Shown here piece by piece: positions 1 to 64,000 of a DNA stretch of 64,000 bases; within the stretch, counting starts at the first letter, position 1, and every line of letters starts with the position of its first letter. The notes under the pieces are model-generated. The model worked only from the letters and a program-made list of their open reading frames with translations, was not told where the DNA came from and did not search any database. Where the stretch lies: the NCBI GenBank assembly GCA_964473825.1, contig CAYYQL010000006.1, positions 47,367 through 111,366 on the forward strand, in the 5' to 3' direction. Both the position numbers and the translations under genes were made by a program. This DNA comes from an uncultured archaeon. Lineage in GTDB: Archaea; Asgardarchaeota; Thorarchaeia; Thorarchaeales; Thorarchaeaceae.

Positions 1-311
1 AAGATTTGAAGCGGGCTGCGGATGCACTCTCAGATATGACTATTCAGCAAAGGACCCCAAGGCGCGTTGCACATAGAAGAAGTGATAGAGTCAGGGAGAA
101 ACAAGTCTACGAAGTCAGACTGCTTCAGGTCGATAAAGAGACTGTGGAAGGGTACTTCCGTGTTCAGGGAGGGACCTACATAAAGGAACTCATATCAGGT
201 GATGAGGGCAGAACGAAGCCTTCAATAGCAGAGGTTCTTGGAGTCAATGCAGTCTGTAAGGAACTCAATGTGACAGCCATCCATTCATTGGATGCACACC
301 ATAATGCTTAA
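1..311 (+). CDS. pus10: tRNA pseudouridine synthase Pus10, C-terminal part (5' end outside window)
   Basis: Motifs QRTPRRVAHRR and GGTYIKELISGDEGRTKPS; conserved position upstream of rpl21e. Confidence 0.92.
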   Translation, partial: DLKRAADALSDMTIQQRTPRRVAHRRSDRVREKQVYEVRLLQVDKETVEGYFRVQGGTYIKELISGDEGRTKPSIAEVLGVNAVCKELNVTAIHSLDAHHNA

Positions 312-402
312 GTGGCGACTCCGGAGGTTTTGCTGGACCTCAGATATGCCACTCTATATTGCATCTTGCAGTACGATGAAGAAAGTTCGAGGTTGATGCC
401 CC

Positions 403-699
403 ATGGTCAAGAAAAGTCACGGATACAGAGCACGAACACGTAGTCTTATGACTAAGAAGGTACGGAAGCGTGGGTTACGTCCACTTAGTCAAGTGCTTGT
501 TGACTATAAAGTGGGAGACAAAGTAGATATCATCATCGACCCCGGTTTCCACAAGGGAATGCCTCACAGACGCTATCATGGAAGAACCGGTACTGTATCC
601 GGTATCCGTGGACGCGCAGTACAAGTCCAAGTGTCTCTTGGCAAAGCTATGAAGAATCTTATAATCCGGCCTGAGCATCTCAGACCAAGCAGAGGTTGA
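403..699 (+). CDS. rpl21e: 50S ribosomal protein eL21
   Basis: SHGYRARTR, HKGMPHRRYHGRTG, RPEHLRP motifs. Confidence 0.97.
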   Translation: MVKKSHGYRARTRSLMTKKVRKRGLRPLSQVLVDYKVGDKVDIIIDPGFHKGMPHRRYHGRTGTVSGIRGRAVQVQVSLGKAMKNLIIRPEHLRPSRG

Positions 700-709
700 G
701 TGGTAGAAT

Positions 710-1045
710 ATGCCGAAGAAGGTCATCAGTGAAGAAGAGGTTTCATTGCCTCAGGTTAAGAAAATCCTGAGTAAACGCTCCAAAGATGGAGAGTTGTCCT
801 TTCAGCAGACAATAACACTGGAACATGCGAATATGTTCTCAAGGATGGCTCCATCTGTATCCATAAAGACCGTGGAGCGTTTGATGAAGAACTATGCTCT
901 CTCCAGAGCACAAGCAGTTCAGCTCGTGAACATCGCTCCCAATACAGAAGAGGAGATGAAGACTGTACTGGATACCCGCAAGACAGACCTCACAGATGAC
1001 CAGATAGCAGAGATTGTTGAGATTATACAGAAGGCACGTTCGTAA
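710..1045 (+). CDS. rpo4: RNA polymerase subunit Rpo4 (RpoF)
   Basis: LPQVKKIL...ELSFQQ..TLEHA..FS and LVNIAP pattern; synteny rpl21e-rpo4-DUF655. Confidence 0.9.
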   Translation: MPKKVISEEEVSLPQVKKILSKRSKDGELSFQQTITLEHANMFSRMAPSVSIKTVERLMKNYALSRAQAVQLVNIAPNTEEEMKTVLDTRKTDLTDDQIAEIVEIIQKARS

Positions 1046-1155
1046 AGGAGGAGAACACAGAAACGTTCTGGGTCTTCTTCTTGCCCGATTCATTTTTATC
1101 ATAAGGCTGTCCATTCAAATCTAATGCGGTTATATAATGCCAGGAGAACAACAGG

Positions 1156-1752
1156 ATGGAAAATCATCAGGGTAGAATGTACGAGAGTCACGCATATATC
1201 CTGGCAGTGATACCACCGAAGATGTACCTCAGAGATTCTCGACCTCACAGCGGAACTGTTGTCCAAGCTATAGGCGAGAGCTATTTTACACTCCTCGAGC
1301 TCGTCCCACAGAAGAACGTGACTCTGAACCCGCAGGAGAGGGTATCAATCGAAAAGGGTGCTCGTGGCAAGATTGATCATGTTCAAAGACGAATCGCCTA
1401 TGAGGATTTAGCTGCAGAGAGTGAGGCTGAACTCCCTCTTATTGTGGAGATTATTGTCACGAAACGTGAACAAAACTTCGTTCGCTTCTTCAACGAGGCC
1501 AAGCCAATTACAACCAGGATGCACTCACTTCAACTTCTTCCCGGAATAGGCCAGACCATCATGTGGGCGATTCTGGAAGAGAGAAAGAAAGAACCTTTCA
1601 AGAGCTTTGACGATATCGCCGAGAGAACAAAGCTGCAGAACCCAAAGAGAGTTGTCACTGGACGAATCATTGAAGAGCTTCAGGGCGATGTAAAGCGTTG
1701 GCTTTTCGTACGCCCTCCACCAGAAGACAGCGACAGAAGCCGTTCTAGGTGA
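1156..1752 (+). CDS. DUF655 putative nucleic-acid-binding protein (HhH)
   Basis: QAIGESYFTLLEL, ITTRMHSLQLLPGIG, PFKSFDDI..R; conserved synteny. Confidence 0.92.
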   Translation: MENHQGRMYESHAYILAVIPPKMYLRDSRPHSGTVVQAIGESYFTLLELVPQKNVTLNPQERVSIEKGARGKIDHVQRRIAYEDLAAESEAELPLIVEIIVTKREQNFVRFFNEAKPITTRMHSLQLLPGIGQTIMWAILEERKKEPFKSFDDIAERTKLQNPKRVVTGRIIEELQGDVKRWLFVRPPPEDSDRSRSR

Positions 1753-2624
1753 GACTTCTGAGTAGGCACAGTATCAGGTCTGAATTGAGCAAGTATGGAG
1801 TAAGGCCTAAGAAGAGCTTAGGGCAGAGTTTCCTTGTTGACAGCCGAATCGCCCAACAGATTGTCGATGCAGCAGAGATAACTGATGATGAATCTGTACT
1901 GGAGATAGGAGGCGGTCTAGGAATTCTCACTGAGTTACTGGTTTCTAGAGCTAAGAAGGTCTACGTGGTTGAGATTGACAGGGATCTAGTACTGGCCCTT
2001 ACAGAGAAACTGGGAGATGCTGACGGGCTCTCTATCATACATGGCGACATTCTGAAGATTGACTTGCCCGATGTATCCAAAGTGGTTTCGAACCTTCCAT
2101 TCAGTGTTTCCTCCCCCATCACTTTCAGACTACTGAGAGAACTGAAGCCCAAAGTCTCTATTCTCACATATCAGAAGGAATTCGCACAGCGACTAATAGC
2201 AGAACCAGGTTCGAGAGAGTATTCGCGTCTCACAGTCACAGTAAACTATCTTGCCGAAGTGGAACCTCTTTTTGAGGTGCCATCAGAGTCTTTCTATCCG
2301 AAACCTGCGGTTGACTCACTTGTCGTCAGGATGACCCCTCGAGAGAGTGGTGCGTGGGCGAAAGACAACAGGGTCTTCTATTGGATGATACGAGGCCTCT
2401 ATTCATACCCAAACAAACAGCTGAGACGAGCATTACGAATCTGGTTGAAGAATATAGATATGAAAAGAGATATGGCCGATGATATTCTTGATTCAGTAGA
2501 ACAGGTTGATAGTAAGGCACGACTAAGAAGTCTCACTATCAATGAACTGGTGTGCTTGTCAGACCGAATCACCTCTCTGATTGAAGAGGGGATAATCCCT
2601 CACCCTGAGGAAGCAAAGACATGA
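1749..2624 (+). CDS. rsmA: 16S rRNA adenine dimethyltransferase RsmA/KsgA
   Basis: KKSLGQSFL, LEIGGGLG, VSNLPF, QKEFA.RL motifs. Confidence 0.95.
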   Translation: MRLLSRHSIRSELSKYGVRPKKSLGQSFLVDSRIAQQIVDAAEITDDESVLEIGGGLGILTELLVSRAKKVYVVEIDRDLVLALTEKLGDADGLSIIHGDILKIDLPDVSKVVSNLPFSVSSPITFRLLRELKPKVSILTYQKEFAQRLIAEPGSREYSRLTVTVNYLAEVEPLFEVPSESFYPKPAVDSLVVRMTPRESGAWAKDNRVFYWMIRGLYSYPNKQLRRALRIWLKNIDMKRDMADDILDSVEQVDSKARLRSLTINELVCLSDRITSLIEEGIIPHPEEAKT

Positions 2625-3229
2625 AAGACAGCAATCACAGGATTGCGGTCCAAGACCACGTGTATCCTCCATCGGAAGACACGTTCCTTCTGCTAGATGC
2701 AATAGAAGTTGCTCCCGACGAGTCATTTCTTGAGGTGGGATGTGGAAGTGGCTACATCCTTGTCAATGCAGCCACAATCTCATATCGGATAATTGGGCTG
2801 GATTGCTCCTTTGAGGCCGTGAAGAACACAAAGCAGAACCTCTTACACAATGACCTATACGAAAAGGCGGAGGTGTTTGTTTCGGATCTCTTGAAGGCCA
2901 TCGCGCCAGATTCTCGTTTCGACGTGATTGCATTCAACCCACCCTATCTCCCTTCGGATGAAGATAGGACAGAACTCGACCATGCATTGGTTGGGGGGAT
3001 TAGGGGGACAGAAGTAACTGAGAGATTCTTACAGCAGGCAATGCAGCATGTTTCGCCAGAGGGAAGAATCTACACCATGGTCTCCTCACTCTCCGACTAC
3101 GGTCGCTTCGAGAGATTAGTGGAGAATGAAGGTTTTGAGATGACAACCGTCCAGACTGGTGTATTCTTCTTTGAAAGACTGTCTGTGATTGGAGTAGCAT
3201 CCTCAAGGAAATCATTTTATAAGACCTAG
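2621..3229 (+). CDS. HemK2/PrmC-family glutamine methyltransferase
   Basis: VYPPSEDTFLL, LEVGCGSG, FNPPYLP. Confidence 0.92.
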   Translation: MKDSNHRIAVQDHVYPPSEDTFLLLDAIEVAPDESFLEVGCGSGYILVNAATISYRIIGLDCSFEAVKNTKQNLLHNDLYEKAEVFVSDLLKAIAPDSRFDVIAFNPPYLPSDEDRTELDHALVGGIRGTEVTERFLQQAMQHVSPEGRIYTMVSSLSDYGRFERLVENEGFEMTTVQTGVFFFERLSVIGVASSRKSFYKT

Positions 3230-3274
3230 AGTGAGGGCCGCTGAGTGTAACAAGGCCGCAGGAGTAGTATCCCT

Positions 3275-4039
3275 TTGTCAGAAAAGAAGCCTAAGAAATC
3301 ATCCAAGAAGAATAAGAAGACCAAGACAGAGAAGACTGTCAAGGACAACAGCCTCATCTATGTGGACTACGTAGCTAGGACTAAGGAAGAAGGGCAGATT
3401 TTCGATCTGACAAATGAGGATGTGGCAAAGAACGAGGGGCTCTACAATGAAGACACTCGGTATGAACCGATGCTTGTAGCGGTCGGACAGAACTGGTTGC
3501 TTGAAACCGTAGAAAAGGAACTTGTAGGCATGAAGGTCGGAGAGAGTAAGACGATCGAAGTTCCGGCTGAGAAAGGAGCAGGAGCAAGAGACCCTAAGAA
3601 AATCAAATCCATACCACTCCTCAAACTCAAGAAACAGGGAGTTGTCAGCCCCATGAAAGGAGATAGGGTCAAGTTCGGCAATGAAGAGGGAATCGTGACC
3701 CTTGTTACGGGAAGAAAGGCGCGCATCGACTTCAACAGCCCACTTGCAGGCAAGACTCTGGTTTTCGAGGTCACCATAAGGGAGATCCTCACCAGAATGA
3801 AGGACAAGATAGCAGCTGTAATCAAGCGTCGAGTCCCAGCTCTCCCAGAGGACAAGTATGATGTTGCCATCAAGGCCGGGACCATAACCATCGAGCTTCC
3901 AAAGGAGAGCCGTTACATCGAGGGTATACAATACGCAGAGATTGGAATAGCCGCAGATGCTCTCAAAGTGAATGAGAAAGCACAAGAAGTGAAGTTTGTC
4001 ATCACTTACGAGCGCCCAGAGAAACCAAAGGAAGAATAG
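3275..4039 (+). CDS. slyD: Long-type FKBP peptidyl-prolyl isomerase (SlyD-like)
   Basis: GMKVGE.K.IEVP, IDFNSPLAGKTL.FEV. Confidence 0.9.
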   Translation: MSEKKPKKSSKKNKKTKTEKTVKDNSLIYVDYVARTKEEGQIFDLTNEDVAKNEGLYNEDTRYEPMLVAVGQNWLLETVEKELVGMKVGESKTIEVPAEKGAGARDPKKIKSIPLLKLKKQGVVSPMKGDRVKFGNEEGIVTLVTGRKARIDFNSPLAGKTLVFEVTIREILTRMKDKIAAVIKRRVPALPEDKYDVAIKAGTITIELPKESRYIEGIQYAEIGIAADALKVNEKAQEVKFVITYERPEKPKEE

Positions 4040-4153
4040 CCATCGGTGAACATAGTAATGTCCGCTGCAAAAACCTTTTAATAGGTTCGAAAATGCCCTT
4101 CTATTGTCACTAGTTCTCCAAGGCACAACTTCGTTGATAGGGAGTTACTTGAT

Positions 4154-4789
4154 ATGGAACAGCAAACGAAGCCACCGGAAGAATTGAAGACCGGAACAAC
4201 AACAGTTGGTCTCATTGCGAAGGACTGCGTGGTTCTTGCCAGCGATCAGAGAGCCACAATGGGCTACCTGGTAGCTAGCAAGACTGCCAAGAAGATCTAC
4301 AAGATCACCGACAGGATCGGTGCAACCATTGCCGGTTCTGTTGCCGACGCACAAACAATCATGGATCTCCTGAAGGCCGAGGCAAAACTCTTCGAGATTC
4401 AGAGAGAACGACCAATGAAAGTCAAAGCATTGACTAGGCTTTTGAGCAATATCATGTTTCAGGCGCGCGGCGCCTACATCCTTCAGTGCCTTGTGGGAGG
4501 CTTTGACGACGAGGGACCACAGGTCTACTTCAATGACTTCATCGGATCCGTCTTGTCAGACAAGTACACATCGACAGGCTCTGGTTCGCCGGTTGCCTTT
4601 GGTGTGCTTGAGGCTGGCTATGAAGATGATCTTCCAAAGGATAAGGCGATTGAGCTGGCCGTCTCCGCTATTGCCTCAGCCATCGAAAGAGATGCTGCAA
4701 CAGGAAATGCAATCCTTGTCAGCGTCATTGACAAAGATGGATACCAAGAGTTGGACAGGGAAACCATAGACAGAATCTGGAAGAAATAG
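4154..4789 (+). CDS. psmB: Proteasome beta subunit
   Basis: Propeptide then KTG/TTTVG, GSVADAQ, TGSGSP. Confidence 0.97.
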   Translation: MEQQTKPPEELKTGTTTVGLIAKDCVVLASDQRATMGYLVASKTAKKIYKITDRIGATIAGSVADAQTIMDLLKAEAKLFEIQRERPMKVKALTRLLSNIMFQARGAYILQCLVGGFDDEGPQVYFNDFIGSVLSDKYTSTGSGSPVAFGVLEAGYEDDLPKDKAIELAVSAIASAIERDAATGNAILVSVIDKDGYQELDRETIDRIWKK

Positions 4790-4914
4790 AGATCCGGACT
4801 TTCTCGTTCCTCGGGACAGATTGATTCATAATCTGTCTGAACTCAGCCCCGTGGTGGGGAGCCTTTAGTGAACCAAGGGGATACTATAAGCCCACAACAA
4901 AGAAGTGACTCTAG

Positions 4915-6825
4915 ATGGGTTCTAACAACAATAACCACGTAGATATAAGAGAGGCAGTGCTGAAAGCACTACCTCGCTCTGCAGCCATAAGCTCAGTTGA
5001 ATACGAGGGGCCAGAGATAGCAATCTACTCCAAAGCACCTAAGATTCTACTTGACGATGGTAATATGATCAAATCACTTGCTCGCAAGATGAGGAAGAGA
5101 TTGGTTGTCCGGTCAGCCCCTGAGGTGAGACTAGGGCATGAAGAAGCCGAAAAGACGGTGCGGGAGCTGGTTCCGGATGATGCAGAAATCACATCAATTG
5201 ACTTTGACGAGTCACGTGGTGAAGTGATTATTGAAGCACAGAAACCGGGTCTTGTCATAGGGAGAGGAGGATCTACTCTACGCGAGATTACTCGGCAGAC
5301 ATTCTGGCGTCCGAATGTTATGAGGACTCCACCCATTGAGAGCAAGCTCATCAAACAGATACGATACATAAACCAATCTGAGGCTGCCACCCGTAACAAG
5401 TCATTCAGAGAGATAGGTAGAAGGATACACCGAGCTCCATTGTTTGACAATAGCTGGATTCGGTTGACAGCCCTAGGTGGCTTTAGGGAGGTTGGGAGGC
5501 AATGTATGTTCTTGCAGACCTCAGAGAGCAATATACTGATTGACTGTGGTGTTAATGTCGGTACACCTAGTAAGGCATTTCCAAGGCTTGACATGCCCGA
5601 GCTAAGCGTTGACAAACTGGATGCCGTAGTCATCAGCCATGCGCACCTAGACCATTGTGGCATGGTGCCCTTCCTATTCAAGTATGGGTATAGAGGCCCG
5701 GTGTACATGACCGCTCCTACACTCAACCTCTCAACGCTCCTACAACTCGACTATCTAGACGTTGCAGAGAGAGAAGGAAAACTTCGCCCCTATCGTGATA
5801 GAGACGTGAAAGAGGCCATTCTGCATACAATACCCCTCAGCTATGGAGAGGTCACAGACATCGCGCCAGACGTGAGACTCACTCTGCATAATGCGGGCCA
5901 TATTCTCGGCTCGTCAATCATCCATCTCCACATAGGCGACGGGCAGTATAACCTGGCCTACACGGGTGACTTCAAGTTTGGAAGGTCGCGGCTTCTTGAG
6001 CCAGCAACATTCACATTTCCAAGACTCGAAACACTGATTGTGGAGAGCACATACGGCCATCCAACCGACAAGATGCCACCGAGACAGGAGGTAGAACGAA
6101 GGTTTGCATCTCTGATCAAGAAGACCATCGGCCGTGGCGGAAAGGTCCTCATTCCTGTACTTGCAGTAGGAAGAGCCCAAGAGATTATGCTGGTACTAGA
6201 GGACCTAGCATCAAAGAATAGGATTCCTCGTGTGCCCGTATATATAGAAGGGATGATTGCACAAGCAACAGCAATTCATACCACTCATCCTGAGGCTTTG
6301 AGCAAGAAGATACGTGAGATGATTTTCCATCAGGGCGTGAACCCGTTCCTTAATGATATATTTGTGCAAGTAGACAATCCGGATCAGAGAGAAGAGATAG
6401 TTGAGGGTGAGCCCTGTGTGATTATGGCTACTTCAGGCATGCTTGCCGGAGGACCCAGTGTTGACTATTTCAGGCTCCTAGCCCCAGAGGAGAAGAATAT
6501 GATGATGTTTGTGAGCTATCAGGGTGAAGGCACTCTTGGTCGTCGAATTCAGAAGGGGTGGAAAGAGATACAGATGAGGAATCGAGAGGGAAATACCACC
6601 ATGGTTCCGGTCAACCTTCAAGTTGAAACTGTTGAGGGTTTCTCAGGTCACTCGGATAGGAAACAGATTCTCAACTTCGTGAAGCGCGTTCAACCCCACC
6701 CAGAGAGGGTTCTGACATGTCATGGTGAAGCGTCGAAGTGTCTGAACCTGGCGTCTACAATACACAAGGCTCTCAAAGTAGACACAAAGGCCTTGATGGT
6801 CACAGAAAGCGTGAAACTGCGATAG
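4915..6825 (+). CDS. fttA: beta-CASP ribonuclease aCPSF1/FttA (KH + MBL + beta-CASP)
   Basis: KH KPGLVIGRGG, SHAHLDH, AGHILGS, FSGHSD, CHGE; follows psmB. Confidence 0.97.
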   Translation: MGSNNNNHVDIREAVLKALPRSAAISSVEYEGPEIAIYSKAPKILLDDGNMIKSLARKMRKRLVVRSAPEVRLGHEEAEKTVRELVPDDAEITSIDFDESRGEVIIEAQKPGLVIGRGGSTLREITRQTFWRPNVMRTPPIESKLIKQIRYINQSEAATRNKSFREIGRRIHRAPLFDNSWIRLTALGGFREVGRQCMFLQTSESNILIDCGVNVGTPSKAFPRLDMPELSVDKLDAVVISHAHLDHCGMVPFLFKYGYRGPVYMTAPTLNLSTLLQLDYLDVAEREGKLRPYRDRDVKEAILHTIPLSYGEVTDIAPDVRLTLHNAGHILGSSIIHLHIGDGQYNLAYTGDFKFGRSRLLEPATFTFPRLETLIVESTYGHPTDKMPPRQEVERRFASLIKKTIGRGGKVLIPVLAVGRAQEIMLVLEDLASKNRIPRVPVYIEGMIAQATAIHTTHPEALSKKIREMIFHQGVNPFLNDIFVQVDNPDQREEIVEGEPCVIMATSGMLAGGPSVDYFRLLAPEEKNMMMFVSYQGEGTLGRRIQKGWKEIQMRNREGNTTMVPVNLQVETVEGFSGHSDRKQILNFVKRVQPHPERVLTCHGEASKCLNLASTIHKALKVDTKALMVTESVKLR

Positions 6826-6876
6826 TGGGGTTGAGATTGTAGCAGACGGTTGGGCACAGACGAACACATCTGAAGA

Positions 6877-7269
6877 TCAGATCTCGACAAATGAGGGAGC
6901 AACAATTACACAGTCATCGTTTACGAGGGCAAGATCTGCCTGAATGCCTCTCGTTTCCCCCCGTATGCGTTCGATTATACGTTTCAATTCAAGGTGGCTC
7001 TGTTCGCCACCATTGTTCAAACGCGAGATGTCCAACAACATTATGCGTCCTTCTTTAACCTCATTAACAACGCAAGGAACATCTTCAAGCGATTTGATTC
7101 TCTTTGATCGGATGTATATCCTATCAAGCTCAGCCAATCGCTTGCACTCCTGTAGAGGGTCATCTTGAGAGATTCTGTGGGCTGGAGAGAAGATACCTAA
7201 GCCGCCCGTCTTCTTCTCTTCTTCATCTGACTCATCATTCTTATCCTTTCGCCCGAACGGGAAACGCAA
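6877..7269 (-). CDS. sepF: Cell division protein SepF
   Basis: IKSLEDV..VVNEVKEGRIMLLDIS...ADLALV...VIVAPSFVEI core; N-terminal FPFGRK amphipathic stretch. Confidence 0.8.
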   Translation of the reverse strand: MRFPFGRKDKNDESDEEEKKTGGLGIFSPAHRISQDDPLQECKRLAELDRIYIRSKRIKSLEDVPCVVNEVKEGRIMLLDISRLNNGGEQSHLELKRIIERIRGETRGIQADLALVNDDCVIVAPSFVEI

Positions 7270-7413
7270 ATCGTGCCACCTCTTGCTACACTCAGAGAGT
7301 GCTTTGAGGTCTGAAAAGACCGTGTATTACTAAGTTGATGAAAACTCTTTCCAGAAGACTGTATCCAGTGATGAGTGAAATGACCTATATAGATGCCACA
7401 ATCATAGAAGTGA

Positions 7414-10104
7414 GTGGTTCTGATGCCGAGTGATGAATTATCGGACTCGGAGATGTCTGATCTCAAGTCGCGCTTGAAGGCCCTTGGCAACCGTTATGCC
7501 CTACAGAGCCTTGAGGTCCTCAGTCCAAAAACGGGCGAGATCATCCCAGAACTTGGTTGGGATGAGATTGTGGAAGGGATTCTGGCTCTTGAAGGATATG
7601 ACAAACCAGAGAGGCAAGAGAGGAGAGAACGGACGCACGAGCAGGTCATCTATGAAGAAGAGAAGGGGAGGTTGGCATCAGGAGGTACCCTCTATGAGAG
7701 CATGAATAAGCTGGTCAAGATAGGATTTGTCCAGGCCAGGGGAGAGAGGGGCAGAAAGAATAGACGTTTCAGGATAACTCATGATGGGCGACTCGCACTC
7801 TCAGCCATAAAGACGATGCAGGGCCTAATCGGAGGAGATACCGAAGTCAGTAAGACCGCAAGAGTTCTCCTTCGACACAAGAACTTTGTGAGCCTGCTTC
7901 CAGGACAGGAGAAGTTCCTCCGAGAGATTGACAAAGTTGAGAAGAATTTAGTAATCCAGATGCCACCTGGTTCGGGCAAGACCTTCCTGGCGATGATTAT
8001 GATCGTCATCCATCTCCAAGCGGGAGAGAAGTGCATCTATCTCACACCCTATACATCATTGAACAGACAGATTATTGACGAGTACGGTGAGCTGTTTGAG
8101 CAACTGGACTATTCTGTGGTGAAGTATGATGCGCAGTCCCGAGTCACGGAACGTGACCTAGAAGAGGCAGACCTCGTGGTGGGCATCTACGAGTCAGTCC
8201 TCTTTTCTCTGATGCATCAGAGGGATTGGACGCGAAGGATTGGGCTGGCAGTCATTGATGAATTGACTGAACTCGATTCTCTCACAAAACGTGTGCAGCC
8301 ACAGAATCTTGGGACTGATAGGAGTTCTCGGCTGGATTTCCTGATTACTCTGTTGAAAGAGAAGGCACAAATCATCACGCTCTCGTCACGATTCGGGGAA
8401 ACGGAGGAGGTCCTTGCATGGCTGAATGCAGATATCTTCCGCCCGACCTTTAGACTGCAGCCAGATGAGTTCCTTGTGACACAGGGACAAGATGGTGCAA
8501 TCATTGTAAGCAGTGACGGAGTACAGAGATGCAGATGTAACGAGAAGAATCTGATAGATGCAGTGCATGAACATATAGACGATTACAAGACGAAGTCCAT
8601 GCTATTCGTGGTTGGAACCCGACTGGGAGCGGAAGAACTCGCCAAGTGGTTGGCGAAGTCCCATCCCAGAGAAACATACAAGGGGGTCATCGAGAGGGTA
8701 GTAGGTCCCGCAGAGCGGACTTCACTAACTTCTTCTCTGTCTGAAACCTTAGAAAAGGGGATTGCATTCCACCATGCCGGGCTGCAGATCTCTCTCCGAG
8801 GGCGACTAGAGCAAGAAATCAAGAATGGCAGAATCAAGTGTGTAGTTTCGACCACGGGAATAACTGCGGGAACCAGTTTTCCTTTCGACTCTGTAGTACT
8901 GGTCTTTGATGGTTCGCTTGAATTCCTCAGAACGCGCTCAAGATACCTACAAGTTTCCGGGCGAATAGGAGAATACCATCTTCATCGTCATGGAGGCAGT
9001 GTTTACTTGGTCTTTCTCCAACCCTCTCGGAGGTTCAGAACGGTTGATGACTTGCGTGACAGGCTTCTTCACTCACAGCTTGGACCTCTTACTCCAAATG
9101 CAGTAGATCCAATCTCCTTTACAGACCTCGTATCAAGAGAGATGTCGGAAAGCACCAGATTCAAACCTGACAGCCTGAAAGAGAGGGTGCTGAGACTCCT
9201 CAGAGGAAGTTTCAACGCCTTCATAGATGACGACTATATCAACAAGTCTGAAAGAGATGTGGAAGCTCTGATCAAGTGGATGAAAGGCAGACGGTTGGTT
9301 GAGTCAACTGGTCAGTTCCTGAAACCAGCCACAGAAACAAGAGCCGCAATTCAGGCAGGACTCAGCATAATCGATTATGAACGAGTCCGAAGCACCCTTG
9401 CTTCACTCGATGAAACGGCTGAGCAGGAAGCCCTCATAGACATACTTCTGGAATTCAGACTTGTACAGTCAGCAAGACCTCGAACTGTAATGCCATCAGA
9501 GATCGAACTCTACTTGGCAGAACTAGCGAAGCCAGAGGGGTGGCTCCTAGAATTGACCGATGGTCGAAGGACTGTGAAGAGGCAGGCTCTCTTAGATTGG
9601 ATATCGGAGATGACCATGGCAGAAGTGATAGGCCATGCAGAACAAACAGCAGAGAACCTTAAGGTGGGCGACAGACCAGTTTGGGGATCCAGCTTGGACG
9701 ATGGGGACTTGGTCAGCCTTGTGAACTGGTCCAGTGCCATTGCATTTACGATATCAGACTATCTTGGTAGAACTGGTGCAGACACGCTGTCCCAACGTTT
9801 CGAAACTCTAGGAAACCAGCTGAAGTACGGAGTGAAGCAGGACTTGGCCGAATCGGACTTGTTGAGGCTGGGGTTAAGAGATGATACAGGAGCATTATCG
9901 AGATCGGTTTCCCGTGCCGAGGCACGGACACTCTATGAACATGGATACCATTCGATTGAGCAAGTGGTGAAGAAAGATGTGGATGCCTCAAAAGAGGGCT
10001 TGGCTAGAGAGCGCTTTGCGGCAAAATCTGGGCTGGACAAAGGTCTAGCATTGCGCATCTACAAATCCGCTCTAAGAGTAGTCCGACAAAGGCTTTCGGA
10101 GTAG
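7414..10104 (+). CDS. Ski2/Hel308-like SF2 helicase with N-terminal winged-helix region and divergent motifs
   Basis: PPGSGKT, VIDEL, GIAFHHAGL, STTGITAG, QVSGRIG. Confidence 0.8.
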   Translation: MVLMPSDELSDSEMSDLKSRLKALGNRYALQSLEVLSPKTGEIIPELGWDEIVEGILALEGYDKPERQERRERTHEQVIYEEEKGRLASGGTLYESMNKLVKIGFVQARGERGRKNRRFRITHDGRLALSAIKTMQGLIGGDTEVSKTARVLLRHKNFVSLLPGQEKFLREIDKVEKNLVIQMPPGSGKTFLAMIMIVIHLQAGEKCIYLTPYTSLNRQIIDEYGELFEQLDYSVVKYDAQSRVTERDLEEADLVVGIYESVLFSLMHQRDWTRRIGLAVIDELTELDSLTKRVQPQNLGTDRSSRLDFLITLLKEKAQIITLSSRFGETEEVLAWLNADIFRPTFRLQPDEFLVTQGQDGAIIVSSDGVQRCRCNEKNLIDAVHEHIDDYKTKSMLFVVGTRLGAEELAKWLAKSHPRETYKGVIERVVGPAERTSLTSSLSETLEKGIAFHHAGLQISLRGRLEQEIKNGRIKCVVSTTGITAGTSFPFDSVVLVFDGSLEFLRTRSRYLQVSGRIGEYHLHRHGGSVYLVFLQPSRRFRTVDDLRDRLLHSQLGPLTPNAVDPISFTDLVSREMSESTRFKPDSLKERVLRLLRGSFNAFIDDDYINKSERDVEALIKWMKGRRLVESTGQFLKPATETRAAIQAGLSIIDYERVRSTLASLDETAEQEALIDILLEFRLVQSARPRTVMPSEIELYLAELAKPEGWLLELTDGRRTVKRQALLDWISEMTMAEVIGHAEQTAENLKVGDRPVWGSSLDDGDLVSLVNWSSAIAFTISDYLGRTGADTLSQRFETLGNQLKYGVKQDLAESDLLRLGLRDDTGALSRSVSRAEARTLYEHGYHSIEQVVKKDVDASKEGLARERFAAKSGLDKGLALRIYKSALRVVRQRLSE

Positions 10105-10108
10105 GCAT

Positions 10109-10615
10109 TCATTCTTTACCGAATTCCCAGAGCTCGTCACCCACATGGTGCTTCGAAAGGATGGCTTTTCCTTTCTTTGAGGAACGGATTTCGTCGGCAT
10201 CCATCGTGGCAATACCTACGGCAAGAGGTTTGCTATGGCGTTCATCAACAATGGACACCAATGCCCCCTTCTGCACCTCGTCGTCAACCGCGGTGATGCC
10301 TGGTCGCATGATGTCCGCACCGTTTGCGACGAATCGTATAGCACCCATATCCACAGTGACTTCAGGTAACGAAACAAAATCATCCAGAAGCGCCCGAAGA
10401 GACGGAATCATCTTGCCCTCGGATTCGAAGAAGAGGATCTCTCCCTCATATAGAATGACGCGGCTCCCATCATCCGTGATCGCCTCCTCAAGCCTGCTGC
10501 CTTCTGGGAGGGTAATCTCTGTGCCCAGCTCGCTCTCGAAGGATGCAACCATCTGACCTTGGTCGCGCTCTTTCATGAGGTGTCGTTTCTTTATGCGTTC
10601 AATACGTGGCATCAT
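10109..10615 (-). CDS. PUA-domain RNA-binding protein (DUF1947, MCT-1/Tma20-like)
   Basis: VDMGAIRFVANGADIMRPGI, HHVGDELW. Confidence 0.92.
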   Translation of the reverse strand: MMPRIERIKKRHLMKERDQGQMVASFESELGTEITLPEGSRLEEAITDDGSRVILYEGEILFFESEGKMIPSLRALLDDFVSLPEVTVDMGAIRFVANGADIMRPGITAVDDEVQKGALVSIVDERHSKPLAVGIATMDADEIRSSKKGKAILSKHHVGDELWEFGKE

Positions 10616-10775
10616 GAAATCGACCCCCGTCCACCTTTTGAAAGCTCCGCAAGAGGATCAGTAAATGAGAAATCTCCACTTACTCATCGTCATCTTTAAA
10701 AGCCGAGTCCAGAGCTTTGCGCCAGCGTCGGGAGCTCAAAGGCTATACGACGAGGGTTCTGTACTGGTGATATCA

Positions 10776-11033
10776 GTGAACGCAGGTAGACCGATGGATT
10801 TGCTTCAGAAGTCGATTGGCGCGCAGGTGCTTGTCGAACTGAAGGGTAAGAAGAAACTGAGAGGGAAACTGCGGGGATATGACCAACATCTGAACCTGAT
10901 CCTCGAGGATGCTGATGAGATATCCTTTGACGACGAAGCAGGACAAGAGATAATCGAGGTCATCAAGACCGTGATTGTCAGAGGCGATAATGTCGTGCTG
11001 GTATCGCCACCCCCAAAATCAGCTAGGGAGTAG
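10776..11033 (+). CDS. lsm: Sm-like archaeal protein (Lsm/SmAP)
   Basis: [26 protein letters not shown]; GTG start after GGTGA; upstream of rpl37e. Confidence 0.95.
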
Positions 11034-11040
11034 AACAATA

Positions 11041-11229
11041 ATGGGAAAGGGAACTCCGTCAAAAGGCAAGAAGAACAATCCTCACCATATCAGATGCAGG
11101 CGATGTGGTAGAAGATCATATCATGTGAGAAATAAGCGATGTGCTGCCTGTGGATTCGGAGTCTCCAGCAAGATTCGGAGCTACAGCTGGGCTCATAAGA
11201 AGGTCAACGGGACACGAATTCGCGGTTAG
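11041..11229 (+). CDS. rpl37e: 50S ribosomal protein eL37
   Basis: [28 protein letters not shown]. Confidence 0.97.
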
Positions 11230-11280
11230 ATTTCATCCCTCATTGTCATTACTTCATTTTATATTATCCAAGCGAATACA

Positions 11281-11655
11281 ATGAGTATGAGCTCTCAGAA
11301 ACTGGTCTTTGTATACAATGCTGACAGTGGCATCACGAACGTGATGAAGGACTTCTTTCACAGATTTGTATCACCTGCAACGTATCCATGTAATCTGTGC
11401 GCAGTCACCTATGGCAACTTCGGAATGAAGGGCTCGTGGAAATCGTTTGTGGAGAGTCTTGAGGTGCCAGTGGCGTTCCTGCACAAGGATGAGTTTAGCG
11501 AAGAATACGCGATTCAGAGCGCAGAACTTCCGTCAGCATTCATCGAAGAAGAGGGGAAGCTGGAATACTTCATCACAGCGGAGGAGATGAACGCCGTCGT
11601 GTCAGTGGATGAGCTCAAGACTCTAGTCAGACGAAAGCTGGATGAGCAATTCTAA
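11281..11655 (+). CDS. Conserved hypothetical protein (FVYNADSG / YPCNLCAVTYG family)
   Basis: Clean ORF with conserved-looking CxLC motif. Confidence 0.7.
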   Translation: MSMSSQKLVFVYNADSGITNVMKDFFHRFVSPATYPCNLCAVTYGNFGMKGSWKSFVESLEVPVAFLHKDEFSEEYAIQSAELPSAFIEEEGKLEYFITAEEMNAVVSVDELKTLVRRKLDEQF

Positions 11656-11717
11656 GGATTGGTCATAAGTCGAAAATTTATTGGGTTCTTTAAGCGCCAT
11701 CACAATCAGACTATGAT

Positions 11718-13574
11718 TTGAGAATGTCTGAAGATGGGAAAAGATTCCTATATGGCATTGAGATAGCTGACATCCGACGAACCAGTTTTGAGCAGCTTAC
11801 CGACCCGATTCAAGGGAAATCGCCAAGAGAATCTAGGTTTCTGCATAGATATGCGGATTCACTAGAAATAAGGAATAACCCAGCAGTTGATTCGAATCGC
11901 CTGGGTGAGAAGCCGATAAGTGACCTCTCGAGAGAGATGGGGGACTGGTTCTCCAAGGAATCAGGTGATAGACACAGTCTGCATTCCAAACTCGCTTTGA
12001 AGAATAGAATTCGGGATACACAGGAAATTCAGAATCGGAGGAACGAAGCAGACAGAGAGGAAAGTCTGGAAGGCGACGGATTTCGAGTCGCCGTCAAACG
12101 AGGTGGCTCTATTCGGGATATCGAGAAACTCGCAGGCATTATATGCGGCGAAACTGAGAGAGATGGTAGGCGGGTTTCTTTCTACGAACTCAATCTTGAC
12201 GGTCTAGACGATGAGAGTCTACGCAGATTCAAACAAGCAGCTGATGATAACAAAAGAGTTCTTGAAGCGAATCTCAGAGAACGGATTCGGTTGAAGGGTC
12301 GCTATGAAGAACTCAGGGTTGGTCTAGCCGGTCTTCGTGTGTATGTCTGGAAGATCAATCGAACGCCAGACGATATGCTCAACGTCTGGGGCGACCGATA
12401 TTTCTACTTCAAAAAAGGCGAATATGCCACGATCATCGATAGGCTAAGCTCAGAATTGCAGCTACCGGAGGAGAAGTCGGAGAGAGCTAAGCATCTCAAC
12501 GAGCTTATTCGAAACATGATTTCAGAGGATGCCACAAGCAAGATTCTGCATCGAAAGGCCAGACCGCGTCTAATCGGAGATTTCCTCCACTTTATTCGTG
12601 ACACAATAGGTGTGGACAATGCCTACTTCGAGGGGAAGATGACCAAGGTGACTTCACGATTCAATAGAGGTGCGATAGATAATCCCAAGCTCCCTACTGG
12701 ACAAACACTTGAGATACTACGCGCAAAACTTGGAGCGGTTGTCAATAGTGATTGTTGGATCGGCGGAAACGGAATAATGTGGTACTATGAAGGCAATGTT
12801 GATCGCATAAGAATCGTGGAGAAGCTGTTTCAGCAACTTGGTGACATCAAGATGAAGATGGCAGAGGCGGAAAACAACACAAGCTACAGAATGCTTATGC
12901 CGCGCCACATCGGGAGAGCATTCATCTATTGGGGGTTTACAACCGATGACAAATCGATACGAAACCAGAGGCTAGTTGAGAGCATTCGAGAAGGCGCCCG
13001 TGAGGTGTGGAGTCACTATCTCAGAGAACTAATACCGGAAGATGGATCGTTCAATAACATGAGCGGTTTTCAATGGAGCCGCTCGATTGTATTGAATCCC
13101 GGCCGGCAGGATGAAAAATACGGCGTGGCTCCCAAATTGAATGCTAGTCAGGTTTCATTCATCAAGGAGAATGGACGTCATGACAAGAAGAGAGGATATA
13201 TTCACCTCCAGCTTACTGACTACCTCAAGGCCGAAGAAGAATCAAAGACTGAAGTCGTCAAGAGCTTCAAAGAGGTAGTTTCAGAGAACAGATGCAAGGT
13301 GTTAGACGATGAGGCAGGTCTTGCAGAGAATCTAGGGATAGGGGTGAGAATCTATCCAGAATGCATAACGCTATACGAAGGAACCGGAAGGGTTTCAATC
13401 AAATGGGTCGCTACTACGCAGGACGCGGAGAATACCATCAGATGGTGTCTCATCGCGATGCCAGATGACATCCGAAAACGTGGGCTTGTGCAAGACTGGC
13501 TGGCTGAAAGGCCGGACGATGTTGAGAGAGTCAGAAGACAACTCGAACATCGTGGGCTTCTGGAGAAGGAATGA
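11718..13574 (+). CDS. Hypothetical protein with possible LAGLIDADG-like C-terminal half
   Basis: 618-aa ORF; helices LGAVVNSDCWI and YLRELIPEDGSF resemble paired LAGLIDADG motifs. Confidence 0.5.
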   Translation: MRMSEDGKRFLYGIEIADIRRTSFEQLTDPIQGKSPRESRFLHRYADSLEIRNNPAVDSNRLGEKPISDLSREMGDWFSKESGDRHSLHSKLALKNRIRDTQEIQNRRNEADREESLEGDGFRVAVKRGGSIRDIEKLAGIICGETERDGRRVSFYELNLDGLDDESLRRFKQAADDNKRVLEANLRERIRLKGRYEELRVGLAGLRVYVWKINRTPDDMLNVWGDRYFYFKKGEYATIIDRLSSELQLPEEKSERAKHLNELIRNMISEDATSKILHRKARPRLIGDFLHFIRDTIGVDNAYFEGKMTKVTSRFNRGAIDNPKLPTGQTLEILRAKLGAVVNSDCWIGGNGIMWYYEGNVDRIRIVEKLFQQLGDIKMKMAEAENNTSYRMLMPRHIGRAFIYWGFTTDDKSIRNQRLVESIREGAREVWSHYLRELIPEDGSFNNMSGFQWSRSIVLNPGRQDEKYGVAPKLNASQVSFIKENGRHDKKRGYIHLQLTDYLKAEEESKTEVVKSFKEVVSENRCKVLDDEAGLAENLGIGVRIYPECITLYEGTGRVSIKWVATTQDAENTIRWCLIAMPDDIRKRGLVQDWLAERPDDVERVRRQLEHRGLLEKE

Positions 13575-13575
13575 A

Positions 13576-13712
13576 TGGTGGACCGGACGTGATTTGAACA
13601 CGTGACCTCTTCCAGTTTGGAAGTCAGGCTAGTCCTTGACAGCTGCCAAGGAAGCGATCTATATCCCTGTGGCCTCAAGAATGAGGCTACAACCGGGCTA
13701 ATCTACCGGCCC
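13576..13712 (-). tRNA. tRNA-Ala(GGC) with two introns (D-loop ~20/20a, 13663-13691; canonical 37/38, 13615-13643)
   Basis: Acceptor GGGCCGG/CCGGTCC with G3:U70; anticodon arm CTTCC-TTGGCA^T-GGAAG; GTTCAAATC; encoded CCA; BHB helix TTGG/CCAA. Confidence 0.9.
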
Positions 13713-14456
13713 ACGTGTTGATTTCGAGTTCGTGAACAGATGGTTAAAAGAATTGTGGAGTGTATTGTGAGGGAATCAACGAATGCTCAGCTGCATTTCG
13801 CATAGTTCTCAACTGGGGCCACAACAGGTTTGTCATCTGATTTGAACTTCATCTCTATTGGAGGACCAAGGGGGAGAGAAGCCGATCCGATTCTGACAAC
13901 TGAAGCCGAGTGACAAGTACTGCAACCTGTGAAAGGAAGTGGTACAGTGCCAATCCCTCGTAATCATCTGGAGTGATCTCAGTCAAGTAGAGCAGCCTGT
14001 ACCGATGGTCACAGGCTCTGACCAAGAATCGGTTTCTTTCGAATCTATAGACCCAGGCAAGAGTGACCTCGTCCTATTGGACATATGGAGGGTCGAAGAA
14101 GCAGGCGGGAATGATTCGTCCATTCTTGATTATGCTTCTAACTGACTCTTTGACTGGCTCTGTATTGGTCCATGCGGCCCTGAAAGCAAAGATGAATGCT
14201 GAGAGGTTCCCATCGCTATGATTTCTGAGATAGAAGAGAAGGGAAATCACTCTGCGTGTGATGTAATGGTGGCCTGGGTGATCCGGCGGATTCTTCGGAA
14301 TCAGGCTGAACAAGTCAGATGCCGTGTCACTATCTCCATGGTAGATGCAAACTGTTTCAGGAAAATCATGATGGAAGCAACGGCGTAGATTCCATCCCAT
14401 TCATCATCCACGCTAGAACAACGTATTGAAAAAGCCTGAAGGTGCGGAGAGATACT

Positions 14457-15029
14457 ATGAGCCACGAGTCGGACATCTTCACGACACCTGTTCAGAGGAT
14501 TCCTCTAAGATACCTACCGGAGGAGGGGCTAGTTCTAGACATCGGCGGAGGCGGTGAGGGTTTAGTTTCAAGGCTGGAGGGAGAACGGGTCTGCGCGGTG
14601 GACATTCTTTTGAACAAAATCAGGGAGGTCCGAATCTACGGTGTCAGGTCCCAGTGGATACAGGGCGACGCACGGAACCTGGGAATCAGAGATAGAACCT
14701 TCGATATCGTGGCCTGTTGGTTCTCGTTGGGCTACCTGTCTGAAGTAGATGCTAAGAGGCAAGTGCTTGTGGAGGGCCATCGCGTGCTCAGGACGGAGGG
14801 ACTGTTATCGATTATTGGCATGAGCATACCGGGGGATGTGGTCAAGCATGTATTTGATGCTGAGTTTATCTTTCCAGACGGCTATATCTCAAAGATGAGT
14901 TATGCGGTATCAGGAACTCAATACCAAACGATGGAGTCACTCATCGCTCTAGGGCAAGAGATAGGATTCACTCTTCAGTGTGCATTGGACCATGAACACT
15001 GGTTCGAAATCACTATGAGGAAAACATGA
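14457..15029 (+). CDS. Class I SAM-dependent methyltransferase
   Basis: VLDIGGGGEG, QGDARNL, FDIV, HRVLR..G. Confidence 0.85.
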   Translation: MSHESDIFTTPVQRIPLRYLPEEGLVLDIGGGGEGLVSRLEGERVCAVDILLNKIREVRIYGVRSQWIQGDARNLGIRDRTFDIVACWFSLGYLSEVDAKRQVLVEGHRVLRTEGLLSIIGMSIPGDVVKHVFDAEFIFPDGYISKMSYAVSGTQYQTMESLIALGQEIGFTLQCALDHEHWFEITMRKT

Positions 15030-15093
15030 GTTTCTATGTTCCAAAAGCTTAAAGTGCGGACCAAAAACCTAGCGGGTAGACTGACGATTCAAG

Positions 15094-15621
15094 TTGAGTA
15101 TTATGAGCCTTGCAGTTTGGTGGAGACGCGGTAGCAAGCCAGGACTGATTATCATGTTCCTAGGAATTGCTGGATTTGTGCAGGTTCCCGTGCTGTGGCA
15201 TGCACAGACCTACGTGAAAGTTCTGAGTGCAGAGTTGCAGCTTATCGTTGCACTTGGTGCCATGGTTGTGCTTGGCGGTGCCTTCGTCATCATGGCTGAA
15301 GCGATGTACCGGTGGTCGCATATCGTTTCCAAGCGCAAGGTCAGAAGAAGGCAGAGGTCTCAAGCAGGATTCATCACCAGACTCTCAGAAGCAGTCAGGT
15401 CCTATACGGACTTGCCGGCATTCGTCGGCCTTGCCCTCTTGAGCTGCGTGTTCCTGATGCTCTACTTCGTTCCCTTTGGAATTGCAGACTTCACACAGCA
15501 ACCATCATGGTTCGCCCCATTAGTGTTCGTGGATTCGCTCTATGTATACCCACTTGCCGTGAACATCTCAGCCATCCTCAGCGCACTTGTTGCAAGTTAC
15601 ATGAATCACAAGATCAAGTAG
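15094..15621 (+). CDS. Hypothetical membrane protein
   Basis: About 4 hydrophobic segments with a basic loop. Confidence 0.65.
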   Translation: MSIMSLAVWWRRGSKPGLIIMFLGIAGFVQVPVLWHAQTYVKVLSAELQLIVALGAMVVLGGAFVIMAEAMYRWSHIVSKRKVRRRQRSQAGFITRLSEAVRSYTDLPAFVGLALLSCVFLMLYFVPFGIADFTQQPSWFAPLVFVDSLYVYPLAVNISAILSALVASYMNHKIK

Positions 15622-15704
15622 ATTCTCTCTTCTGATTCTGCAGAGGGCGCTCCAAACAAAATGTTTAAGACACATAAGCGTTAACTATAGTTCATGTGAT
15701 GTAG

Positions 15705-16181
15705 ATGAGCGACGGTCTAGAAATAGGAACAGAAGCACCAGACTTTACGCTCTTGGAGGCGCCTGGTGAATCAGTGACCCTGAGTGATGAACTCAAGAAG
15801 GGGCCTGTGGTACTTGCATTCTATCCAGCAGATTTCTCCTCAACCTGCCAAGAAGAACTCTGTAGACTCAGAGATGCACTTGCGGACTTCAACGAGCTCG
15901 GAGCAAATGTCCTAGGAGTGTCAGTGGACGGCATCTTCAGCCATATAGCCTTCAAGAAAGCAAACGATATACAATTCCCGTTATTGTCAGACTGGGAGAA
16001 GGAAACCATCCACAAGTATGATGTGGTCTATCCAGACTTGGCAGGAATGAAAGATGTAGCGAAGCGATCCGTATTCGTCATCGATACGGACGGTACTGTT
16101 TTCTACAAGTGGGTAAGCGACGATCCGAGCAAACTGCCACCCATTGATGAAATCGAAGAGGCAGTACGCGACCTACAGTAG
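15705..16181 (+). CDS. Peroxiredoxin (AhpC/TSA family)
   Basis: FYPADFSSTCQEELC, FPLLSD, RSVFVID. Confidence 0.92.
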   Translation: MSDGLEIGTEAPDFTLLEAPGESVTLSDELKKGPVVLAFYPADFSSTCQEELCRLRDALADFNELGANVLGVSVDGIFSHIAFKKANDIQFPLLSDWEKETIHKYDVVYPDLAGMKDVAKRSVFVIDTDGTVFYKWVSDDPSKLPPIDEIEEAVRDLQ

Positions 16182-16255
16182 GTAGGTAATGTCCACTACC
16201 TCTATATCAGACTTAGAGCCGAAACGGGGATGCGGCCTCTCTCAGGCTCAGATTT

Positions 16256-16343
16256 GCCGTGATAGATTAGCCCGGGAGATCGCGCGGCTGAAGACTGCGT
16301 TATCGAGTGTTCAAATCGACCAGGATTTTCCCCCCTATCGTGG
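16256..16343 (+). pseudogene. Degenerate 5' copy of tRNA-Phe including most of its intron, lacking the 3' exon
   Basis: Near-identical to 16435-16520 with several substitutions; no CACTCTCTCGGCACCA downstream. Confidence 0.85.
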
Positions 16344-16434
16344 ATAGATATCGTCCTGGTTTTGCATCAATGCCGAGAATGGTTGTGTTGACTACGCTAT
16401 CTTTATATTTCGACAACCTCGGTAGTAGTTCTGA

Positions 16435-16540
16435 GCCGAGATAGATTAGCCCGGGAGATCGCGCGGCTGAAGACCGCGTTGTCGAGTGTTCAAATCGACC
16501 GGGGAATCCCCCCATCGTGAAACTCACTCTCTCGGCACCA
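16435..16540 (+). tRNA. tRNA-Phe(GAA) with 29-nt T-loop intron at 59/60 (16495-16523)
   Basis: Acceptor GCCGAGA/TCTCGGC; anticodon arm CGCGG-CTGAAGA-CCGCG; BHB TTCA-AA^T...TGAA-AC^T; CCA. Confidence 0.92.
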
Positions 16541-16935
16541 CCTCCCTTTTCCTCGATACCGGGCCGAGGAGCATCTATCGAAGCTAGTTTCCGACCAAAT
16601 GTCAACGACATATCCCTAGATGCTACCATGGCTCTGTGGGAGTGGTTGGCAACGGCGAAGCAACTCGAGCAGGTCAACATCCTCAGAGCCCTGCTCTTCC
16701 CAGAAGAAGCCGTGCAATCGGCTGCTTTCTGGATAAGGAAGCCAACAGATGAATCCAGCCAAGTTAGGCCAACAGTAGCGGTCAAAGAGAAAGGAGAGAG
16801 AATCTACAAGCGCAGGATTGAGTCAGTACTCGTGCCAGCCAATCAGACAGTTGGCAGTCCATCGACTAGTGATCAATTCTTGAAGTATTCTGAAAAGAAG
16901 AGGAAGGGAGGAAGATGCCCCCCAATCTTGTTGTT

Positions 16936-18030
16936 CTATTGGTTCTCACCCACGTCATCAGAAACGCTCACGTAGAGGTGCTCCTCTTGCTGTGAGTCAC
17001 GCCTAATCTTCAGGCGCCTGTCTGAGATCCTTTTGCGCTCACCCCAGCGACCATGCCACCAGATACCCTTTTCCTCTTGAAGATAGATAGGGACCTTCAC
17101 TGCAGCTGAGATGATCTTCCAGGTGTTGCTAATCACGAGGATGAAGATGATGATGAACCAGCCAACATCAAAGGGAGTGATGGGCAGGTCCATAATGGTC
17201 TCGAGATAGGCTAGGCTGATGAGTTGCCAATGAGTTCCATCAAAGACCCAGACATAGTCCAGTGGCCAGCCGATGTTGATGAGAGCCATTGCAAGGACAA
17301 TCCACACCGCACCGAGTACTGCCTCGAACACTAGGTTGAGATTGTTCTCTCCAGCATAGAAGAACATCGCTCCTTTGAGGGCGCCTACAAGCATTAGCAT
17401 GGCTACAATGCTCACAACCGTACGGAACGGATCCGAGTAGAGGATGTATGTCTGAGGCAACAGCAGAATGACACCAAAGATGATGCCAAATATCACTTCA
17501 CCCAGAGCGTCGGTCCTAGGTTTTATCTTGAAACCCTCGACACCAAGAGAGAGAACCTCTTCGAGAAAGGTCTTCTCGGTCACCGACTTGTCTTCGAATA
17601 CCGTTATGACGACGACAATTACCACAACAATGGTGAAATTGACCACAATTATGGATAGGAGAGTAGACAGCGAGATTGGACTGAACAGAGAGGGGGTGAA
17701 TACTCCCACAACATAGGCACCTGCGGCGAACGTAATGATGATGCCCACAAATGCTACAATGAGGCGCATTACCGGCAGGAAGTATTCCCTAGGAATTGGA
17801 CCCCTCTTGGCACCTGTTCCGGTGTACTCATTTGCAACCGTCTTCGGGCCACCTAGACGTTCGATGGCCATCAGGGCAGAACCCTCTGTCATCGTGCCTT
17901 CGCCAATGTTCTCCGCTTCCTCAATGAGGTGCGTCCGTATCTCCATCAGGGTTTCCTCACTGTTCAGTGGGAGGTAGACCTTGACGCGCTCCAGATATTG
18001 ATCTATAATCTTCAATGGGCCTCTAGTCAT
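16936..18030 (-). CDS. PadR-associated multi-pass membrane protein (HAAS-like N-terminus)
   Basis: IDQYLERV..YLP...EIRTHL...LGGPKTVANEY followed by TM helices; directly downstream of padR. Confidence 0.8.
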   Translation of the reverse strand: MTRGPLKIIDQYLERVKVYLPLNSEETLMEIRTHLIEEAENIGEGTMTEGSALMAIERLGGPKTVANEYTGTGAKRGPIPREYFLPVMRLIVAFVGIIITFAAGAYVVGVFTPSLFSPISLSTLLSIIVVNFTIVVVIVVVITVFEDKSVTEKTFLEEVLSLGVEGFKIKPRTDALGEVIFGIIFGVILLLPQTYILYSDPFRTVVSIVAMLMLVGALKGAMFFYAGENNLNLVFEAVLGAVWIVLAMALINIGWPLDYVWVFDGTHWQLISLAYLETIMDLPITPFDVGWFIIIFILVISNTWKIISAAVKVPIYLQEEKGIWWHGRWGERKRISDRRLKIRRDSQQEEHLYVSVSDDVGENQ

Positions 18031-18398
18031 TAGGTTGGAACCTCCGTGATTATCTCGTTCATCTCGTCGGTCAAGAGGGACCATATCTCGCTCATCTGTT
18101 TCAGAGCGCTTGCGCCCTGGTTACTGAGCACATAGTATTTCTTTGGCTTAGCAGGGTCCTCATGGTCCCACTCTGAGGTCAACAGGTCCCGCTTCTCCAT
18201 TCTCCGGAGAAGAGGATACACTGTTCCCTGCTCAAGGGACAGGAATTCAGTTCTGTCCTCGAGTTCCTTCACAATCTCGTAACCATAGGCGCGCCTCTTG
18301 CTGAGAAGAGCCAGAATGGCTAGAGATGCTGCACCGCGCCTGACTTCCTTGGCCCAGCGCTCAAGTTCTTTTTCGACGTTTTTTGATTGTTCGCTCAT
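18030..18398 (-). CDS. PadR-family transcriptional regulator
   Basis: YGYEIVKEL, GTVYPLLRRME, KKYY.LS..G. Confidence 0.93.
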   Translation of the reverse strand: MSEQSKNVEKELERWAKEVRRGAASLAILALLSKRRAYGYEIVKELEDRTEFLSLEQGTVYPLLRRMEKRDLLTSEWDHEDPAKPKKYYVLSNQGASALKQMSEIWSLLTDEMNEIITEVPT

Positions 18399-18448
18399 TT
18401 TGTGTTCACAGCCTCCTATATTAGCTGGCACCTAGTGGTGTGTATAAC

Positions 18449-18479
18449 TTGGTACTGTGTACCACATAGTGCTATGTGA
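18449..18479. promoter_or_regulatory. Probable PadR operator (adjacent short palindromes)
   Basis: TGGTACTGTGTACCA and CACATAGTGCTATGTG inverted repeats upstream of padR. Confidence 0.4.
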
Positions 18480-18574
18480 TAGATGTATATAAATATTACT
18501 GAGTGAGCCGTCATACCTAGCGTATACGTTATGTTGAAGGAGAGGTTGGCAGAAATAGCAGAACAGAGCCGAGC

Positions 18575-19024
18575 GTGAAAGAAGTGGATGAGAGAGTAAC
18601 GATCAAGGTGAAAAAACTCCACAAGGACGCACAAGTTCCAAAGGCTGCAAAGAGCGGCGATGTGGCTTTTGATCTCTATGCTGTTGAAGAGTATGAGTTG
18701 CAGCCTGGAGATCGAGGAGCAGTCCGCACGGGCCTTGCATTGGAGATTCCTCGAGGATACGAAGGCCAAGTACGACCACGAAGTGGGCTTGCTCTCAAGC
18801 ATGGAATCACAGTGCTCAACAGCCCGGGAACCATCGACTCAGGCTATCGGGGAGAAGTCAAGACCATCATGATCAATCATGGTACTGAATCCTTCAAGGT
18901 GGAGAAGGGTATGAGAATAAGCCAACTTGCCATTCGGCCTGTTCCGAGGGTGGAGATTGCGCTTGTGGATGAGCTGTCAGATTCAGAACGAGGGGACGGC
19001 GGATTCGGCAGTACGGGAGTCTAG
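18575..19024 (+). CDS. dut: dUTPase
   Basis: FDLYA, RPRSGLA, NSPGTIDSGYRGE, RGDGGFGSTG. Confidence 0.96.
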   Translation: MKEVDERVTIKVKKLHKDAQVPKAAKSGDVAFDLYAVEEYELQPGDRGAVRTGLALEIPRGYEGQVRPRSGLALKHGITVLNSPGTIDSGYRGEVKTIMINHGTESFKVEKGMRISQLAIRPVPRVEIALVDELSDSERGDGGFGSTGV

Positions 19025-19339
19025 CCGGTCGTCTTTCAGGACCCAGTTCGCGAAGATGGTTGTCATCACCGCAGCGGGAGGTACTATCAGAAGCATCTTC
19101 CGAGAGCCGCGCGTTATCCACAGACGCAGCTCATTCTCGCGGCAGGTCTCAATGAGGGCCACCACTGCAGGAAGTGTCCAGTCAGTTATGTCGAGTCGAT
19201 TTGAGGCGAGTTCAGACTCAATAAGCTGTTTGAAGCGAAGAGCTGATCGGCAACTGACGCTTCGACCGAGCTTCTCAATCCGGGATATTGTATCGTAGTC
19301 TTCTGCTTCCAATACAGGGGCAGTTGTCATGTCTTCCAA
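18983..19339 (-). CDS. Hypothetical protein
   Basis: 118-aa ORF, convergent 3' overlap with dut. Confidence 0.55.
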   Translation of the reverse strand: MEDMTTAPVLEAEDYDTISRIEKLGRSVSCRSALRFKQLIESELASNRLDITDWTLPAVVALIETCRENELRLWITRGSRKMLLIVPPAAVMTTIFANWVLKDDRLDSRTAESAVPSF

Positions 19340-19460
19340 TCTTGGTTATCAGTAATAAGGAACCCATTTTTCCGTTGAGCCATAAAATAATAGATAGGTC
19401 AAAACGTTTTTAATCGGCAGACGGCAGCAGGGAGAATTGTCTGGGACAACTTCCAGAACT

Positions 19461-19568
19461 GGGCCGATAGTCTAGCCCGGCTATGATACCGCATTGACAT
19501 AAGTCATTGATTTCCAATTTCTTTCAAAGGTGCGGTGGTCGCTGGTTCAAATCCGGCTCGGCCCACCA
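19461..19568 (+). tRNA. tRNA-Val(GAC) with 30-nt canonical intron (19500-19529)
   Basis: Acceptor GGGCCGA/TCGGCCC; CCGCA-TTGACA^G-TGCGG; BHB helix TTGA/TCAA; CCA. Confidence 0.93.
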
Positions 19569-19578
19569 TCATTCTTCT

Positions 19579-20076
19579 TCATTGCATCTTCTTGCTTAGT
19601 CGGGACTCGGCTTGTTCAATAGGAAACACGTTCTCCTGGTTCTCACAGTCTCTGCAATCCGGATTCTTCCCGCAATTCCTCTCTGCCAGCCCCCTATTCA
19701 CCAACACCTTTGCGAAGTCTGAGGATACTGTGTCCAAGTCTTTCTCAGCGAGATTCTGGATGCCTGAGTTGTGTTGCTCCACGAATGTGTTCACAATCCG
19801 CTGGGCTGTTGGAATGTGTTCCTCCACATTGTCGTCATCCACTGCTACTGCAAAGATAAGCCCCTCTCGGAGTAACAGAATGAAGGTCAATGCGCCAAGA
19901 TCAATCTGGTCTACGGATGAGGTGCTCAGCATCTGTGCAAACGTGTGAATGGCCCTGATCAGGCTGCTCACCATTCCTCCATCTTCACCCAGAGAGTGGC
20001 ACTCACCGAAGTTGGCCGCGATTAGAGCCTGTCCCGAGTCATCGATGACAAACACGTTTCGAATCATATCTGACAC
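19579..20076 (-). CDS. Longin-like domain protein (Asgard ESP-type) with C-terminal Cys cluster
   Basis: MIRNVFVIDDSG.ALI..NF, SSLIRAIHTFA, LIFAVAVD pattern; tail CGKNPDCRDC. Confidence 0.65.
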   Translation of the reverse strand: MSDMIRNVFVIDDSGQALIAANFGECHSLGEDGGMVSSLIRAIHTFAQMLSTSSVDQIDLGALTFILLLREGLIFAVAVDDDNVEEHIPTAQRIVNTFVEQHNSGIQNLAEKDLDTVSSDFAKVLVNRGLAERNCGKNPDCRDCENQENVFPIEQAESRLSKKMQ

Positions 20077-20131
20077 TTCTTGATCTGAGAGGAGAGAACA
20101 GCATCTCGCTAGAACCTATAATCTCATTCGG

Positions 20132-20659
20132 TCAGAAGAACATTCCTGATCTCATGGGGTACTTCTCTCGAAAGACCTTCTCAGCCTTCAACTCAAGATT
20201 ACGTCGAATGCTTGCGATATCTGGGCTGAGCGATGTCAGGTCAGGTCTAGTGAGGACTGGCCCACTAAGATAGTGTTTCGCCTTCTGTCGTCCCAAGTCT
20301 GAGGGATGGATTGGAGCTCTCTTGATGATCTCATCTATCTTCGGGCGACTGATTTCGGGATTCTCTATCCCTCTAATTAGGTCTTCTAGATCGTTGTTCG
20401 TGAGTGATCTCAGTCCATATTCGGGAGTTGCCTTCATACGCTCAATAGAGGGGCTCTCGCCATCAAGTTCCACGCCGGCTCCTGTGAATCGGCCAGGACC
20501 CAGGGGGATGAGGCGAAGCTGATAGGCAGATGTCGGTCCAACAACAAGCATATCGCCTACAGGGGTATGAAGCACGCGCCATCCTCTCGGGCGCTCGCTG
20601 TACTGCTCTAGGATACGAGGAATAACATCCTCCACGGGCTCCGCATCGGGCAATCTCAT
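20132..20659 (-). CDS. Hypothetical protein
   Basis: 175-aa ORF. Confidence 0.65.
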   Translation of the reverse strand: MRLPDAEPVEDVIPRILEQYSERPRGWRVLHTPVGDMLVVGPTSAYQLRLIPLGPGRFTGAGVELDGESPSIERMKATPEYGLRSLTNNDLEDLIRGIENPEISRPKIDEIIKRAPIHPSDLGRQKAKHYLSGPVLTRPDLTSLSPDIASIRRNLELKAEKVFREKYPMRSGMFF

Positions 20660-20781
20660 TCAAGGATTCCTTTTCAGTGTATACTCATATTGGTATTGGT
20701 TCAGGTGAAGAATCGAACTGACTGGTGAAGCATCTCATGTGTCAGGGCGAATCAAGACGTTTTGCATTGCATGTGCTAGGA

Positions 20782-21171
20782 CTATGGACGCATGGACAAT
20801 GCTTTCCCGATGGGGGTATGTGTTTCTAGACTTCCCCGCATGAGCCTTACAGACCTGTGCAAGGTTTGGATTCCATCACGCATGAATGAGTCGATGTCGC
20901 ATACAACATCCTCCCATGACCTCGATGGATCATTTAGATCCTGATGATCGATGATGTACTTGAAGGTGAGAGGCAGGCCATTCACTTCTACGCCAATGGC
21001 CATGAGTGTCACACGCCGGATTCGTTGTTGATCATCTAGGAAGGGACTCTGGAAATATTCCGGGTCATAGAGAACTACCGCAGCTCGATTGGCTGCCTCC
21101 ATAAAGTCATCATAGTCTTCTAAGACAAGCGGAGGTACGTAAACAGTTTCGCTGTTGCTCATTTTCTTCAC
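20782..21171 (-). CDS. Hypothetical protein
   Basis: 129-aa ORF. Confidence 0.65.
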   Translation of the reverse strand: MKKMSNSETVYVPPLVLEDYDDFMEAANRAAVVLYDPEYFQSPFLDDQQRIRRVTLMAIGVEVNGLPLTFKYIIDHQDLNDPSRSWEDVVCDIDSFMRDGIQTLHRSVRLMRGSLETHTPIGKALSMRP

Positions 21172-21341
21172 CAGTCTGCTGTTCTGCCACTCCCCCCTAC
21201 CCCTTCATTTCCGATGGAGGGGGAGGAGTAGGACCAGCCTTATCTGGGCCTCCCGGCCCGCTACTAACCATATAAACACAAATACATATAAACATATCTA
21301 TTTAGTTTATAAATTAGCCGTTTATTTGATATTAACGTTGC

Positions 21342-21359
21342 TTGGAACACGTGTTCTAA
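21342..21359. promoter_or_regulatory. 18-bp palindromic site TTGGAACACGTGTTCTAA (copy 1 of 3)
   Basis: Identical copy at 44854-44871; near-identical at 62401-62418; all intergenic. Confidence 0.65.
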
Positions 21360-21409
21360 GTACTATTTGGCGCGGAATGGAAAGTGAATAGAATGCCGAT
21401 ATGGGGCCT

Positions 21410-21862
21410 TCAGAGGGTCTCGCATACTCGCCGGATTTTGCGGATTTGTTCATGCTTGACATGCGCGAAGTACTGGAACAGACGGCTGATGACTTCAGAC
21501 TTTGCACGGGCAGCGATTGATAAGAAGAAGGTATAGCCCTTGATCTCCTGCTTTAGAGCCTTGTTGCAGATGAATATCCTTGGGTCGGTCTCAACCCGCT
21601 TCAAATCGAAAGGGGTCTCATCAGGAGAACTCTCCTCATCGAACTGGACGGCTTTCTCCACTGCATCCAGTATTCCGGTCATGATCATGTCCTCAATCTC
21701 TTCTGCCAGGTTCTCCTCCGACTCTGCAAGCACCATCAACAGGGCCTTTGTCTTTGGGTTTTCGACAGCATCTGCAGCATCCATATAGAACTTGTAATGA
21801 TTGAGAGATGTTGCCAATGCAAGATTTAGCATGTGTTCAGCCTGACTCTTCGTACGACTCAT
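21410..21862 (-). CDS. Ferritin-like/rubrerythrin-like protein
   Basis: Two repeated helical units (FY..AA...LA..E, E...YTFF...A...H). Confidence 0.65.
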   Translation of the reverse strand: MSRTKSQAEHMLNLALATSLNHYKFYMDAADAVENPKTKALLMVLAESEENLAEEIEDMIMTGILDAVEKAVQFDEESSPDETPFDLKRVETDPRIFICNKALKQEIKGYTFFLSIAARAKSEVISRLFQYFAHVKHEQIRKIRRVCETL

Positions 21863-21962
21863 CCTACGTTCACGCATCCATAGAATTCCATGGAGAAATG
21901 GGTTTCGGACAGACACCTTGGACTTGGAAAGAGTTCAGAATCACCCAATGAACGGCTTTGCC

Positions 21963-22679
21963 TCAAGAGTTCTGAAAACTCTCGGGGCTCTCGAGGTACT
22001 GCATCAACAGAGCATACTCGTCTCTATCCATGCTGTCCTCAAGGAGAGGTAGACCCTCATCAACAAAATCTATCACGGAATGGAGTCTGAGACCCTCTGA
22101 CTCGGCGCGCTCTCTGGCCCCTTGTTGTCGGTCAATGAGAACAACAATGTCGTCACACCTGACATCGCTCAACCCTCGTCGTTCCACCTCTCTGAGAACC
22201 TGCGAACGAGCAATCAGTTTGCTATTCATTCCCGTCACCAAGTCGTCGACAAGGCAGAGTATGTCGCCATCTTCCAGTCGGCCCTCGAGAAGTCTGTGCT
22301 GACCATACTCGGATAACGCCGCTGCTAAATCAGCCTCACTCCTGACACCGGTCAGTTTCCGCGTATGACATGCAGGAAGCCCTGACTGTAAGGAGATTGC
22401 TGTTGCAATGGGGACACCTGCAAAGGCAATGCCCACAAGCCTGTTGGCATGTGATACCTTTTCTTCTACCAAGAGCGCCATGGCCTCCGCAGCCTTCCTG
22501 AGCACACGGGGATAGGAGCTTATCAGTCGAAGTTGGATATAGAATGGGCTCCAGAGTCCTGATATCAAGGTCCAGCCACTTGATTGATCGCGTTTCGAGG
22601 TGAGAAGCATTCCATTATCGTAGAGTCCTGTCATGATCTCGCGCTTCAGCGATAGGGGGATAGTGGTATCAGCAACCAT
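21963..22679 (-). CDS. pyrE: Orotate phosphoribosyltransferase-like protein
   Basis: L.SG..SPFYI.LR, GIAFAGVP, LVDDLVTG, VVLIDRQQG. Confidence 0.85.
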   Translation of the reverse strand: MVADTTIPLSLKREIMTGLYDNGMLLTSKRDQSSGWTLISGLWSPFYIQLRLISSYPRVLRKAAEAMALLVEEKVSHANRLVGIAFAGVPIATAISLQSGLPACHTRKLTGVRSEADLAAALSEYGQHRLLEGRLEDGDILCLVDDLVTGMNSKLIARSQVLREVERRGLSDVRCDDIVVLIDRQQGARERAESEGLRLHSVIDFVDEGLPLLEDSMDRDEYALLMQYLESPESFQNS

Positions 22680-22776
22680 GAGTTCCACCTCGGAGGATAT
22701 CATCTAGCCATCTCTTAACTGTGCTCCTACCAGTGCGAGTTCGAAGACTCATATATGCAGATGCGAACAAAGATGT

Positions 22777-23826
22777 ATGGAAGATGCAGAGATAGTCGAC
22801 TGGTTGCTAGAGGAGGGAGGGGCATCAGTACATTTCAGAACACTGGTCGATTTGGTCAGACATAACGACATGCTGAAAGTGAGCTGTGCTCTTGATGACC
22901 TCATCAACAGCCCACTGGTTAAGCTTTGGTTGAGTAGGCTCGGAGAGGGCCTGTCATTCAAATCCCTCCATTCTGGCAGACCTGATGCTTTTGAGAATAC
23001 AGTCGGGAAGCTAGTGCAGCTTGGAATGAGAGCCGGCCTTCAGCCGTTTGACAATCTGACCTTGAAGTATCGGGCCTGGCTCACTGATAACCTGTCTGGC
23101 AATGAAAGGAGAGTTGGACCCTTCAAGCGCCTTATCCTAGCCTCATTCCTCAGTTACGCGGGATATCATGACACGACCACAGTGAATGGTCTACTCCAAT
23201 GCAGACTGAACACCGTTCACAGGTTCGCGACACAAGGAGACCTGTCGAACATCTATGCGTCACCGGAGAGGCAGAGACAGGTACCTGGCAGTTACTCTTC
23301 CCATAGATTGATCCGAGCAGGATTGAGGGGGAAACACGGGCTAGCGCTACCTTACGTCCACGACCTTCTTGGTTTCGGTAGTTCACAGCAGTTGCTTAGA
23401 AACCCTGTTCAAAGAGTGAAGCTGGGACAGATTCTTGACATGATCATGAGTGACGAATATCAGTCGCTCCCACGTGGTTACGGAGTCATGGAGACAGCAG
23501 GGATATATCGCGTCATTGGATGGAGCATTCATCTACCGGAGCTGGTTGCAGAGAGGGGAGCAGAAATGCTGATGATGATGGAGCTCCTTGCGCCTTTTGA
23601 ACGAGGCAGAGAAAGCGTATGGTTCAAGGATGCCTGGCATATACTCGAAATGCAAAAAACGGAACGGGACACCTACCGATTCCCAACGCATTGGTTGAGA
23701 GATCAATCTAGTGGCTATTGGATAAACGGTGCATACATGGCCTTGGGGCGTAGACGAACGAATCCGATAATCGAACAAGAGTCAACCTTCAGGGTTCTGT
23801 GGTTGAAACACTTGATGACTCGTTAG
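22777..23826 (+). CDS. Hypothetical protein (possible alpha/alpha-toroid)
   Basis: 349-aa ORF; WLLEEGG.SV.FRTL.DL N-terminus. Confidence 0.6.
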   Translation: MEDAEIVDWLLEEGGASVHFRTLVDLVRHNDMLKVSCALDDLINSPLVKLWLSRLGEGLSFKSLHSGRPDAFENTVGKLVQLGMRAGLQPFDNLTLKYRAWLTDNLSGNERRVGPFKRLILASFLSYAGYHDTTTVNGLLQCRLNTVHRFATQGDLSNIYASPERQRQVPGSYSSHRLIRAGLRGKHGLALPYVHDLLGFGSSQQLLRNPVQRVKLGQILDMIMSDEYQSLPRGYGVMETAGIYRVIGWSIHLPELVAERGAEMLMMMELLAPFERGRESVWFKDAWHILEMQKTERDTYRFPTHWLRDQSSGYWINGAYMALGRRRTNPIIEQESTFRVLWLKHLMTR

Positions 23827-24913
23827 CAAGACCGTCCTCTCCCTGTTCCGGCTCGTTCGTTTTGCGCCCCTTGAAGATGAACTGGGTCACAGAGAATCGG
23901 TTCACAACGAAGACCACACCGGGAACGGAAACGAGCACTGCAACAGCAAACCTCAGGACCCACAGAAGCAAAGTAGGTTCAAGGGGGAGACCCAACAGAA
24001 CAAAGGCAACTGCGGGAATGAAGAAAGTCATCGGATGGAGCTCGTATATCTCCTGAGAGTTTCTACCAAGAATCAGACCGATGGACCTTGGTCTCTCAGG
24101 GAGGTCTGTCAAGTAACCTGAAACAACAAAGACTATGATGGAACCAAGTGTCCCAGTCGCAAGATACAGCAACACTGATTCACCAATCCTATCCACTGCA
24201 AGGTCGGTGAATCCGTTCATCTGCGATGCGAGGATGAGGCACACGCCCAGAAGAATCACAATCAAAAAGTCAACAGAGGGAGTTTCACTCCGCCACGATT
24301 TGAGACCTCGCAAATGCCGGATCTCGTTTCCAATCAAGACGAAAGTAGCAGAGATTAAGATGGCGTTCAAGTGCCACGGAACCAAGGCAGGTGAAAAGAG
24401 AGATTGAAGCCATACGGCCAGGACGGGTAACACTGCAAATAGAGGATATCGGGCCCAGTGCGGTTGTTTCCTCAACGTATGGTCCAGAACGACAAACAGA
24501 AAGAAACCAAAAAAGAGGACGGGAAGAAACCAGAGATGTGTGACTGAGTCAGGAGGACCGCTACCATACAAGAACCAGAACAAAAGCTGGTCAGGGGTGA
24601 GATAGGTATCGACATACGGCGACAGCAGTGCGAAGAGCAGCATCATGATCCCGTACAGTATGAAATAGGGAATCATGAACTGCCGGCCGCGTGTGCGAAG
24701 GAGGGCTATAAAATCATCCCGATGTTTCTCGTTGTTATATGTGAGCCCTGTTAGAACAAAGAAGAGGGGGATTGTAAAGCTGCTCAGGTGAACTGTGATG
24801 GCATTGATTGTAGGTATTATTGAATGAACCAGCATGACAAAGAATATCCCCACACCCTTGGCCATATCAATCCAATCAAAGCGCCGGTGGGGAACGAATA
24901 CCCCGTTTTTCAT
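23789..24913 (-). CDS. Acyltransferase 3 family membrane protein
   Basis: WIDMAKGVGIFFVMLVH, PLFFVLTG, HLWFLPVLF. Confidence 0.88.
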   Translation of the reverse strand: MKNGVFVPHRRFDWIDMAKGVGIFFVMLVHSIIPTINAITVHLSSFTIPLFFVLTGLTYNNEKHRDDFIALLRTRGRQFMIPYFILYGIMMLLFALLSPYVDTYLTPDQLLFWFLYGSGPPDSVTHLWFLPVLFFGFFLFVVLDHTLRKQPHWARYPLFAVLPVLAVWLQSLFSPALVPWHLNAILISATFVLIGNEIRHLRGLKSWRSETPSVDFLIVILLGVCLILASQMNGFTDLAVDRIGESVLLYLATGTLGSIIVFVVSGYLTDLPERPRSIGLILGRNSQEIYELHPMTFFIPAVAFVLLGLPLEPTLLLWVLRFAVAVLVSVPGVVFVVNRFSVTQFIFKGRKTNEPEQGEDGLANESSSVSTTEP

Positions 24914-25468
24914 AATCGTTCACTTGTCTTCAAACAGAAGGCTTTGGCAAACTTTTTAACACTGACCTTCGGGGATTTCGGGAAAAGGGGGAGAAAGGTT
25001 GGACTTGCGGGATAGTGTGTCCCTCTCCAAGAATCTCTCTTTTCACTCGCTCAACATCTCGGGGGGATTGCTTGGAAATCCAAGAATTTAGCATGTCATT
25101 GGGTGATCGGCTGCATTTCCAGAAGTAAACCCGATCTTCCAGAGAGATCCATATGATTGCTTCGCTCCTCGCTCGGTTGTTCAGATCTGCTGATGGCTTG
25201 TACAAGATTCAATCAGATTGTCGGGCAGATGAATTCTGGGTTACGCCTTCGAATTGGTCCGGATGTATCTCGTAGAAGTAGAATCTGTCGGAAGTATGTG
25301 TGAGATTCGCCTTTCTTATAGGATTGCCCAGGGATGCCAAGTAAGAGCCTGAAACATCATTCATCAGGAATCGTAATCCAATCTTTCCCGCCGCTAATGA
25401 ACTCCACACTGTCTCACCCCGATATAGGATGGCAATAATGAATTGACATTCATAGAACTGCAGAAAGA

Positions 25469-25634
25469 TGGTGCGCTCGCCGGGACTCGAATTCCCGACC
25501 ACATTCGAGACTGAATGCAGTTCCCGGCTCCCGATTGCATTCGGAGTGAATGCAATTGCCGGATCCGTGGCAGGGATCCATCATAGCCCCTTAGTCAATA
25601 CCCCAAAAATTGGAGTATTATAGACAACGAGCGC
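25469..25634 (-). tRNA. tRNA-Gly(GCC) with three non-canonical introns (14/15: 25591-25620; 48/49: 25528-25557; 53/54: 25492-25522)
   Basis: Spliced product GCGCTCGTTGTCTAGGGGCTATGATGGATCCCTGCCACGGATCCGGCCCGGGTTCGAGTCCCGGCGAGCGCACCA folds as a cloverleaf; each insert is a hairpin with BHB-like junctions. Confidence 0.88.
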
Positions 25635-25824
25635 TCGAGAAACAGTCGAGGCAGTATCGGTTTTAAAGGTTACCAATAGGTTCCAATTCTCCACTGGCTA
25701 TCAGTCTTTAAACATGTCCCCACTTCAGGAAATCAGTCCAAATTTGAGTCCCGGCGGATGCATCATTCTTAATTTGATTTAATATCTTTTTAATCAGGGG
25801 ATCAGTGTGACGACCCAGAGAGTA

Positions 25825-27129
25825 TCATGGCCGGGACATCTTGTTCAAGGCTCTGGAGATACCCATTAGCGTCTTCTTGATGTCATTATCAGTGTGAGCA
25901 AAGGAGAGCGCCCCCAAGCCATGGTAACCAAAGATGCCCTCTTGCATGAGTAGACCCTGAAAGATATCTTGTTGCTTATGATCGAAGAGCTCGCCAATCT
26001 GTCCGGGAGTTGTGATGTCGTCTGATGGCAGATTGGTGAGACAAGTGATGAAGTTGATCGAGCCATATCCCGTACCAATGATACTGACCTTTTCCTCCTC
26101 AAGCATATCATTTAGTCGTTCTCGGAACACGTCACCCATTTTGTTCAAGCCAGAGTATTCATCCTTCTTGGCTCTAAGCTGCTCCAAGACCGCCAAGCCC
26201 GCGACCATTGTGAGAGGATGGCTTGAGAAAGTGCCTCCACCCACCCAGCGGCCGCCCTTTGTCCCAGGTACCGCCAGAGCCATAATGTCCTCACGACCGC
26301 CATATGCACCAAGGGGCATACCTCCCGCGGCTGCCTTGCCGAGGGTAAGAAGGTCGGGCATTACGCCGAAGATTCCATCCCCGGTTGTTCCGTACCTTAG
26401 GCGGAAGCCCGTCACAATCTCGTCAAAGATGAGCAGAATATCCCGTGACTCGGTCTCCTCACGGAGATATGAAAGAAAATCATCCGCAGGCGGTAGTCCG
26501 CCACCGGCTCCTACTATCGGCTCAACGATGATTGCCGCCAGATCCTTGCCGTGTTGCTTTAGCATCTGGTCCAGACTCTCACGGCTGTTGAAATCGAAAG
26601 AAACACCATTGTAGAATGGTTCATCGGAATAGGGATACTTGAGGTGAAATGATAGTGTATCGTTACCACCATGCCAGCCACTCAGTGCCTTTCCCACAAG
26701 TGATCGGCCAGTGAACAGGCGGGCCAAGCGTACGGCGTACATGGTAGACTCGCTTCCGGTGGCTGTGAAGCGCATCTTCTCAAGAATGGGCACTGTCTTC
26801 TGGATTGCCTCACCATACTTCACTTGGGGTTCTGTTGGCGCACCGAAGTGGTACCCGTCGTCCAGTCGCTTCCAAATCGCCTCTGCAACATGATGGTTGC
26901 CATGGCCCAGTATCATGGAATAGTGGGTCATCCACCAGTCGATGTACTCGTTGCCGTCAATGTCCCATATGTGTCCACCCTTGCCACGCTCGATGTAGGG
27001 CGGATATGAACCGGTTGCCGGCATACCAAACGTACGGATGTTATGACTCACACCGCTCGGGAATACCCTCGTTGCCCGTTCATAGAGATCTCTTGACGTT
27101 CCGGTCCGTGAATGATAGTCTTCAAGCAC
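25825..27129 (-). CDS. Class III PLP aminotransferase (GSA-aminomutase-like)
   Basis: DIDGNEYID, TGSEST, FDEIVTGFR, TLGKAAAGGMP. Confidence 0.88.
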   Translation of the reverse strand: MLEDYHSRTGTSRDLYERATRVFPSGVSHNIRTFGMPATGSYPPYIERGKGGHIWDIDGNEYIDWWMTHYSMILGHGNHHVAEAIWKRLDDGYHFGAPTEPQVKYGEAIQKTVPILEKMRFTATGSESTMYAVRLARLFTGRSLVGKALSGWHGGNDTLSFHLKYPYSDEPFYNGVSFDFNSRESLDQMLKQHGKDLAAIIVEPIVGAGGGLPPADDFLSYLREETESRDILLIFDEIVTGFRLRYGTTGDGIFGVMPDLLTLGKAAAGGMPLGAYGGREDIMALAVPGTKGGRWVGGGTFSSHPLTMVAGLAVLEQLRAKKDEYSGLNKMGDVFRERLNDMLEEEKVSIIGTGYGSINFITCLTNLPSDDITTPGQIGELFDHKQQDIFQGLLMQEGIFGYHGLGALSFAHTDNDIKKTLMGISRALNKMSRP

Positions 27130-27135
27130 CTGCTG

Positions 27136-28179
27136 TCACCTCAGCTCTGAGTCTTTGTAGAACCTTGACGTGTTCCGTGGTACTGGTATGTCCTTCATGG
27201 TCTTCAGACCCGGTGAAGAACTGACAACCATGGGAATAAGATTGAGAATCATTCCGACTGTACCGAAGTCGCCCTGAACACCACCTTCAATGCGCTGATA
27301 GATTCGGGGATGCCCGTCAATCAGCACCTCATCGTATTCGGGCGTTGCCTCTGCAAATGCCAGAAAGTCGAGCTGTACTATCGTGTGGCCATCGCGGCGC
27401 CCTAGGCCGGTGCTCTTCAGACCCAGCACATCTCCCTTCTCTATCTTCGTGAAAGGATTAGTGATGGTCGTTTCCGCGAGAACAGCCTCAGGTGGCAGTT
27501 CCTCGACGGTGTCCAACCCAAGATTGAGGGCGGCATCAATCATGCGGATTGACTCCACTAAGCCCACATGACCAGTGATGATGGCTTCGTCAATTCTTTT
27601 TCTGAACTCCTCCACCGTCATCCCAGTACCTATCTTCTTCTGGAATGAGGGCCGTCTCCGGCTGGAGTTCATATGTCGAGTCACATGGATTTTGTCAACT
27701 CTCTGGCAAGGTGCTGTCAATACAATCGGCAGTAAATCCATCAGATAGCCAGGATTGATTCCTGTGCCCAAGACTGTCTTCCCTGCCTGTCTTGCAGCCT
27801 CATCCATCCCGGAGGACAGTTCTGGATATCGAGTGTAGGGATAGGATAGCTCCTCACAGATCGAGAGTACTTCCATGTCATGGGCAAGACATACTTCTAT
27901 GAGAGGGGCGACCGACTCAAGTGATGATGATGTGGCAATGACAGCTACATCAGCAAGCTTCTCTTCAGATTCCTCCAGAGCTCTCTGGAGATTCTCCTTG
28001 ATTCTAAGTTCAGTATCGGTCCTCTCGGGGAGTAGGTCGCTCAGTTTCCTTCCCGCAATGTCAGGAGCTGCATCCACCAGTGCTGTAAGCTTGAGATTCT
28101 CTCGCTGCAAAATGGAGACTGCAACATGTCGCCCCAGGGATCCGAATCCAATCTGTAAGACTTCAAAAGGATCTGGCAT
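27136..28179 (-). CDS. 2,4-diaminopentanoate dehydrogenase-like (Ord/DapB-like) oxidoreductase
   Basis: GFGSLG, CEELSYP, GTGINPG.LMD, GHVGL.ES. Confidence 0.82.
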   Translation of the reverse strand: MPDPFEVLQIGFGSLGRHVAVSILQRENLKLTALVDAAPDIAGRKLSDLLPERTDTELRIKENLQRALEESEEKLADVAVIATSSSLESVAPLIEVCLAHDMEVLSICEELSYPYTRYPELSSGMDEAARQAGKTVLGTGINPGYLMDLLPIVLTAPCQRVDKIHVTRHMNSSRRRPSFQKKIGTGMTVEEFRKRIDEAIITGHVGLVESIRMIDAALNLGLDTVEELPPEAVLAETTITNPFTKIEKGDVLGLKSTGLGRRDGHTIVQLDFLAFAEATPEYDEVLIDGHPRIYQRIEGGVQGDFGTVGMILNLIPMVVSSSPGLKTMKDIPVPRNTSRFYKDSELR

Positions 28180-28542
28180 GGCCCTCACACATTCATCCCT
28201 GCATATATGGCATTCTGTGGACGTTTGCCTACTCCAAGAACGCCCTTATTTTTTCCATGTACATCCCGGCAATCGATCACGACGACGTGAGCTACGCAGG
28301 GCCAGCAGCTTTCTTGATGGGAGAAACTATCACAGTACTCCCCCCGTGGCAGCTGCAGCAGTTTGGGAACGGTACTCTGACGCTGTCTCGTGAGAATCTT
28401 TGACTTAACTTCTACTACTCTCCACTGATTATTAGAGCAAGTCGAAACTATGAGAGAGATGAGTCACACTAATCCGTAACGAAGCTGTTTTCAGGAGGAC
28501 GATACTCTACGGGCGCAATGATGGACGAGATGACGTGAGAGT

Positions 28543-29916
28543 ATGGACCGAATACAGCTGAGCGCTCTATCCGTGGCTATTGCAGCCTCATTTCTGACAC
28601 CGTTTATGTCGTCATCCATAAACATAGCATTGCCCTCGATTGGCGAGGAGTTCACAGCTGACGCGGTCATCCTGAGCTGGGTTGCGACTTCCTATCTGCT
28701 CGCTGCAGCGATTTTCTTGGTGCCCTTTGGCCGAATTGCAGACATTCGGGGGAGAAAGAAGATATTCGTGGCAGGACTTGTGGTCTATACAGTCGCCTCG
28801 GGTCTCTGTGCGTTGGTCAATACCATCGAGCTTCTTATTGTAATGAGAATACTCCAAGGAGTTGGCGGCAGTATGATTTTTGGAACGGGAACGGCAATAC
28901 TGGTGTCGGTGTTTCCACCCGAGAAGAGGGGAAAGGTGCTCGGAATGAATGTCGCGGCAGTCTATACTGGACTGAGTCTAGGTCCGACAATCGGAGGAGT
29001 CATGATCAAGAGTCTCGGATGGAGAAGCATCTTCCTTGTCAACCTCCCTATTGGACTCGTTACTCTCATACTTGCTCTTACGATGCTTGACCGCGAATGG
29101 GCCGATGCGAGGGGAGAACGGTTTGACTTGATAGGATCAGTCCTGTATGGGGGGATGCTTCTCCTCACAATGTATGGACTCTCTGTGTTTCCCAACGGAA
29201 CCCTGTTCATTGTAGGTGGTCTTGGATTGCTGATTGTATTCATCCTATGGGAGGCGAGAGTCGAGTGCCCGGTTCTTGAGGTGGGAGTCTTCACCCGTAA
29301 TCGGACGTATGCGCTTTCTAACCTTGCTGCCCTCTTGAGTTACACCGCCACATTCGGAGTCGGATTCTTGATTAGCCTCTTCATGCAATACATCATGGGG
29401 ATGGATTCACAGGAAACCGGACTTGTTCTCGTATTCCAGCCCGTATTTCAGGCATTGTTCTCGCCGCTTGCCGGAAGGCTATCGGATAGGATACAACCGG
29501 CCATTATTACATCGACTGGAATGGCCCTGACATCGCTCTCCTTGTTCCTCCTCTCACTTCTTAACACCCAAGCAACTCGTCTGACAATCATGGTGAACTT
29601 GGCCCTGCTTGGATTCAGTCTCGCATTGTTCAGCTCACCCAATGTGAACGCAGTGATGAGCAGTGTATCAAACAGACTCTTCGGTGTTGCCAGCGCAACA
29701 GTGTCTACCATGCGACTTGTTGGTCAGACGACCAGTATGGCTATCATCACACTCGTCTTTGCACTCCTTATAGGCAGGATTCAGATCACACCTGCAGTGA
29801 CTCCAGCACTCATCTATAGCACCCAGACCATATTTCTCGTGTTCTCAGTACTGTGCCTCGTTGGGACAGTCATCTCGGCAGTAAGAGGCAGAGTCGTTCG
29901 AGGAGAGGTACAATAG
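28543..29916 (+). CDS. MFS transporter (DHA2/EmrB-like)
   Basis: GRIADIRGRKK motif A, WRSIFLVNLPIG, many TM segments. Confidence 0.93.
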   Translation: MDRIQLSALSVAIAASFLTPFMSSSINIALPSIGEEFTADAVILSWVATSYLLAAAIFLVPFGRIADIRGRKKIFVAGLVVYTVASGLCALVNTIELLIVMRILQGVGGSMIFGTGTAILVSVFPPEKRGKVLGMNVAAVYTGLSLGPTIGGVMIKSLGWRSIFLVNLPIGLVTLILALTMLDREWADARGERFDLIGSVLYGGMLLLTMYGLSVFPNGTLFIVGGLGLLIVFILWEARVECPVLEVGVFTRNRTYALSNLAALLSYTATFGVGFLISLFMQYIMGMDSQETGLVLVFQPVFQALFSPLAGRLSDRIQPAIITSTGMALTSLSLFLLSLLNTQATRLTIMVNLALLGFSLALFSSPNVNAVMSSVSNRLFGVASATVSTMRLVGQTTSMAIITLVFALLIGRIQITPAVTPALIYSTQTIFLVFSVLCLVGTVISAVRGRVVRGEVQ

Positions 29917-30006
29917 TTAGGATGAGTCTGATGCTATGTCAGAACACTCCCGTATTATGAAACATATGAGAACACTTCATATGCACCAGAGAAAGAGGGT
30001 AAGTCC

Positions 30007-30414
30007 ATGAAGAGAGTGTTGTTCCTCTGCACCGGTAATTCGGCACGCAGTCAGATGGCTGAGGCGCTTCTGCGCGAGCTGGGAAAGGAAGAGTACGAGG
30101 CATTCAGTGCCGGAACAGACATTCAGACAGAGGTCAATCCGTTCGCCATCCAGGTACTCAAAGAGATAGGCCTTAACACCGAGGGACTCCATCCAAAGAA
30201 ACTGGATCGCTTCAAGGGTGAAACATTCGACTTCGTCATTACTGTGTGCGATAATGCAAGACAGCAATGCCCCTTCTTTCCAGGAGCAAGAGAGATGCTC
30301 CACTGGTCACTTGAGGACCCCGCAGCATTCGAGGGGAGCCATGAAGAGATTCTCTTGATCTTTAGGGAGACCAGAGATGAGATTGAGAAGAGAATCAAGG
30401 GCACATTGCTCTAG
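30007..30414 (+). CDS. arsC: LMW-PTP-type arsenate reductase
   Basis: FLCTGNSARSQMAE, VCD..CP, HW.LEDP. Confidence 0.92.
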   Translation: MKRVLFLCTGNSARSQMAEALLRELGKEEYEAFSAGTDIQTEVNPFAIQVLKEIGLNTEGLHPKKLDRFKGETFDFVITVCDNARQQCPFFPGAREMLHWSLEDPAAFEGSHEEILLIFRETRDEIEKRIKGTLL

Positions 30415-32417
30415 TCTTCGACCCAATCAAACTTCCGCTGCAGGAGTTTGGTGTATATGTTTCTCCAGTCATAGTCGACCTTCTGACACCAGTTGTAGAC
30501 AATCTTCGGATGGATGTATGATTTGAGAGAAGTGCCAAGATTCCACGTTCGAGAATCTCGAGCCAGTGCCCAGTCAACCTCTATCTTCTTCTTGGCCAGT
30601 TCAGCCTTCTTGACACGTTCCTTCGCCCGTTCAACCATTTCCTTCCGTCGCTCGATTCGTTCGTTGCCATCTTCACGTGTGTCGATCAGAGACTGTTTCT
30701 TCTTCTCCAGTATCTCCTGACTTCTGCGATAGGTCTCTGTGTAGTCCTGCACACGCTTCTTTGCCTTTTCCCAACGCTCTCGCGTCCGGTCAATCTTGGC
30801 CTGTGCCTCTTCTAGGCGTTCTTGTTTGGTTCTCTTGCTCTTTCTTCGGCTCTCACGGATTGCGCGCTTCTCGGCACGGGCATTATCCCATGTCTCTTTT
30901 GCCTTGTCACGCTTCTCGCGATATTCCGCCATCTTCTCTTTGCGTTTCTCAACGACATCCTTTTGCTTCTCGATCAGCTCTCTCTTCTTCTTGAGTCGGT
31001 CCCGTTCTGTCTTACGCCGTTTCTTGAGGCGCTTCTTTTTGTCCGCAAGTGCTCTCTCTGCCTTGGCAATACGTTTGTCGGCCTTCTTCAGTCGTTCTTC
31101 AAAGCGTTTGTCGCGCCTTGGCCAACTCTTCGGCGCCTGTTTTGTATGATTCATAATGCGGGCTACTTCCAGATTGGCTCGTTTGGCTGCCGCCTTCTTG
31201 ATGAAATCCGGGTCCTTCTTTGATACTTTGCTCTCCTTGAGCTCCTCTCTCATAGTGACAGACGCATGGTACGTCCGGAACATCTTCGCGGTGAGATCTG
31301 GATACACCTCACTGAGGAACTGGTTCACATCGTGACTCCGGACCTTGGGAAAGATCTGGGCCATCTTCTTTGGGTCGGCCTTCGTCTTCTGGCGCTTTCG
31401 GGATTTGAATGAGGCCACCCAATCCTTGGCGTTATCGTACAGCTCACGAAAGACATTGTAGACATCATCAGGCGTTTTCAGTTCCTTATGCCAAGGAACA
31501 CTGTCTTTCCCCAAGAAGTCGAATATTATCAACCCGTTCTTGAAGGTGAGATGTTCCACACGTAAGGTTGTCGCGCCCACTGTGTCTGCCTCGTCCTTGT
31601 CCTTCTCATCTCCGACTCGCAGATTCAGACGATCAATCAGATAGCATGCAGCTGCGATCTCACGGACCTTTGCATCATCTGAGTGAAGGCCCCTCATGAT
31701 GTGCTCACGAACGTCTTCAATATGCTTCTCTAGCCTCAGAGCACTATCGAACTTCTCGGCCTCGCGTTCCTGTTTGATGGGCGTAGCATCATGGAGCCAG
31801 ATATACTTGTTCTTGCCGGTCAGCTCACTCTTCCATTTTGCGATCCAGAGACATTCAGGCTTCCAGACAATCTTCTTCCAGTTCCCCTCCGGACGAGGAG
31901 CATCGGGAGAGAGATTGAGTGTGATGTCCTCACATGTCGCAGCCTGCTTCCATCGGCCCCGAAGAGGATGCTCGCCTCTTCCCATGAATATCCCTGATGG
32001 CTCCGTCATGTAACTGGCTAGTTCCATCGTTTCTCCGTCAACCTCAGCATATCCGTACTCCTTCTTGAGGCGTTCCCGTTCAGCCTTTCGCTCCTCTCGC
32101 GCCCTCTTCTTCTCCTCTTTGGTCATGGCCTCCTTTGCTGCTCGCTCTTCTTCCACAAACTGTATCACTTGGGAGAAATCAACCTCGTCAAGAGAGAGCG
32201 GAGAGTTGAATCCGAGGACTTCACTTAAGTCAGTCATGAAGTTCTCAATGAACACGGGGTCTTCAACATAGGGCGTGCCCAGCTTCTTTACCCATGCCAC
32301 AGCCAACTCTTGCTGCCCCCTGGTCAGAACTATCTTTTCTCCTCGCACTTCAATTTCAAGACCTTCTGGCTCTGGTGCCTCTAAGATTAGTACTCCGTTG
32401 TGTTTCAGGCTGTCCAT
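30411..32417 (-). CDS. top1: Eukaryote-type DNA topoisomerase IB
   Basis: LKHNGV, GRGEHPLRG, LRVGDEKD, FLGKDS, KMFRTYHAS, NHTK, GTSLKSYIHP (catalytic Tyr); ATG at 32417 after GAGG. Confidence 0.95.
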   Translation of the reverse strand: MDSLKHNGVLILEAPEPEGLEIEVRGEKIVLTRGQQELAVAWVKKLGTPYVEDPVFIENFMTDLSEVLGFNSPLSLDEVDFSQVIQFVEEERAAKEAMTKEEKKRAREERKAERERLKKEYGYAEVDGETMELASYMTEPSGIFMGRGEHPLRGRWKQAATCEDITLNLSPDAPRPEGNWKKIVWKPECLWIAKWKSELTGKNKYIWLHDATPIKQEREAEKFDSALRLEKHIEDVREHIMRGLHSDDAKVREIAAACYLIDRLNLRVGDEKDKDEADTVGATTLRVEHLTFKNGLIIFDFLGKDSVPWHKELKTPDDVYNVFRELYDNAKDWVASFKSRKRQKTKADPKKMAQIFPKVRSHDVNQFLSEVYPDLTAKMFRTYHASVTMREELKESKVSKKDPDFIKKAAAKRANLEVARIMNHTKQAPKSWPRRDKRFEERLKKADKRIAKAERALADKKKRLKKRRKTERDRLKKKRELIEKQKDVVEKRKEKMAEYREKRDKAKETWDNARAEKRAIRESRRKSKRTKQERLEEAQAKIDRTRERWEKAKKRVQDYTETYRRSQEILEKKKQSLIDTREDGNERIERRKEMVERAKERVKKAELAKKKIEVDWALARDSRTWNLGTSLKSYIHPKIVYNWCQKVDYDWRNIYTKLLQRKFDWVED

Positions 32418-32580
32418 TAGTACATGAAACCTCATTCGATTCATTTCCAAGCTCAAGAATAGACGGGTGTAGTTCGCTTGTTCTTCTCGGCGAGAAGAGT
32501 GTGCCAAAAAAAAGATTGTGTTTAATTCATTGCAGAACTCGGATTCTTTGGCTAGAAGAAAAGCACAAAAAGGAGAGGAA

Positions 32581-32604
32581 GCCGAGTCTCGTGCAAGACT
32601 CGGC
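32581..32604 (-). terminator. GC-rich hairpin followed by a pyrimidine/T-rich tract on the minus strand
   Basis: Perfect 9-bp stem GCCGAGTCT/AGACTCGGC. Confidence 0.4.
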
Positions 32605-32949
32605 GGGGTTTTATTGGGCCTTTTGAGAAAAGGCGCTATTAGAACCAAGGCTCTATTAGATTCACCAAGGCTCTATCAGGACGGGGATTTCATCATCTGG
32701 ACCTGTCAAGTCATTTCACCTGAATATCATTCAGGGATGAGGGGTAGTGTACTGCACGTTCTGCTATCGAACGATTCGGAGAGAAAGGATAGGTTTATTC
32801 CAGAGAGAGCGGGGAGAGGGAGGCAAAGAGAGGGAGGAGATTATATCCGAACGCCCGGTACAGATTTGCCAAAAACAGCTAAGCAGACATAAGGAAAACC
32901 ATACGAGAGGAGAACTTCCGTGACATTGGAAGGAAATCAACCGAACTTC

Positions 32950-35900
32950 TCAGTGAAAGAAACCATCCAGAACCTCGAAGAACTCTTCCATGTTCACTAT
33001 GTGAAATCTAGTCCAGTTTCCCTCCTCCAATAGCTGCAGAATGCTATCTACTACCTCATCACCACTGACACCTCGTGGAAGCTCCCATGAAAGAGAGTCA
33101 AGAATCTCATCTGCCTCTCCAGCTCGTCTCACCTCCAAAGTGAGCGTCCTCCTCTGCAAGTCAGCCTCCAGTCGGGCGGGCATTTCTCCATCCCTCAGGC
33201 CCCGCTTCTCAAGTGCGCTTCTGATTCGAGTGCGCTGAGCTTCTGGATCATAGATCGATTCTTCCGGAATCTCTGACGTGATATTCCTCCAGAGATCATC
33301 TAAGACATCTGAGAGCTCTCGGACTACTTCCAATTCATAGGTGAATGAGCGGTTCTTCCAGTATTCACCCGTCAGACTAGATAGAGCTGTCCACTTGAGC
33401 CAGTCATCTCTGATGGTCAAAGATATCTCCCACCTCTGCTGCTCAGCTCGAAGATAGGTCCCAGTTTTCAGAGATGAAACCTTGAGTCCACTCTTCCGCA
33501 GAATCTTTCTAATGAGTGGGCTCTCGCGGAAGACCAAGCTCTCTCGCTGAAGGTCTGATGGAAGAATCACATTGACCGGGTGTATCTTGGAATCAAAGAC
33601 TATGCTCTCGGATCCGAGTCGGAGGATGATCTCTCTATCAGTGAAAAGGCCGCAGAAGACGTCCAACATTTCCTCATTCTCTCCCTCAAGAGTTGACTGC
33701 CAGCATCTGCCATGTTCCTTCCCCTCTCCCGAAGCCAGTGGACACTCGTTCTCGTTGTGGGATAGTCGAAAGCTGAGCTCCTTACCACAGGGGAGGGCGT
33801 GTAGGTCCGCTACTCTGGCCGGTAATCGGATATCGGCTGTTTCGGGAATGAAGGTTTCACTGACATTCGCCATGAGTGAGAGATCTCCATATTCGATGCC
33901 ACTAAACCGATCCCAGAAGACCATTTGCCCAGACGATAGTCTCACAGGTAGGCCCTTGCGAGTAAGGGTCAATGTATCGATGAGATTTGGCGTGAAGTGA
34001 TGCTCTATCATCTGCAGGGACTCATCATCTTCGTTCTTGATGTCCACTCTGCATCCCTCATCTGTCCATGACAGCTCCACTGACACATGTGTCTGCCCTT
34101 GAATCCGACTGAGGACACGTTCAATAGCCTTTTCGAGTCGATGAGATAGACTGGCTGGAACCAGGATATCAGTAGATCTTCGTGAGATTGGTTCTGAGAT
34201 AGGATCTTGTCTAGTGGCCCGGAGCATCGCGATTGAGCCCGTTGGTCTACCAGGGATGAAGTCGAACGAGCTCCTTAGAATCCAGTCTGACTCCTCTGTT
34301 TCTCTTGTCCAGAACAACCAATTCTCACTGTTTTGCTGGAGAGCCAGAGAGATGCGAGACCCTGTATCTATGAGTTCGCGGACACTGTCAGTGTGCTCTG
34401 AGATATCACTCTCAGCCCATTGCATCCCATCAGGACGGGTAGCCAGCCTTTTGTTGAAGAAGCCCACAAGGACTCTAGCAGGATTCCTCGGGTCTTCCAG
34501 TGCAACAATGCTGATTGGTTGATCAGGGTCCTCTGAGTAGACTATCTGACCAAAGCTGGCAATCCTGGGTTTGGGAGATTCAACAGTCTTAGGATAGGAG
34601 TCCCTCGCCTTGGACTTGTTCTGCTTGGGGCCACGATAGAGTCGGTGAGCATTAATCTGGCCGAGGAAGATATCGGCAAATGCCTTCTGCCTTTTTGTGC
34701 GAGGAGGACGATACATGAGCCTATGCAGTAGAGTGGGTACATCTGTCGGCTCACGGGAAAGAGAACGTCTTGTTATTGTCAGACCTTCCATAGACTCATG
34801 AAACTCATTGAAGAAGTCACGGAGAGCATCTGAGAAACTCACACCGGGTGAAACCTCTGTGTTGGGCCACAGGTCAGCCAACCAAGGAAGCAGGCTCATG
34901 GCCAGCGACCTGATCCGGTCTCGAACCCACGCCTTCGGTACAGCCTGTTCCTGTGGTTCAGGTATCTCTGTCTTGGCCCGATCATATTCTTCGGTTCTGA
35001 ACTTGGCAGTCCAGTGTCTGAGAACCGGGATGTGCAAAAGTGAGCTCTCAAACCCGAAGGACGACTGGGCCACCACGACTCTTATGTCATCAAACATGGG
35101 ACTTCGAGGAGCAGACTGACGGTGCCACGAGTCCGGGTCGATGACTCGTTCAGGCGCACATGGGAGGTTCCATATGATCTCATCCAGTTCACCCACAAGG
35201 GGAGAGGTATCACGCACAGGAATCAGGCAGTTGGTCGAGTAGATTGGAGTTCTTCTCTCATACTTCACCGGCCTGGAGAACCAGAGGATGGTTGTCTGTT
35301 CGTCATCGGATAATCGGTCTACCAGCTCCGCCAGCAAGCGGTTCATGCGGTCTCGATACAGTGAGGGCGTTGAGCTTTCAATCGCGTCCCACCCTGACAC
35401 AACTAGCAGACGGGGCTGTTTCACCTTGTCTTCCAACACCCGCGACAGGTCAATCATCGGGCCGCCATTGTAGAGATATGCCTGAATCTCAGCGAAGAGT
35501 GGTTTGAAATCTATGGAATGGAGGGTTTCCTGCACTGCATCTGACAGACCATTCTCGCCCGACCGCAGACGCGCCCTCAACCGAACCTCAGCAAGGGAGG
35601 TTGTGGAAAACTCGTCAGCCAAGTCAAGCCAGACAACACGGAGGTCAGGAGCGCCCTCTCGAAAGTCATGGATCATCTGCAGACCGTGATGATGTGCTGC
35701 AATCCAAGCAGCTGAGAGCCCTGCTGAGGTTGGAGATGCGGCGGCGATATAGAGAATGAAGCGTCGAGCACTGATGCCAGCACCGATCAGTGGGTCATAG
35801 GGCGGTTTCCATTCCGGTGGCACCGGCAACTCTCTGTAGTCTGGAGTGTGTTCTTGGTTGTGGACCACGAGGGCCATGCGCGGTCTCAGCCCATCCCTCG

Positions 35901-37533
35901 AAACCTCAAAGGCTATTCGTCGTCCAGACAGGTCTTCTGTCAGACATGACTCGAGCGCACTCAAGAGAAGCCCCCGTATCATTCGTCTGCTCTCTCTGCT
36001 CTCGTCGCTGGGGTCCATGACGAGTGTGGCACGAATCACCCTCGGAGGGCTCTCAAGATGAGCAATCGACCCAAAGACCTCAGACAGGGCCTCCGCATAA
36101 GCATCCAGCTGGGTAACGGTGTTCGGTTCAGGGGTGCCATCAACGACCTGTACCCACTCCTTAGGGCTGAGGGGCCGGAGAGAGAGCCTGAACCGTGGGA
36201 CCACCCGCTGGACCATCCCGTGCCGCTTCCGAGATGACGAAGGCCTTCGTTCAGGCTCCATATACCACTTGAACCCACAGCGGGTCTTGACCTCCACCAC
36301 CATCAGCGGACGCCAGAGGGTACGGAGACCTGTTGGTGCGGTCTCCCTTCTGAACACGACCAGGTCTGCCCTCCCCTTGCCCAGCGAGGTCCCCAGAGGT
36401 AGCTCTGCGACAATCCTGAGACCTCCTCCGGCCCCATCACGGTCATCGTCGCGGATGGCTCTCCGTACATCCAGAAACCGGTCGAATCTGTCCGTGATGC
36501 GCCTGTGGGCCTGGGCCCCCACCCTCTTCGTCCGTCGAACGGCACTCTGCCACAGGTGTTTCACATCATCACTGGTCAGGCGTGGTGCCTTCTTCTCGTG
36601 CTCGTCCGTCAGGACCTCGGACCCGCCTGACAGGATTCGGGCAAACTCCCCGGTCAGTACCGAATCCACCCCGGCCGCCTCCGCCTGCGCCAGCTGCTCC
36701 TCGAAGAAGTCCATGCTGAAACGGGGACGGGAATACGCCGCATGGGAGGACACGGTCTCAGGCTCACCCACCCGAACACCGTGGTGTGCCGCGATGTCAT
36801 CACGGATCTCCCGCAGCAGCCTGACCGTCCCATCCCTAAAGCCCGACGACCCATGCTCATGCTCGGTGTACAGGTGGTCGAGGTAGGTCCGTGCCCGCAG
36901 GATGAAGAGGTTGCTGTACCTCCGTGTGTCCCGCACCGACACATCGTGGATGTAGGCATCCGTGTTCAGGACCTGGATGTGCTGGCGCAGGGCGTCCATG
37001 AAGTCCAGCTCGGTGAGGAAGCGGTGGACAGGGGGATAGGCGGGGCAGCGTGCGTCGCCGGGATACCCCTGACCGATGTGCTCCCCGTTCTCGTTGAAGA
37101 GGGGCTGCGGCTGCCCCATGGGGTAGTAGATCGCCCCAGACTCCCGCAGAGCCGCGCCCCCAACGTTGAAGCGCTGGTTCAGGGGGCCCACATCCTCGTA
37201 CCACCGTCGCGCCCGCACGGTCTCGGTGCAGCCATAGAGGGCTGCGTTCTCCTCTAGCATGTCCAGACCATTCTTCCTGATGTTGTGCTCGGCCTTCATC
37301 ACGTGGCTGAAGTCCGGGGCACCCACCGCCCTCGAGATCTGGTAGGCCTCCGTGTACCGGTGCAGGATGTCACGGGAACTCTCGTACAGGTGGCGCGTGG
37401 TCGCGTTCCGAATCGTGCGCTGCAGGTACACAGCCGTGGACAGACCTGTCCTCATCGCCCGTGCCAGCACCCTGTTCGGATGCCTCGGGTACGGCCTCGC
37501 CCGCGGGCCACGGCTCCCTCTCATTCGCGCCAC
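32950..37533 (-). CDS. 1527-aa multidomain protein: PD-(D/E)XK (RecB-like) nuclease plus degenerate RecA/P-loop-like region
   Basis: E-LPL...GRADLVVF...VVEVKT...QLDAY; ASPTSAGLS and LLVVSGW at Walker A/B-like positions. Confidence 0.65.
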   Translation of the reverse strand: MARMRGSRGPRARPYPRHPNRVLARAMRTGLSTAVYLQRTIRNATTRHLYESSRDILHRYTEAYQISRAVGAPDFSHVMKAEHNIRKNGLDMLEENAALYGCTETVRARRWYEDVGPLNQRFNVGGAALRESGAIYYPMGQPQPLFNENGEHIGQGYPGDARCPAYPPVHRFLTELDFMDALRQHIQVLNTDAYIHDVSVRDTRRYSNLFILRARTYLDHLYTEHEHGSSGFRDGTVRLLREIRDDIAAHHGVRVGEPETVSSHAAYSRPRFSMDFFEEQLAQAEAAGVDSVLTGEFARILSGGSEVLTDEHEKKAPRLTSDDVKHLWQSAVRRTKRVGAQAHRRITDRFDRFLDVRRAIRDDDRDGAGGGLRIVAELPLGTSLGKGRADLVVFRRETAPTGLRTLWRPLMVVEVKTRCGFKWYMEPERRPSSSRKRHGMVQRVVPRFRLSLRPLSPKEWVQVVDGTPEPNTVTQLDAYAEALSEVFGSIAHLESPPRVIRATLVMDPSDESRESRRMIRGLLLSALESCLTEDLSGRRIAFEVSRDGLRPRMALVVHNQEHTPDYRELPVPPEWKPPYDPLIGAGISARRFILYIAAASPTSAGLSAAWIAAHHHGLQMIHDFREGAPDLRVVWLDLADEFSTTSLAEVRLRARLRSGENGLSDAVQETLHSIDFKPLFAEIQAYLYNGGPMIDLSRVLEDKVKQPRLLVVSGWDAIESSTPSLYRDRMNRLLAELVDRLSDDEQTTILWFSRPVKYERRTPIYSTNCLIPVRDTSPLVGELDEIIWNLPCAPERVIDPDSWHRQSAPRSPMFDDIRVVVAQSSFGFESSLLHIPVLRHWTAKFRTEEYDRAKTEIPEPQEQAVPKAWVRDRIRSLAMSLLPWLADLWPNTEVSPGVSFSDALRDFFNEFHESMEGLTITRRSLSREPTDVPTLLHRLMYRPPRTKRQKAFADIFLGQINAHRLYRGPKQNKSKARDSYPKTVESPKPRIASFGQIVYSEDPDQPISIVALEDPRNPARVLVGFFNKRLATRPDGMQWAESDISEHTDSVRELIDTGSRISLALQQNSENWLFWTRETEESDWILRSSFDFIPGRPTGSIAMLRATRQDPISEPISRRSTDILVPASLSHRLEKAIERVLSRIQGQTHVSVELSWTDEGCRVDIKNEDDESLQMIEHHFTPNLIDTLTLTRKGLPVRLSSGQMVFWDRFSGIEYGDLSLMANVSETFIPETADIRLPARVADLHALPCGKELSFRLSHNENECPLASGEGKEHGRCWQSTLEGENEEMLDVFCGLFTDREIILRLGSESIVFDSKIHPVNVILPSDLQRESLVFRESPLIRKILRKSGLKVSSLKTGTYLRAEQQRWEISLTIRDDWLKWTALSSLTGEYWKNRSFTYELEVVRELSDVLDDLWRNITSEIPEESIYDPEAQRTRIRSALEKRGLRDGEMPARLEADLQRRTLTLEVRRAGEADEILDSLSWELPRGVSGDEVVDSILQLLEEGNWTRFHIVNMEEFFEVLDGFFH

Positions 37534-37777
37534 TCTCTCTTCGTGCAGAAAACTATCGTATATGCTGTGACCATATCAAATGTTGGCTTAATATTTTTCG
37601 ATTGATATTTTCAGGCTTAGAGAACGAATAGACTAATTCAACTAGTTGTTTATTCAAATTGCTTCATAACTTTATATGCTTTCATACTTACTCATTGTAG
37701 GAGTTCAAAACGGCCCTGCAAGCACAAGGAGGCGAGTGAACTCCACTTAGTGGACTATCAGAACTTTATATGCGAAG

Positions 37778-39463
37778 ATGATGGCGATGGTCAAGTCCCA
37801 GGAACCAGTAATCACGGTCAAGATTCCCATCAACTGGGAGGAGATGACCGCGAGGGCACAGCAGCGACTGCGCCAGATGGTGGGACGTGACACCAGAGTC
37901 ATCCGAGCGTTCTTCGGGATCATCGAAGAGAACGAGGAACAGCTCTTGAGGGGGAGAAACAGGGACCGGATCGATGAGAACAAGCTGCATGCTATGACCA
38001 TGACTGCCCTGAAGGTGAGCAAGGGACAAGAAGAACGTCCTGAGGTAGAGCACGACCTGAAGGAGCAGTTCCCGAGAATATCAGCAAACGAGCTGAGTGA
38101 GTGCCGCAAGGTGGCTGTTGCGAATTACGAGAGTTACCTGGCCTTGAAGAGGAAGCGATGGCGGAAGGCGTCACGACCCAGTGAGGTGAATCGGAGCCAG
38201 CGGATACCGAGAAGAATCTTCATTCCGTATCGGGCTGAGCTGGTTCATCATAAGAGCACTGTGGCAACGTGGTGGCTGGAGCTGCGTGACTCCCTGGACT
38301 CGGTCCCTGAACGACGGCGGGTACATGATAGACTGACGGTGCCGCTGAAGACCTCCCCCTTTCACCTTGAGCAGCTGGACAGGGGAGATAAGAAGTCTGT
38401 GCAGGTGTTCACGGACAGACGGGGGAAGTGGTGGGCAGCGGTTGCTGTGCGATTGCCCGGGGTCGAGGCTGAGTCAGAATTGCCACCTGCAGTGTTGGGA
38501 ATCGATCTGGGAATCAACCGTGCGGTCTGTACGACGTTGGTGACGCCCTCAAAGGTCTCGGAGACCCGGTATTTTGTCCAAGAACATAAGGTCAGACTCA
38601 TGAAGAAGTATGATGACCGATTTGCCGACCTGCAGCGGGAACTTCAATTCTGTAAGGCTGACACGGAGCGGCACGATAACGTGGCTGCTAAACTCCGGAG
38701 CCTTCGCTCCAAGCGAGAACAGGTCTCCAAGGAGTACGACAGGCTAACCGTTAGCAGACTCATCTCGTATATCGAGGAGCTGTCACAGAAGTGGATGGTC
38801 TACGTGGCAATAGGCCGCGTCAAGGGCATCCGCAACACTGCTCGAAAGGGGAACTACAAGGGAAAGAAATTCAGAGGGATGGTGCATCGCTGGAGCTTCG
38901 GGCGGGTGACGCGCACGCTAAAACACGGGCTCGAGCAGCGAGGCTGGAGAACCGAGGGAAGGAAGAGCCGGTTTCATGTTGTCCCTGAGAACTGGACCTC
39001 CATCACCTGCTGGAAGTGCGGCCATCGAGGTGTTCGTCCCAAGCAGTCTCTGTTCATCTGCCATACTTGTGGGTTCAGAACGAACGCTGACAGAAACGGT
39101 TCCCTGAATATCGCGCGTCGATTGATCACGCTCATTCCGTCACTTACGAATGAGAACGGACTAGGGCGGTGGGCCACTCCTCAGCGGGAGCTCGGCTCAG
39201 CCCCGAAGGCTGTGAGGAAGACCCGTTCTTCTAAGCAGAAGTCCGAACTTGCTCGCAATGGCCCGGCATCAGGCCAGAGCAAGTCCGCGGTGGTTCGCCC
39301 CACTCAGATGAGTATCCTTGACTTTGGTGACGAAGTTGCGGGTGGCGATGATGATAGTGCCGTGGGAAGAGCTGTGGAAACACTCTCTGCTTCCAGCAAT
39401 GATGCGGCTGAGTTAAAGCAGGAGAAGGAAGCTCGGGTTACAGGAGGGACCGTGTCCCAATGA
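37778..39463 (+). CDS. tnpB: TnpB/Cas12f-like RuvC protein, copy 1, rearranged active site
   Basis: VLGIDLG (RuvC-I), VAIGRV (Gly at RuvC-II), VPENWTSITCWKCG..CHTCG zinc ribbon, NADRNGSLNI (RuvC-III). Confidence 0.85.
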   Translation: MMAMVKSQEPVITVKIPINWEEMTARAQQRLRQMVGRDTRVIRAFFGIIEENEEQLLRGRNRDRIDENKLHAMTMTALKVSKGQEERPEVEHDLKEQFPRISANELSECRKVAVANYESYLALKRKRWRKASRPSEVNRSQRIPRRIFIPYRAELVHHKSTVATWWLELRDSLDSVPERRRVHDRLTVPLKTSPFHLEQLDRGDKKSVQVFTDRRGKWWAAVAVRLPGVEAESELPPAVLGIDLGINRAVCTTLVTPSKVSETRYFVQEHKVRLMKKYDDRFADLQRELQFCKADTERHDNVAAKLRSLRSKREQVSKEYDRLTVSRLISYIEELSQKWMVYVAIGRVKGIRNTARKGNYKGKKFRGMVHRWSFGRVTRTLKHGLEQRGWRTEGRKSRFHVVPENWTSITCWKCGHRGVRPKQSLFICHTCGFRTNADRNGSLNIARRLITLIPSLTNENGLGRWATPQRELGSAPKAVRKTRSSKQKSELARNGPASGQSKSAVVRPTQMSILDFGDEVAGGDDDSAVGRAVETLSASSNDAAELKQEKEARVTGGTVSQ

Positions 39464-39568
39464 CGGTGGCCGAAGCTCTTGCTTGCTCTGGGGTGGCTCC
39501 CAGAAGTAGCGGTGACGCTGGGCAAGAGAAGAGCGGAACACAGAAGTCCAACCAGCGGAGTTCACTCA
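39305..39568 (+). ncRNA. Putative omegaRNA/reRNA scaffold of TnpB copy 1 (5' boundary approximate)
   Basis: Several stems covary with 41190-41453, including GNRA hairpin AGCG-GTGA-CGCT; overlaps the gene 3' end. Confidence 0.65.
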
Positions 39569-39683
39569 ACCCCAGCCATGGGAGTACACTTTGTCTTCTG
39601 AAGAGCAAAGCCATGCTTTTTCTCTTGCTGCAGTTGATCGATTCCGCAACTGGACTGTTAGTAAATAGGCTGAGGCGACGACG

Positions 39684-41795
39684 ATGGCGGCTGCTACGAA
39701 CCCTAGAATCGCGGTAAAGATACCGATTGCATGGGAGAGCATGTCGTCTTCTTCTCAGCAACACTTGGAACAGATAGTGGGTAGGGACTCCCGAGCAATC
39801 AAGAGGCTCCTGGGCATCATTGAACACAATGAGGATGATCTACTCTGTGGTAAGAGAAGGAACAAGGTGAGCCTGGGGCAACTCAACAGAATCACCATGA
39901 CTGCGACGAGGGGAAAGGCCAACCGGACCAAGGTCCCGCATGACCTGAAGGTTGACTTCCCGCGGGCCTGTGCCAGCGACCTCGCTGAGTGCGTCAAGAC
40001 AGCTGTCAGTCTGTACAACAGCTACCTTGCCCTCAGGCAGAAGAGGGGGTGGAGAGCGTCCCGACCCTGTAAGTCGAACTCCTCAGGACGTATCCCTCGA
40101 TGGATGTTTCATCCCAAGTCCTTCCGATTGGTTCAGCATGAGAACACGACTGCGCGGTGGTGGATGTCCCTGAGGGACTCGATGGACTCGAACCTTGAGG
40201 ACAGGTTGCGCCATGACAGGCTCATGATTCCCCTGAAGATGTCCCCCTTCCATGAGAACCAGCTCCAGCGCGGCGAGGTCAAGGCTGCACAGGTCTTCAC
40301 TGACCGGCTGGGAAAGTGGTGGGTCACGATATCCGTTCGTCTGGCTGAGACTCCAGAGGTCAGCGACGAGAACCCACCTGCTGTGCTAGGAATAGACCTG
40401 GGGATTGAGAAGGCTGTCTGTACCACTCTTGTCACCCCTGAGAAGGTGCGCGAAACGCGCTACTTCACACAGCAGAAGAAGGTCCGTCTTCTGAAGCAGT
40501 ATGATGACAGAGTCGCAAGTCTGCAGAGCGAGATGGACCTGAAAAAGGCTCGCGGCCAACGCTATGATGGTGTTGCAGAGAGACTGCGCTCTCTCAGAAC
40601 CAAGAGAGAGTCCGTGTCCAAGGAACACGATCGCGTCCTGCTCCGGGAACTGATCGACTACATCCTGGAGCTGAGTGAGAGGTATACACTCTTTGTCGCG
40701 ATTGGCAGGCTCAAGAACATCCGAAATAGTGCCAAACGCGGTGACTGGAAGGGCCGAAGGTTCAGGGGCATGGTCCATTCATGGGCCTTCGCTCGGATAA
40801 CCGAGGGACTTCGACGACAGCTCGGTCAGCTGGGTTGGCCTGTTCTGGGTAAGAAGTCGCGGGTCCACGCAGTCCCTGAGGCATGGACATCCATCATCTG
40901 TTGGAAGTGCGGGCAGAGAGGAACCAGACCCAGACAGAACCTCTTTGTCTGCTCCTGTGGAAACAAGTGCAATGCCGACAAGAACGGAGCCATCAACATC
41001 GCCGGACGCCTCATTACGCTCACAGAGTCACTCAATTCTGTGAGAGGACTAGGGAAGTGGGCTAGTGCAGCCTCTGCACGACGCACGCAACTGAAAGCCC
41101 GGAGGAAGACATCTTCCAAGGGGAGGTCCTCACTCTCAGGGCGCGATGCCTCATCTCATCGCGGAGAGTCCGCGGCTGTTCACTACGCTCAACCGAGCCT
41201 CCTCGACTTCGGTGACGAGGCTGAGGTGAGTGATGACGGTCCAGCCGTGGGAAGAAACGTGGAAAGACTCTCTACCGCTGGAACAGATGAACCAGCAGAA
41301 AAGGTAGGAGAAGGAAGCCAAGACAGGAAGAGAAGTGCCACTTCTATGATGCCTGACAAAGACTCCATCCCTCCCCGTCGCCAGACAGGGAATGGTGGCA
41401 ACACCGGGTGGAGAAAGGGTGGAACACGTAAGTCAACTAGAGAAGCCCACTCACTCATCAAGGGAGCCGCAACACCACTTCGAATGAATAGGAGAAGAGA
41501 AGCATGGATGGTGCGGCCACCGGGAATCGAACCCGGGCCCCATGCTTGGAAGGCATGGATCCTGACCACTAGACTATGGCCGCTTCACAGAGAGCTGACA
41601 GCCCATAGTCGATTTAAGGCTATTGCAGTGGCGCCGCGAGTTGACAGTCCGGGGAGTGGAAGGTGGATCCTTGCCTTGGAGGTCCGACACTCTTTCAGAC
41701 CATGCATCTGGCTGAAGGTCATACGAAGACCAGTTCATCATGTCGAGCAGAACAACAGATATCTGGAGGAGAAGCAGACAAGAGGAGCGCGCTGA
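39684..41795 (+). CDS. tnpB: TnpB/Cas12f-like RuvC protein, copy 2; homology to copy 1 ends near 41300 and the tail to 41795 follows a 1-nt insertion
   Basis: VLGIDLG, VAIGRL, VPEAWTSIICWKCG..CSCG, NADKNGAINI; collinear with copy 1. Confidence 0.82.
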   Translation: MAAATNPRIAVKIPIAWESMSSSSQQHLEQIVGRDSRAIKRLLGIIEHNEDDLLCGKRRNKVSLGQLNRITMTATRGKANRTKVPHDLKVDFPRACASDLAECVKTAVSLYNSYLALRQKRGWRASRPCKSNSSGRIPRWMFHPKSFRLVQHENTTARWWMSLRDSMDSNLEDRLRHDRLMIPLKMSPFHENQLQRGEVKAAQVFTDRLGKWWVTISVRLAETPEVSDENPPAVLGIDLGIEKAVCTTLVTPEKVRETRYFTQQKKVRLLKQYDDRVASLQSEMDLKKARGQRYDGVAERLRSLRTKRESVSKEHDRVLLRELIDYILELSERYTLFVAIGRLKNIRNSAKRGDWKGRRFRGMVHSWAFARITEGLRRQLGQLGWPVLGKKSRVHAVPEAWTSIICWKCGQRGTRPRQNLFVCSCGNKCNADKNGAINIAGRLITLTESLNSVRGLGKWASAASARRTQLKARRKTSSKGRSSLSGRDASSHRGESAAVHYAQPSLLDFGDEAEVSDDGPAVGRNVERLSTAGTDEPAEKVGEGSQDRKRSATSMMPDKDSIPPRRQTGNGGNTGWRKGGTRKSTREAHSLIKGAATPLRMNRRREAWMVRPPGIEPGPHAWKAWILTTRLWPLHRELTAHSRFKAIAVAPRVDSPGSGRWILALEVRHSFRPCIWLKVIRRPVHHVEQNNRYLEEKQTRGAR
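41190..41453 (+). ncRNA. Putative omegaRNA/reRNA scaffold of TnpB copy 2 (5' boundary approximate)
   Basis: Stems CTACC/GGTAG, AGAAGT/ACTTCT, CTCCATC/GGTGGAG and GGTG-GCAA-CACC match copy 1 positions with compensatory changes. Confidence 0.65.
41509..41583 (-). tRNA. tRNA-Gly(TCC), intronless
   Basis: GCGGCCATAGTCTAGTGGTCAGGATCCATGCCTTCCAAGCATGGGGCCCGGGTTCGATTCCCGGTGGCCGCACCA. Confidence 0.96.
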
Positions 41796-41999
41796 GTACA
41801 GCCGCAGGTACCGAACCACGAGATGATGGAGATGGGACGAGTATTCGAGTTTGACGAGGTGACAGATGCCGACTTGATTGTTGATGAATCTGGTCTTTCC
41901 CAAGTGGCAGAAAAGCGCCACTAGGAAGATTGAATATCTGGAACGGGATAGAGGGAGAGTAAGAACCGGTTTGGTAGAGGAGACAGCGGAGAGCTGAAC

Positions 42000-42525
42000 A
42001 TGGTCAACATAGATGTCCCTTATGTGCCTCAGAAGGGGAGCACAGACTGCGTAATTGCGTGTACCATGATGTTCCTGCGGTGGGGAAAAGACACATATGA
42101 TGACTTTGTGGAGTTCAAATAGGGAGAGCTCGAAACAATCATAGGAGTTGGAAAGGACGGGTCACGCCTATGTGACGTGCAGAAGCTGAACCGTGAAAAG
42201 CGGATAACAAAGCACCGCTGGAAGCCTCGGTTCTACTGCGGCCCGCCGACTTCCATACAATTCCTATGGGATGAACTACAGGATGGACGACCATTGATAG
42301 CATTCCTACTGGTCGAGAAGCCAGACGGAGTGGATGAAGCATGCAGTCGTTCTCACAGGTCGCTCCAAAGACAGAACGCAGGTCACATACTTGGACCCAC
42401 TGAATGAGAGTCCTGTGACAGAGACCACTGGCGGCTTCCTAGAGAAGTGGGAGAGCCTCTACAGATACTGTGTACATCTTGATATCACCGAGGAATATGT
42501 ATTGACTGACTTCATGGAGGAGTAA
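42000..42525 (+). pseudogene. C39-like cysteine peptidase pseudogene
   Basis: MVNIDVPYVPQ..DCVIAC, GRPLIA, HAVVLTG, YLDP; in-frame TAG at 42120 and a frameshift near 42333. Confidence 0.75.
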
Positions 42526-42530
42526 CGAAG

Positions 42531-43472
42531 ATGAGTATAGAACGTACTGTGGATGACTATGTCATTCGAAACTATGGACATCTCGTCCTGAACACACCTC
42601 CAGAGTTTAACGAAGATTCGGGCCTGTGGATATCCAAGCTTCACTCGGACTACCCTATTCTTATCCAAGACGACCGAGAGAAGAAGAGACGAATTCAGTT
42701 CCTGAAGGTCAATGTTCTTGGTTACGTCACATTCACAGAGAAGCTACAGCTGGTGCCAGAGAAGACCACCACCGAAGAGGACCTTCAAGGGAAGTTGACA
42801 ACTTTTCTGGATATGTGGAGGTCATATGCAGAGAGAGTTGTGATATCGGCTACAGCTGATCGTGTTGCGGAGCTATGGGAAGTGTCCAGCGCATTGAATC
42901 CAATCTACGAGATTGTGAACTTCGTCTGGGACAATGAGTATGTGACCCTTGACTGCTTCGAGGGAGATAGGTCAAGAAGCAAACGCAAGGTGAAGCACTA
43001 TCTTTCATTGTTGGAAGATTTGAACCTCCTTCGGAAATATGAGGGTCGATATGTTGCTGGGAATCTCTTCGTGACTCTGAGAGCGCAGACGGGTCACTTC
43101 CAGGACTTCTTGACCAGTGTATATTCGGAGGTGTTACGTAAAAGATATCCGTATCTGAAACAGGTGGTGGGGCATAGCAGTCTTGAAACCGTCATTCATA
43201 TCGGGAACGTGGTATACTACCCTGAACTCTACGCTCGAGAAGCAGTTCCTCGAAACAAGAGTACACTTGTCGATGAATACGCGCTAGAGTATGGATCCCG
43301 TATTTCAGCCCCGAGATTGAGTGGCTATCTTCGTAAGTTGAGAGAGATTGAAGTGATTGAAGAAGAGAACGGACTGTACTCTGGTACGGATTCACTACGA
43401 GAGAAGATGTTTTCTATCCAGAAAGAGATGCAGTCACCGGATCAGGTCTGGGACATCCCCTGTCCCGTGTAA
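42531..43472 (+). CDS. Hypothetical protein (possible winged-helix modules)
   Basis: 313-aa ORF with GGAG RBS; YLSLLEDLNLL and YLRKLREIEVI wHTH-like ends. Confidence 0.7.
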   Translation: MSIERTVDDYVIRNYGHLVLNTPPEFNEDSGLWISKLHSDYPILIQDDREKKRRIQFLKVNVLGYVTFTEKLQLVPEKTTTEEDLQGKLTTFLDMWRSYAERVVISATADRVAELWEVSSALNPIYEIVNFVWDNEYVTLDCFEGDRSRSKRKVKHYLSLLEDLNLLRKYEGRYVAGNLFVTLRAQTGHFQDFLTSVYSEVLRKRYPYLKQVVGHSSLETVIHIGNVVYYPELYAREAVPRNKSTLVDEYALEYGSRISAPRLSGYLRKLREIEVIEEENGLYSGTDSLREKMFSIQKEMQSPDQVWDIPCPV

Positions 43473-43613
43473 AGAAAGAATACGATTCTAGTACTGCAAA
43501 CAACTTCGTCTATAGTCCTTTGTATTCCTCGTTGAGGATTGATTCTCTGTACCCCTCGGACAACGATATCCTTTTTGGGTTGTACGGTAAACATCCAACT
43601 GGTGTGACGAAAC

Positions 43614-44315
43614 ATGCGTGGGGAGTCCCATCTTACGGTATCTGTGCTAGTTGTGTTGCCAACCTGGATGGCCCTGTACAGGCTGTTGCAGGTGGATTTC
43701 GTATTTCTTGTCTATATCTTGGGAGGAGTCATGCTTGGCAGTCTGCTACCTGACGTCGATGCATCCGATGCAAAGATCATGCACGGCTCGTGGAGAGTCA
43801 TCGGCCTGTTCGGGAAGTATGCCTTCTACAGGCCCATGAGCTACCTTCTCCAGATGAAGAGCGACGACTTCCGTGACACCCACAGGGGCTATCTGCACTC
43901 GCTGATCGGTTGCCTTCTCGCCACGGTCTATTTCGCTGTTCCGGTTGGGGTCTTGTTCGTGCTGTTCTATCTCGTATGGGCAGTACCTCTAAATCAGTCC
44001 ATGTATCTCTGGTTCGCGTGGCTGGGAGTCCCTGTTGGGTTTCTCCTCCATCTTGTGGAGGACAGCTTCACCAAGTCCGGCGTTAGATGGTTCTTTCCGA
44101 GGGGAAGGGCGTACTCGAGCTCGACCAGTACGGGAAAGGCCTCCGAGCGGAATCTTGTGTCCGCTTTCTTCCTGACCTTCGGCATGCTTACCGTCTGGGC
44201 ATACATACAGACGGGCTCATCAATCAATGTCCTTATCGCAGCAACGCTGTCACTGATTCTGTTGGGGGTTGTTCGTTTCTTGAATCCAGTTATCAGCAAG
44301 CTGAGTGATGGGTAA
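43614..44315 (+). CDS. YdjM-like membrane metal-dependent hydrolase
   Basis: GSLLPDVD, HRGYLHSL, HLVEDSFT.SGV. Confidence 0.88.
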   Translation: MRGESHLTVSVLVVLPTWMALYRLLQVDFVFLVYILGGVMLGSLLPDVDASDAKIMHGSWRVIGLFGKYAFYRPMSYLLQMKSDDFRDTHRGYLHSLIGCLLATVYFAVPVGVLFVLFYLVWAVPLNQSMYLWFAWLGVPVGFLLHLVEDSFTKSGVRWFFPRGRAYSSSTSTGKASERNLVSAFFLTFGMLTVWAYIQTGSSINVLIAATLSLILLGVVRFLNPVISKLSDG

Positions 44316-44378
44316 AGAGATGTGAGTGTGAGAACGAATGGGCTCATCAGCAGATCCCTGCCTCAATCAAGAACAGAC

Positions 44379-44744
44379 TCATTCCTCGGCAGCCACAGGA
44401 CGCTCCCCAGCGTGCGAGCGCGAGAGCCGGTATCCCCATCGAGCCGACAGGTAGGCTGTCACAAGAACGAACGGGAATATGGTGGGATACAGCAGCGTGA
44501 TCGGGGAGATGCCGAGCGCAGCGTAGACTCCTACCAAGATCAAAGTCCATGTCACGACTGCTAAGAACTGGACAGGCCGCTGAGGGAGCCTTACAGACAG
44601 CTTACCCATGGAAAAACCAATGATGAGTGCCGCCATCCCTCCAACAAGCAGAGACATCGCCAACACCATACCCCCGACAAATGTCGAAATCACCAACACA
44701 TACACGCCAGTCATGGTCACCATTCTTCGCCCTTGTTCATGCAC
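44379..44744 (-). CDS. Small hypothetical membrane protein
   Basis: Hydrophobic 121-aa ORF. Confidence 0.5.
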   Translation of the reverse strand: MHEQGRRMVTMTGVYVLVISTFVGGMVLAMSLLVGGMAALIIGFSMGKLSVRLPQRPVQFLAVVTWTLILVGVYAALGISPITLLYPTIFPFVLVTAYLSARWGYRLSRSHAGERPVAAEE

Positions 44745-44853
44745 TCCATTTCATGAGGATATAGGTGTGATGTGAGAACACTCGACTAAAGAAGAACCGA
44801 GTCTAGAAATGCTGTTTAGAGTCTGGGTATGTCTGTGGAAGAGGTTACGTTAC

Positions 44854-44871
44854 TTGGAACACGTGTTCTAA
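44854..44871. promoter_or_regulatory. 18-bp palindromic site (copy 2 of 3)
   Basis: TTGGAACACGTGTTCTAA in a divergent intergenic region. Confidence 0.65.
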
Positions 44872-44980
44872 TATCATACAACACATAGGCCAACCCATAA
44901 AAGTATACAAAACTATTGTTAATACTGGCCTGTGGTGAGCCTCTAGGAGGCCTCACAGGGACCCAAATACGAAGTAGATA

Positions 44981-45706
44981 ATGATGAGTAAGACCGAAGC
45001 TAGGGTACGAATGGAACCGACAACAGACAGTCCCGAGAAGGTCAGGGTTCTGATGACCGAGTTTGTGACCCATGACGTGAAGAGATTCGTTGTAGAGAAA
45101 CCATCCAATTACCAGTATATTCCGGGACAGGCAAACCTTGTTGCGTTAGACGAAGAGGAGTGGCGCGATGAGCTTAGACCGTTTACGTTCACGTCTCTGA
45201 ACGAGGACCTCGTGCTTGAGTTCACTGTCAAAGGATATCCGGAGCATGAAGGAGTAACAGATAGACTACATCACTTGCAGGCTGGAGATGAAATAATACT
45301 ACATGAGCCTTTTGGGACCATCGTCTATCAGGGCCAGGGGTACTTCTTGGCCGCCGGGGCCGGCATCACCCCCTTCATCGCAATCATCCGTCATCTCAAG
45401 AACCATGAGAGAATAGAGGGAAACACCCTCATGTTTTCTAACAAGAGGGCGAAGGATGTAATCCTGGAGAAAGAGTTCCGGGAGACCTTCGGAGATCACT
45501 TCATCCCCACGCTTACGGAGGAAAAGAGGCACAGATACGAACACGGCCGGATAGACAAGGATTTCCTCTCCAAGAGAGTGGACACTGACAAGTACTTCTA
45601 TATCTGTGGGCCAGATGCCTTCGTGAAAGATCTGGTATCTGTCCTGAAAGACATGGGCGTCGAGGAGGACCGGATTGTTGTCGAGCGCCTCATATTCATG
45701 CATTAG
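44981..45706 (+). CDS. FNR-like FAD/NAD(P)-binding oxidoreductase
   Basis: PGQ, RPFTFTS, AAGAGITPF, YICGP. Confidence 0.92.
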   Translation: MMSKTEARVRMEPTTDSPEKVRVLMTEFVTHDVKRFVVEKPSNYQYIPGQANLVALDEEEWRDELRPFTFTSLNEDLVLEFTVKGYPEHEGVTDRLHHLQAGDEIILHEPFGTIVYQGQGYFLAAGAGITPFIAIIRHLKNHERIEGNTLMFSNKRAKDVILEKEFRETFGDHFIPTLTEEKRHRYEHGRIDKDFLSKRVDTDKYFYICGPDAFVKDLVSVLKDMGVEEDRIVVERLIFMH

Positions 45707-45882
45707 AGAGATAGGACCCGTAGTTCTGCGCTGTAGATCGCAGTGGCAATCAGGCGAGCAATGACAGGAGCCCAATCAGAGCCAACTGGATATACGCGAG
45801 AGCGAGTACGGTATATGATGCACAAGAGCATGCATCACTCTTCCGACAGAGATATCACTACCTGCTGGTTGAGCCGTCTGCC

Positions 45883-46827
45883 ATGAGATATCCCATTGTC
45901 ACTGATGAGCAGATAGACGAACTCATAGAGATCGAGGACGTCATACCGAGGATTGAGGAGGCCATGCGGGAACATGCCAATGGCACCCTCACTGCGCCCC
46001 CAAGACTGGTTGTTGATGCAGGAGCAGGCTCGCTTGTATTCACAGCCGGAGCCCTGACGGGACAGGAACCAGTAGCAGGTTTTCGGGTCTACGAGACGTT
46101 CCCAAAGGAAGAACCAGGCCATACACAGCTGGTCGTCAGCTATGATGGAGAGACTGGTGTCATGCAGGGGATCATCGTCGGATTCAGAGTGGGTGTGATC
46201 CGTACAGGAGCCATTGGTGGAGTCGCAGTCAAGCACCTTGCAAGGGATGATGCAAGCACGGTGGCAATGATAGGCTCGGGAACGCAGGCGCGGTCACAAC
46301 TCATAGCGGTGAATGCTGTGAAAGACTTGGAGCAGGTCCGTGTCTATAGCCCCACTAAGAGCCACCGAGAGGCCTTCTCCGAGGAGATGTCAAAAGCGCT
46401 CAACTTGGAAGTGATGGCCGTCGAATCTCCGAGAGATGCCATTGAGGACACTGACATAGTGATCTCCGCGACACGAAGCAAGACCCCGGTCTATGATGCT
46501 GAACTACTGAAACCGGGAATGCATGTGACAACGCTAGGGCCGAATCTTGTGGGCACGAATGAGATAGAGATGGGAGTTGCAGACAGAAGCGACGTGATCG
46601 TCACAGATTCACTTGCACAACTGGACAGCTACGGCGAGTATACGACGCCTTACTTCCTATCGGAGACTAGACATAGAGAACGAATTCACGAGTTGAGAGA
46701 TGTTATTGTCGGAAAACGGGCTGGACGAGGGTCTGAAGATGATATCACCCTGTTCTGTTCCGTTGGACTGGCTGGCACTGAGGTAGTTGTGGCAAATGAG
46801 GTATTCAAGCGCTTAGCCGGCCGGTAG
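45883..46827 (+). CDS. Ornithine cyclodeaminase/mu-crystallin family protein
   Basis: RTGAIGGVA...LAR, IGSGTQA, DITLFCSVGLA. Confidence 0.9.
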   Translation: MRYPIVTDEQIDELIEIEDVIPRIEEAMREHANGTLTAPPRLVVDAGAGSLVFTAGALTGQEPVAGFRVYETFPKEEPGHTQLVVSYDGETGVMQGIIVGFRVGVIRTGAIGGVAVKHLARDDASTVAMIGSGTQARSQLIAVNAVKDLEQVRVYSPTKSHREAFSEEMSKALNLEVMAVESPRDAIEDTDIVISATRSKTPVYDAELLKPGMHVTTLGPNLVGTNEIEMGVADRSDVIVTDSLAQLDSYGEYTTPYFLSETRHRERIHELRDVIVGKRAGRGSEDDITLFCSVGLAGTEVVVANEVFKRLAGR

Positions 46828-47220
46828 TCCGTTAGTCGATTCCTCCATCACTTCAAACCTGACATCAAGACCTGATGCCTTCCACCAGATCTCCCGGATG
46901 TACTGGACATGGCCTCGTGTGACCCTGTCAGTCTTGAACTTGTTATCGCTGACGCAGTCGTATTCGCGGTTCAGGCACCGGACGCACCATCGACAATCAG
47001 ACTTCACGACTACTCTCTCAGTGGGAGTAAGCGTTCTTGCATAGTCTAGTGCTCGAAGAATGGCCATCAGACTCATCTGACGAGAAGTTGTCCCACTTGA
47101 TGCTCCTTCTTCATAGTGGAAGAGTAATGGTTGCTCCTTCGAGTCACCTTCGTAGACCTGATAGGACCACTTGCCCTCTCCTCTGATGCAGGAGCCCCAG
47201 GTGTAGACTATGATAGACAT
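46813..47220 (-). CDS. RNase HI-fold protein with substituted catalytic residues
   Basis: IVYTWGSC, TTSRQMSLMAILRAL, VKSDCRWCV, VRFEV align to RNase HI motifs. Confidence 0.65.
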   Translation of the reverse strand: MSIIVYTWGSCIRGEGKWSYQVYEGDSKEQPLLFHYEEGASSGTTSRQMSLMAILRALDYARTLTPTERVVVKSDCRWCVRCLNREYDCVSDNKFKTDRVTRGHVQYIREIWWKASGLDVRFEVMEESTNGLPAG

Positions 47221-47288
47221 CGATATGGACGAACCTCCGTTTATGCCACTATACAGAAGCGGAGGGGTTTTTGACAGTTGCCAAAATC

Positions 47289-47441
47289 CTGGACAAACCT
47301 GGACATCATTCTGAAGGTGTTTATATATGACTGATAGGTATGCTAGAGTGAGGGTGTCCAGACACTTCCCCGGTCCCTGACAAGGCCATTCCCAGTGCCG
47401 TTGTCTGGGAGGACAAAGCTTTGGTGTCCAGATTTGTCCAG
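47289..47441. repeat. 153-bp element bounded by 20-bp inverted repeats, five CTGGACA heptamers
   Basis: CTGGACAAACCTGGACATCA (47289-47308) versus TGGTGTCCAGATTTGTCCAG (47422-47441), 18/20 complementary. Confidence 0.75.
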
Positions 47442-47529
47442 CTTACAATGAACGGCCAATAAGCCAATCGGAATGGCATCCCGGGCCTACCTCAACAACC
47501 CCACTCAGGACCAATGCATCTATACTGGT

Positions 47530-49161
47530 TCATCTGATAGGCTCGGTCTTGCCTCCCGTTGTATGAGATATCATCGGAGCGACTGCTTGGGAAGCAGCCT
47601 CGTCGACAGGCACGGTTGAGGAGGGTGGACTAGTCCACTTCTTTATCTTGCGCTCCACATCTTCCACCTTGTAGCGGCCTGCAAGCAGAAAGAGAACTGG
47701 AAAGGATACTAAGAAGAGTAGCATCCCAAAGGAAAGAATGATAGGATTTGTGTATACGTCTGGACCCTGGTAACCGCTGGCAGGACCAATCTTGAGAGTC
47801 TCGTTGAAGAAGTTGAAGAGGGTGTGGGCAACAATAGGAGCCATCAGTGACCTGCCCGAGCTGAAGCGTTCATAGTAGACTCCGAAGAAACCTCCCAGAA
47901 GCCCTGAGAAGACAACAAGAGCTATACCACCCATGAGCTCACCAGTCACAAGCACCCAACAAGCATGCCATATTCCAAAGACAAGGGCGGAAACGGTAAT
48001 GGCTAGGTTCGCGCTGAGCTGGGTCTTCAGTCCATTCTGCAGAAGACCACGGAATAGTGTCTCTTCCATGATAGCATTCACAAGGAAGAAGAACAGCACA
48101 TAGGGAAGCAACTCCGGGTTGACCACACTGAGGGTGAGGGGGTAGGTTGGATCCATGATGGCGGCATAGAGGACCACAGCACCGAGATCGACGATGACGA
48201 ACAGGACCATGAACAGAAGGATTCCGATGCCTAAGTGAACAACGATGCTACTGTCGCTGATTCCCAGTACCGAGTGAATCTCCTTGGGGCGGTATTGCCA
48301 GAAGACGTACAGGATGATCGCCAGGGGGAGAGCCTTTGATGGAAGGATGTTGAGCCAAGTATCGCCCAAGTTGAGAACAAGGATGTCTATCAGTCTGAAT
48401 ACGATTGAAAGGGCAAGTATACACAGAGCGAGAGGTAGTAGATTCATGCGGGTGAGCAGAGAGGTTTCTGCAACCTCCTCGTCCCGCTCAGGATTGGATG
48501 GAGGCGATAAGAGTTCTTGTGAAGACCGAGAGCTGGAGAAACGAAACCACGGATTAATCAGGCCAACGGTGGCCAGCATCATCATGACCATACTCAGGAT
48601 GTCTGGAATGACCTCCAGACCCATCGCGGTGAGTGGCGCCTTTATGCCCTGCCCAACGACTCCGACAACAAGCGCCAAGACGAGGATATCGCTACGGACC
48701 TCCTCGAGTCGGCCGGTTCTCCACGTGATGACAAAGGTCACTAGCATTGCAAGCATCAGGGAGAGCAATACGGGAATCAGGAGCGCCATGATGAACAGTT
48801 CTGATGGACCAAGAAGCACAGTGAGGATCCAGTAGGAGGTAGTCAGTGCCATTGCCCTGAGATGATAGTGTTGATACTTGTGCAACCAGATATGTAGTAC
48901 AACACCAAGCAGGGGCACAACAGTACCCGCAATGACCAGTGCTCTGAGCTTGAAAAGCTCGAGGGTAGGTTCAACCCATCCGGCCCTTGGTAGAGTCTGC
49001 AGAAGCATATTGAAGGCTTGGGCTACCGATACGATACCGAACATGAGGGGTAGATCGGTGAGAAGACGGGTTTCTTGTCGTAACCAGGAACGGGTCAGAA
49101 AAACTGCTAGAACTGCTGTCATCGATGCCACTAGCAGACCCAAAATAATTGTGATGTCCAT
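47530..49161 (-). CDS. Membrane protein: N-terminal multi-TM domain fused to a CPBP (CAAX/Abi) intramembrane protease
   Basis: EETLFRG, FGIWH, HTLFN in the C-terminal half; polar linker between two TM blocks. Confidence 0.8.
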   Translation of the reverse strand: MDITIILGLLVASMTAVLAVFLTRSWLRQETRLLTDLPLMFGIVSVAQAFNMLLQTLPRAGWVEPTLELFKLRALVIAGTVVPLLGVVLHIWLHKYQHYHLRAMALTTSYWILTVLLGPSELFIMALLIPVLLSLMLAMLVTFVITWRTGRLEEVRSDILVLALVVGVVGQGIKAPLTAMGLEVIPDILSMVMMMLATVGLINPWFRFSSSRSSQELLSPPSNPERDEEVAETSLLTRMNLLPLALCILALSIVFRLIDILVLNLGDTWLNILPSKALPLAIILYVFWQYRPKEIHSVLGISDSSIVVHLGIGILLFMVLFVIVDLGAVVLYAAIMDPTYPLTLSVVNPELLPYVLFFFLVNAIMEETLFRGLLQNGLKTQLSANLAITVSALVFGIWHACWVLVTGELMGGIALVVFSGLLGGFFGVYYERFSSGRSLMAPIVAHTLFNFFNETLKIGPASGYQGPDVYTNPIILSFGMLLFLVSFPVLFLLAGRYKVEDVERKIKKWTSPPSSTVPVDEAASQAVAPMISHTTGGKTEPIR

Positions 49162-49271
49162 TGATAATCAACTCTGAATCTCGCAAAGACGTGAAGATGG
49201 TAGAATAAAAAGAACCCAAAAAAATGGAGCAACGTATCAGATAGAACCAGACATGTGGGAAATGCTACAAA

Positions 49272-49985
49272 TCACAGACCGAACCGCTCCTCAATGACCC
49301 CCACCCTCTTCGAGTAGACCCAGACAGCCTCAGCGCAGACATGCCAGGCCATCATCATATCAGAGTCCAGTCGGAGATGTCTATCAAAGAGGGACTTGAT
49401 CTCAGAACTCATATCGCCATGTGGAAAGGCTCCAATCCCTATTGCTACGGGCGTCTTCACACTGGAGGGCAGCATTGCCTCGAAATCGGCGATGGTGGTA
49501 GATTCTCCGTCTTCTGCCGCGAGAATGCTCAGAATATCACCCGACTTCTGGTGGATTCTATCGAGAAGCTGAGATAGATTCTCTCCCGTGATCCTCAGGA
49601 GAGGTGGTCCATCTGGTGGGACAGCACCCTCTGATAGTAATTGCTCGAAGAGACCAACAAATCTGTCGTAGTTTCGAGGGAGTCTTACTGACCTGTCAAG
49701 CTCGATGATCCGACCATCTTGGCAGTGGATGTGGACAGAGAGGTGGCCCTCCTTACAGAGAGGGGTCTCGAGGAGGGTCATGAGGGAGAGATAGACAATA
49801 TCGGGACGACCGCGGCGGCGGTGCTCATCCAGTCGAGTCATAGACCTCCCATGATGAGTCTGGTCGAGTAGAATCTCACCGGGCTTCTTTCCCTTACGCG
49901 AGGCATATCTCTGAATCTCTTTCAAAGCGGAGATTTCTGAGGGAACGAGTTCAAGTGCTGAGTCTAAGAGAATGACATGAAGCAT
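49272..49985 (-). CDS. nep1: 16S rRNA pseudouridine methyltransferase Nep1
   Basis: LLDQTHH, RGRPDIV, RLPRNYDRFVGL.EQL, IGAFPHG. Confidence 0.93.
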   Translation of the reverse strand: MLHVILLDSALELVPSEISALKEIQRYASRKGKKPGEILLDQTHHGRSMTRLDEHRRRGRPDIVYLSLMTLLETPLCKEGHLSVHIHCQDGRIIELDRSVRLPRNYDRFVGLFEQLLSEGAVPPDGPPLLRITGENLSQLLDRIHQKSGDILSILAAEDGESTTIADFEAMLPSSVKTPVAIGIGAFPHGDMSSEIKSLFDRHLRLDSDMMMAWHVCAEAVWVYSKRVGVIEERFGL

Positions 49986-50062
49986 AATAACAACAGGAAG
50001 CTAGAACCCTACGAACAATTTAAGGGGTTTGAATGTTTCCAGCGACTGTGGTGTGCTGAAGG

Positions 50063-50389
50063 ATGTCAAGCAGAAGGCGATCTAGGAGGCAAGTCAAACG
50101 GATAGCCGAAGAGAGGATATGCCTTCTGTGGAAGCAAGCCCAAAAGATTGCCACCTCCGACCCTGCCCTTGCCCGTTCACTCATGCAGACAGCAAAGAAG
50201 GTAGCACAGAAGGCGCGGATGAAACTACCAAGGGATATGAACAGACGGATCTGTAAGGGTTGTGGGACCGTATTGATTCCTGGTCAGACCTGCAGAGTCA
50301 GGGTGAGGAACAACAGAACAGGCCATGTGACTGTGACCTGCCTCGAATGCGGCGCAATACGACGCTTCATCGTTGAAAGGCAAGCTTAA
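50063..50389 (+). CDS. rnp4: RNase P protein component 4 (Rpp21)
   Basis: IAEERI..L, CKGC..LIPG, CLECG..RRF. Confidence 0.93.
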   Translation: MSSRRRSRRQVKRIAEERICLLWKQAQKIATSDPALARSLMQTAKKVAQKARMKLPRDMNRRICKGCGTVLIPGQTCRVRVRNNRTGHVTVTCLECGAIRRFIVERQA

Positions 50390-50413
50390 TGAGCACATCA
50401 GAGAGAGGGGTCT

Positions 50414-50686
50414 ATGATACTGATGAGGCCAGACAGCACGCGTGTCAGCATTGTGTGGCAAGAGCCTGCGATGATGCAGATAGGAAAGGGTGGGCTCTCC
50501 GAAGGAGTCATCAAGGAGGTCAAGCGCCTGCTCAAGACACATAAGTGTATCAAAGTACGGGTGCTCAGAAGTGCACTCTCGGAGGATACTAAGGAGTCAC
50601 TCTTCACTGAGATCTGTGATGCGACGGGGGCTCATCTTGATAGTATCCGAGGAAACACTGCAGTCATCTTCAAAATGGAGAAATGA
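50414..50686 (+). CDS. yhbY: YhbY/CRM RNA-binding protein
   Basis: QIGKGG...IKV..L...RGNT. Confidence 0.88.
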   Translation: MILMRPDSTRVSIVWQEPAMMQIGKGGLSEGVIKEVKRLLKTHKCIKVRVLRSALSEDTKESLFTEICDATGAHLDSIRGNTAVIFKMEK

Positions 50687-50815
50687 CACGGAATGCTATC
50701 GACTCATGATAAGCCTTATATGCTGACTCAAAGCTGCTCGTTCAGCCTTCTGAGGTAGGCCACCAGCTCAGTTGATGTGCGGTGACTAATCACTAAGGAG
50801 AATGGTGACTGACAT

Positions 50816-51268
50816 ATGCCCACTGTCTACGATATACCAGCCAACATACTGATACGGCGACTCGCTCAGGACCTGAAGTCCAGAAAGGAGATCAGCCCTC
50901 CAGAGTGGAGCCCCTATGTTAAGACGGGGTCCCATAAGGAGAGAGCACCTGAGAATCCTGACTGGTGGTATGTTCGATGTGCCAGTATTTTGCGCAAGGT
51001 GTACATGAAAGGTCCGGTCGGTACAGAGAAGCTCCGTATCGACTATGGAGGTAGGAAGCGAAGAGGTTCGAGGCCGACTCACTTCCAAAAGGGCAGTGGA
51101 GCAATTGTTCGAACAGCACTTCAACAACTGGAAAGAGCTGGGTTTGTCAAGAAGGATAACAAGAGGGGACGCGTCATGACCGACATTGGAAGGTCGTACA
51201 TGGATCGTCTTTCAGCATCTCTGAAGATGGAGCTTGAGAAGGCAATTCCAGAACTTGAGAAATACTGA
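50816..51268 (+). CDS. rps19e: 30S ribosomal protein eS19
   Basis: PEWSPYVKTG.HKERAP..PDWWY.R.ASILRK. Confidence 0.97.
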   Translation: MPTVYDIPANILIRRLAQDLKSRKEISPPEWSPYVKTGSHKERAPENPDWWYVRCASILRKVYMKGPVGTEKLRIDYGGRKRRGSRPTHFQKGSGAIVRTALQQLERAGFVKKDNKRGRVMTDIGRSYMDRLSASLKMELEKAIPELEKY

Positions 51269-51290
51269 GCTTATATGAGGATTGAGAGCC

Positions 51291-51620
51291 ATGAGTGACG
51301 AGGAGCTCGAAGCCATTCGTCAGAAGAAACTTGAGGCCCTCAAGGAAGAGGCCACCCGCGATCAGGCGGATGAAGAACGGGCTGCCCAAGCACGAGCCCA
51401 GAAAGAGGCAATACTCAGACAGATACTGACTCCAGAGGCAAGATCTAGACTGACCAATATTCGAATGGTCAAGCCGCAGTTTGCCGAACAGATTGAGATG
51501 CAACTCATTCAACTGGCCGGTTCAGGAAGGCTCAAAGGCAAAGTGACGGACGACCAGCTCAAGAACCTCTTGATACAGATCAGAGGAAGAGAGCGAGAGA
51601 GAAAAGTAACTTTCAGATAG
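51291..51620 (+). CDS. PDCD5-like DNA-binding protein
   Basis: [24 protein letters not shown]. Confidence 0.93.
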
Positions 51621-51646
51621 AAACGCTGCGCAATAGGTGAAAGAGA

Positions 51647-51802
51647 ATGGCAAGAAACAAGCCACTAGGAAAGAAACTCAGGATGGCAAAGAAGCTAAAG
51701 TCCAATTCCTCAGTTCCTACCTGGGTCGTAATGAAGACCGGCGGTAAGGTGCGAAGGAATCCGAAGCAGCGCAACTGGCGTCAGACCAAGCTAAAGCCAT
51801 AG
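51647..51802 (+). CDS. rpl39e: 50S ribosomal protein eL39 (not in ORF track)
   Basis: Translation [51 protein letters not shown]. Confidence 0.96.
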
Positions 51803-51818
51803 TCAGGTGTGCAATCAG

Positions 51819-52268
51819 ATGAGTCAAGAAGAAAAGAGCGAATCAGAGGTACCTGCAGAAGAGATCGAGATTCCTGAGATTGATGATATCGAAGAACTCC
51901 CCGAGATAGAAGAAATTGGAGAAGAAGAGCTGGAAGAACTTGAGGCGGTCACTGAAGAGGTAGAAGTCACGCCCGAGATACCCCTTGAGGAGATACCTGA
52001 AGAAGAGGAGATTATCGATGAGAGGATTTACACGGTACCACTCAGAAAGGCATACTGGACAGGCAGCAGACTAAGAAGATCGAACCGAGCTGTGAGAATT
52101 CTCAGACAGTTTGTGGAACGGCATATGAAACCAGAGGGGATTGTCATCCAGCCCGAGGTCAATGAGAAGATATGGGCCAGAGGGATTCAGAAGCCACCCC
52201 GCAGAGTTCGCATACGTGCAACAAAGAACTCAGAGAATCTCGTAAGAGTCTATCTTGCGGAGGGATAG
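51819..52268 (+). CDS. rpl31e: 50S ribosomal protein eL31 with acidic N-terminal extension
   Basis: ERIYTVPLR, VNEKIWARGIQKPPRRVR. Confidence 0.95.
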   Translation: MSQEEKSESEVPAEEIEIPEIDDIEELPEIEEIGEEELEELEAVTEEVEVTPEIPLEEIPEEEEIIDERIYTVPLRKAYWTGSRLRRSNRAVRILRQFVERHMKPEGIVIQPEVNEKIWARGIQKPPRRVRIRATKNSENLVRVYLAEG

Positions 52269-52271
52269 TCT

Positions 52272-52940
52272 ACGTCAATCGCCCGCACTGGCTTTGAGGG
52301 CGATATGAATGTCGGAGCATTCGGAATCGCCACTGACCGATTTGTGTTTGTTTCTCCAAACATGTCTGAGAAGTCCCTTGATGTTTTTGAGAAGACCTTC
52401 AACCTTCCACTGGTACAATCCACAGTGGCAACTCTTGACGCAGTCGGCATAGTCTCTGCAGCCAACTCAAATGGCATCATCGTGCCCTATACCACAACCG
52501 ATGAGGAACTAGCGCAGCTGAAGAAGTATTCTGATTTCAATGTGGGCTGGATTGACAGCAAGATGACCGCTCTCGGCAATATTGTGCTGGCCAATGATCA
52601 TGGGGCAATTTGCCATCCTGAGTTTGACACGAGAGCACGAAAGAAAATTGCAGATATCCTTGATGTGGATGTTGTACCAGGAACAGTAGCACGGCTCCCC
52701 ATTGTTGGTGCTAACACGGTGGCAAACACGCAGGGAGCTGTAGTGCACCCTATGGCTACTGATCAGGAAATTGATGTGATAGCGGAGTTATTAAAAGTAG
52801 TAGTAGAAGTGGGGACCGTGAATAGGGGTAGCCCTTACATTAGACTCGGGTTGTTGGCCAACACAGATGGAATGATTGCCGGAGATGAAACAACGGGTGT
52901 GGAATTGGCCCATATATCCCAAGTACTTGGATTCGTATAG
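52272..52940 (+). CDS. eif6: Translation factor aIF6 (probable ACG start; first ATG at 52305)
   Basis: ALGNIVLAND, GTVNRG, TTGVEL; homology extends upstream of the ATG. Confidence 0.92.
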   Translation, partial: TSIARTGFEGDMNVGAFGIATDRFVFVSPNMSEKSLDVFEKTFNLPLVQSTVATLDAVGIVSAANSNGIIVPYTTTDEELAQLKKYSDFNVGWIDSKMTALGNIVLANDHGAICHPEFDTRARKKIADILDVDVVPGTVARLPIVGANTVANTQGAVVHPMATDQEIDVIAELLKVVVEVGTVNRGSPYIRLGLLANTDGMIAGDETTGVELAHISQVLGFV

Positions 52941-52954
52941 CTGAGGTGACGTAG

Positions 52955-53197
52955 ATGGATTCGAAGATATGGCGCGCAACTGGAGAATACGACAAGAAGA
53001 ACAAAGTCTTTGTCTTCACAAAGGAGCTTATTGCAGATAAGGAAGCACATGTCAAAGAGAAGATTTACTCCGATCTTGGCAGCAGACATCGGGTCAAACG
53101 CAGGCAGATTAGATTTGAGAAGATAGAAGAAATCGAACCCGAAGAACTGACCGACCTAGACTTGCGACGTCTTCTCGGCGTGGAGGCCGAGTTCTGA
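52955..53197 (+). CDS. rpl18a: 50S ribosomal protein eL20/LX
   Basis: FTKE, EKIYSDLGSRHRVKR..I. Confidence 0.93.
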   Translation: MDSKIWRATGEYDKKNKVFVFTKELIADKEAHVKEKIYSDLGSRHRVKRRQIRFEKIEEIEPEELTDLDLRRLLGVEAEF

Positions 53198-53643
53198 TGG
53201 CAGAAGAACAACGAAAGGCGTTGCAGCAGCTCTATGTTGAACAACAGATGGTTGCATCAAACCTGGAGAACCTTCAGGATAGGTTAGAGGTGACAAACCT
53301 CTATCTCTCGAACTACAAGAAAGGGTTAGAGGTCTTGAACCAACTTGACAAACAGGACACAGAGAGCGAGCTGTTCTTCAATGTGGGAGGCGGCCTCTTC
53401 ATAGAGGCCAGAATTACTCAACCAGTCAGAATCATAAGTGATCTCGGGAGCGGGGCCAGAGTAGAGGTGGATCGTCAGCAGGCAATAGAGAATGCAAAGG
53501 ACGTTATCCAAAGGCTTGAAGAACAACGAAACTCACTCCAAGAGAATCTGGAACAGCTCAATGCCCGCGCAGTTCAACTCAATGCTAGAATGCAAGAACT
53601 AGCTGAAACCATACAGAGTGGAGAGGAACAGTCAAGTGTTTGA
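53197..53643 (+). CDS. pfdA: Prefoldin alpha subunit
   Basis: Coiled coils flanking VGGGLFI and LGSGARVE hairpins; synteny. Confidence 0.88.
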   Translation: MAEEQRKALQQLYVEQQMVASNLENLQDRLEVTNLYLSNYKKGLEVLNQLDKQDTESELFFNVGGGLFIEARITQPVRIISDLGSGARVEVDRQQAIENAKDVIQRLEEQRNSLQENLEQLNARAVQLNARMQELAETIQSGEEQSSV

Positions 53644-54547
53644 CAAGCTCCGCGGAGCTCTTGATACAGCTGTAACCAAGGTGACCACCAAGGAACTGAA
53701 CGAGGAGAATCTCTCCAAGGTCGTATGGGAGTTACAGCTCACCCTGATTCAGAATGATGTGGCGGTTGAGGTTGCTGAACGGATATGTGAACTCACGAAG
53801 GAGAAGATTCTTGGTTCGAGAACAGGCAGGTTCGAGAATCTCACCGAATTGTTCAGACATGCGATACATGAATCTGTCTTAGAGGTCTTGGTACCAGAGT
53901 ACCCACTTCGCCCCTTGAAATATGCAGCTGAGAAGAAACAGAATGGAGAAACGACGGTCATAATGTTTGTGGGCGTCAATGGTACAGGAAAGACAACAAC
54001 GCTAGCCAAGATGGCACACCTGTTCAAGAAGAACGGCCTCTCAGTGGTGGCTGCTGCCGGAGACACTTTTCGTGCCGGGAGCATCGAGCAACTGGCAAAG
54101 CACGCAGAACGTCTGGATATCAGACTCATAAAACAAGACTATGGTGCAGATGCTGCTGCAATTGCCTATGATGCTGTTGCTCACGCCAAGGCGAAAGGGA
54201 TAGACGTTGTTTTGATTGATACAGCAGGCAGAATGCAGAGTAACAAGAATCTGCTTGAAGAGATGAAGAAGATAGCAAGAGTTGCAGAGCCTGATTTGAA
54301 AATCTTCGTGGGAGATGCACTTGCTGGGAATGATGCTCTCTCGCAGGCGAAAGAATTCCATGAGGCAATAGGTATCGATGGTGCAATTCTAACCAAGGTG
54401 GACGCAGACCCGTCGGGTGGCGCCGCTCTATCAATTGCATTTGTGACTGGAAGACCGGTGCTGTATGTAGGCGTTGGCCAAACATATGAAGACTTGGAAC
54501 GCTTCGACCCGGAATGGTTTGCCAGGAGACTTGTGGGTCGGGTCTGA
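53636..54547 (+). CDS. ftsY: SRP receptor FtsY
   Basis: GVNGTGKTTT, DTFRAG, DTAGR, TKVD. Confidence 0.96.
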   Translation: MFDKLRGALDTAVTKVTTKELNEENLSKVVWELQLTLIQNDVAVEVAERICELTKEKILGSRTGRFENLTELFRHAIHESVLEVLVPEYPLRPLKYAAEKKQNGETTVIMFVGVNGTGKTTTLAKMAHLFKKNGLSVVAAAGDTFRAGSIEQLAKHAERLDIRLIKQDYGADAAAIAYDAVAHAKAKGIDVVLIDTAGRMQSNKNLLEEMKKIARVAEPDLKIFVGDALAGNDALSQAKEFHEAIGIDGAILTKVDADPSGGAALSIAFVTGRPVLYVGVGQTYEDLERFDPEWFARRLVGRV

Positions 54548-54641
54548 TGACCGTTTGTAGACCTCATTGGTGACATGGGACATTTTATTACGAAGAGTAA
54601 TCTCCTGCGGTCTTGAAGCATTGTTTGAGAGGTTAAAGAAT

Positions 54642-55565
54642 TTGAGTGTGAAAGGTAGAAGCTTCATAGACCTGTATGATTTCAAGCGACATGAGTTACG
54701 AAAGATTTTGGATGCTGCACATGATCTTAAGAGGAAGCAGAAGCGCGGAGAGCCCCACGAACTCCTGAAGGGCAAGTCTCTGGCGATGATTTTCATGAAG
54801 TCCTCGACCAGGACAAGGGTGTCTTTCGAGGTGGGCATGACCCAACTCGGAGGACATGCGCTCTATCTGTCACCCGAAGGTACCCAGCTCGGGAGAGGTG
54901 AGACCATAGGAGATACTGCCCAAGTACTAAGCAGGTATTGTTCAGGGATAATGGCTCGCGTATATGGTCATGATGAGATCAAGGGCCTTGCCGAGCATGC
55001 CACAGTGCCGGTGATAAACGGGTTATCAGATCTCCTGCACCCATGCCAGATTATGGCGGATATGCTGACTATCGAGGAACACAAAGGAGGCCTTGAGGGG
55101 CTTAAGATCACCTATGTGGGAGATTCGAACAATGTGAGTAATTCGATTATGCAAGGCTGCACAATCATGGGCATGGATGTCACGATTGGCTCGCCGAAGG
55201 GGTATACCCCTGATGATGCAATCATGAAGAGGGCAAACGAACTGAGCGAGAGATATGATACAACTCTAGAGGTTGTCAACAACCCCATTGAGGCCGTGAA
55301 GAATGCAGATGTAATCTATACTGATACCTTCTTCAGCATGGGTCAAGAGAGAGATAAGAAGAAGGAAGAAGATCTTATGGCATTCCAAGTGAATCAGAAG
55401 CTAGTGAATGCTGCAAAGAAGCACGTCATTGCCATGCACTGCCTGCCGGCCCATCGAAATGAGGAGATAACTGATGAGATCATGGATGGACCCCATTCAG
55501 TTGTCTTCGACCAAGCCGAGAACAGGCTACATGCACAGAAAGCGATTCTTGCTCTTATTATGTAG
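54642..55565 (+). CDS. argF: Ornithine carbamoyltransferase
   Basis: SSTRTRVSFE, HPCQ, HCLPA, AENRLH. Confidence 0.95.
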   Translation: MSVKGRSFIDLYDFKRHELRKILDAAHDLKRKQKRGEPHELLKGKSLAMIFMKSSTRTRVSFEVGMTQLGGHALYLSPEGTQLGRGETIGDTAQVLSRYCSGIMARVYGHDEIKGLAEHATVPVINGLSDLLHPCQIMADMLTIEEHKGGLEGLKITYVGDSNNVSNSIMQGCTIMGMDVTIGSPKGYTPDDAIMKRANELSERYDTTLEVVNNPIEAVKNADVIYTDTFFSMGQERDKKKEEDLMAFQVNQKLVNAAKKHVIAMHCLPAHRNEEITDEIMDGPHSVVFDQAENRLHAQKAILALIM

Positions 55566-55576
55566 AGGGAGAAGCA

Positions 55577-56536
55577 TTGTCTGTAGAGGTCATCTCAATA
55601 GGCAGAATAAACGTCGACGTGTGTATGCGCGTGGACAGTCTGCCCGAGGCAAACAGACACACCATAGCCCGTAAGGGGCACATCGCATTTGGTGGCTCGG
55701 CAACTAACTTTGCTACGCAGATGGCAAAGTTCGGTATAAGAGTTGGATTGGTAGGGTGTGTTGGTGATGACCTCCATGGACATCAAATCATCAAGGACCT
55801 CTCCAACATCGGTGTTGATACTCGTTCGGTCCTTGTTCTCGATAAGAAGGCAACAGGAATATTCACTATCATCGAAGACAGCCAAGGCAATAGACAGATA
55901 GTTGTTGAGCCCGGGGCCAACAAGTTCATAGAGAAACAATTGCTGGAGGATGTCTCTCTCTCAAAGACACGGACAATCCATATAGCTGGTGGCTTTCCCG
56001 ATATCATCGAGAGAGCAATTGCGATGACAACCACAAACGGGATGGTTCTCTCCCTCGACCCGGGCAGAGCAGCTAGCAATATCAACTTTGAGAGAGTATT
56101 ACCACATACAGACCTACTCTTTGTGAATGAAGAAGAGCTTGGGCAGTATTTTGGTGTAGAGGCAAGAGAGGACAAGCTCAAAGCATTCGCCAAGACATTC
56201 CCAGGCATTGTTATCGTGAAAAGAGGAGAACAGGGCGCGATTGCCACTGACGGGTTTGAGTATTCTGTCTCAAGAGCGTTTCCTGTGGATGTTGTCGATA
56301 CTCTTGGTGCGGGAGACTCCTTCGCGTCCGGGTTTGTTATGGCATGGACGAGGTCTGAAAGAGTATATCAGGCACTGAATGTTGCAAACGCAGCTGCTGC
56401 AATGACTGTTACGAGAATAGGCACACACAAGGGGCAGCCAGACCTTAATGAGACTGCGGATTTCCTTGCGCAATATGGGGTTAACATAGAGCCGGTACTC
56501 AGGACATTTCGACGAAAACGAAGACGGCGACGGTAA
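55577..56536 (+). CDS. PfkB/ribokinase-family sugar kinase
   Basis: GGSATN, VGDD, DTLGAGDSF. Confidence 0.92.
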   Translation: MSVEVISIGRINVDVCMRVDSLPEANRHTIARKGHIAFGGSATNFATQMAKFGIRVGLVGCVGDDLHGHQIIKDLSNIGVDTRSVLVLDKKATGIFTIIEDSQGNRQIVVEPGANKFIEKQLLEDVSLSKTRTIHIAGGFPDIIERAIAMTTTNGMVLSLDPGRAASNINFERVLPHTDLLFVNEEELGQYFGVEAREDKLKAFAKTFPGIVIVKRGEQGAIATDGFEYSVSRAFPVDVVDTLGAGDSFASGFVMAWTRSERVYQALNVANAAAAMTVTRIGTHKGQPDLNETADFLAQYGVNIEPVLRTFRRKRRRRR

Positions 56537-56617
56537 TGCTCCAGTAATACCCACGTAGTATTCCACTTTTTGATAGCATAATCCCCCGATATTAATTGAC
56601 ATTAGAAGGTGTGAGTT

Positions 56618-57757
56618 ATGCATCCACTACTCGAAGAAGTACTAAATGGCTCATCAGGATCTCGACGGGACTCCCAGAGTGGACGAAGCCCAAAGGGATT
56701 TGGCATGGGCGCCACAACGGATGAAGAGCTGGCTGACCTGCTTGAGACAGTAAATGCGAGAATACTGGTAGTTGGAGTAGGTGGGGCGGGGAATAATGCT
56801 GTCACTCGTCTGATGGAGGTAGGGGTTGAAGGAGCAGAAACTATGGCAGCAAACACTGATGCACAAGACTTGTACTTCAGTAATTCACACCATAAACTGT
56901 TACTCGGAAGAGAATGTTGCGGGGGGCTTGGAGCTGGAAACAATCCGGATGTGGGGGAGAACGCCGCAATCGAATCCTATGAAATCATCAAGGAGGTGGT
57001 CCGAGGTGATCTCATCTTCATCACAGCAGGAATGGGAGGAGGTACAGGAACAGGGGCTGCACCACAAATAGCCAAGGCTGCAAAAGAGAACGGGGCGCTA
57101 ACTGTGGCGATTGTTTGCCTTCCCTTTGATGTCGAAGGAGCCACACGTAAGAAGAACGCCACTCGGGGATTGAATGCTCTGATGGAGCATGTGGATACCT
57201 TGATTGCAATACCGAACGAGAAACTCCTTGAGATTGCACCGGATCTCTCTCTTCCGGAGGCCTTCATGGTGGCAGATGAAGTACTGGTCAGAGCAGTCAA
57301 GGGCATTGCAGAGCTCATTTCCAGGCCAGGACTAGTCAACCTTGATTTTGCAGATGTCAGAACGACTATGCGGAACGGAGGAGTGTCAATAATTGCTCTT
57401 GGAGAAGGGCAAGGAGAGGAACGGGCTGAGGAGGCTGTCTATAACGCTCTTCGGAACCCTCTGATTGACGTTTCGATTGAAAATGCGCGAAATATCTTGG
57501 TTAACGTGAGCGGCAGTGCAGACCTGCAGCTCTGTGAGGCAAAGAAAGTAGTACAGCTTGTCACAGAACAGGTGAATCCGGGAGCCGAGGTAATCTACGG
57601 TGCCTTGATCATACCTGAGCTCGAGGATAGACTGAGAGTCACAATCATCGCCTCGGGTGTGAGTTCGCCTTACGTCTTTGATTCGGGGTCCGAACCTGTT
57701 ACTCCCCTCGCAGAGGACCTGAAGGCAGAACTTGGGATTACTCGACTTGAAGAGTAA
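56618..57757 (+). CDS. ftsZ: Cell division protein FtsZ
   Basis: GVGGAGNN, GGGTGTG, NLDFAD. Confidence 0.97.
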   Translation: MHPLLEEVLNGSSGSRRDSQSGRSPKGFGMGATTDEELADLLETVNARILVVGVGGAGNNAVTRLMEVGVEGAETMAANTDAQDLYFSNSHHKLLLGRECCGGLGAGNNPDVGENAAIESYEIIKEVVRGDLIFITAGMGGGTGTGAAPQIAKAAKENGALTVAIVCLPFDVEGATRKKNATRGLNALMEHVDTLIAIPNEKLLEIAPDLSLPEAFMVADEVLVRAVKGIAELISRPGLVNLDFADVRTTMRNGGVSIIALGEGQGEERAEEAVYNALRNPLIDVSIENARNILVNVSGSADLQLCEAKKVVQLVTEQVNPGAEVIYGALIIPELEDRLRVTIIASGVSSPYVFDSGSEPVTPLAEDLKAELGITRLEE

Positions 57758-57855
57758 GCTTTGTGCACTCAGCAAGGGTTAAAAGCGAGCCCTCGGGATT
57801 GCAGACTGCTACACAGCTAGGACCATATTGTTCCTGCACAGGAAGTTGAACGCAA

Positions 57856-58038
57856 ATGGGTGTCGGCAGTTTCATCAACGATAGCAGAAGAATCTTGAAG
57901 CTTGCAACCAAGCCATCTCGGAAGGAGCTCTGGATGAGTACAAAGATCACTCTGCTTGCTATGGTTCTTGTGGGAATGCTTAGCTTCATTGTACAAGTAT
58001 TGATGACGCTAGTGACCTCACAGTGGACAGGTAGCTAG
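57856..58038 (+). CDS. secE: Translocase subunit SecE/Sec61-gamma
   Basis: RILKLATKPSRKE plus one TM; ftsZ-secE-spt5 synteny. Confidence 0.92.
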   Translation: MGVGSFINDSRRILKLATKPSRKELWMSTKITLLAMVLVGMLSFIVQVLMTLVTSQWTGS

Positions 58039-58073
58039 ATTAGCCCACAAGTTACAGCGTGGAGGTCTTTTGT

Positions 58074-58727
58074 TTGAGAGGAAAGAGCAGTATCTATGCA
58101 ATAAGAACCACAATCGGTCAGGAGAAGTCAGTCACTGATCTCATCACCACAGCAGTCACCGGTGAGGGAGATGTATGGGAGTGCCCGTTCTGTGGAGAAC
58201 CCTTCTCAACCAGAAAAAACACCATGAAGCATATGAAGAAATGTGAGGAGAAGAAGGGCAAGGGAGAACCAAGGCTTGTATCGGAAAACCAGTTACTGGG
58301 ACGAGTCAAGGCAATACTTGTGCCTGAGACCCTCCGAGGATATGTATTTCTCGAGACAGAGGAGTTCAGAGATGTCGAGATTGCCATCTCAGGAGTGCCA
58401 CATGTGCGGGGACGTGTCCACGGCAAGGTGACTTTTGATGAGATTGACAAGTTTCTTGTGCCAAAGCCAGCTGCAGAAGGTATCAACATAGACGATGTTG
58501 TTGAGATCATATCTGGCCCATTCAAGGGAGAACGGGCAAAAGTGGCTAGGGTTGACGCGTCAAAAGAGGAACTCATCCTAGAGCTGCTAGATAGTCCACA
58601 TACCATTCCTATTCGTGTCCATGCGGACTTTGCCAAGATTGTTGAGAAAGCAAGACCGGAAGAGGATGAAGAGGGAGAGGGTGCGGAAGAGGAGACCGAC
58701 CAGCTTGATTCTTTCTGGTCACGTTGA
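58074..58727 (+). CDS. spt5: Transcription elongation factor Spt5 with inserted C2HC zinc finger
   Basis: YAIRTTIGQE, LRGYVFLE, KOW GPFKGE. Confidence 0.93.
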   Translation: MRGKSSIYAIRTTIGQEKSVTDLITTAVTGEGDVWECPFCGEPFSTRKNTMKHMKKCEEKKGKGEPRLVSENQLLGRVKAILVPETLRGYVFLETEEFRDVEIAISGVPHVRGRVHGKVTFDEIDKFLVPKPAAEGINIDDVVEIISGPFKGERAKVARVDASKEELILELLDSPHTIPIRVHADFAKIVEKARPEEDEEGEGAEEETDQLDSFWSR

Positions 58728-58976
58728 GCCCTCGGTTTGGCGTGAGTCTCGCCTCCTCGACATCTGTCAAGTCCATAATGCTTAAAACACCATCAGATTG
58801 CAGAAGCAGGTACCTCTTAATCTGACCTGAGCGCTAGACGCTCACGTCCGGGGTGAAAAAAGTGATAATGCATGCAGTAGACCTTGTCGGATACACATCT
58901 AATTTTGTCCAAGAGGTCGACCGAATGGCTCTCGAACTGGTTGAGCCGGAGCACTGCATCAGGAGAAGTGAATAGA

Positions 58977-59483
58977 TTGAGTCAACAAGAGATTAAAGTA
59001 GAGGCTATCGTGGAGGGCGGAAAGGCGTCAGGTGGCCCCCCCATTGGTCCCGCCTTGGGACCAACAGGTGTAAACATCTTCCAAGTTGTTCAGAAGATCA
59101 ATGAAGTGACCAAAGAATTTGCTGGTCTTAAGGTCCCTGTTACTATCATTGTAGACCCGCAGTCCAAAGAATTTGACGTGCAGGTGGGAATTCCACCCAC
59201 CAGTGCACTGATTCTGAAAGAGCTGGATGCACCGCAGGGGTCAGGTACTCCGAATACCGACTATGTCGGCGATTTGGACATAGAGCAGGTGAAGAATGTT
59301 GCCAGAGCAAAAGCTATGGACTTGACTGCGCTTGATATGAAGACGGCAGCCATGATTGTTTCTGGAACCTGTGTGTCCATGGGTGTTACAATCGAGGGAA
59401 AGACGGCCAAGGAATTCCAGCAGGAAGTCCGAGAGGGAAAATGGGATGAACAGCTTGATGCACCGCTGCGGGAGGGCAAATAG
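58977..59483 (+). CDS. rpl11: 50S ribosomal protein uL11
   Basis: GGKASGGPPIGPALG, GTCVSMG. Confidence 0.96.
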   Translation: MSQQEIKVEAIVEGGKASGGPPIGPALGPTGVNIFQVVQKINEVTKEFAGLKVPVTIIVDPQSKEFDVQVGIPPTSALILKELDAPQGSGTPNTDYVGDLDIEQVKNVARAKAMDLTALDMKTAAMIVSGTCVSMGVTIEGKTAKEFQQEVREGKWDEQLDAPLREGK

Positions 59484-59485
59484 AG

Positions 59486-60148
59486 ATGTCGTTCAACCAT
59501 GATGCCATCAGGGAAGCGATTTCTGAGGCACGGACGAAGGGTATTGAGCGAGGTATCAACTTCGAACAGAGTTTCGACCTCGCTGTCAACTTCAGAAGCA
59601 AAGAAATGGATGTTTCAAAACCCGAGAACAGGTTCAATCAAGAAGTTGTACTGCCGAACAGGCTCTATCCGCCCTCCAAGATCTGCGCATTCGGCGATGG
59701 TGAGTTTGCCGAGAACGCGAGAGCGGCAGGCGTGGACAATGTGGTGTCAAAGGATGATATTCCAACTATCGGAGAGGAGAAGAAGGAACGCAAGTCCTTG
59801 GCGAAGAACCATGATTTCTTCATAGCTGCCACAGATAGCATGCCGTTGGTAGGAAGGTATCTCGGTCAAGTCCTCGGTTCGCGCGGCAAGATGCCAAGGC
59901 CGTTCCCCCCTCAGGCAGATCTGAGCAATGTTGTCCAGCAATATCAACGCACAGTGAGAATCAAGATGCGAAACACGCCCACCTTTCATGTGAAGGTCGG
60001 CCACGAGAAGATGGACGATGCGAAGATTGCCGAAAACATTGTGGCAGTCTTGGACTTTGTCGACAGCAAGGGCCTCATTGAGAAGGTTAGCAGTGTAGTT
60101 GTAAAGACCACAATGGGACCTCCTGTTGAAGCGAGCTCCTGGAGGTAG
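59486..60148 (+). CDS. rpl1: 50S ribosomal protein uL1
   Basis: FEQSFDL.VN, LG.RGKMP, KTTMGP. Confidence 0.96.
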   Translation: MSFNHDAIREAISEARTKGIERGINFEQSFDLAVNFRSKEMDVSKPENRFNQEVVLPNRLYPPSKICAFGDGEFAENARAAGVDNVVSKDDIPTIGEEKKERKSLAKNHDFFIAATDSMPLVGRYLGQVLGSRGKMPRPFPPQADLSNVVQQYQRTVRIKMRNTPTFHVKVGHEKMDDAKIAENIVAVLDFVDSKGLIEKVSSVVVKTTMGPPVEASSWR

Positions 60149-60154
60149 AACGAT

Positions 60155-61174
60155 ATGTCACTAGAGAATCACGAGATACCGCAATGGAAGAAGGATGTAG
60201 TCAACGAGCTGGTCGGAAACATAGAAAACAGCAAGATGATTGGCCTTGTCAATGTTGAGGGTGTCGGGGCAAAGCAATTGCACGGAATCAGGGAGAGTCT
60301 TCGAGGGTCTGCCAAGATACAGATGGCACGGAACACTCTGATGAAAAGAGCAATTGAGAACGCCAAGACCGACGGAGTTGAAAAGATAGAGAACCACGTG
60401 AGAGGGCCGGTTGCATTCGTGTTTAGCGAACAAGACCCATTCATCCTGAGCAAGTTTCTCAGCGAGAACAAGGCCCAGGCACCCGCAAAGGGAGGACAGG
60501 TTGCACCCAAGGATATCATTGTGCCCGCAATGAACACAGGAGTAGCACCTGGGCCCTTCATCAGTGAATTGGCAGCTCTGCAGATACCTTCTCGAGTCAA
60601 GGGTGGCGTCATTCATGTCACGGAGGATACAGTTGCCGTGGAGGCCGGAGAGGTCATATCGAATGCTATGGCACAGATGCTCGCCCGTCTTGGAATTGAG
60701 CCGATGGAACTACAGCTGAAGCTCATCGCTGCTTACACCGACGGGGTCGTCTTGACAGGTGAAGCCCTAGAGGTTGACCTAGAAGAGCTCTTCAAGCAGG
60801 TCATAGCTGGGCATCAGTACGCAGTCAATCTGTCAATCAATGCAGGCTACCCGACTACAGACACGGTACCAATGATAATCGCCAAGGCCAACATGGAAGC
60901 GAAGAGTCTAGCGCTCAACATCGGCTTCTTTGAACCGGACTTGGTCAATGAGTTCCTTGGCAAGGCAAACTCCGAGGCTTTAGCATTGGCAGCTCTTGTG
61001 GTTGAGAAGGATCCTGAGGCAGTCCCCTCAGATGTTCTCAGTCAGGTCAAGAGCCCAACTGCTGTAAGTGTGCCAAGCGCACCTGCAGAACAGCCTGAGG
61101 AGGAGGCTGAAGACGAGGACGATGAAGACGAAGAGGAAGAAGATGTAGCAGGCCTGGGCGGTCTGTTCGGATAA
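60155..61174 (+). CDS. rpl10: 50S ribosomal protein uL10 (P0)
   Basis: IPQWK, RNTL, acidic tail ending GLGGLFG. Confidence 0.96.
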   Translation: MSLENHEIPQWKKDVVNELVGNIENSKMIGLVNVEGVGAKQLHGIRESLRGSAKIQMARNTLMKRAIENAKTDGVEKIENHVRGPVAFVFSEQDPFILSKFLSENKAQAPAKGGQVAPKDIIVPAMNTGVAPGPFISELAALQIPSRVKGGVIHVTEDTVAVEAGEVISNAMAQMLARLGIEPMELQLKLIAAYTDGVVLTGEALEVDLEELFKQVIAGHQYAVNLSINAGYPTTDTVPMIIAKANMEAKSLALNIGFFEPDLVNEFLGKANSEALALAALVVEKDPEAVPSDVLSQVKSPTAVSVPSAPAEQPEEEAEDEDDEDEEEEDVAGLGGLFG

Positions 61175-61189
61175 GAAAACTACGAGGTA

Positions 61190-61501
61190 ATGACAATGGA
61201 ATACGTATACGCAGCACTTCTGCTCCACAAGGCTGGTCAGGAGATCAAGGATGATAACATGGAATCCGTCTTGACCGCAGCCGGTGTCAAGCCAGACAAG
61301 GGTAGAATCAAGGCACTTCTTGCGGCCCTAGAGGGTGTAGACATCGACGAGGCACTGTCCAGTGCGGCAGCCATGCCTGTCGCGGCACCATCAGCTGGTG
61401 CAACCGGTACAGCCGCTGAGGCCGAAGAGGAGAAGAAGGAAGACGAAGAGGAAGAAGAGGAAGAGGAATTCACTGCAGGGCTTGGTAGCCTATTTGGCTA
61501 G
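61190..61501 (+). CDS. rpl12: 50S ribosomal stalk protein aP1/L12
   Basis: [11 protein letters not shown], acidic tail ending GLGSLFG. Confidence 0.96.
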
Positions 61502-61625
61502 TAGCCTGCTGATATTCTTTGGTTATTCTCCCCAGTTGAGAGAGTAGGCGGGTAGCAAATCCGCCTTCTCGCAAACCCCCTATTTTTATCGATTTTCGAT
61601 AGAATGATATTGAAGCAATCATAAT

Positions 61626-61925
61626 TTGGCCTTTGTGAAGATAGTCTATCATCCCATGATGAAGGAATTGTATGATAACACGCCGGCAGGTGCAACAGGC
61701 CGCCTACATAGTGCCATGCAAGCTCTCAGTTCTGTTCACGATTACGAGTACATTGAACCAAAAGCGGCCACCCAGGAACAGATTCTCCGGGCACACTCAC
61801 CGCAGCACATCGAGTCTGTGAAGCGAGAGAGTGAATCGAGATACGGGGGAAGGTTGTACGAAGTAGCCCTTCTTGCAGCAGGTGGGGCAATCAACATCCG
61901 AGCATTCTGCGATGGCCTTCGCTAG
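61626..61925 (+). pseudogene. Truncated histone deacetylase/acetoin-utilisation family gene (N-terminal fragment)
   Basis: IVYHP, GRL, AT.EQILRAHS..HI, A.LAAGGAI, then stop; no RPPGHH or D-x-H metal motifs. Confidence 0.7.
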
Positions 61926-62189
61926 AACGTAGGTTGTGACTCATCCGACTTAATTGCAGAACGGACAGAGCCTAGAGTAGGTGATTGAATGTCGCTGGTT
62001 TCGATGCTGAGTCCTCTATCAGACTTCGCAACCTTGTATTCAGCGGGATAGTTCACGCCATCGTCGTTGAGTAGTTCATTTCTTCCCCTCTATCTTTGCA
62101 CTTCCGTAGTCTTGAGCAGTAGATTGGTGTGGCACCCTGTTGTTGCCTTGCGGAAAGCTTTATGACTGCACACGCTCGAACCAACAACA

Positions 62190-62297
62190 GGGCCCGTTGC
62201 CTAGTCCGGATAGGGCGCCAGCCTTCTAACGAACCTGCACTTCGCAGGCTGTGAGGGTAGTTGGAATTCGAGAGTTCAAGTCTCTCCGGGCCCGCCA
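62190..62297 (+). tRNA. tRNA-Arg(TCT) with 30-nt canonical intron (62229-62258)
   Basis: Acceptor GGGCCCG/CGGGCCC; CCAGC-CTTCTA^A-GTTGG; BHB helix CTTC/GAGG; CCA. Confidence 0.93.
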
Positions 62298-62400
62298 TTC
62301 GTTCTCTGGAAAACGACAAGTTGTGACTCTGCCTAGCTGACTGTTCGCATTGCCCGGAGAAACTCTCTCATCCCATCGCTGGAGGCTTCTTTTGAAAAGT

Positions 62401-62418
62401 TTAGAACACGTGTTCCAG
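62401..62418. promoter_or_regulatory. 18-bp palindromic site (copy 3 of 3)
   Basis: TTAGAACACGTGTTCCAG, 21 bp upstream of the ORF at 62440. Confidence 0.6.
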
Positions 62419-62439
62419 TTTTCCGTAAGACAGTTATAG

Positions 62440-63312
62440 ATGAATGGGATTGCAATAGCATTATTGGAGCAGAAACCTGTGTTTGAGATAATCGAGAAGC
62501 ATACAGAATATCTCTATGACCCACGGCAGAACATAGAAATCTACAAACAGTCCTTGCTTCGTAGAACTAGTACGGACCTTGATCTGTTCATTGAATTCCT
62601 CTCCAGAGAGTCACCAGCAATAATCCATGACTTTGTCGACCGATATGTGGCAAGGTTGTCAGATTGTGAAGGAATCTCGGTAGATGACATTGATTTTGAA
62701 CACACACCAAAGAACATCAGTTCCTTCCCTGAGGCTTTTCAAAAGGTGAGATCAGTCAGTCTTGCTCTGCTGAACTACGAGAAATATCTCCCAACTGAGG
62801 AGGAGGGCGTGTTGAGCATCAGCTATTGGGATTGGATAAGGTCCTATTTGATTCCCGCCTACCTTCTAGCTGAAACCTATGTGAAAATGGGTCCTCGGGA
62901 TGAAGCCCTTAAAACCTACAAGAGATATGTGGACCATAGAACGAGGACAACTAAAGAACAGAATGAAGAGAAAACTACTGTAGAGGATTATTACAGGAAG
63001 GTCACAAGTAAGGACACTCCAACCCATTTGGGAACATGGTTTCTGACAAACAATGGTTTAGGCGGGTCCAAAGTGACGAAGTGCATGTGGGTAGAGATTC
63101 TCAAGGGGTTCGAAGATCCTGAGATTGGTTATGCTGTTGCCTGTCATTTTGACTTCTTGAATACCCAGTATATCAGTCAGAACTTCCGGCTAACCAGAAC
63201 TAAGACGCTCATGGAAGGAGACGAGATGTGTGACTTCTGCTTGCATGACACCGATATTAGCAAAGAGATGAAACATCCTCCCAAAGACTTCTGGAAGAAA
63301 CTAGATGAATAA
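62440..63312 (+). CDS. ATC-hydrolase-like family protein
   Basis: KCMW, ACHFDF, LTRTKTLMEGDEMCDFC, HPPKDFW. Confidence 0.8.
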   Translation: MNGIAIALLEQKPVFEIIEKHTEYLYDPRQNIEIYKQSLLRRTSTDLDLFIEFLSRESPAIIHDFVDRYVARLSDCEGISVDDIDFEHTPKNISSFPEAFQKVRSVSLALLNYEKYLPTEEEGVLSISYWDWIRSYLIPAYLLAETYVKMGPRDEALKTYKRYVDHRTRTTKEQNEEKTTVEDYYRKVTSKDTPTHLGTWFLTNNGLGGSKVTKCMWVEILKGFEDPEIGYAVACHFDFLNTQYISQNFRLTRTKTLMEGDEMCDFCLHDTDISKEMKHPPKDFWKKLDE

Positions 63313-63629
63313 GCAGTAGTGAATCCTCTCTGAAGACTCGTGGATAGCATGACGAGTTTCAAGGTTTTATTGGCCGACTGAGTCTTCTCTCATTCCCGTT
63401 GTTCTGCGAGAATGACAAAATAGGTAAAACAGCATGCTCTGGATAATTGGCTGATTGACAAGGCAATTGACTATCCACTGAACAGTTAGGGAAAGGAAAT
63501 CGGGCAGTTGGCATGGTTCTTGTGCCCACTCTCAGAAGAGGAATCTAACTTCTTGATGAATCTCACGGATATCAAGAAGGCTGTCTTGAGATTCTTAGAA
63601 AACAGGAAACCGGATACGGACTTGGCACC

Positions 63630-63860
63630 ATGAGCGAAGAGAATCTCTTGCTATATCTTGAAGCTCTAGGTTTTGAGGCTGACTATGTTCCCACGATTGA
63701 GGATAGAATATCAGATTTCTATGAGCCAGAAGATGGTGAACTCATTGCATGGTACTATCTAGTTCCTCAATTTGAACGGACACCCGTATTCAAGAAGACG
63801 ATGAAGGAACTCGAAGAGATATCGTTGCAAAAGGAACTTCAACATGAACAGGAAAGCTGA
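63630..63860 (+). CDS. Small hypothetical protein
   Basis: 76-aa ORF downstream of a stop-interrupted frame. Confidence 0.4.
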   Translation: MSEENLLLYLEALGFEADYVPTIEDRISDFYEPEDGELIAWYYLVPQFERTPVFKKTMKELEEISLQKELQHEQES

Positions 63861-63932
63861 GCTCACTGCATGCGTGCGATTTCCCTGTTCCTGCTGCCAA
63901 TCGGACGAGGCTTCATGAACGATACAATAGAA

Positions 63933-63956
63933 GTTCAAATCCGGGCGGGCCCGCCA
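63933..63956 (+). repeat. tRNA 3'-end fragment (possible att remnant)
   Basis: GTTCAAATCCGGGCGGGCCCGCCA = T-loop, 3' acceptor strand and CCA with no 5' half upstream. Confidence 0.65.
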
Positions 63957-64000
63957 TCCTTGTTATTCTTGTTCATCTTCAAACTCGATGCTGTGGTGCA

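Follow-up and report, generated by a model that had tools for sequence, protein, structure and literature searches.

How would a tRNA gene be spliced when two of its introns stand only five nucleotides apart, and how could such an arrangement arise? The question is posed by a 166-nt tRNA-Gly(GCC) gene on the minus strand (25634 to 25469) of the window, by which we mean the whole stretch of 64,000 nucleotides of DNA, from a Thorarchaeota (Asgard) genome, analysed here. The gene comprises four exons of 14, 33, 5, and 23 nt and three introns of 30, 30, and 31 nt. The account that we favor, and that we hold as a whole to be probable, is of a functional, single-copy gene spliced by EndA and RtcB with a preference for removing intron 2 before intron 3, in which introns 2 and 3 belong to one intron family, have a single origin as a pair, and reached this locus by allele replacement between genera. 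The elements of the gene, with the basis on which each was placed, are as follows.

25659..25674, minus strand: archaeal BRE/TATA-like promoter of the present gene (sequence, comparison; function putative)
25621..25634, minus strand: exon 1, tRNA positions 1-14 (cloverleaf parse, orthologue comparison)
25591..25620, minus strand: intron 1 at 14/15, 30 nt (fold, blind cloverleaf and bulge-helix-bulge search)
25558..25590, minus strand: exon 2, positions 15-48, with anticodon GCC and a 4-nt variable loop (parse, orthologue comparison)
25528..25557, minus strand: intron 2 at 48/49, 30 nt (fold, covariation)
25523..25527, minus strand: exon 3, CCGGG, positions 49-53, the entire 5' strand of the T stem (sequence, orthologue comparison)
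25492..25522, minus strand: intron 3 at 53/54, 31 nt (fold, covariation)
25469..25491, minus strand: exon 4, positions 54-76, with CCA encoded (parse)
25462..25468, minus strand: T-rich tract after CCA, a likely terminator (sequence)

Taking out the three introns leaves a canonical tRNA with a perfect cloverleaf, and all three junctions fit relaxed bulge-helix-bulge (BHB) forms, cut after the second bulge base. Intron 1 has a 10-bp inner stem and a central helix of 3 bp plus a U.U mismatch. Intron 2 has a 9-bp inner stem and a 4-bp central helix formed with positions 42-45, and no outer helix. Intron 3, also with a 9-bp inner stem, has in the precursor a central helix of 3 bp plus a G.G mismatch; with intron 2 removed, it has a 4-bp central helix and a 3-bp outer helix. 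The initial annotation had proposed this triple-intron gene, with junctions at 14/15, 48/49, and 53/54 and the exon CCGGG at 25523-27, and two lines of evidence agree with it. A blind genome-wide search combining cloverleaf and BHB models, which was not told of the finding, returned exactly the same three-junction parse, and the intron-less orthologues (for example, L021, L023-L025, and L028) run continuously across all three junctions, with the sequence of the spliced product. Among the 65 complete orthologues, 15 have no intron at 14/15, 37/38, 48/49, or 53/54, and their junctions are those of the spliced product; the 14/15 junction is set separately by alleles in which intron 1 is the only one missing (L002, L006-L010, and L013). 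The promoter type found ahead of the window gene also precedes the alleles in G022, G037, G040, G032, G053, and G050. Splicing that skips exon 3, through one large motif that would take in all of introns 2 and 3, was rejected at a cost of 11-24 kcal.

The window copy, missed by both ARAGORN and Rfam, is also the sole Gly(GCC) gene found, a point on which the initial annotation had allowed for another: the blind cloverleaf and BHB search, a pattern search, and BLAST recovered no second one in the 95.7% complete assembly. The one candidate, which lies on C39 and is labeled "Gly(gcc)" by ARAGORN, is a Pro(TGG) gene with a D-loop intron that the program parsed wrongly; its body matches the Pro(CGG) paralogue. 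That the gene is a pseudogene or an assembly artefact might be thought from its inverted orientation and its place beside unexplained DNA. This is extremely unlikely, because it is the only Gly(GCC) gene found and has a perfect cloverleaf, and because the same triple layout occurs in six other genomes, with compensatory changes.

Several other tRNA genes were noted along the way. The window also holds a tRNA-Val(GAC) gene with a 30-nt intron at 37/38 (19461-19568, plus strand), an intron-less tRNA-Gly(TCC) gene (41509-41583, minus strand), and a tRNA-Arg(TCT) gene with a 30-nt intron in the anticodon region (62190-62297, plus strand). Elsewhere in the host genome (G000), a tRNA-Gly(CCC) gene has a 21-nt intron at 53/54 (C2:219355-219452, plus strand), and in its spliced T stem U52 is mismatched with C62, at a position that is G52 in relatives. 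Heavily interrupted Trp, elongator Met, and Asn genes (C17:42254-42419, minus; C2:172215-172379, minus; C2 about 36850-37050, plus) gave no confident parse, and ARAGORN called a selenocysteine tRNA at C35:13546-13636 on the minus strand. At least two introns also occur in other tRNA genes of this genome, and the 53/54 site is used in Gly(CCC) and Thr(GGT) as well; the genome-wide intron census mis-parses some genes and serves here as background.

The host encodes the enzymes that such a precursor would call for. There are two EndA subunit genes: one specifies a catalytic protein of 188 aa with the Tyr/His/Lys residues and an L1 loop (E 3e-42 to 3p1z_B, which we take to be the Aeropyrum enzyme), and in the other the catalytic His is absent. 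An RtcB gene is present as well. Asgard EndA has been described as an (αβ)2 enzyme with L1, the form of the enzyme by which non-canonical introns are cut (PMC5829648). A broad-specificity endonuclease and a ligase thus appear to be encoded by the host, and the relaxed-specificity endonuclease that the initial annotation had invoked has, as far as sequence can tell, a counterpart in the two EndA genes, one with L1 loop and catalytic residues. In the mechanism we propose, the heterotetrameric (αβ)2 endonuclease would cut the precursor at three relaxed BHB motifs and RtcB would join the exons. Intron 1 would leave independently of the other two, whereas introns 2 and 3 would be interlocked, with 2 then 3 the preferred route.

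Why should introns 2 and 3 not simply be removed in either order? Their motifs overlap by two bases, C49 and the final base of intron 2, each of which lies in the 3' bulge of intron 2 and at the same time in the intron 3 central helix. The two sites therefore cannot be presented at once, and cutting must be sequential. As the initial annotation had stated, the intron 3 helix is completed by removal of intron 2, when the G.G mismatch of the precursor gives way to a C-G pair. Such a mismatch alone imposes no order, because 14 of 18 intron-1 alleles, which depend on no other intron, tolerate a mismatch, U.U or U.C, at the equivalent place in the helix. The ordered splicing that had been read from it therefore stands only insofar as folding favors 2 then 3.

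Constrained folding, with one parameter set and for unmodified RNA without enzyme, puts the cost of forming the motif in the precursor at 2.6 kcal/mol for intron 2 and 4.8 for intron 3. Along route 2-3 the costs are 2.6 and then 0.8 kcal/mol; along route 3-2, they are 4.8 and then 7.9. On the former route, removal of intron 2 would give intron 3 its full helix together with a 3-bp outer stem. On the latter, positions 42-46 pair with exon 3 once intron 3 is gone, burying the intron 2 site, which accounts for the cost of 7.9; the probability of this trap helix is 0.9 without intron 3 and 0.06 with it. The higher-cost step is lower on route 2-3 in 14 of 14 alleles that carry the pair. The size of the effect depends on how the bulges are treated: if the third base of the bulge is not constrained, the penalty on intron 2 by itself drops to 4.9 kcal (mean 4.0), and under the strict rule two of the 14 alleles favor intron 3 first. 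On these models, removal of intron 2 and then intron 3 is the likely preference, and the predicted misfolding trap is a better argument for it than is the mismatch.

This preference lies between two limiting possibilities. At one limit, which the initial annotation implied, intron 3 would be uncuttable until intron 2 had been spliced out. A purine.purine mismatch (G.G or A.G) is present in all 14 precursors, the full helix and 3-bp outer stem appear only after splicing, and dependence of this kind is known from nested crenarchaeal (Thermoproteales) precursors, in which the motif of one intron is completed by removal of another (Sugahara 2007 and Tocchini-Valentini 2009, as related in PMC3978253 and PMC3728597). 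Our gene resembles those precursors, as they are described in these later papers, in that completion and in the (αβ)2 endonuclease. But the dependence here seems only partial, since three of the four pairs, all G-C, form already in the precursor, and it is predicted to run both ways, with intron 3 keeping intron 2 out of a misfolded duplex. Moreover, the two routes differ in cost at the first step by only about 1.6 kcal on average, and mismatches at that helix position are tolerated elsewhere. A strictly obligatory order is thus rather unlikely.

At the other limit, a relaxed enzyme and its binding energy would override any folding preference, and the pair would be kept together merely by its 5-bp spacing, recombining as one. 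Central helices of 3 bp are indeed common, in the same 14 of 18 intron-1 alleles and in other tRNAs, and assortment of introns tracks distance: 14/15 mixes freely, 37/38, which is 11 nt off, never joins the pair, and the 5-nt neighbors never part. Intron 3 alone should also fold well and yet has not been seen on its own in this gene, so that linkage would suffice. Against this stand the shared bases of the two motifs, the intermediate containing only intron 2, which in folding is trapped in 14 of 14 alleles, and the intron 3 G that meets C48 only after splicing, which is invariant in all 14, while its opposite base in the precursor is either G or A, without compensation. Splicing in either order therefore seems doubtful to us, and a preferred, rather than obligatory, order of 2 then 3 remains the reading that we adopt. 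In a red alga, splicing order has likewise been found to be set by motif stability (PMC3978253, PMC3728597).

The folds of introns 2 and 3 are conserved among relatives. Across the 14 pair-bearing alleles, which share ancestry and so are not independent sequences for covariation statistics, 99.1% of predicted pair cells are paired, versus 25-44% in slid controls; double changes occur at 10 pairs, a level reached in none of 500 shuffles, and in intron 2 a compensatory change is seen in eight of nine stem pairs. Selection acts on these stems, and the pair is old.

The distribution of the introns is equally structured. In a census of 65 complete Gly(GCC) genes of the family, the 48/49 and 53/54 introns occur together 14 times, in seven genera, and singly not at all. 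The 37/38 intron, present in 33 genes, never overlaps with the pair. The 14/15 intron is present or absent regardless of the others, and seven genes have the triple layout of the window. A search of JGI metagenomes for single-intron alleles, using an exact-match pattern for which there was no positive control, gave three matches, all in unrelated DNA, and viral contigs held no exact match to the anticodon-arm pattern. Tight linkage explains the co-occurrence of the pair without appeal to the trap. Further intron sites in Gly(GCC) genes of the family were seen in L031, L032, L075, L132, and L015: in the T loop (two genomes), at about 42-44, in the D arm, and as a longer intron at 14/15.

Introns 2 and 3 are related to one another, as the initial annotation had claimed: 24 of 31 positions are identical, a likeness with P = 0.0004 against random hairpins when only positions not dictated by the splice motif are counted. 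The annotation had further supposed a local transposition, and here only the homology holds, not the "local." On C17, the tRNA-Trp gene has a D-loop intron that agrees with intron 3 at 22 of 31 positions (P 0.0003; 25 of 31 for intron 3 of the congener G001), and the pair is old, present in seven genera, rather than recent in this genome. Because the Trp intron is about as similar to intron 3, the comparison does not distinguish a local copy from two insertions; both readings fit, and the similar Trp intron lies on another contig. A simple tandem duplication of intron plus exon would leave a spare CCGGG and was rejected, as was concerted evolution of introns 2 and 3 within alleles, where their similarity is 0.56 versus 0.53 between alleles. 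With significantly similar introns at non-homologous positions, the genome holds a small intron family of about 30 nt, which includes introns 2 and 3 and the intron of tRNA-Trp.

Transposition of tRNA introns has been reported in Thermoproteales (Fujishima 2010, as cited in PMC4090602), and the look-alike introns at Gly 48/49, Gly 53/54, and the Trp D-loop parallel those cases as they are summarized there, except that in our gene two copies stand 5 nt apart. The pair probably arose once. Introns at 53/54 that stand without a 48/49 neighbor are frequent throughout the phylum, being found in Gly, Asp, Glu, and His genes, and two other families have a 53/54 intron together with a 37/38 intron in Gly(GCC); a single 48/49 intron was found in none of the 65 complete family Gly(GCC) genes. 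The frequency of lone 53/54 introns in Asgard archaea, together with the folding trap, suggests that the 53/54 intron came first.

The surroundings of the gene point to how the pair has traveled. Gly(GCC) lies at a conserved locus, flanked by an acyltransferase gene and by arsC-like/topoisomerase IB genes, and the cargo behind it varies. In the window, the right flank includes a type IB topoisomerase whose helical insert is long and charged (30411-32648, minus strand), and part of the cargo is a class-III aminotransferase gene beside a 2,4-diaminopentanoate-dehydrogenase-like gene (25825-28188, minus strand). The window gene is inverted relative to that of the congener G002, within collinear flanks that are 82-90% identical, and three further features lie around it.

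24943..24962, plus strand: orphan promoter of the former resident Gly(GCC) gene (comparison with congeners)
24980..25468, no strand assigned: about 490 bp of unexplained DNA that probably arrived with the inverted gene (comparison, Pfam)
25743..25765, plus strand: decayed 3' end (20/23 nt) of the former resident allele (acceptor-stem type of G001/G002)

In the congeners G001 and G002, a plus-strand Gly(GCC) gene follows the equivalent of the orphan promoter. With up to four mismatches allowed, the decayed 3' end is the genome's one match outside tRNAs. The unexplained segment has no match in 85 family genomes, and its two short ORFs have no Pfam match. Relationships at the locus are also discordant: compared with G002, the flanking proteins are 96% identical and the intron pair 79%, whereas compared with G110, of another genus, the flanking proteins are 47% identical and the intron pair 90%. 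Over 166 positions, the Gly(GCC) gene matches that of G110 at 149 and that of G002 at 141, while the multi-intron Trp gene matches that of G002 at 164. Given the inversion, the orphan promoter, the 3' remnant, and a Gly gene nearer to G110 than to G002 despite its flanks and the Trp gene, the present window gene is very likely a replacement allele. More broadly, the pair would have moved among genera of Thorarchaeia within whole tRNA alleles that replaced the resident gene at a recombination hot spot, and the window copy would be one such event.

Relatives bear similar marks. Fragments of the 5' and 3' ends of a former gene lie beside the new copy in G022, G039, G042, G058, G059, and G103, and the strings of 3' fragments in relatives start at positions 44-49. 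At L040, L043, L045, L052, L054, L059, and L025, a promoter is followed by an 11-12-nt 5' stub of the old gene, a short leader, and a complete new gene; these layouts record repeated replacement at the gene start. Runs of one to three copies of the Gly tRNA 3' end, each 28-32 nt and each separating cargo genes, occur in L128 (G039), L124 (G022), L136 (G059), and L131 (G103) and resemble a cassette array behind tRNA-Gly(GCC), although no integrase was recognized in them. In two genomes a protein, of 1034 aa in one (L124:6756-9857, minus strand) and with a shorter relative in L128, is encoded between the old and new alleles; the 1034-aa ORF, which in G022 adjoins the replaced gene, matches no Pfam family. 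At the window locus no recombinase or integrase gene stands beside Gly(GCC), the only PF00589 (tyrosine recombinase) match of the genome being on C1.

Could the pair instead be ancestral to most Thorarchaeia and have been lost many times, with no transfer between genera? Its age, with intron 2 alleles only 69% alike, and the somewhat greater average closeness of same-genus pairs (0.86 versus 0.79) would fit. But identity of the intron pair does not follow identity of the host proteins (rho 0.18, p 0.35), G000/G110 and G034/G022 already suggest near-identical pairs in distant genera, the Trp control gene was inherited vertically, and in G022, G039, G042, and G058 the intact alleles have broken ones of the other intron type at a distance of 0.2-3.5 kb. 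We therefore regard purely vertical descent as quite unlikely. A more elaborate idea, unlikely but compatible with movement on replacement alleles, is that the pair is a mutually dependent unit, in which intron 3 acts as a folding guard that intron 2 needs in order to be spliced, and so had to be gained first and could not be lost by itself, and that this unit spreads between genera on replacement alleles because its place on the 5' border (positions 44-49) of the segment duplicated by incoming DNA would block further insertion.

Replacement between genera has a partial precedent in the tRNA-Thr(GGU) gene of Caldiarchaeum subterraneum, where an allele was replaced with gain of an intron (PMC3293823). 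The two cases share alleles that differ in introns, tRNA fragments next to the functional gene, and the suggestion that attachment sites are spoiled by introns. In Caldiarchaeum, however, replacement occurred within one population and a recombinase gene is adjacent, whereas here it would have been between genera (about 47% flanking-protein identity), and the copy is inverted with its own promoter and has no recombinase beside it. In each feature of BHB introns that we tested, the window gene is typical, and its locus resembles element-mediated replacement but for the recombinase.

Within the Asgard archaea, the gene itself is an expected oddity. The initial annotation had placed multi-intron tRNAs mainly in Thermoproteales and small-genome archaea, which is out of date: in Atabeyarchaeia and Freyarchaeia more than half of tRNA genes have multiple introns (PMC11291895), and Supplementary Data 4 of that study lists three-intron genes, including Gly(CCC), with exons of a few bases. 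From its coordinates, we find exons of 7-8 nt in Lys(TTT) and of 3 nt in a His gene that is marked there as a possible pseudogene. Our gene is like these in its several short non-canonical introns, its three-intron structure, and its tiny exon, and triple-intron tRNAs and micro-exons are thus already published for Asgard. It differs in belonging to the class Thorarchaeia and in the 48/49 and 53/54 pair inherited as a unit, which is not described in the portions of PMC11291895 available to us. Two things we have not found described: the two-way folding dependence predicted for the pair, and the movement between genera on replacement alleles that comparison suggests.

Standard finders miss this gene, and its value is as a test case. 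Whether the splicing of one intron can require another could be tested simply in vitro by way of the predicted trap, and the locus is suited to testing the idea that tRNA attachment sites are shielded by introns. The 65 orthologues form a natural series, with no intron, 14/15, 37/38, the pair, or mixtures of these, in which intron content changes by wholesale replacement of alleles, and this series bears on how tRNA introns are gained, lost, and spread.

Follow-up and report, generated by a model that had tools for sequence, protein, structure and literature searches.

What is the block of genes lying between tRNA-Gly(TCC) and the topoisomerase IB gene (approximately 32926-41508) in the window, that is, in the whole 64,000-nt stretch of DNA analyzed here: a new system, as a first-pass annotation proposed, or a copy of something known, and what do its proteins do? 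The layout given by that annotation is present in full, comprising a 1527-aa reading frame, a 244-bp divergent gap, two TnpB-like genes and tRNA-Gly(TCC), and the block is indeed anchored at the tRNA 3' end. Its features are as follows.

32926-32935, minus strand: decayed far copy of the tRNA-Gly 3'-half repeat (TTCCTTCCAA, anticodon loop), 15-24 nt past the giant-gene stop
32950-37533, minus strand: giant aCas1-family gene, 1527 aa, intact
37534-37777, no strand: divergent promoter region, 244 bp, 36% G+C, 79% conserved among orthologs
37778-39463, plus strand: TnpB1, 561 aa, with a zinc finger CxxC...CxxC
39464-39568, plus strand: TnpB1 omegaRNA scaffold, a conserved non-coding tail ending in GTTCACTCA (39560-39568)
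39684-41363, plus strand: TnpB2, an orphan paralog 55% identical to TnpB1
41364-41453, plus strand: TnpB2 RNA scaffold end, GGAACACGTAAGT...CCCACTCA, ending at 41453
41454-41508, plus strand: tRNA trailer, the 55 nt separating the scaffold end from the tRNA 3' end
41509-41583, minus strand: tRNA-Gly(TCC), the insertion target, its 3' end facing the element

The block is an insertion, since at least 11 of the 18 sampled relatives (5 genera) have tRNA-Gly directly beside topoisomerase IB; the comparison with relatives lacking the block, proposed in the first-pass annotation, finds an empty site. TnpB is missing from 17 of 18 tRNA-Gly(TCC) flanks. Related copies are bounded by direct repeats derived from the tRNA: in L001 the repeat spans the anticodon loop to CCA, 45 nt (far copy L001:14592-14636), L003 has a 43-nt repeat (far copy at 13813-13855), L004, a 71-nt one (63/71 identity) covering the tRNA 3' half and 25 nt of trailer, and L110, a 60-nt one. 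The scaffold end directly abuts the duplicated trailer, and L004 has its counterpart of the 55-nt trailer stretch duplicated at the far end along with the tRNA 3' half. L001 keeps the full 45-nt far repeat where the window copy has the decayed remnant, and as its far repeat has decayed, the window copy is probably no longer mobile. A simple flank search around 17 other modules yielded no repeats, which counts against mobility.

We consider it probable, on balance, that the block is a resident copy of an Asgard aCas1-TnpB mobile element, in which the giant protein would drive mobility and TnpB would be guided toward the tRNA trailer. Repeats starting in the tRNA anticodon loop are also a signature of tyrosine integrases, and the two genes might be cargo of a conventional integrative element whose tyrosine integrase acts in trans or has since been lost, the giant protein and TnpB serving, e.g., maintenance or inter-element conflict. 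The repeats do run from the anticodon loop or T arm to CCA, as classic attachment sites of these integrases do; other inserts of 1.3-3.5 kb at the same tRNA, too small for the aCas1 gene and lacking it, carry such repeats (the L003 SLFN cassette and many partial copies), and L004 has 6.6 kb of additional genes inside its repeats. Still, we hold this quite unlikely, as the 6.7 kb between the repeats of L001 and L003 contain TnpB and the giant gene only, no integrase-family match is seen beside any module examined, and Cas1-like catalytic residues are conserved throughout the giant family.

The giant protein consists, in this order, of a Cas1-fold domain, a PD-(D/E)XK nuclease, a RecA-like domain and a C-terminal part without a known fold.

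36814-37515, minus strand: Cas1-like catalytic (alpha-helical) domain, aa 7-240; E82, R107, N119, H170, D177 and D180 conserved
36004-36576, minus strand: PD-(D/E)XK nuclease domain, aa ~320-510; H343, E377, D390, E414-x-K416, Q475-xxx-Y479
35020-35772, minus strand: RecA/RAD51/KaiC-like alpha/beta domain, aa 588-838; D637 and G714 conserved
32953-34953, minus strand: C-terminal 667 aa, beta-rich, without known fold, model pLDDT 85
33700-33759, minus strand: conserved H1259-x4-C1264 ... H1274-x2-C1277-W motif in the C-terminal part

The Cas1-like N-terminus is the most informative part of the protein. These first 240 aa were overlooked by the first-pass annotation, and their fold is that of the Cas1 catalytic domain: in VIA comparisons, aa 7-240 (model pLDDT 90) match Cas1 8flj_A with Z 13.5 (rmsd 3.4 A, 178 aligned), followed by further Cas1-fold matches with Z 12.2, 11.6, 11.5 and 11.0, the last being casposase 6opm_A. 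All top-50 matches to the N-terminal part are Cas1 or casposases, and no fold besides Cas1 was matched by aa 10-240 among 48,161 chains. The catalytic-type residues E, H and DxxD are kept and conserved family-wide, and hhalign places the motifs of the giant protein in register with those of Cas1, with a weak score (P 0.009, Prob 4%). Against Cas1-based mobility we count the lack of a match between the Pfam Cas1 model and the giant protein, the absence from it of the Cas1 N-terminal beta domain, and the absence of a Cas2 partner at the element.

For the remaining domains the earlier observations hold well. The RecB/Cas4-like motif set lies where it had been placed (GRADLVV at aa 387, VVEVKT at aa 412, QLDAY at aa 475), and the nuclease residues listed above are invariant in an alignment of ~90 family members. 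The structure model predicts an alpha-beta-beta-beta-alpha-beta topology, the Atlas leads for this domain are UL24, PDDEXK_1 and PDDEXK_3 at 0.85-0.89, and its hhalign comparison with Cas4 is not significant. The suspected eroded ATPase, with ASPTSAGLS at aa 599 and LLVVSGW at aa 709, has a RecA/RAD51-like fold (Foldseek to RAD51 paralogs, E 8e-5; VIA Z 12-13) without a GK[ST] P-loop, that is, without the P-loop lysine. In the C-terminal 667 aa, Foldseek finds nothing below 1e-3 and the VIA wide search gives Z of at most 5.6; the C..H..C cluster reported there corresponds to a conserved Cys/His cluster at aa 1259-1278.

The giant-protein family, reportedly described as aCas1 by Makarova et al. 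in 2020 (CRISPR J), comprises ~150 cluster representatives, with P0005, P0006 and P0007 being 88%, 78% and 68% identical to the protein of the window. A homolog search for adjacent TnpB genes, suggested by the first-pass annotation, gave a divergent TnpB ~250 bp upstream of the giant gene in 40 of 40 sampled relatives, and the same arrangement is seen for the close homologs of the gene and for both giant paralogs in the same genome (C2, C26). The partner TnpB gene comes with a conserved RNA scaffold whose end is GTTCACTCA. These data support an obligate, co-inherited pair, far above chance; the idea of the first-pass annotation that TnpB supplies targeting for the giant nuclease is not supported by them.

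In TnpB1, RuvC-I is represented by D243 and RuvC-III by D438, while the canonical Glu of RuvC-II is replaced by Gly (VAIG, G346), with E404 a possible stand-in. Both TnpB1 and TnpB2 match Pfam Cas12f1-like_TNB (1e-11 and 1e-10, respectively) and PADLOC Cas12f models. Homology with single-TnpB orthologs ends exactly at 39568, and the promoter region holds an inverted-repeat arm (37734-37756) that complements the TnpB1 scaffold end. TnpB2 has neither a giant partner nor an upstream promoter region of its own; its reading frame lacks a stop at the usual place and extends across the TnpB2 scaffold and the antisense tRNA as far as 41795. Of the resulting 703 aa, no more than the first ~560 are TnpB. 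Relatives of TnpB2 elsewhere are paired with their own giant gene (e.g., L110), and in a related strain from the same mats a TnpB1-type scaffold is joined to the tRNA without TnpB2. We take TnpB2 for what is left of another, related element that sat at this tRNA.

Transcription continuing past the scaffold end would make the 55-nt trailer the guide part of the TnpB RNA. One could also imagine anti-virus defence, where TnpB uses its RNA to locate foreign DNA for destruction by the giant nuclease. The invariant nuclease site, the lineage-specific, multi-copy and fast-evolving nature of the giant family, and defence-like neighbours of some copies (SLFN/AlbA_2, Mre11-Rad50-like genes) would agree with this, but what follows the scaffold is the trailer of the host tRNA rather than a variable foreign-derived spacer, the array is absent, PADLOC has no match for the giant protein, and the unit itself behaves as an insertion, making such a role very improbable. 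Of the "defence, recombination or mobility" offered by the first-pass annotation, mobility is favored by the empty sites and tRNA-derived repeats, while defence is disfavored.

The likely roles of the two proteins, mobility for the giant protein and guidance to the tRNA trailer for TnpB, can be pictured as follows. The giant protein would be the mobility enzyme of the element: through its Cas1-like domain it would connect the ends of the element with the target at staggered positions, duplicating the stretch between them, similarly to the duplication of the CRISPR repeat by Cas1, while the nuclease and RecA-like domains may assist end processing or target capture. The TnpB RNA would extend past the element boundary to include the trailer and the antisense tRNA 3' end, so that TnpB would be programmed against the unoccupied tRNA-Gly site and cut there, on the model of IS200/IS605, to home into it or retain the element.

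Estimated dN/dS is ~0.2 for the giant gene (versus orthologs) and ~0.1 for TnpB1 (versus L001), and both genes of the window copy are still under purifying selection (0.09-0.21). Movement of the element is rare or ancient, which weighs against the mobile-element reading, as same-genome copies of the giant protein are only 28% identical to each other, near-identical ones being absent, and orthologs occupy the same site in several genera. This also agrees with domestication, by which a once mobile module is now a fixed cellular system, e.g., for RNA-guided regulation or repair near tRNA genes, inherited vertically and benefiting the host: orthologs reside at the same tRNA in at least 4 genomes (68-88% identity), dN/dS is 0.1-0.2, the far repeat in the window has decayed, same-genome paralogs have diverged, and the inverted scaffold-end copy in the promoter region that the two genes share might be there as a target for self-regulation. 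On the other hand, the site is empty in most relatives, some intact copies have remnants of older ones next to them (L001 far flank, L120, the orphan TnpB2), contig breaks are frequent at the TnpB gene, and occurrence in the family is patchy (51 of 85 genomes), and we regard domestication as unlikely.

An aCas1-TnpB mobile element resembles several known systems. Casposons are frequently located at the 3' ends of tRNA genes, and a PD-(D/E)XK nuclease is a common part of their cargo. They share with the window element a Cas1-fold integrase as the likely mobility enzyme, but the latter has no family B DNA polymerase and does have TnpB and a predicted guide RNA. Its Cas1-like domain is without the N-terminal beta domain and continues into a nuclease, a RecA-like domain and another 690 residues, and the flanking repeat of aCas1-TnpB elements is ~45-75 nt compared to 14-15 bp in casposons.

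As in IS200/IS605 and IS607, the TnpB RNA scaffold overlaps the tnpB 3' end and terminates where the element does, hence the guide is read from flanking target DNA, and the presumed role of TnpB is cutting of the empty site. In contrast to these elements, a divergently transcribed 1500-aa Cas1-like fusion is the partner of TnpB, a Y1 or serine TnpA being absent; long direct repeats flank the aCas1-TnpB element, an inverted scaffold-end copy is located upstream of tnpB in the window, and RuvC-II of the window copy is of the rearranged kind.

Adaptation in Type V CRISPR-Cas (Cas12 with Cas1, Cas2 and Cas4, including Cas4-Cas1 fusions) brings together the same three kinds of protein, namely a TnpB/Cas12-family nuclease, a Cas1-fold domain and a RecB/Cas4-like nuclease. 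The window element differs in having no CRISPR array and no Cas2, in the order of domains (Cas1-like, then nuclease), and in the lack of the Cas4-kind four-cysteine cluster from its nuclease domain. A separate, ordinary cas1-cas2-cas4 locus is present on another contig of the same genome.

The closest relation is to the aCas1-associated TnpB loci that Altae-Tran et al. (2023, PNAS; PMC10691335) describe from Asgard archaea as groups Cas1H-Asgard-1 and -2. In the available part of that description, TnpB has a very diverged Cas1 homolog as its neighbor, repeats flank the locus, the motif GTTCACTCA is conserved downstream of tnpB, and the giant aCas1 protein is proposed as a transposase. The window element shares the Asgard host, the diverged Cas1 with TnpB, the flanking repeats and the motif, and as nothing essential differs, it is a member of the aCas1-TnpB group, a two-gene mobile element of Thorarchaeota. 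The architecture that the first-pass annotation did not recognize and took for a candidate new system had thus already been catalogued computationally. Relative to the same part of PMC10691335, our analysis adds the location of the insertion, with tRNA-Gly on one side and topoisomerase IB on the other, the corresponding empty sites of relatives, the origin of the repeat from the tRNA 3' half and trailer abutting the scaffold end, the RecA-like domain of the giant protein, and the orphan second TnpB.

The window contains a member of the Asgard aCas1–TnpB kind, in which a giant gene encoding a Cas1 variant (aCas1) is paired with a divergent gene of a TnpB-like nuclease. The block lies between a topoisomerase IB gene and tRNA-Gly(TCC).

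Features of the block and its two neighbors in the window
30411–32648, minus strand: eukaryote-type DNA topoisomerase IB (Pfam Topoisom_I_N, Topoisom_I, Topo_C_assoc)
32950–37533, minus strand: giant aCas1-family gene, 1527 aa
between 37533 and 37778: promoter region shared by the giant gene and TnpB1, 244 bp, 36% G+C
37778–39463, plus strand: TnpB1, 561 aa
from 39684, plus strand: TnpB2, 55% identical to TnpB1
41509–41583, minus strand: tRNA-Gly(TCC), 3' end towards the block

The topoisomerase IB gene is the immediate left neighbor of the block and the conserved neighbor of tRNA-Gly in this archaeal family; its product has a long Lys/Glu-rich insert ahead of the C-terminal domain. The TnpB2 frame has lost its stop and continues across the TnpB2 RNA region and then the antisense tRNA, ending at 41795, and no Cas2-like ORF is found within the block. 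The G+C content is 55–63% over 35–42 kb, compared to 47–51% in the surroundings. The shift occurs inside the giant ORF, its C-terminal third (33000–35000) having about 51% and the N-terminal two thirds together with both TnpB genes (35000–42000), 55–63%.

Exhaustive HMMER search yielded 151 cluster representatives of the giant family, mostly of 1400–1900 aa, and among 400 genomes searched it is confined to two families of the phylum, with members in 51 of the 85 genomes of the window's own family and in 3 of the 12 genomes of the other. The number of copies per genome is usually at least two, which is a lower bound, because scoring was limited to two candidates in each genome. A divergent TnpB gene is present upstream of the giant gene in all 40 fetched relatives, coming from more than 30 genomes. 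The pairing, claimed in the first-pass annotation for the window, is hence obligate in this set, and the opposite possibility, that homologs occur mostly without TnpB neighbors, clearly fails. In each of the three close homologs (88, 78, and 68% identical), a TnpB of 560 aa is encoded divergently about 255 bp upstream, and tRNA-Gly(TCC) is located about 135 bp past the stop of the TnpB gene, whereas the surroundings differ in part; the last of the three homologs (P0007) carries the source name Candidatus Thorarchaeota.

The same genome encodes two more giant paralogs, on contigs C2 and C26, both of which are paired with a divergent gene for a TnpB-like protein of about 720 aa that has the canonical D-E-D site. 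With only 28–29% identity to the window copy, these within-genome copies are old and diverged. One of the two adjoins tRNA-Lys; a partial tRNA-Lys copy was looked for beyond the C2 paralog, and none was found. A degenerate pair is also observed in this genome (C17:5973–7206; L008, L013, L020), where a TnpB fragment (aa 388–539, one stop) lies beside a giant-gene fragment (aa 1165–1345, one stop).

Pfam, PADLOC, and PDB sequence and profile searches yielded nothing for the giant protein, and its domains were assigned using AlphaFold2 models built with family alignments (pLDDT 90 and pTM 0.90 for aa 1–860; pLDDT 85 for aa 861–1527). In a fold search of 48,161 representative chains, independent of Foldseek, residues 7–240 resemble the C-terminal alpha-helical catalytic domain of Cas1 (8flj_A, Z 13.5, rmsd 3.4 Å, 178 residues aligned). 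All top-50 matches to this part are Cas1 or casposase, ten entries with Z 9.4–13.5, the nine chains besides 8flj_A having Z 9.4–12.2. The N-terminal beta domain of Cas1 is absent: the matches cover Cas1 residues only from about 100 on, and the giant protein starts at the helical domain. The Pfam Cas1 model PF01867 does not match the protein at E up to 0.1, and hhalign gives weak statistics (P 0.009, Prob 4%) against a set of 30 Asgard Cas1 proteins. This weak alignment places E82, R...GPLN, and LDFxDxxR on Cas1 E..A..Y, RRPP.D..N, and LDL.E.FR, respectively, with D177 and D180 aligned to the latter motif and the His offset. Residues E82, R107, N119, H170, D177, D180, and R183 are conserved in the family, conservation of E82, H170, D177, and D180 being 90–100%.

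The next domain, approximately aa 320–510, was described in the first-pass annotation as a RecB/Cas4-like nuclease. The motif set stands, as every one of about 90 aligned members has D390, D/E414, K416, Q475, and Y479, and the predicted secondary structure fits the alpha-beta-beta-beta-alpha-beta core of PD-(D/E)XK nucleases; a significant structural or profile match for the domain alone was not obtained. Searched within the larger multi-domain model, it falls below the top 50 of the fold searches, hhalign comparison with Cas4 is not significant (P 0.07), and the Atlas leads (UL24, PDDEXK_1, PDDEXK_3) are all below 0.9. Cas4 proper was considered and rejected: the four-cysteine Fe-S cluster is missing, with just two cysteines, C419 and C530, in aa 300–560 of the window protein (P0001).

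Residues 588–838 form a RecA/RAD51/KaiC-like fold (Foldseek E 8e-5; VIA Z 12–13 over about 190 residues). The Walker A motif GxxxxGK[ST] is absent from this domain, the corresponding site being ASPTSAGLSAAW with the family consensus S..SSG.SAAW, and a Walker B-like Asp, D637, is conserved; as the P-loop lysine is missing, the reading of this domain as a degenerate ATPase was right. The C-terminal 667 aa, searched as a multi-domain model, have no significant fold match (best Foldseek hit 1.5e-3, prob 0.28; VIA wide Z at most 5.6). The C..H..C cluster noted there previously corresponds to the conserved motif H-x4-C ... H-x2-C-W.

Both TnpB1 and TnpB2 match Pfam Cas12f1-like_TNB and several PADLOC Cas12f models. 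TnpB1 has D243, D438, and the CxxC...CxxC zinc finger, and Gly346 occupies the canonical position of the RuvC-II Glu; as in the "rearranged" groups described in the literature, another residue, here possibly E404, may take its place. Purifying selection acts on both the giant gene and TnpB1, with dN/dS values of 0.21 and 0.09, respectively, relative to the orthologous locus L001, and 0.18 and 0.15 relative to another ortholog, L003.

About 105 nt past the TnpB1 stop are conserved, the tail of the predicted guide-RNA (omegaRNA) scaffold, ending in GTTCACTCA at 39560–39568, where conservation stops; GTTCACTCA is preceded by a 10–16 nt stretch that differs between copies. An inverted copy of the scaffold end is located in the shared promoter region (37734–37756) and is kept in the orthologs. 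The disordered C-terminal tails of both TnpBs keep the motif Q..S(I/L)LDFGD (39310–39330, aa 512 in TnpB1; 41196–41216, aa 505 in TnpB2), and the tail DNA carrying it doubles as the RNA scaffold; the 720-aa class of TnpB is without such a tail.

Three near-identical stand-alone copies of a TnpB 3' end with the scaffold are observed in the same genome (C19:4924–5247, L015; C102:1534–1845, L016; C12:26568–26873, L017). Each reads as a 108-aa ORF; in all three, an identical 20-nt sequence, ATCTGTCAGARACAGTTTAT, follows the scaffold end and inverted TCTGACAGA is found upstream, and one of them directly follows the ordinary cas1-cas2-cas4 genes of the genome. No CRISPR-like arrays were found beside the three. 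Miniature non-autonomous derivatives are one possible interpretation of these copies, and stand-alone guide-RNA genes are another.

TnpB2 is situated between the end of the first scaffold and the tRNA trailer, lacking both a giant partner and its own promoter region. Giant partners do accompany the relatives of TnpB2 elsewhere, one of which is also at tRNA-Gly (locus L110), and contigs from the same microbial mats include a related strain that joins a TnpB1-type scaffold to the tRNA without TnpB2. We take TnpB2 to be what remains of a second element at this tRNA-Gly site.

The gene for tRNA-Gly(TCC) was located in 82 of the family's 86 genomes, and its 3' side was fetched in 18 of those without a partial tRNA copy. 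TnpB is absent from this side in 17 of the 18, and in at least 11, from five genera, the topoisomerase IB gene directly follows the tRNA in the same orientation as in the window. Therefore, the 8.6 kb in the window and 6.7 kb in L001 are an insertion into the ancestral tRNA-Gly/topoisomerase IB junction. DNA comparison of the window with the orthologous loci reveals a single conserved block, 32926–39568, followed by the tRNA.

Flanking repeats are present in the orthologs L001, L003, and L004, as well as in L110. In L001, a 45-nt tRNA copy that spans the anticodon loop to CCA is found 17 nt past the giant gene's stop; in L003, one tRNA copy follows the giant gene and a second one, the neighboring SLFN/AlbA_2 gene; in L004, the copy is 6.6 kb further on. 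The far repeat of the window is reduced to a 10-nt remnant, TTCCTTCCAA, at 32926–32935. The L004 repeat is 71 nt long (63/71 identity); it begins in the anticodon loop, passes CCA, and includes 25 nt of the trailer, and its near copy directly abuts the scaffold end in reverse complement, TGAGTGAAC. Thus, the "spacer" of 22–55 nt that separates the scaffold end from the tRNA, and which resembles the trailer of the empty site L112, is the native tRNA trailer.

At 17 other modules, simple search within 450/700 nt of the two ends found no direct repeats; one 13-nt flank match, at L099, may be due to chance. No excision joint was found in contigs of four mat metagenomes. The sequences after both scaffolds have only chance-level matches in the own genome, with one exception, an exact 17-nt match, GCAACACCACTTCGAAT, between 41468–41484 in the window (after the TnpB2 scaffold) and C3:60071–60087 (E 0.004 for the genome), which could be chance or a second target.

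More generally, tRNA-Gly(TCC) serves as a hot spot of insertion in this family: many genomes contain partial copies of it 1.3–7.2 kb from the intact gene, beginning at tRNA positions of about 28–35 or 45–47, and in L003 (13869–16967) the 981-aa SLFN/AlbA_2 gene lies between such copies. At locus L120 (G341:C31), the tRNA-Gly/topoisomerase IB gap contains the scaffold end TGAGTGAACC...GACTTCTGTGTTCC 22 nt past the tRNA with no TnpB gene detected, which would make it a decayed element or a remnant consisting of the guide RNA only.

The domain folds, the conserved sites, the obligate pairing, the insertion, the repeats, and the purifying selection are shown here. As for the mechanism, the giant protein probably moves the element through its Cas1-like domain, and TnpB probably reads its guide from the trailer and would in this way target the unoccupied site. 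Tyrosine integrases also produce tRNA-derived repeats of this kind, and other inserts at tRNA-Gly carry such repeats without an aCas1 gene; these two facts and the age and divergence of the copies are the main reasons for doubting this mechanism.

A further-reaching suggestion, made at rather low confidence, is RNA-guided, Cas1-driven transposition of the element. The guide of TnpB would be templated by the duplicated tRNA trailer, so that TnpB would mark or cut an unoccupied tRNA-Gly site; the giant protein would then insert the element through its Cas1-like domain with a stagger of approximately 70–80 bp, duplicating the tRNA 3' half and the trailer, much as Cas1 duplicates the CRISPR repeat.

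Type V CRISPR-Cas has two halves, and the ancestors of both, an integrase of the Cas1 type and a guide-RNA-carrying TnpB nuclease, come together in the aCas1–TnpB elements. The window copy and its orthologs provide a clean test case, with a known target (the tRNA-Gly trailer), empty sites in relatives, a readable duplication, and an RNA scaffold ending exactly at the duplicated segment; since all these are defined, the proposed link between guide and insertion site is directly testable. If true, this link would add to the CRISPR-associated Tn7-like transposons a second kind of RNA-guided transposition, independent of the first, and the Cas1-driven element would be a living analogue of the first cooperation of TnpB with a Cas1 integrase, predating type V CRISPR arrays.

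Altae-Tran et al., 2023 (PMC10691335) describe TnpBs associated with Asgard Cas1 variants (groups Cas1H-Asgard-1 and -2), propose aCas1 to be a transposase because the locus is often repeat-flanked, and report that, downstream of tnpB, GTTCACTCA comes after a variable stretch. The initial description of the locus as a new system therefore falls, as the window holds a member of this published kind. In the consulted text of that paper, we did not find the empty-site proof for the tRNA-Gly target, the RecA-like domain, the orphan TnpB, or the make-up of the repeat as the tRNA 3' half with the trailer abutting the scaffold end. The window locus shares with the elements described there the Asgard host, the diverged Cas1 homolog beside tnpB, and the GTTCACTCA motif, while repeat flanking is seen in the orthologs L001, L003, and L004 and in L110, the window having the 10-nt remnant only. 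Compared to Cas1 (PF01867), the giant protein has the fold of the catalytic domain in common and lacks the beta domain and a Cas2 partner. TnpB1, compared to TnpB/Cas12f-like nucleases, has Gly346 in place of the RuvC-II Glu, with E404 as a candidate substitute, and keeps the RuvC-I and RuvC-III residues and the zinc finger.

Follow-up and report, generated by a model that had tools for sequence, protein, structure and literature searches.

Thorarchaeial TnpB genes with an alternative-position RuvC glutamate, probably part of an Asgard Cas1-like/TnpB element

Introduction

In the 64,000-nucleotide stretch of contig CAYYQL010000006.1 analysed here (the window), two neighbouring open reading frames of a thorarchaeial archaeon resemble TnpB nucleases in which glycine occupies the RuvC-II glutamate position. 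An earlier note took them for tandem paralogs, non-autonomous or domesticated, and relevant to the origin of Fanzors. The question is what has become of the active site, to what kind of element the genes belong, and whether they have a special tie to Fanzors. They are TnpB genes with an alternative-position Glu (Ealt), and we consider it likely that they belong to a published type of Asgard Cas1-like/TnpB element and have no such tie. Coordinates are collected in Table 1.

Table 1. Features of the locus (positions are those of the window).
Feature	Positions	Strand	Remarks
Giant partner gene	32950–37533	−	1527 aa; head-to-head with TnpB1; residues ~9–240, Cas1 catalytic-domain fold; residues ~257–560, PD-(D/E)XK (Cas4/RecB-like) nuclease fold
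Conserved intergenic control region	37664–37773	+	two TATA-like boxes, 37664–37679 and 37758–37773
Hairpin-forming element	37700–37756		between the TATA-like boxes; contains GAGTGAAC
TnpB1 (ORF1)	37778–39463	+	561 aa; third ATG, at 37787, is the family-consensus start
TnpB1 Asp243 (GIDLG)	38504–38506		
TnpB1 Gly346	38813–38815		
TnpB1 Glu404	38987–38989		
TnpB1 Asp438 (NADRNG)	39089–39091		
TnpB1 zinc ribbon			Cys411/414/428/431
TnpB1 disordered tail			residues 470–561
Omega-RNA-like scaffold, copy 1	39210–39568	+	13 covarying helices at 39210–39543
End motif GTTCACTCA	39560–39568		closes the copy-1 scaffold
TnpB2 (ORF2) open frame	39684–41795	+	703 aa; homologous part to about 41300
TnpB2 Asp238	40395		
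TnpB2 Gly341	40704–40706		
TnpB2 Glu399	40878–40880		
TnpB2 Asp432	40977		
Omega-RNA-like scaffold, copy 2	41098–41457	+	helices kept, partly via compensatory changes
Degenerate end motif CCCACTCACTCA	41446–41457		copy 2
tRNA-Gly(TCC)	41509–41583	−	ARAGORN and Rfam; 3′ end faces the element; presumed integration target

Results

TnpB family membership and the RuvC active site

Both ORFs match Pfam PF07282 (Cas12f1-like TNB domain), and ORF2 is 55% identical to ORF1 across residues 1–535. A Foldseek search with a full-length AlphaFold2 model retrieved Cas12f and TnpB structures (E 1e-14 to 1e-9, ~460–480 alignment columns), and the architecture is that of TnpB, WED-REC-RuvC-TNB, in which a C4 zinc ribbon separates RuvC-II from RuvC-III. 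From their sequences, both are predicted to be genes of TnpB-family RNA-guided DNA endonucleases, from a family almost confined to Thorarchaeota and other Asgard archaea.

As the earlier note had described, the Asp residues of RuvC-I and RuvC-III and the zinc ribbon are retained in both ORFs, while the RuvC-II Glu is replaced by Gly and a Glu appears 58 residues on; the positions it gave (38813, 38987, 40704 and 40878) are exact by codon arithmetic. The downstream Glu stands six residues ahead of the first CxxC. Residues D243, G346, E404, W406, T407, S408, C411, C414, C428, C431 and D438 are invariant across 30 family members, a pattern far beyond chance. Among 47 relatives, Glu is present at the alternative site in every sequence without the RuvC-II Glu, while the five with a canonical IxxE(N/D)L motif have Pro or Ala there. 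Conservation of the alternative Glu in homologs had been set beforehand as a test; given its invariance in the 30 and a swap without exceptions in the 47, the site is a conserved rearranged one rather than a decayed one. By sequence conservation the acidic triad is thus complete, in compensated form (D243, E404 and D438), and Pfam, fold and invariant residues together uphold the description of the genes as TnpB-family nucleases with a conserved RuvC-II rearrangement.

In the predicted model, Gly346 lies within strand 340–348 and Glu404 at the end of strand 399–404, a topology matching the beta-4 to beta-5 Glu shift described in PMC10691335. Topology, conservation and published relatives together indicate that Glu404, at the end of beta-5, is the residue predicted to take over the Glu role, with Gly on beta-4, Asp243 on beta-1 and Asp438 in NADxN. 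The Ealt site is already known from large TnpB clades, among them an "Ealt, D-Phi-G" clade (PMC10711439), and the ORF motif fits the Ealt regular expression of that paper, ExxxxxxCxxC. Enzymes rearranged in this way are active: the Thermoplasma volcanium TvTnpB cleaves DNA, and cleavage by ApmFanzor is abolished by E467A (PMC10530073). By analogy, both TnpBs are probably active nucleases.

One could instead read the genes as decaying pseudogenes, or as domesticated RNA-guided regulators that, like TldR, have lost nuclease activity. The canonical RuvC-II Glu is missing, TnpB2 has a frameshifted C-terminus, a degenerate end motif and no promoter or hairpin element, and paralogs within genomes are old. 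Yet no variation is seen at either Asp, at the alternative Glu or at any of the four Cys, the exchange between Gly and Glu is perfectly correlated, the core of the TnpB coding sequence is under normal purifying selection by codon position, and DNA is cleaved by enzymes with the same rearrangement. We therefore regard this reading as very unlikely.

Relationship to Fanzors

Could the family be a direct prokaryotic forerunner, or the closest archaeal relative, of eukaryotic Fanzors, handed down to eukaryotes by their Asgard ancestor? Judging by the names of the matches, the host belongs to the Asgard archaea, the Ealt position is common to this family and Fanzors, and Ealt and Ecan sequences separate in the tree of PMC10711439. 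According to the same paper, however, it is DPG in RuvC-I together with Ealt that forms the fingerprint of Fanzors and pro-Fanzors (the latter being cyanobacterial IS607 TnpBs), and here Ealt occurs alone. D243, L244 and G245 are invariant in 30 close homologs, and DPG is found in none of the 47 more distant relatives; all members have DLG. A PDB profile search ranked TnpB (5e-14) and Cas12f (about 1e-12) far ahead of mimivirus Fanzor2 (0.008) and returned no Fanzor1, and in the fold search Fanzor2 came only 22nd. Within TnpB, RuvC-II rearrangements are also known from two major clades and eight branches (the RIIr clades, PMC10691335). With DLG in place of DPG, and with TnpB and Cas12f first in both searches, the suggested relevance to Fanzor origins is not supported, and an ancestral link to Fanzors appears exceedingly unlikely.

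The giant Cas1-like partner and the control region

The earlier note saw no Y1 TnpA, serine recombinase or CRISPR array near the genes in the window, which is correct, yet a giant gene lies directly upstream. Only three ORFs are present within 32950–41583, and neither Y1 TnpA (IS200/IS605) nor a serine recombinase (IS607) is among them. Association with either enzyme is not obligatory for TnpB.

Sequence and profile searches with the giant protein gave no match, and its Cas1 likeness is one of fold only. In an AlphaFold2 model of residues 1–560 (pLDDT 84), the 12 best VIA matches consist solely of Cas1 and casposase structures (Z 9.4–13.2, where helical bundles can also give ~13), followed by Cas4, RecB, RecE and MGME1 (Z 6–8.7); Cas1 leads in Foldseek too. 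The remaining ~1000 residues are without an assigned fold. Of 80 related loci, mostly named Thorarchaeota, ~50 have a homolog of the giant gene in divergent orientation, about 250 bp ahead of the TnpB gene. TnpB1 thus sits, in an Asgard genome, beside what by its fold is a diverged relative of Cas1, while TnpB2 has no partner of its own. The fold makes the giant protein a likely integrase of the element. A second TnpB family, with a canonical site and the same kind of giant partner, is present in the same genome.

The control region between the two genes carries direct repeat D6 and inverted repeat I2 and is conserved over 70 loci. In most of these loci its GAGTGAAC sequence, the complement of the downstream end motif, is located at −43 to −52.

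Probable integration at tRNA-Gly

In six related loci (L008, L009, L010, L012, L026 and L084), tRNA-Gly is found ~125–140 nt past the TnpB stop. In L084 and L009 the far end, past the giant gene, has a partial, 45-nt tRNA copy, and L084 also contains the remnant of an older element; the window has no left partial tRNA copy, about 10 nt remaining. We propose that TnpB1, the divergent giant gene and their common control region form one element of ~6.7 kb at the 3′ end of tRNA-Gly(TCC). The giant Cas1-like protein would integrate the element there, and the TnpB–RNA complex would most likely cut copies of the target site without the element, which would favour the retention of the element or its homing, much as other TnpB elements do. 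As half of a strictly conserved divergent pair, TnpB1 is no orphan, and its description as non-autonomous or domesticated is not supported.

The TnpB family is a multi-copy one; a single MAG can hold up to eight loci. Paralogs in the same genome are 52–85% identical (MAG assembly collapses identical repeats), and identities of this order do not demonstrate recent transposition.

TnpB2, a diverged extra copy

ORF2 had been thought to end at 41453. Its frame is in fact open to 41795: a frameshift near 41296–41304 has cost it the family stop, and a junk read-through runs antisense across tRNA-Gly. The ancestral frame has a TAG at 41305–41307, and the C-to-T change that makes it forms the only AU pair at columns 268/299 of helix 9 in the RNA described below. 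TnpB2 has an intact catalytic core and intact RNA helices, and it lacks an upstream promoter or hairpin element. We consider it possible, if less than probable, that TnpB2 alone is inactive.

The reading of the two copies as tandem paralogs is not supported. They are 55% identical, and among the related loci compared this is the only one with two TnpB genes; TnpB2, whose nearest relatives are merely about 60% identical, is therefore not a local duplication. It appears to be a diverged copy from another lineage that lies between the first element and the tRNA. Most likely, a second integration at the same tRNA would have been followed by loss of the partner gene; no tRNA remnant was found in the TnpB1–TnpB2 interval (alignment score 16 versus a shuffle mean of 15.4), which leaves this scenario unproven.

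A structured RNA overlapping the tnpB 3′ end

Each of the two genes overlaps a scaffold of about 330–400 nt, which takes in the final 250 nt of coding sequence and continues for ~106 nt downstream. RNAalifold and pair counts on 69 sequences gave 96% of cells paired, versus 39–48% (~42%) when slid. Of the 71 pairs, 52 show compensatory changes (498 compensatory cells), a level reached in none of 500 shuffles; copy 2 is row 2 of this alignment (A6). Third codon positions of the tail are constrained (entropy 0.82 versus 1.47 in the core), and positions 509 and 512 hold either V..D or A/T..S in every case, in line with hairpin arms GTCC/GGAC or GCTC/GAGC. The disordered C-terminal tail thus looks conserved because it is dual-coding for a structured omega-like RNA. 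Covariation and the codon-position test together predict a guide-RNA scaffold overlapping the gene 3′ end, as is typical of TnpB. RNA-only derivative copies are dispersed in the same genome.

GTTCACTCA occurs at the same offset in most loci and is degenerate in TnpB2. It follows a variable segment of about 10–14 nt that differs among tRNA-Gly-linked relatives, and conservation falls off past it; the position of the guide in the RNA is a putative one. In most loci the variable segment pairs with a downstream arm, forming a hairpin with the motif in the loop (own mean −10.8 versus cross-locus mean −8.6 kcal/mol).

These features invite another reading, in which giant protein and TnpB would be no mobile element but a fixed module for defence or adaptation that lacks an array, its Cas1-like enzyme writing the segment before GTTCACTCA as a single spacer. 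The variability of that segment among tRNA-Gly-linked relatives, the hypervariable stretch before the motif and its likeness to a CRISPR repeat end (noted in PMC10691335), the combination of Cas1-like and Cas4-like domains in the partner, and same-genome copies that are diverged rather than IS-like would all fit. However, the segment is short and serves as a hairpin arm in most loci, the family is multi-copy, and the tRNA adjacency, the partial tRNA repeat and the older element remnant point to integration. An adaptive module is thus highly improbable, and even less credence is due to its specific form, with each unit a one-spacer adaptive system and the RNA-only copies extra guides in trans. 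If true, such a unit would be a living intermediate on the way from transposon TnpB to type V CRISPR.

Discussion

We read the locus as an integrating element. Proteins called aCas1 were reportedly described by Makarova et al. in CRISPR J in 2020. The closest published systems are the aCas1-TnpBs, Cas1H-Asgard-1/-2 (Altae-Tran et al. 2023 PNAS, PMC10691335). The likeness covers the Asgard host, a TnpB beside a very diverged Cas1 homolog, and a conserved region downstream of tnpB with a variable stretch and then GTTCACTCA, some loci being repeat-flanked; the extra, partner-less TnpB is a difference. The Cas1-plus-Cas4-like fusion (a protein of 1400–1900 aa), the tRNA-Gly target, the 13-helix RNA and the variable-stretch hairpin may go beyond that paper.

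RuvC-II-rearranged prokaryotic TnpBs ("TnpB2", e.g. TvTnpB, PMC10530073) share a RuvC-I motif of the D-hydrophobic-G type, Gly at the old Glu site with a Glu six residues ahead of the zinc ribbon, and NADxN in RuvC-III. TvTnpB, however, comes from an IS605 element with Y1 TnpA, whereas the partner here is giant and Cas1-like, the protein is ~100–150 residues longer and the RNA scaffold much longer. With Fanzor1, Fanzor2 and cyanobacterial pro-Fanzors the genes share the TnpB superfamily fold and the alternative Glu position; DPG in RuvC-I, IS607 or eukaryotic transposons, and eukaryotic, giant-virus or cyanobacterial hosts do not apply here. Casposons are similar in their presumed Cas1-family integrase (casposase structure 6opm matches with Z 11.2) and in the location at a tRNA 3′ end; some casposons target tRNA genes. 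Unlike them, the locus has no family B DNA polymerase and no obvious casposon-type terminal inverted repeats, but an RNA-guided nuclease and its RNA.

Two other assignments were considered and set aside. For a type V CRISPR effector (Cas12), the window holds no CRISPR array, and the CRISPR locus of the genome is on another contig with an unrelated repeat. For a TldR-like nuclease-dead derivative, the catalytic residues are all conserved and the proteins full length.

Since the literature already describes both the rearranged TnpB site and the pairing of Cas1 with TnpB in Asgard archaea, the locus does not open the question of Fanzor origins. We know of no experimental test so far of cooperation between a Cas1-family integrase and an RNA-guided nuclease. 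The value of the locus is that of a well-resolved example: an intact element beside its tRNA target, a long and very clearly covarying guide-RNA scaffold that accounts for a conserved disordered tail, and, in the same genome, the RNA-only copies and the canonical-site TnpB family with its giant partner. Together, such features make it a good starting point for studying how the two enzymes cooperate.

Active Site and Predicted Fold of TnpB1 and TnpB2

TnpB1 (ORF1) and TnpB2 (ORF2) are 55% identical (ORF1 residues 4-543 against ORF2 residues 1-535), both are matched by the Pfam Cas12f1-like TNB domain, and they lie in a region (34-42 kb) whose G+C content is 0.53-0.60, compared with about 0.46-0.52 over most of the remaining window. 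The earlier note had described both proteins as keeping the RuvC-I Asp, the zinc ribbon and the RuvC-III Asp while carrying Gly at the RuvC-II Glu position and a Glu further downstream. Codon arithmetic returned exactly the Gly and Glu coordinates reported there, with a Gly-to-Glu spacing of 58 residues in each ORF. In an alignment of 30 family members, Asp243 (GIDLG; ORF1 numbering here and below), Gly346, Glu404, Trp406, Thr407 and Ser408 are invariant, as are the four zinc-ribbon Cys residues and Asp438 (NADxNG). The observation of the earlier note is confirmed, and its interpretation is supported in part.

Among 47 relatives, down to about 20% identity, absence of the RuvC-II Glu is accompanied by a Glu at the alternative position without exception. 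Five sequences keep a canonical IxxE(N/D)L, and in these the alternative position is Pro or Ala (V-D/N-P-x-x-T-S). Judged from these alignments, the strict exchange of the two positions shows a compensated rearrangement and not decay.

In the AlphaFold2 model of ORF1 (mean pLDDT 71.5, core confident), Asp243 is at the end of strand 237-244, Gly346 lies within strand 340-348, Glu404 closes strand 399-404 directly ahead of the zinc ribbon, and Asp438 opens helix 437-452. The predicted placement of Glu404 is that of the beta-4 to beta-5 Glu relocation which has been described for rearranged TnpBs and likened to RuvX (PMC10691335). In a Foldseek search, the complete ORF1 model aligned with structures of Cas12f and TnpB at E values of 1e-14 to 1e-9.

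Coordinates of the features in the window and, where a contig is named, elsewhere in the same genome (L numbers are related loci fetched for comparison)
Feature	Position	Strand	Remark
Giant gene, 1527 aa	32950-37533	-	start about 250 bp upstream of ORF1
ORF1 (TnpB1)	37778-39463	+	561 aa
ORF1 Gly346	38813	+	codon arithmetic
ORF1 Glu404	38987	+	codon arithmetic
RNA helices, copy 1	39210-39543	+	RNAalifold structure mapped to window
ORF2 (TnpB2) open frame	39684-41795	+	703 aa
ORF2 Gly341	40704	+	codon arithmetic
ORF2 Glu399	40878	+	codon arithmetic
RNA helices, copy 2	41098-41429	+	RNAalifold structure mapped to window
tRNA-Gly(TCC)	41509-41583	-	inside ORF2 3' extension
RNA-only unit, contig C19	L005 1396-1955; L088 about 4820-5380		omega-RNA-like region of related TnpB
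RNA-only unit, contig C102	L006 1393-1948		omega-RNA-like region of related TnpB
RNA-only unit, contig C12	L007 1367-1886		omega-RNA-like region of related TnpB
Contig C26 pair	L096 1872-4034, 4228-9009	-, +	720-aa TNB-domain protein head-to-head with giant paralog
Contig C2 pair	L097 2023-4179, 4375-9042	-, +	720-aa TNB-domain protein head-to-head with giant paralog

Relation to Fanzors

Yoon et al. define the alternative Glu as a Glu located six residues ahead of the first CxxC (PMC10711439), and E-NWTSIT-CWKC of ORF1 fits this definition exactly. The same work gives the alternative Glu together with DPG in RuvC-I as the fingerprint of Fanzors and pro-Fanzors, and D-hydrophobic-G in RuvC-I for a separate clade with the alternative Glu (PMC10711439). 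The window's family has the alternative Glu in common with Fanzors and pro-Fanzors, whereas in place of their DPG it reads DLG in all 30 close homologs; no DPG was found in the wider set of 47 relatives. Gly or Pro combined with the alternative Glu is reported in large prokaryotic clades, some of them archaeal (Jiang et al., PMC10530073; Altae-Tran et al., PMC10691335). TvTnpB, an enzyme with such a rearranged site, is active in DNA cleavage, and cleavage by ApmFanzor is abolished by E467A (Jiang et al., PMC10530073).

The family alignment, run as a profile against the PDB, retrieved TnpB (9nzp, 5e-14), Cas12f (about 1e-12) and Fanzor2 (0.008) and gave no match to Fanzor1. With the ORF1 model, Foldseek ranked the mimivirus Fanzor2 22nd, and Fanzor1 was absent from the 50 best matches listed. 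The site is Fanzor-type solely in the sense of its alternative Glu. Since that Glu is widespread, RuvC-I is DLG and TnpB and Cas12f outrank Fanzor2, nothing in these comparisons ties this family specially to Fanzor origins; the relevance proposed by the earlier note was not upheld, and the locus is no evidence on that question.

A Giant Cas1-Like Partner

The giant gene is divergent to TnpB1. Of the 80 fetched loci, about 50 have a homolog in this arrangement, with 24-88% identity and, for complete genes, a length of mostly 1400-1900 aa. At the sequence level, the giant had no Pfam match (E up to 0.01), no usable match in the PDB profile search or among ESM Atlas features, and a probability of 0.5% in an hhalign comparison with the genome's own Cas1; scanning of 20 homologs yielded only scattered weak single-member matches. 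An AlphaFold2 model of residues 1-560 was built on 43 homologs (pLDDT 84) and searched against representative structures. The 12 best matches were all Cas1 proteins, casposase included (Z 9.4-13.2, rmsd 3.1-3.9 A, 147-198 aligned residues), with model residues about 9-240 aligning with the Cas1 catalytic domain, and Foldseek independently placed Cas1 first. Residues about 257-560 matched PD-(D/E)XK nucleases (DinG N-terminus, MGME1, Cas4, RecE, AddAB, RecB) with Z of 6-8.7. The invariant residues of the giant (His170, Asp180 and Arg183; Asp390 and Lys416) would fit Cas1 and PD-(D/E)XK nuclease domains, respectively. The giant is thus predicted, by fold comparison alone, to combine a Cas1-like and a PD-(D/E)XK domain.

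Altae-Tran et al. describe an aCas1-TnpB pairing in two Asgard groups, Cas1H-Asgard-1 and -2, with a conserved GTTCACTCA following a variable stretch downstream of tnpB (PMC10691335). The window has this exact motif at 39560-39568, and most related loci have it at a matching offset, so that the window shares with the published groups both the TnpB pairing with a Cas1-like protein and the downstream motif. We conclude that the locus belongs to the published kind of Asgard aCas1-TnpB elements, with the known combination of alternative Glu and D-hydrophobic-G. The earlier note had seen no transposase nearby and considered the nucleases non-autonomous or domesticated; with a Cas1-like neighbour and GTTCACTCA in place, this fails for TnpB1. 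Its statement that no CRISPR array is nearby holds for the 64-kb window.

Element Ends and Upstream Control Region

The variable stretch that precedes GTTCACTCA is, in most loci, one arm of a hairpin whose other arm lies downstream and whose loop holds GTTCACTCA; an AGGTCA-like motif comes next. The hairpin (39545-39600 in the window) is at the same position in about 60 loci and is weak in the window's copy 1; its mean energy is -10.8 kcal/mol for own-locus arms vs. -8.6 kcal/mol for cross-locus arms. The variable stretch has been proposed as the guide in the published work (PMC10691335); the pairing argues against this role without excluding it.

Upstream of TnpB, two conserved TATA-like boxes (AAGTTTATATA-type) are found within 37664-37773. 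The first is about 15 nt before the annotated ATG of TnpB1, a position that fits a predicted leaderless mRNA with its start at the Met favoured by the family consensus (37787). The second is about 105 nt upstream, ahead of a conserved 50-nt hairpin-forming element, a candidate for either a small RNA gene or a terminal inverted repeat. Within this element lies GAGTGAAC, which is complementary to the end motif, and the element's 3' part (37734-37756) forms an inverted repeat of 83% complementarity with 39545-39567. An ungapped test for locus-specific covariation of the GAGTGAAC element with the right end, confounded by a 1-nt indel, gave 6.5 for own pairs and 6.4 for cross pairs, which is evidence in neither direction. 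Locus L009 changes both arms to TTCATTC; other loci change one arm alone. The two sequences may represent either terminal inverted repeats or RNA-RNA pairing.

Omega-RNA-Like Scaffold and Dual-Coding Tail

Conservation extends about 106 nt beyond the TnpB stop codon and falls after GTTCACTCA. RNAalifold folding of 69 aligned sequences gave 71 pairs in 13 helices, with compensatory changes in 52 pairs. Under the predicted structure, 96.2% of cells were paired vs. 39-48% with partners slid by 1-3 columns, compensatory cells numbered 498 vs. 51-78 when slid, and none of 500 shuffles reached the observed values.

About 250 nt of this RNA overlap the coding region of the TnpB C-terminal tail, which is predicted to be disordered (pLDDT below 35 from residue 470 in the ORF1 model) and has a third-codon-position entropy of 0.82 vs. 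1.47 in the core. Of 58 sequences, 52 have V..D or A/T..S at residues 509 and 512; no sequence combines Val (or Ile) with Ser, or Ala/Thr with Asp, and the two residues track a stem that is GTCC/GGAC or GCTC/GAGC. Because of the low entropy and this tracking, conservation of the tail, Q-x-x-L-x-x-F included, is largely an RNA constraint. Q-x-x-L-x-x-F-G is present in both tails (39305-39330 and 41190-41215) and overlaps a covarying RNA hairpin. Its reading as a PIP box was set aside: position 8 is Gly or Ser and not aromatic, the codons form the hairpin, and the flanking residues switch from V..D to A/T..S with the stem. The RNA constraint explains the motif without a role for PCNA.

Probable Integration at tRNA-Gly and a Proposed Origin of TnpB2

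The closest relatives of TnpB1 (in loci L084, L008, L009, L010 and L012) are 63-91% identical to it, and the TnpB of L026 is 54% identical. In all six loci, tRNA-Gly(TCC) lies about 125-140 nt past the TnpB stop with its 3' end toward the element. Two of them, L084 and L009, repeat 45 nt of the tRNA 3' part just past the stop of the giant gene; a unit of about 6.7 kb is therefore bracketed by tRNA sequence. In L084 (CAZLEV010000002.1), another element, of L009 type, has left 180 nt of its 3' end (977-1155, 82% identity) to the left of the orthologous element; the 45-nt partial tRNA-Gly follows this remnant, which points to a footprint of serial integration at one tRNA. In the window, about 10 nt remain of the left tRNA copy, and a search on the left of the giant and on the right of the tRNA detected no older-element remnant.

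Downstream of the tRNA, 42531-43472 encodes a 313-aa protein with a weak winged-helix match. A 53%-identical homolog is located just upstream of the TnpB gene in locus L037, where the giant is cut to 154 aa. Two 105-nt Rfam tRNA matches missed by ARAGORN (19461-19565 and 62190-62294) are probably intron-containing archaeal tRNA genes.

Among the fetched loci, the window alone has two adjacent same-strand TnpB genes; in L033, a second copy is found several kb downstream on the opposite strand. TnpB2 is located between the right end of element 1 (giant, TnpB1 and their shared control region) and the tRNA. It has no upstream promoters or hairpin element, its end motif is degenerate (CCCACTCACTCA, 41446-41457), and its C-terminus is frameshifted near 41296-41304, so that the frame reads on for 165 residues and crosses the tRNA. 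TnpB2 has nevertheless kept its catalytic residues and RNA helices intact, and the C-to-T change that makes the ancestral-frame TAG (41305-41307) is matched by G-to-A opposite in helix 9 (a single AU, columns 268/299).

Local gene duplication as the source of the tandem pair was rejected, since identity is 55% between the two copies and about 60% between TnpB2 and its nearest relatives. TnpB2 would instead be left over from a separate integration that has lost its partner gene. The sequence between TnpB1 and TnpB2 showed no tRNA remnant (the highest-scoring local alignment spans 8 nt and scores no better than the shuffle mean), and because separate integration is thus unsupported by such a remnant, a solo insertion of TnpB2 is possible.

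Related Copies and Distribution of the Family

In the window's genome assembly (3.27 Mb, 95.7% complete), TnpB1 and TnpB2 are the only full-length family members, with fragments on contigs C17 and C81. Three dispersed RNA-only units of 520-560 nt share 89-93% identity. They carry a TTAAATA box of their own, end in short inverted sequences (TCTGACAGA / TCTGTCAGA), and each keep a 103-aa open frame. That of C19 lies between the cas4 and effector genes of a CRISPR-Cas locus with an array at L088 1011-2744. These units may be orphan guide-RNA genes or MITE-like derivatives.

A word-indexed search retrieved 640 matches; lengths among the 120 listed range over 450-621 aa, with most at about 555-562 aa, and the named sources among them are all Thorarchaeota, Lokiarchaeota or Promethearchaeia. 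An exhaustive search of 50%-identity representatives gave 58 matches with an E value of 1e-30 or lower and 1075 with 1e-3 or lower. In species-representative genomes, scanning confirmed 132 loci, nearly all in Thorarchaeota MAGs and up to eight per MAG, in agreement with the Asgard-like host named in the earlier note. Within-MAG TnpB paralogs are 52-85% identical, so recent transposition bursts were not seen, with the limit that identical copies would go unseen in MAG assemblies and that several loci stop at contig edges.

Two further giant paralogs of the window's genome, on C26 and C2, are 27-31% identical to the window's giant. Their 720-aa TNB-domain partners have a canonical LENLK RuvC-II motif and SPAWTSQ, without the alternative Glu, and the pairs probably belong to the other published Asgard aCas1-TnpB group. 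Since giants also pair with a canonical-site protein, the Cas1-like/TnpB partnership is a conserved theme, within which the rearranged site is, on these comparisons, a variant of one lineage. For experiments on the cooperation of a putative Cas1-family integrase with an RNA-guided nuclease, the locus offers a clean example.

What the first reader, a model, noticed from the sequence alone, without database searches (positions are those of the whole stretch)
39305..41453. Covariation between the two copies reveals a ~250-nt omegaRNA-like scaffold overlapping each TnpB 3' end
Seen by hand alignment of 39305-39568 with 41190-41453; the sequence diverges but pairing is kept. Stem 1: CTGCT/AGCAG (39387/39417) vs CTACC/GGTAG (41272/41303). 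Stem 2: GGGAC-CGT-GTCCC (39446-58) vs AGAAGT-GCC-ACTTCT (41331-45). Stem 3: CTCTTGC/GCAAGAG (39476/39522) vs CTCCATC/GGTGGAG (41363/41407). Stem 3 encloses two hairpins, one with a GNRA loop: AGCG-GTGA-CGCT vs GGTG-GCAA-CACC. Terminal stem: GAGCGG/TCACTC vs GGGTGG/CCACTC. Conserved GACTT (39320; 41205) is complementary to conserved AAGTC (39544; 41430), a possible pseudoknot. Similarity ends after CACTCA. Inference: candidate guides start near 39569 (ACCCCAGCCATGGGAGTACA) and 41454 (CTCATCAAGGGAGCCGCAAC).
Basis: partly seen in the sequence, partly recalled or inferred. Interest (0 to 1): 0.85.

Follow-up and report, generated by a model that had tools for sequence, protein, structure and literature searches.

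The report
Large TnpB guide-RNA scaffold in Thorarchaeota

Summary
Across 61 homologous 3' regions, an 89-pair structure is 96% canonical. 61 pairs show compensatory changes, against 32 in shuffles and 25-29 in slid controls. G.U outnumbers A.C ten to one, so the fold belongs to the sense strand. Between the two window copies, 25 pairs are compensated.

- The element is about 410 nt, not 250 (39157-39568 and 41045-41453).
- It starts where third-codon-position constraint appears and where AlphaFold2 predicts a disordered tail.
- In most family members the element continues 20-25 nt past CACTCA and pairs back into an internal loop. A guide starting at 39569 or 41454 is therefore doubtful.

I read it as a new member of the TnpB omegaRNA kind. 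The motif was found in one Asgard family (45 of 76 genomes), in many copies, with RNA-only derivative elements. A 2023 survey already noted its GTTCACTCA motif. No RNA data could be obtained.

The parts
37778..39463 (+). tnpB copy 1 (561 aa). Most homologues start at the position of the third ATG, 37787.
   Evidence: Pfam Cas12f1-like_TNB 1.3e-11 and NCBIfam guided_TnpB 2.6e-24. D243, E404 and D438 are invariant; the canonical RuvC-II Glu position is an invariant Gly346.
39684..41795 (+). tnpB copy 2 open frame. The homologous part ends near 41349. A 1-nt insertion near 41298 shifts the last ~16 codons and removes the family stop, so the frame runs on through the tRNA gene.
   Evidence: 55% identical to copy 1. 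The frameshift is seen and in column 352 of A3.
39157..39568 (+). RNA scaffold of copy 1 (412 nt). 307 nt overlap the ORF and 105 nt lie beyond the stop codon.
   Evidence: Covariation. The 5' limit rests on the codon-position entropy shift, helix P1, and the junction point of the RNA-only elements.
41045..41453 (+). RNA scaffold of copy 2 (409 nt).
   Evidence: Same alignment and structure; 25 pairs are compensated relative to copy 1.
39267..39404 (+). Kissing-loop pseudoknot of copy 1: 39267-39271 pairs with 39400-39404 (41152-41156 with 41285-41289 in copy 2). It joins the loops of helices P2 and P6.
   Evidence: 5 pairs, 97% paired, 3 pairs with changes on both sides, 3 pair types at the end position.
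39372..39543 (+). Long-range helix P5 of copy 1: 39372-39376 pairs with 39539-39543 (41257-41261 with 41425-41429 in copy 2). It encloses helices P6 to P9.
   Evidence: 100% paired; all 5 pairs show a change on both sides in some sequence, including between the two window copies.
39316..39341 (+). GNRA-capped hairpin P4b (41201-41226 in copy 2). It encodes the FGDE/FSDE peptide motif of the tail.
   Evidence: 10 pairs, 9 with changes on both sides. The closing pair is G-C in 32 sequences and A-U in 29.
39476..39528 (+).
   Evidence: 9 pairs, 8 with changes on both sides. The variable hairpin folds with at least 4 bp in 61 of 61 sequences, mean z -3.9.
39544..39568 (+). Unstructured 3' stretch: a variable 8-14 nt linker followed by the near-invariant GTTCACTCA motif.
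   Evidence: No consistent fold, mean z -0.17. The motif is conserved in 61 sequences.
37734..37756 (+). Leader segment that is the inverted repeat of 39545-39567 (19 of 23 positions).
   Evidence: Found in nearly all homologues about 55-70 nt upstream of the conserved N-terminal codons (some 30-45 nt before the start codon); z up to 7 against shuffles.
41509..41583 (-). tRNA-Gly(TCC), convergent with copy 2, 55 nt after CACTCA.
   Evidence: ARAGORN and Rfam. Six other Thorarchaeota genomes have the same neighbour.

Best explanation
Each interval encodes the scaffold of the guide RNA (omegaRNA / reRNA) of the TnpB gene it overlaps.

Shown:
- A sense-strand fold of about 410 nt with 17 helices. 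It has two long-range helices and a loop-loop pseudoknot.
- The fold is conserved by compensatory change in a TnpB family found in one family of Asgard archaea.
- It overlaps about 100 codons that encode a tail predicted to be disordered.

Inferred:
- The RNA is cut out of the tnpB transcript and bound by TnpB, as in characterised TnpB systems.
- The 3' end of the scaffold presents a guide copied from the DNA next to the element.
- In mobile members the scaffold runs 20-25 nt beyond CACTCA. Its last 5-6 nt pair with an internal loop (consensus ATGACC), and the guide would follow that.
- The two window copies have lost this terminal block and the conserved end motifs. They look like old, immobile insertions beside tRNA-Gly whose RNA fold is still under selection. 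Where their guide starts is open.
For: 1. Covariation: 61 of 89 pairs compensated, against 32 in shuffles and 25-29 when slid; 476 compensated cells against 127. RNAalifold independently found 57 of 82 pairs compensated.
2. Strand: 496 G.U cells against 50 A.C cells.
3. The constraint is on nucleotides, not protein. Third-position entropy is 1.1-1.7 bits up to residue ~447 and falls to 0.6-1.2 bits from ~457 on, equal to positions 1 and 2. The same conserved bases are read in two frames in copy 1 and copy 2. Conservation continues 105 nt past the stop. Residues 471-561 have pLDDT 22-35.
4. The partner is a TnpB with the rearranged RuvC-II site described in PMC10691335.
5. RNA-only derivatives keep exactly this block: full scaffolds on three contigs, matching left-end pieces on four more. 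The similarity of the three full copies ends 20 nt after CACTCA.
6. Terminal pairing: 45 of 64 sequences have a perfect 5-bp partner, against 8.0 +/- 2.6 for shuffled pentamers, with three independent double changes.
7. Flanks of paralogues diverge right after that block.
Against:
- No Rfam family matches.
- The folding energy of copy 1 alone is ordinary.
- Copies 1 and 2 lack the terminal pairing block and the repeated end motif. Copy 2 also lacks the leader repeat. Their guide cannot be placed.
- No IS200/IS605 TnpA is nearby.
- RNA-only copies are flanked by 5-6 nt direct repeats, and tnpB by an inverted repeat. These features are unlike IS200/IS605.
- About 410-435 nt is longer than characterised omegaRNA scaffolds.
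Confidence: 0.75

Rival explanations
1. The fold is a cis-acting part of the tnpB mRNA. It would control stability, translation or termination, or form a processing platform, and it carries no guide.
For: It overlaps the ORF and its 3' UTR. The window copies have no recognisable guide-adjacent block. Candidate guides have no clear target.
Against: RNA-only elements that have lost the tnpB body keep the whole fold and have spread to several sites. A 17-helix fold with a kissing loop is far more than mRNA 3' ends usually need. Characterised TnpBs all use an RNA in this position (established knowledge).
Confidence: 0.1
2. The guide-like part is the variable linker plus GTTCACTCA, as PMC10691335 suggested for Asgard TnpB. 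Alternatively, this 3' end pairs with the inverted copy in the tnpB leader, either as a tracr-like duplex or as self-targeting of the divergent promoter.
For: The linker is unstructured and variable. A 23-nt inverted copy sits in the leader of nearly every homologue. Three lineages changed the 8-nt core at both ends together (L009, L027/L030, L047).
Against: The linker is only 8-14 nt, and many copies have 8. Within the main clade it is fairly conserved. About eight core variants are uncompensated, and the mismatches in copy 1 are not wobble pairs. Copy 2 has no such leader repeat.
Confidence: 0.1
3. The structure forms in single-stranded DNA as a transposon right end recognised by a transposase. 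It is not an RNA.
For: IS200/IS605 ends act as folded single strands (established knowledge). The block lies at the right end of the mobile copies.
Against: Known end hairpins are tens of nt, not 410 nt with 17 helices. The fold has GNRA loops and a loop-loop helix. Wobble-compatible cells outnumber A.C ten to one. The fold is still conserved in the two copies that have lost the end motifs.
Confidence: 0.04
4. The conservation reflects a functional C-terminal protein tail, and the pairings are incidental.
For: The frame stays open for about 100 codons in over 100 homologues. Gaps inside the ORF part are multiples of three. Another first-stage note saw a PIP-box-like motif.
Against: Codon periodicity is lost. 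Copy 2 is frameshifted yet keeps its helices. Conservation runs past the stop. The tail is predicted disordered. The FGDE/FSDE alternation is exactly a G-C to A-U swap in a helix.
Confidence: 0.02

Closest known systems
TnpB omegaRNA / reRNA of IS200/IS605 elements, e.g. ISDra2 (established knowledge: Karvelis 2021, Altae-Tran 2021, and the 2023 structures)
   Same: Same strand as tnpB. It overlaps the ORF 3' end and extends into the right end of the element. It is a conserved multi-helix fold with a pseudoknot that involves the guide-proximal 3' end. Non-autonomous derivatives keep the RNA.
   Different: It is about 410-435 nt, against roughly 130-250 nt. About 300 nt of it are also coding. 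No TnpA is nearby. tnpB is flanked by an inverted repeat and the RNA-only copies by short direct repeats. The nuclease has the relocated RuvC-II glutamate.
Asgard aCas1-linked TnpB groups (Cas1H-Asgard-1/2) in Altae-Tran et al. 2023, PMC10691335
   Same: The hosts are Asgard archaea. The same conserved GTTCACTCA motif lies downstream of tnpB, preceded by a variable stretch after a conserved T.
   Different: No Cas1 gene is adjacent here. The recurrent neighbour is a 1527-aa protein whose middle region models as a RecA/Rad51-like fold, not Cas1. That paper proposed the variable stretch as the guide and, in the passages I read, described no secondary structure. Here the stretch is 8-14 nt and lies inside a much larger fold.
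Fanzor omegaRNA (fRNA) of eukaryotic TnpB relatives (established knowledge: Saito 2023)
   Same: A large guide RNA overlaps the ORF 3' end. The RuvC-II glutamate is rearranged. The elements can have terminal inverted repeats.
   Different: The host is prokaryotic. PMC10691335 links eukaryotic relatives to IS630-associated TnpBs, not to this clade.
Type V CRISPR crRNA/tracrRNA
   Same: PMC10691335 notes that GTTCACTCA resembles the 5' end of a CRISPR repeat. An anti-repeat-like copy sits upstream of the nuclease gene.
   Different: There is no repeat-spacer array at the locus: the motif occurs once per copy. The scaffold is continuous with the gene.

Membership tests
TnpB omegaRNA (OMEGA guide RNA) | Encoded on the tnpB strand, overlapping the ORF 3' end and continuing beyond the stop | tested here: met
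   The scaffold is 39157-39568 and the stop is at 39461-39463. Copy 2 and 59 homologues show the same arrangement.
TnpB omegaRNA (OMEGA guide RNA) | Conserved secondary structure supported by covariation, including a pseudoknot | tested here: met
   The kissing loop is columns 206-210 with 339-343.
TnpB omegaRNA (OMEGA guide RNA) | The scaffold ends at the element's right boundary, and the guide is the adjacent flanking DNA | tested here: inconclusive
   Mobile paralogues and RNA-only copies diverge right after the terminal block, 20-25 nt past CACTCA. The two window copies lack that block.
TnpB omegaRNA (OMEGA guide RNA) | The RNA exists, is bound by TnpB, and directs TAM-dependent DNA cleavage | not testable with these tools
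TnpB omegaRNA (OMEGA guide RNA) | The partner protein is a TnpB with a RuvC active site | tested here: met
   The Asp, Glu and Asp residues are invariant, with the Glu relocated. PMC10691335 predicts this class to be active.
IS200/IS605 transposon | Y1 TnpA in cis or in trans, subterminal hairpins, no terminal inverted repeats, no target duplication | tested here: not met
   No TnpA is in the window. An inverted repeat flanks tnpB. Direct repeats of 5-6 nt flank the RNA-only copies. TnpA elsewhere in the genome was not searched.
Asgard aCas1-linked TnpB (PMC10691335) | GTTCACTCA motif preceded by a variable stretch downstream of tnpB | tested here: met
Asgard aCas1-linked TnpB (PMC10691335) | Adjacent Asgard Cas1 homologue | tested here: not met
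   There is no Cas1 in the window. The conserved neighbour shows no Cas1 similarity. The neighbour was tested over residues 450-800 only.
Rfam families | Match to a curated covariance model | tested here: not met
   Only tRNA matched, at gathering score and at E up to 1.

The most novel reading that the evidence does not exclude
The tnpB-plus-RNA cassette may not be an IS200/IS605 element. Three features point that way:
- It is bounded by a ~23-nt inverted repeat whose right arm is the 3' end of the guide RNA itself.
- It usually sits head to head with a giant protein that carries a nuclease-like motif and a RecA-like fold.
- It spawns RNA-only copies flanked by short direct repeats.

This could be a new kind of Asgard mobile or defence module. 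In one version the guide RNA's 3' end recognises the cassette's own leader, for autoregulation or homing. In another, the dispersed RNA-only copies act as a library of guides for the few resident TnpBs.
Probability: 0.12. Interest if true: 0.8.

Novelty: new member of a known kind. Interest (0 to 1): 0.5.

Why it matters
It gives a tested structural model and exact boundaries for the guide RNA of a TnpB family that is abundant in one family of Asgard archaea. A 2023 survey left this family's non-coding part as an open question. The model tells experimenters which ~410-435 nt to co-express and where the guide is likely to sit, and so where it is not. It also shows that the conserved C-terminal 'tail' of these proteins is largely a by-product of RNA constraint, which is a warning for motif hunting in TnpB and Fanzor tails. 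Finally, the RNA-only elements, the leader inverted repeat and the giant conserved neighbour are leads on how such elements move and are controlled in the closest prokaryotic relatives of eukaryotes.

Tried and rejected
- Rfam: nothing but tRNA at gathering score or at E up to 1.
- Single-sequence folding z-scores do not separate sense from antisense.
- A hairpin upstream of the scaffold (about 39131-39155) is in a different register in the two subfamilies and is absent from the RNA-only copies, so I left it out.
- A small hairpin in the linker before GTTCACTCA shows no consistent fold.
The first has no covariation. The second is weak and competes with a better-supported helix.
- Candidate guides were compared with the host genome. 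Only one 17-nt exact match appeared, to a gene on another contig. It starts 16 nt after CACTCA of copy 2 and may be chance (about 0.01-0.05 expected).
- The repeated end motif of the mobile copies is not enriched near the window genes.
- The idea that the giant neighbour is the 'aCas1' of the literature found no support. Pfam, NCBIfam and PDB searches found no significant match, BLAST against the genome's own Cas1 gave E = 0.13, and the model of residues 450-800 resembles RecA/Rad51 weakly, TM about 0.3. The Atlas look-up gave nothing.


Full report
**What is there.** The window comes from a Thorarchaeota (Asgard) genome; the closest records are Thorarchaeota MAGs. It holds two tandem genes for TnpB-like RNA-guided nucleases: 37778-39463 (561 aa) and an open frame from 39684. 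The two proteins are 55% identical. A tRNA-Gly(TCC) gene lies convergently just behind copy 2. In a 26-sequence alignment the RuvC Asp residues and a Glu at position 404 are invariant, while the canonical RuvC-II Glu position is an invariant Gly. PMC10691335 describes this rearranged class and predicts it to be active.

**Check of the observation.** DNA similarity between the copies runs about 105 nt past the stop of copy 1 and ends after CACTCA. The only slip is a C.A mismatch in the 'terminal stem' of copy 1.

**Family evidence.**
- The protein has over 600 relatives, nearly all 555-562 aa and from Thorarchaeota.
- I took 79 loci from genome records and aligned 61 of the 3' regions (A3).
- RNAalifold predicted 82 pairs, 57 of them with compensatory change.
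- I curated this to 89 pairs in 17 helices, adding a loop-loop helix found by a column-pair scan.
- The count gave 96.3% canonical cells, against 88.8% in shuffles and 40-45% when partners are slid.
- 61 pairs have changes on both sides, against 32.2 +/- 2.7 in shuffles and 25-29 slid.
- 476 cells are compensated, against 127 in shuffles and 52-90 slid. No shuffle in 500 reaches the observed value on any measure.
- G.U cells outnumber A.C cells 496 to 50, so the fold belongs to the sense strand.
- Between the two window copies, 25 pairs are compensated.

**It is RNA-level, not protein-level, conservation.**
- Third-codon-position entropy is 1.1-1.7 bits along the gene body. From residue ~457 it drops to 0.6-1.2 bits, the same as positions 1 and 2.
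- Copy 2 carries a 1-nt insertion in a loop (near 41298). The conserved bases downstream are therefore read in another frame and the family stop is lost, yet its helices are kept.
- AlphaFold2 gives pLDDT 22-35 and no secondary structure for residues 471-561.
- The peptide alternation FGDE/FSDE is exactly a G-C to A-U swap in helix P4b.
- The frame does stay open, and gaps in that part are multiples of three. The region is therefore dual-coding, with the RNA dominating.

**Boundaries.** Three lines of evidence place the 5' end at 39157 / 41045:
- the entropy shift;
- the first helix, P1;
- the point where three RNA-only elements in the same genome join a ~125-nt left end to the scaffold.

The element is thus about 410 nt, not 250.

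Stems 1, 2 and 3 and the GNRA hairpin are confirmed. The other enclosed hairpin folds in 61 of 61 sequences despite free sequence variation.

The terminal stem shows no covariation and has 20 C.A cells. Three of its bases pair better with columns 371-373, where 99.5% of cells are paired and two pairs have compensated variants.

The GACTT/AAGTC pseudoknot has weak statistical support. It would have to unzip a 10-pair GNRA hairpin in which 9 pairs covary.

- the P1-P4 domain upstream of 39305;
- long-range helix P5 (39372-76 with 39539-43);
- helix P7;
- the kissing loop (39267-71 with 39400-04).

**The 3' end and the guide.**
- After CACTCA, most homologues have a 3-8 nt linker and then a semi-conserved block. 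Paralogues within one genome diverge only after that block.
- The three RNA-only copies stay alike for 20 nt past CACTCA.
- The last 5-6 nt of the block are complementary to an internal loop between P4 and P3. 45 of 64 sequences have a perfect 5-bp partner, against 8.0 +/- 2.6 for shuffled pentamers.
- Three independent lineages changed both sides of that pairing together.
- By analogy with characterised omegaRNAs, the guide would follow this block.
- The variable stretch just before GTTCACTCA, which PMC10691335 proposed as a possible guide, is unstructured. It is only 8-14 nt long.

**Context.**
- The scaffold's 3' motif occurs in 45 of 76 sampled genomes of the window's own family, with up to 28 copies per genome. 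In 224 genomes of other families of the phylum it gives only 10 genomes with hits, mostly single, close to the control rate.
- This genome also holds about nine ~200-nt elements that share the last ~100 nt of the scaffold.
- Further RNA-only copies lie on other contigs.
- A TnpB beside tRNA-Gly(TCC) recurs in six other genomes. The window copies lack the end motifs of the mobile members.
- I therefore read copies 1 and 2 as old, fixed insertions whose RNA is still under selection.

**Unexplained features that bear on mechanism.**
- Nearly every homologue has, shortly upstream of the tnpB start codon (about 55-70 nt before the conserved N-terminal codons), an inverted copy of the scaffold's last ~23 nt. 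In copy 1 this is 37734-37756 against 39545-39567, matching at 19 of 23 positions.
- Core variants are compensated in three lineages and not in about eight. This favours a DNA-level inverted repeat over an RNA duplex.
- 38 of 57 loci carry a homologue of the 1527-aa gene at 32950-37533 head to head with tnpB.
- That protein has no family match. By eye it carries a PD-(D/E)XK-like motif. Residues 450-800 model as a RecA/Rad51-like fold.
- It is not detectably Cas1.

**Verdict.** The finding is real and is most likely the omegaRNA scaffold of a TnpB family found here only in one Asgard family. It is a new member of a known kind. It is unusually large and partly anticipated by the motif noted in PMC10691335. 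The position of the guide and the existence of the RNA remain to be shown by experiment.

Noticed in passing
window 32950-37533 (-): A 1527-aa protein with no Pfam, NCBIfam or PDB sequence match sits head to head with tnpB. Homologues occupy the same position in 38 of 57 related loci and are multi-copy in five genomes, also without tnpB. It has a PD-(D/E)XK-like motif near residues 395-420, and residues 450-800 model as a weak RecA/Rad51-like fold.
   Followed up: partly
window 37600-37790: The tnpB leader has a conserved architecture across the family: a conserved 15-mer, a variable hairpin, the inverted copy of the RNA 3' end, a 6-bp hairpin, then a TATA-like box. The 12 nt before the TATA-like box recur in direct orientation at the right end of mobile copies.
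   Followed up: partly
own genome contigs C19:4805-5400, C102:1426-2000, C12:26435-26990, plus C48, C84, C76 and the end of C3: RNA-only elements of about 570 nt: a ~125-nt left end joined to the full scaffold. Full copies on C19, C102 and C12 are about 90% alike; matching left-end pieces are on C48, C84, C76 and C3. C19 and C12 are flanked by matching 5-6 nt direct repeats (imperfect in C102). The C19 copy sits between cas4 and the next gene of an ordinary CRISPR-cas locus with 36 repeats.
   Followed up: partly
own genome C2:111702-111876 and 113988-114151, C3:118027-118219, C2:181076-181225, C18, C82, C6:986-1132: About nine ~200-nt MITE-like elements carry only the last ~100 nt of the scaffold plus a left end with repeated 7-nt motifs. 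They lie between ordinary host genes.
   Followed up: partly
window 41469-41485 vs own genome C3:60071-60087: There is an exact 17-nt match between the flank of copy 2, starting 16 nt after CACTCA, and the inside of a large Fe-S oxidoreductase-like gene. It may be chance (about 0.01-0.05 expected) or a guide-target pair.
   Followed up: partly
window 41509-41583 and loci L008, L009, L010, L012, L026, L044: A TnpB of this family lies 17-55 nt from the 3' end of tRNA-Gly(TCC) in seven genomes. Protein identity to copy 1 in the six other genomes ranges from 54% to 91%. Several other copies abut tRNA genes or tRNA fragments.
   Followed up: partly
window 39305-39345 and 41190-41230: The Q..L..FGDE peptide motif of the tail, read elsewhere in this scan as PIP-box-like, is encoded by helices P4a and P4b. 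Its variation tracks RNA base-pair swaps, so its conservation may be an RNA by-product.
   Followed up: partly
window 30411-32648 (-): A eukaryote-type DNA topoisomerase IB (Pfam Topoisom_I 5e-59 plus the N- and C-terminal domains).
   Followed up: no
window 19461-19565 and 62190-62294 (+): Two 105-nt tRNA matches in Rfam that ARAGORN missed; they are probably intron-containing tRNA genes.
   Followed up: no
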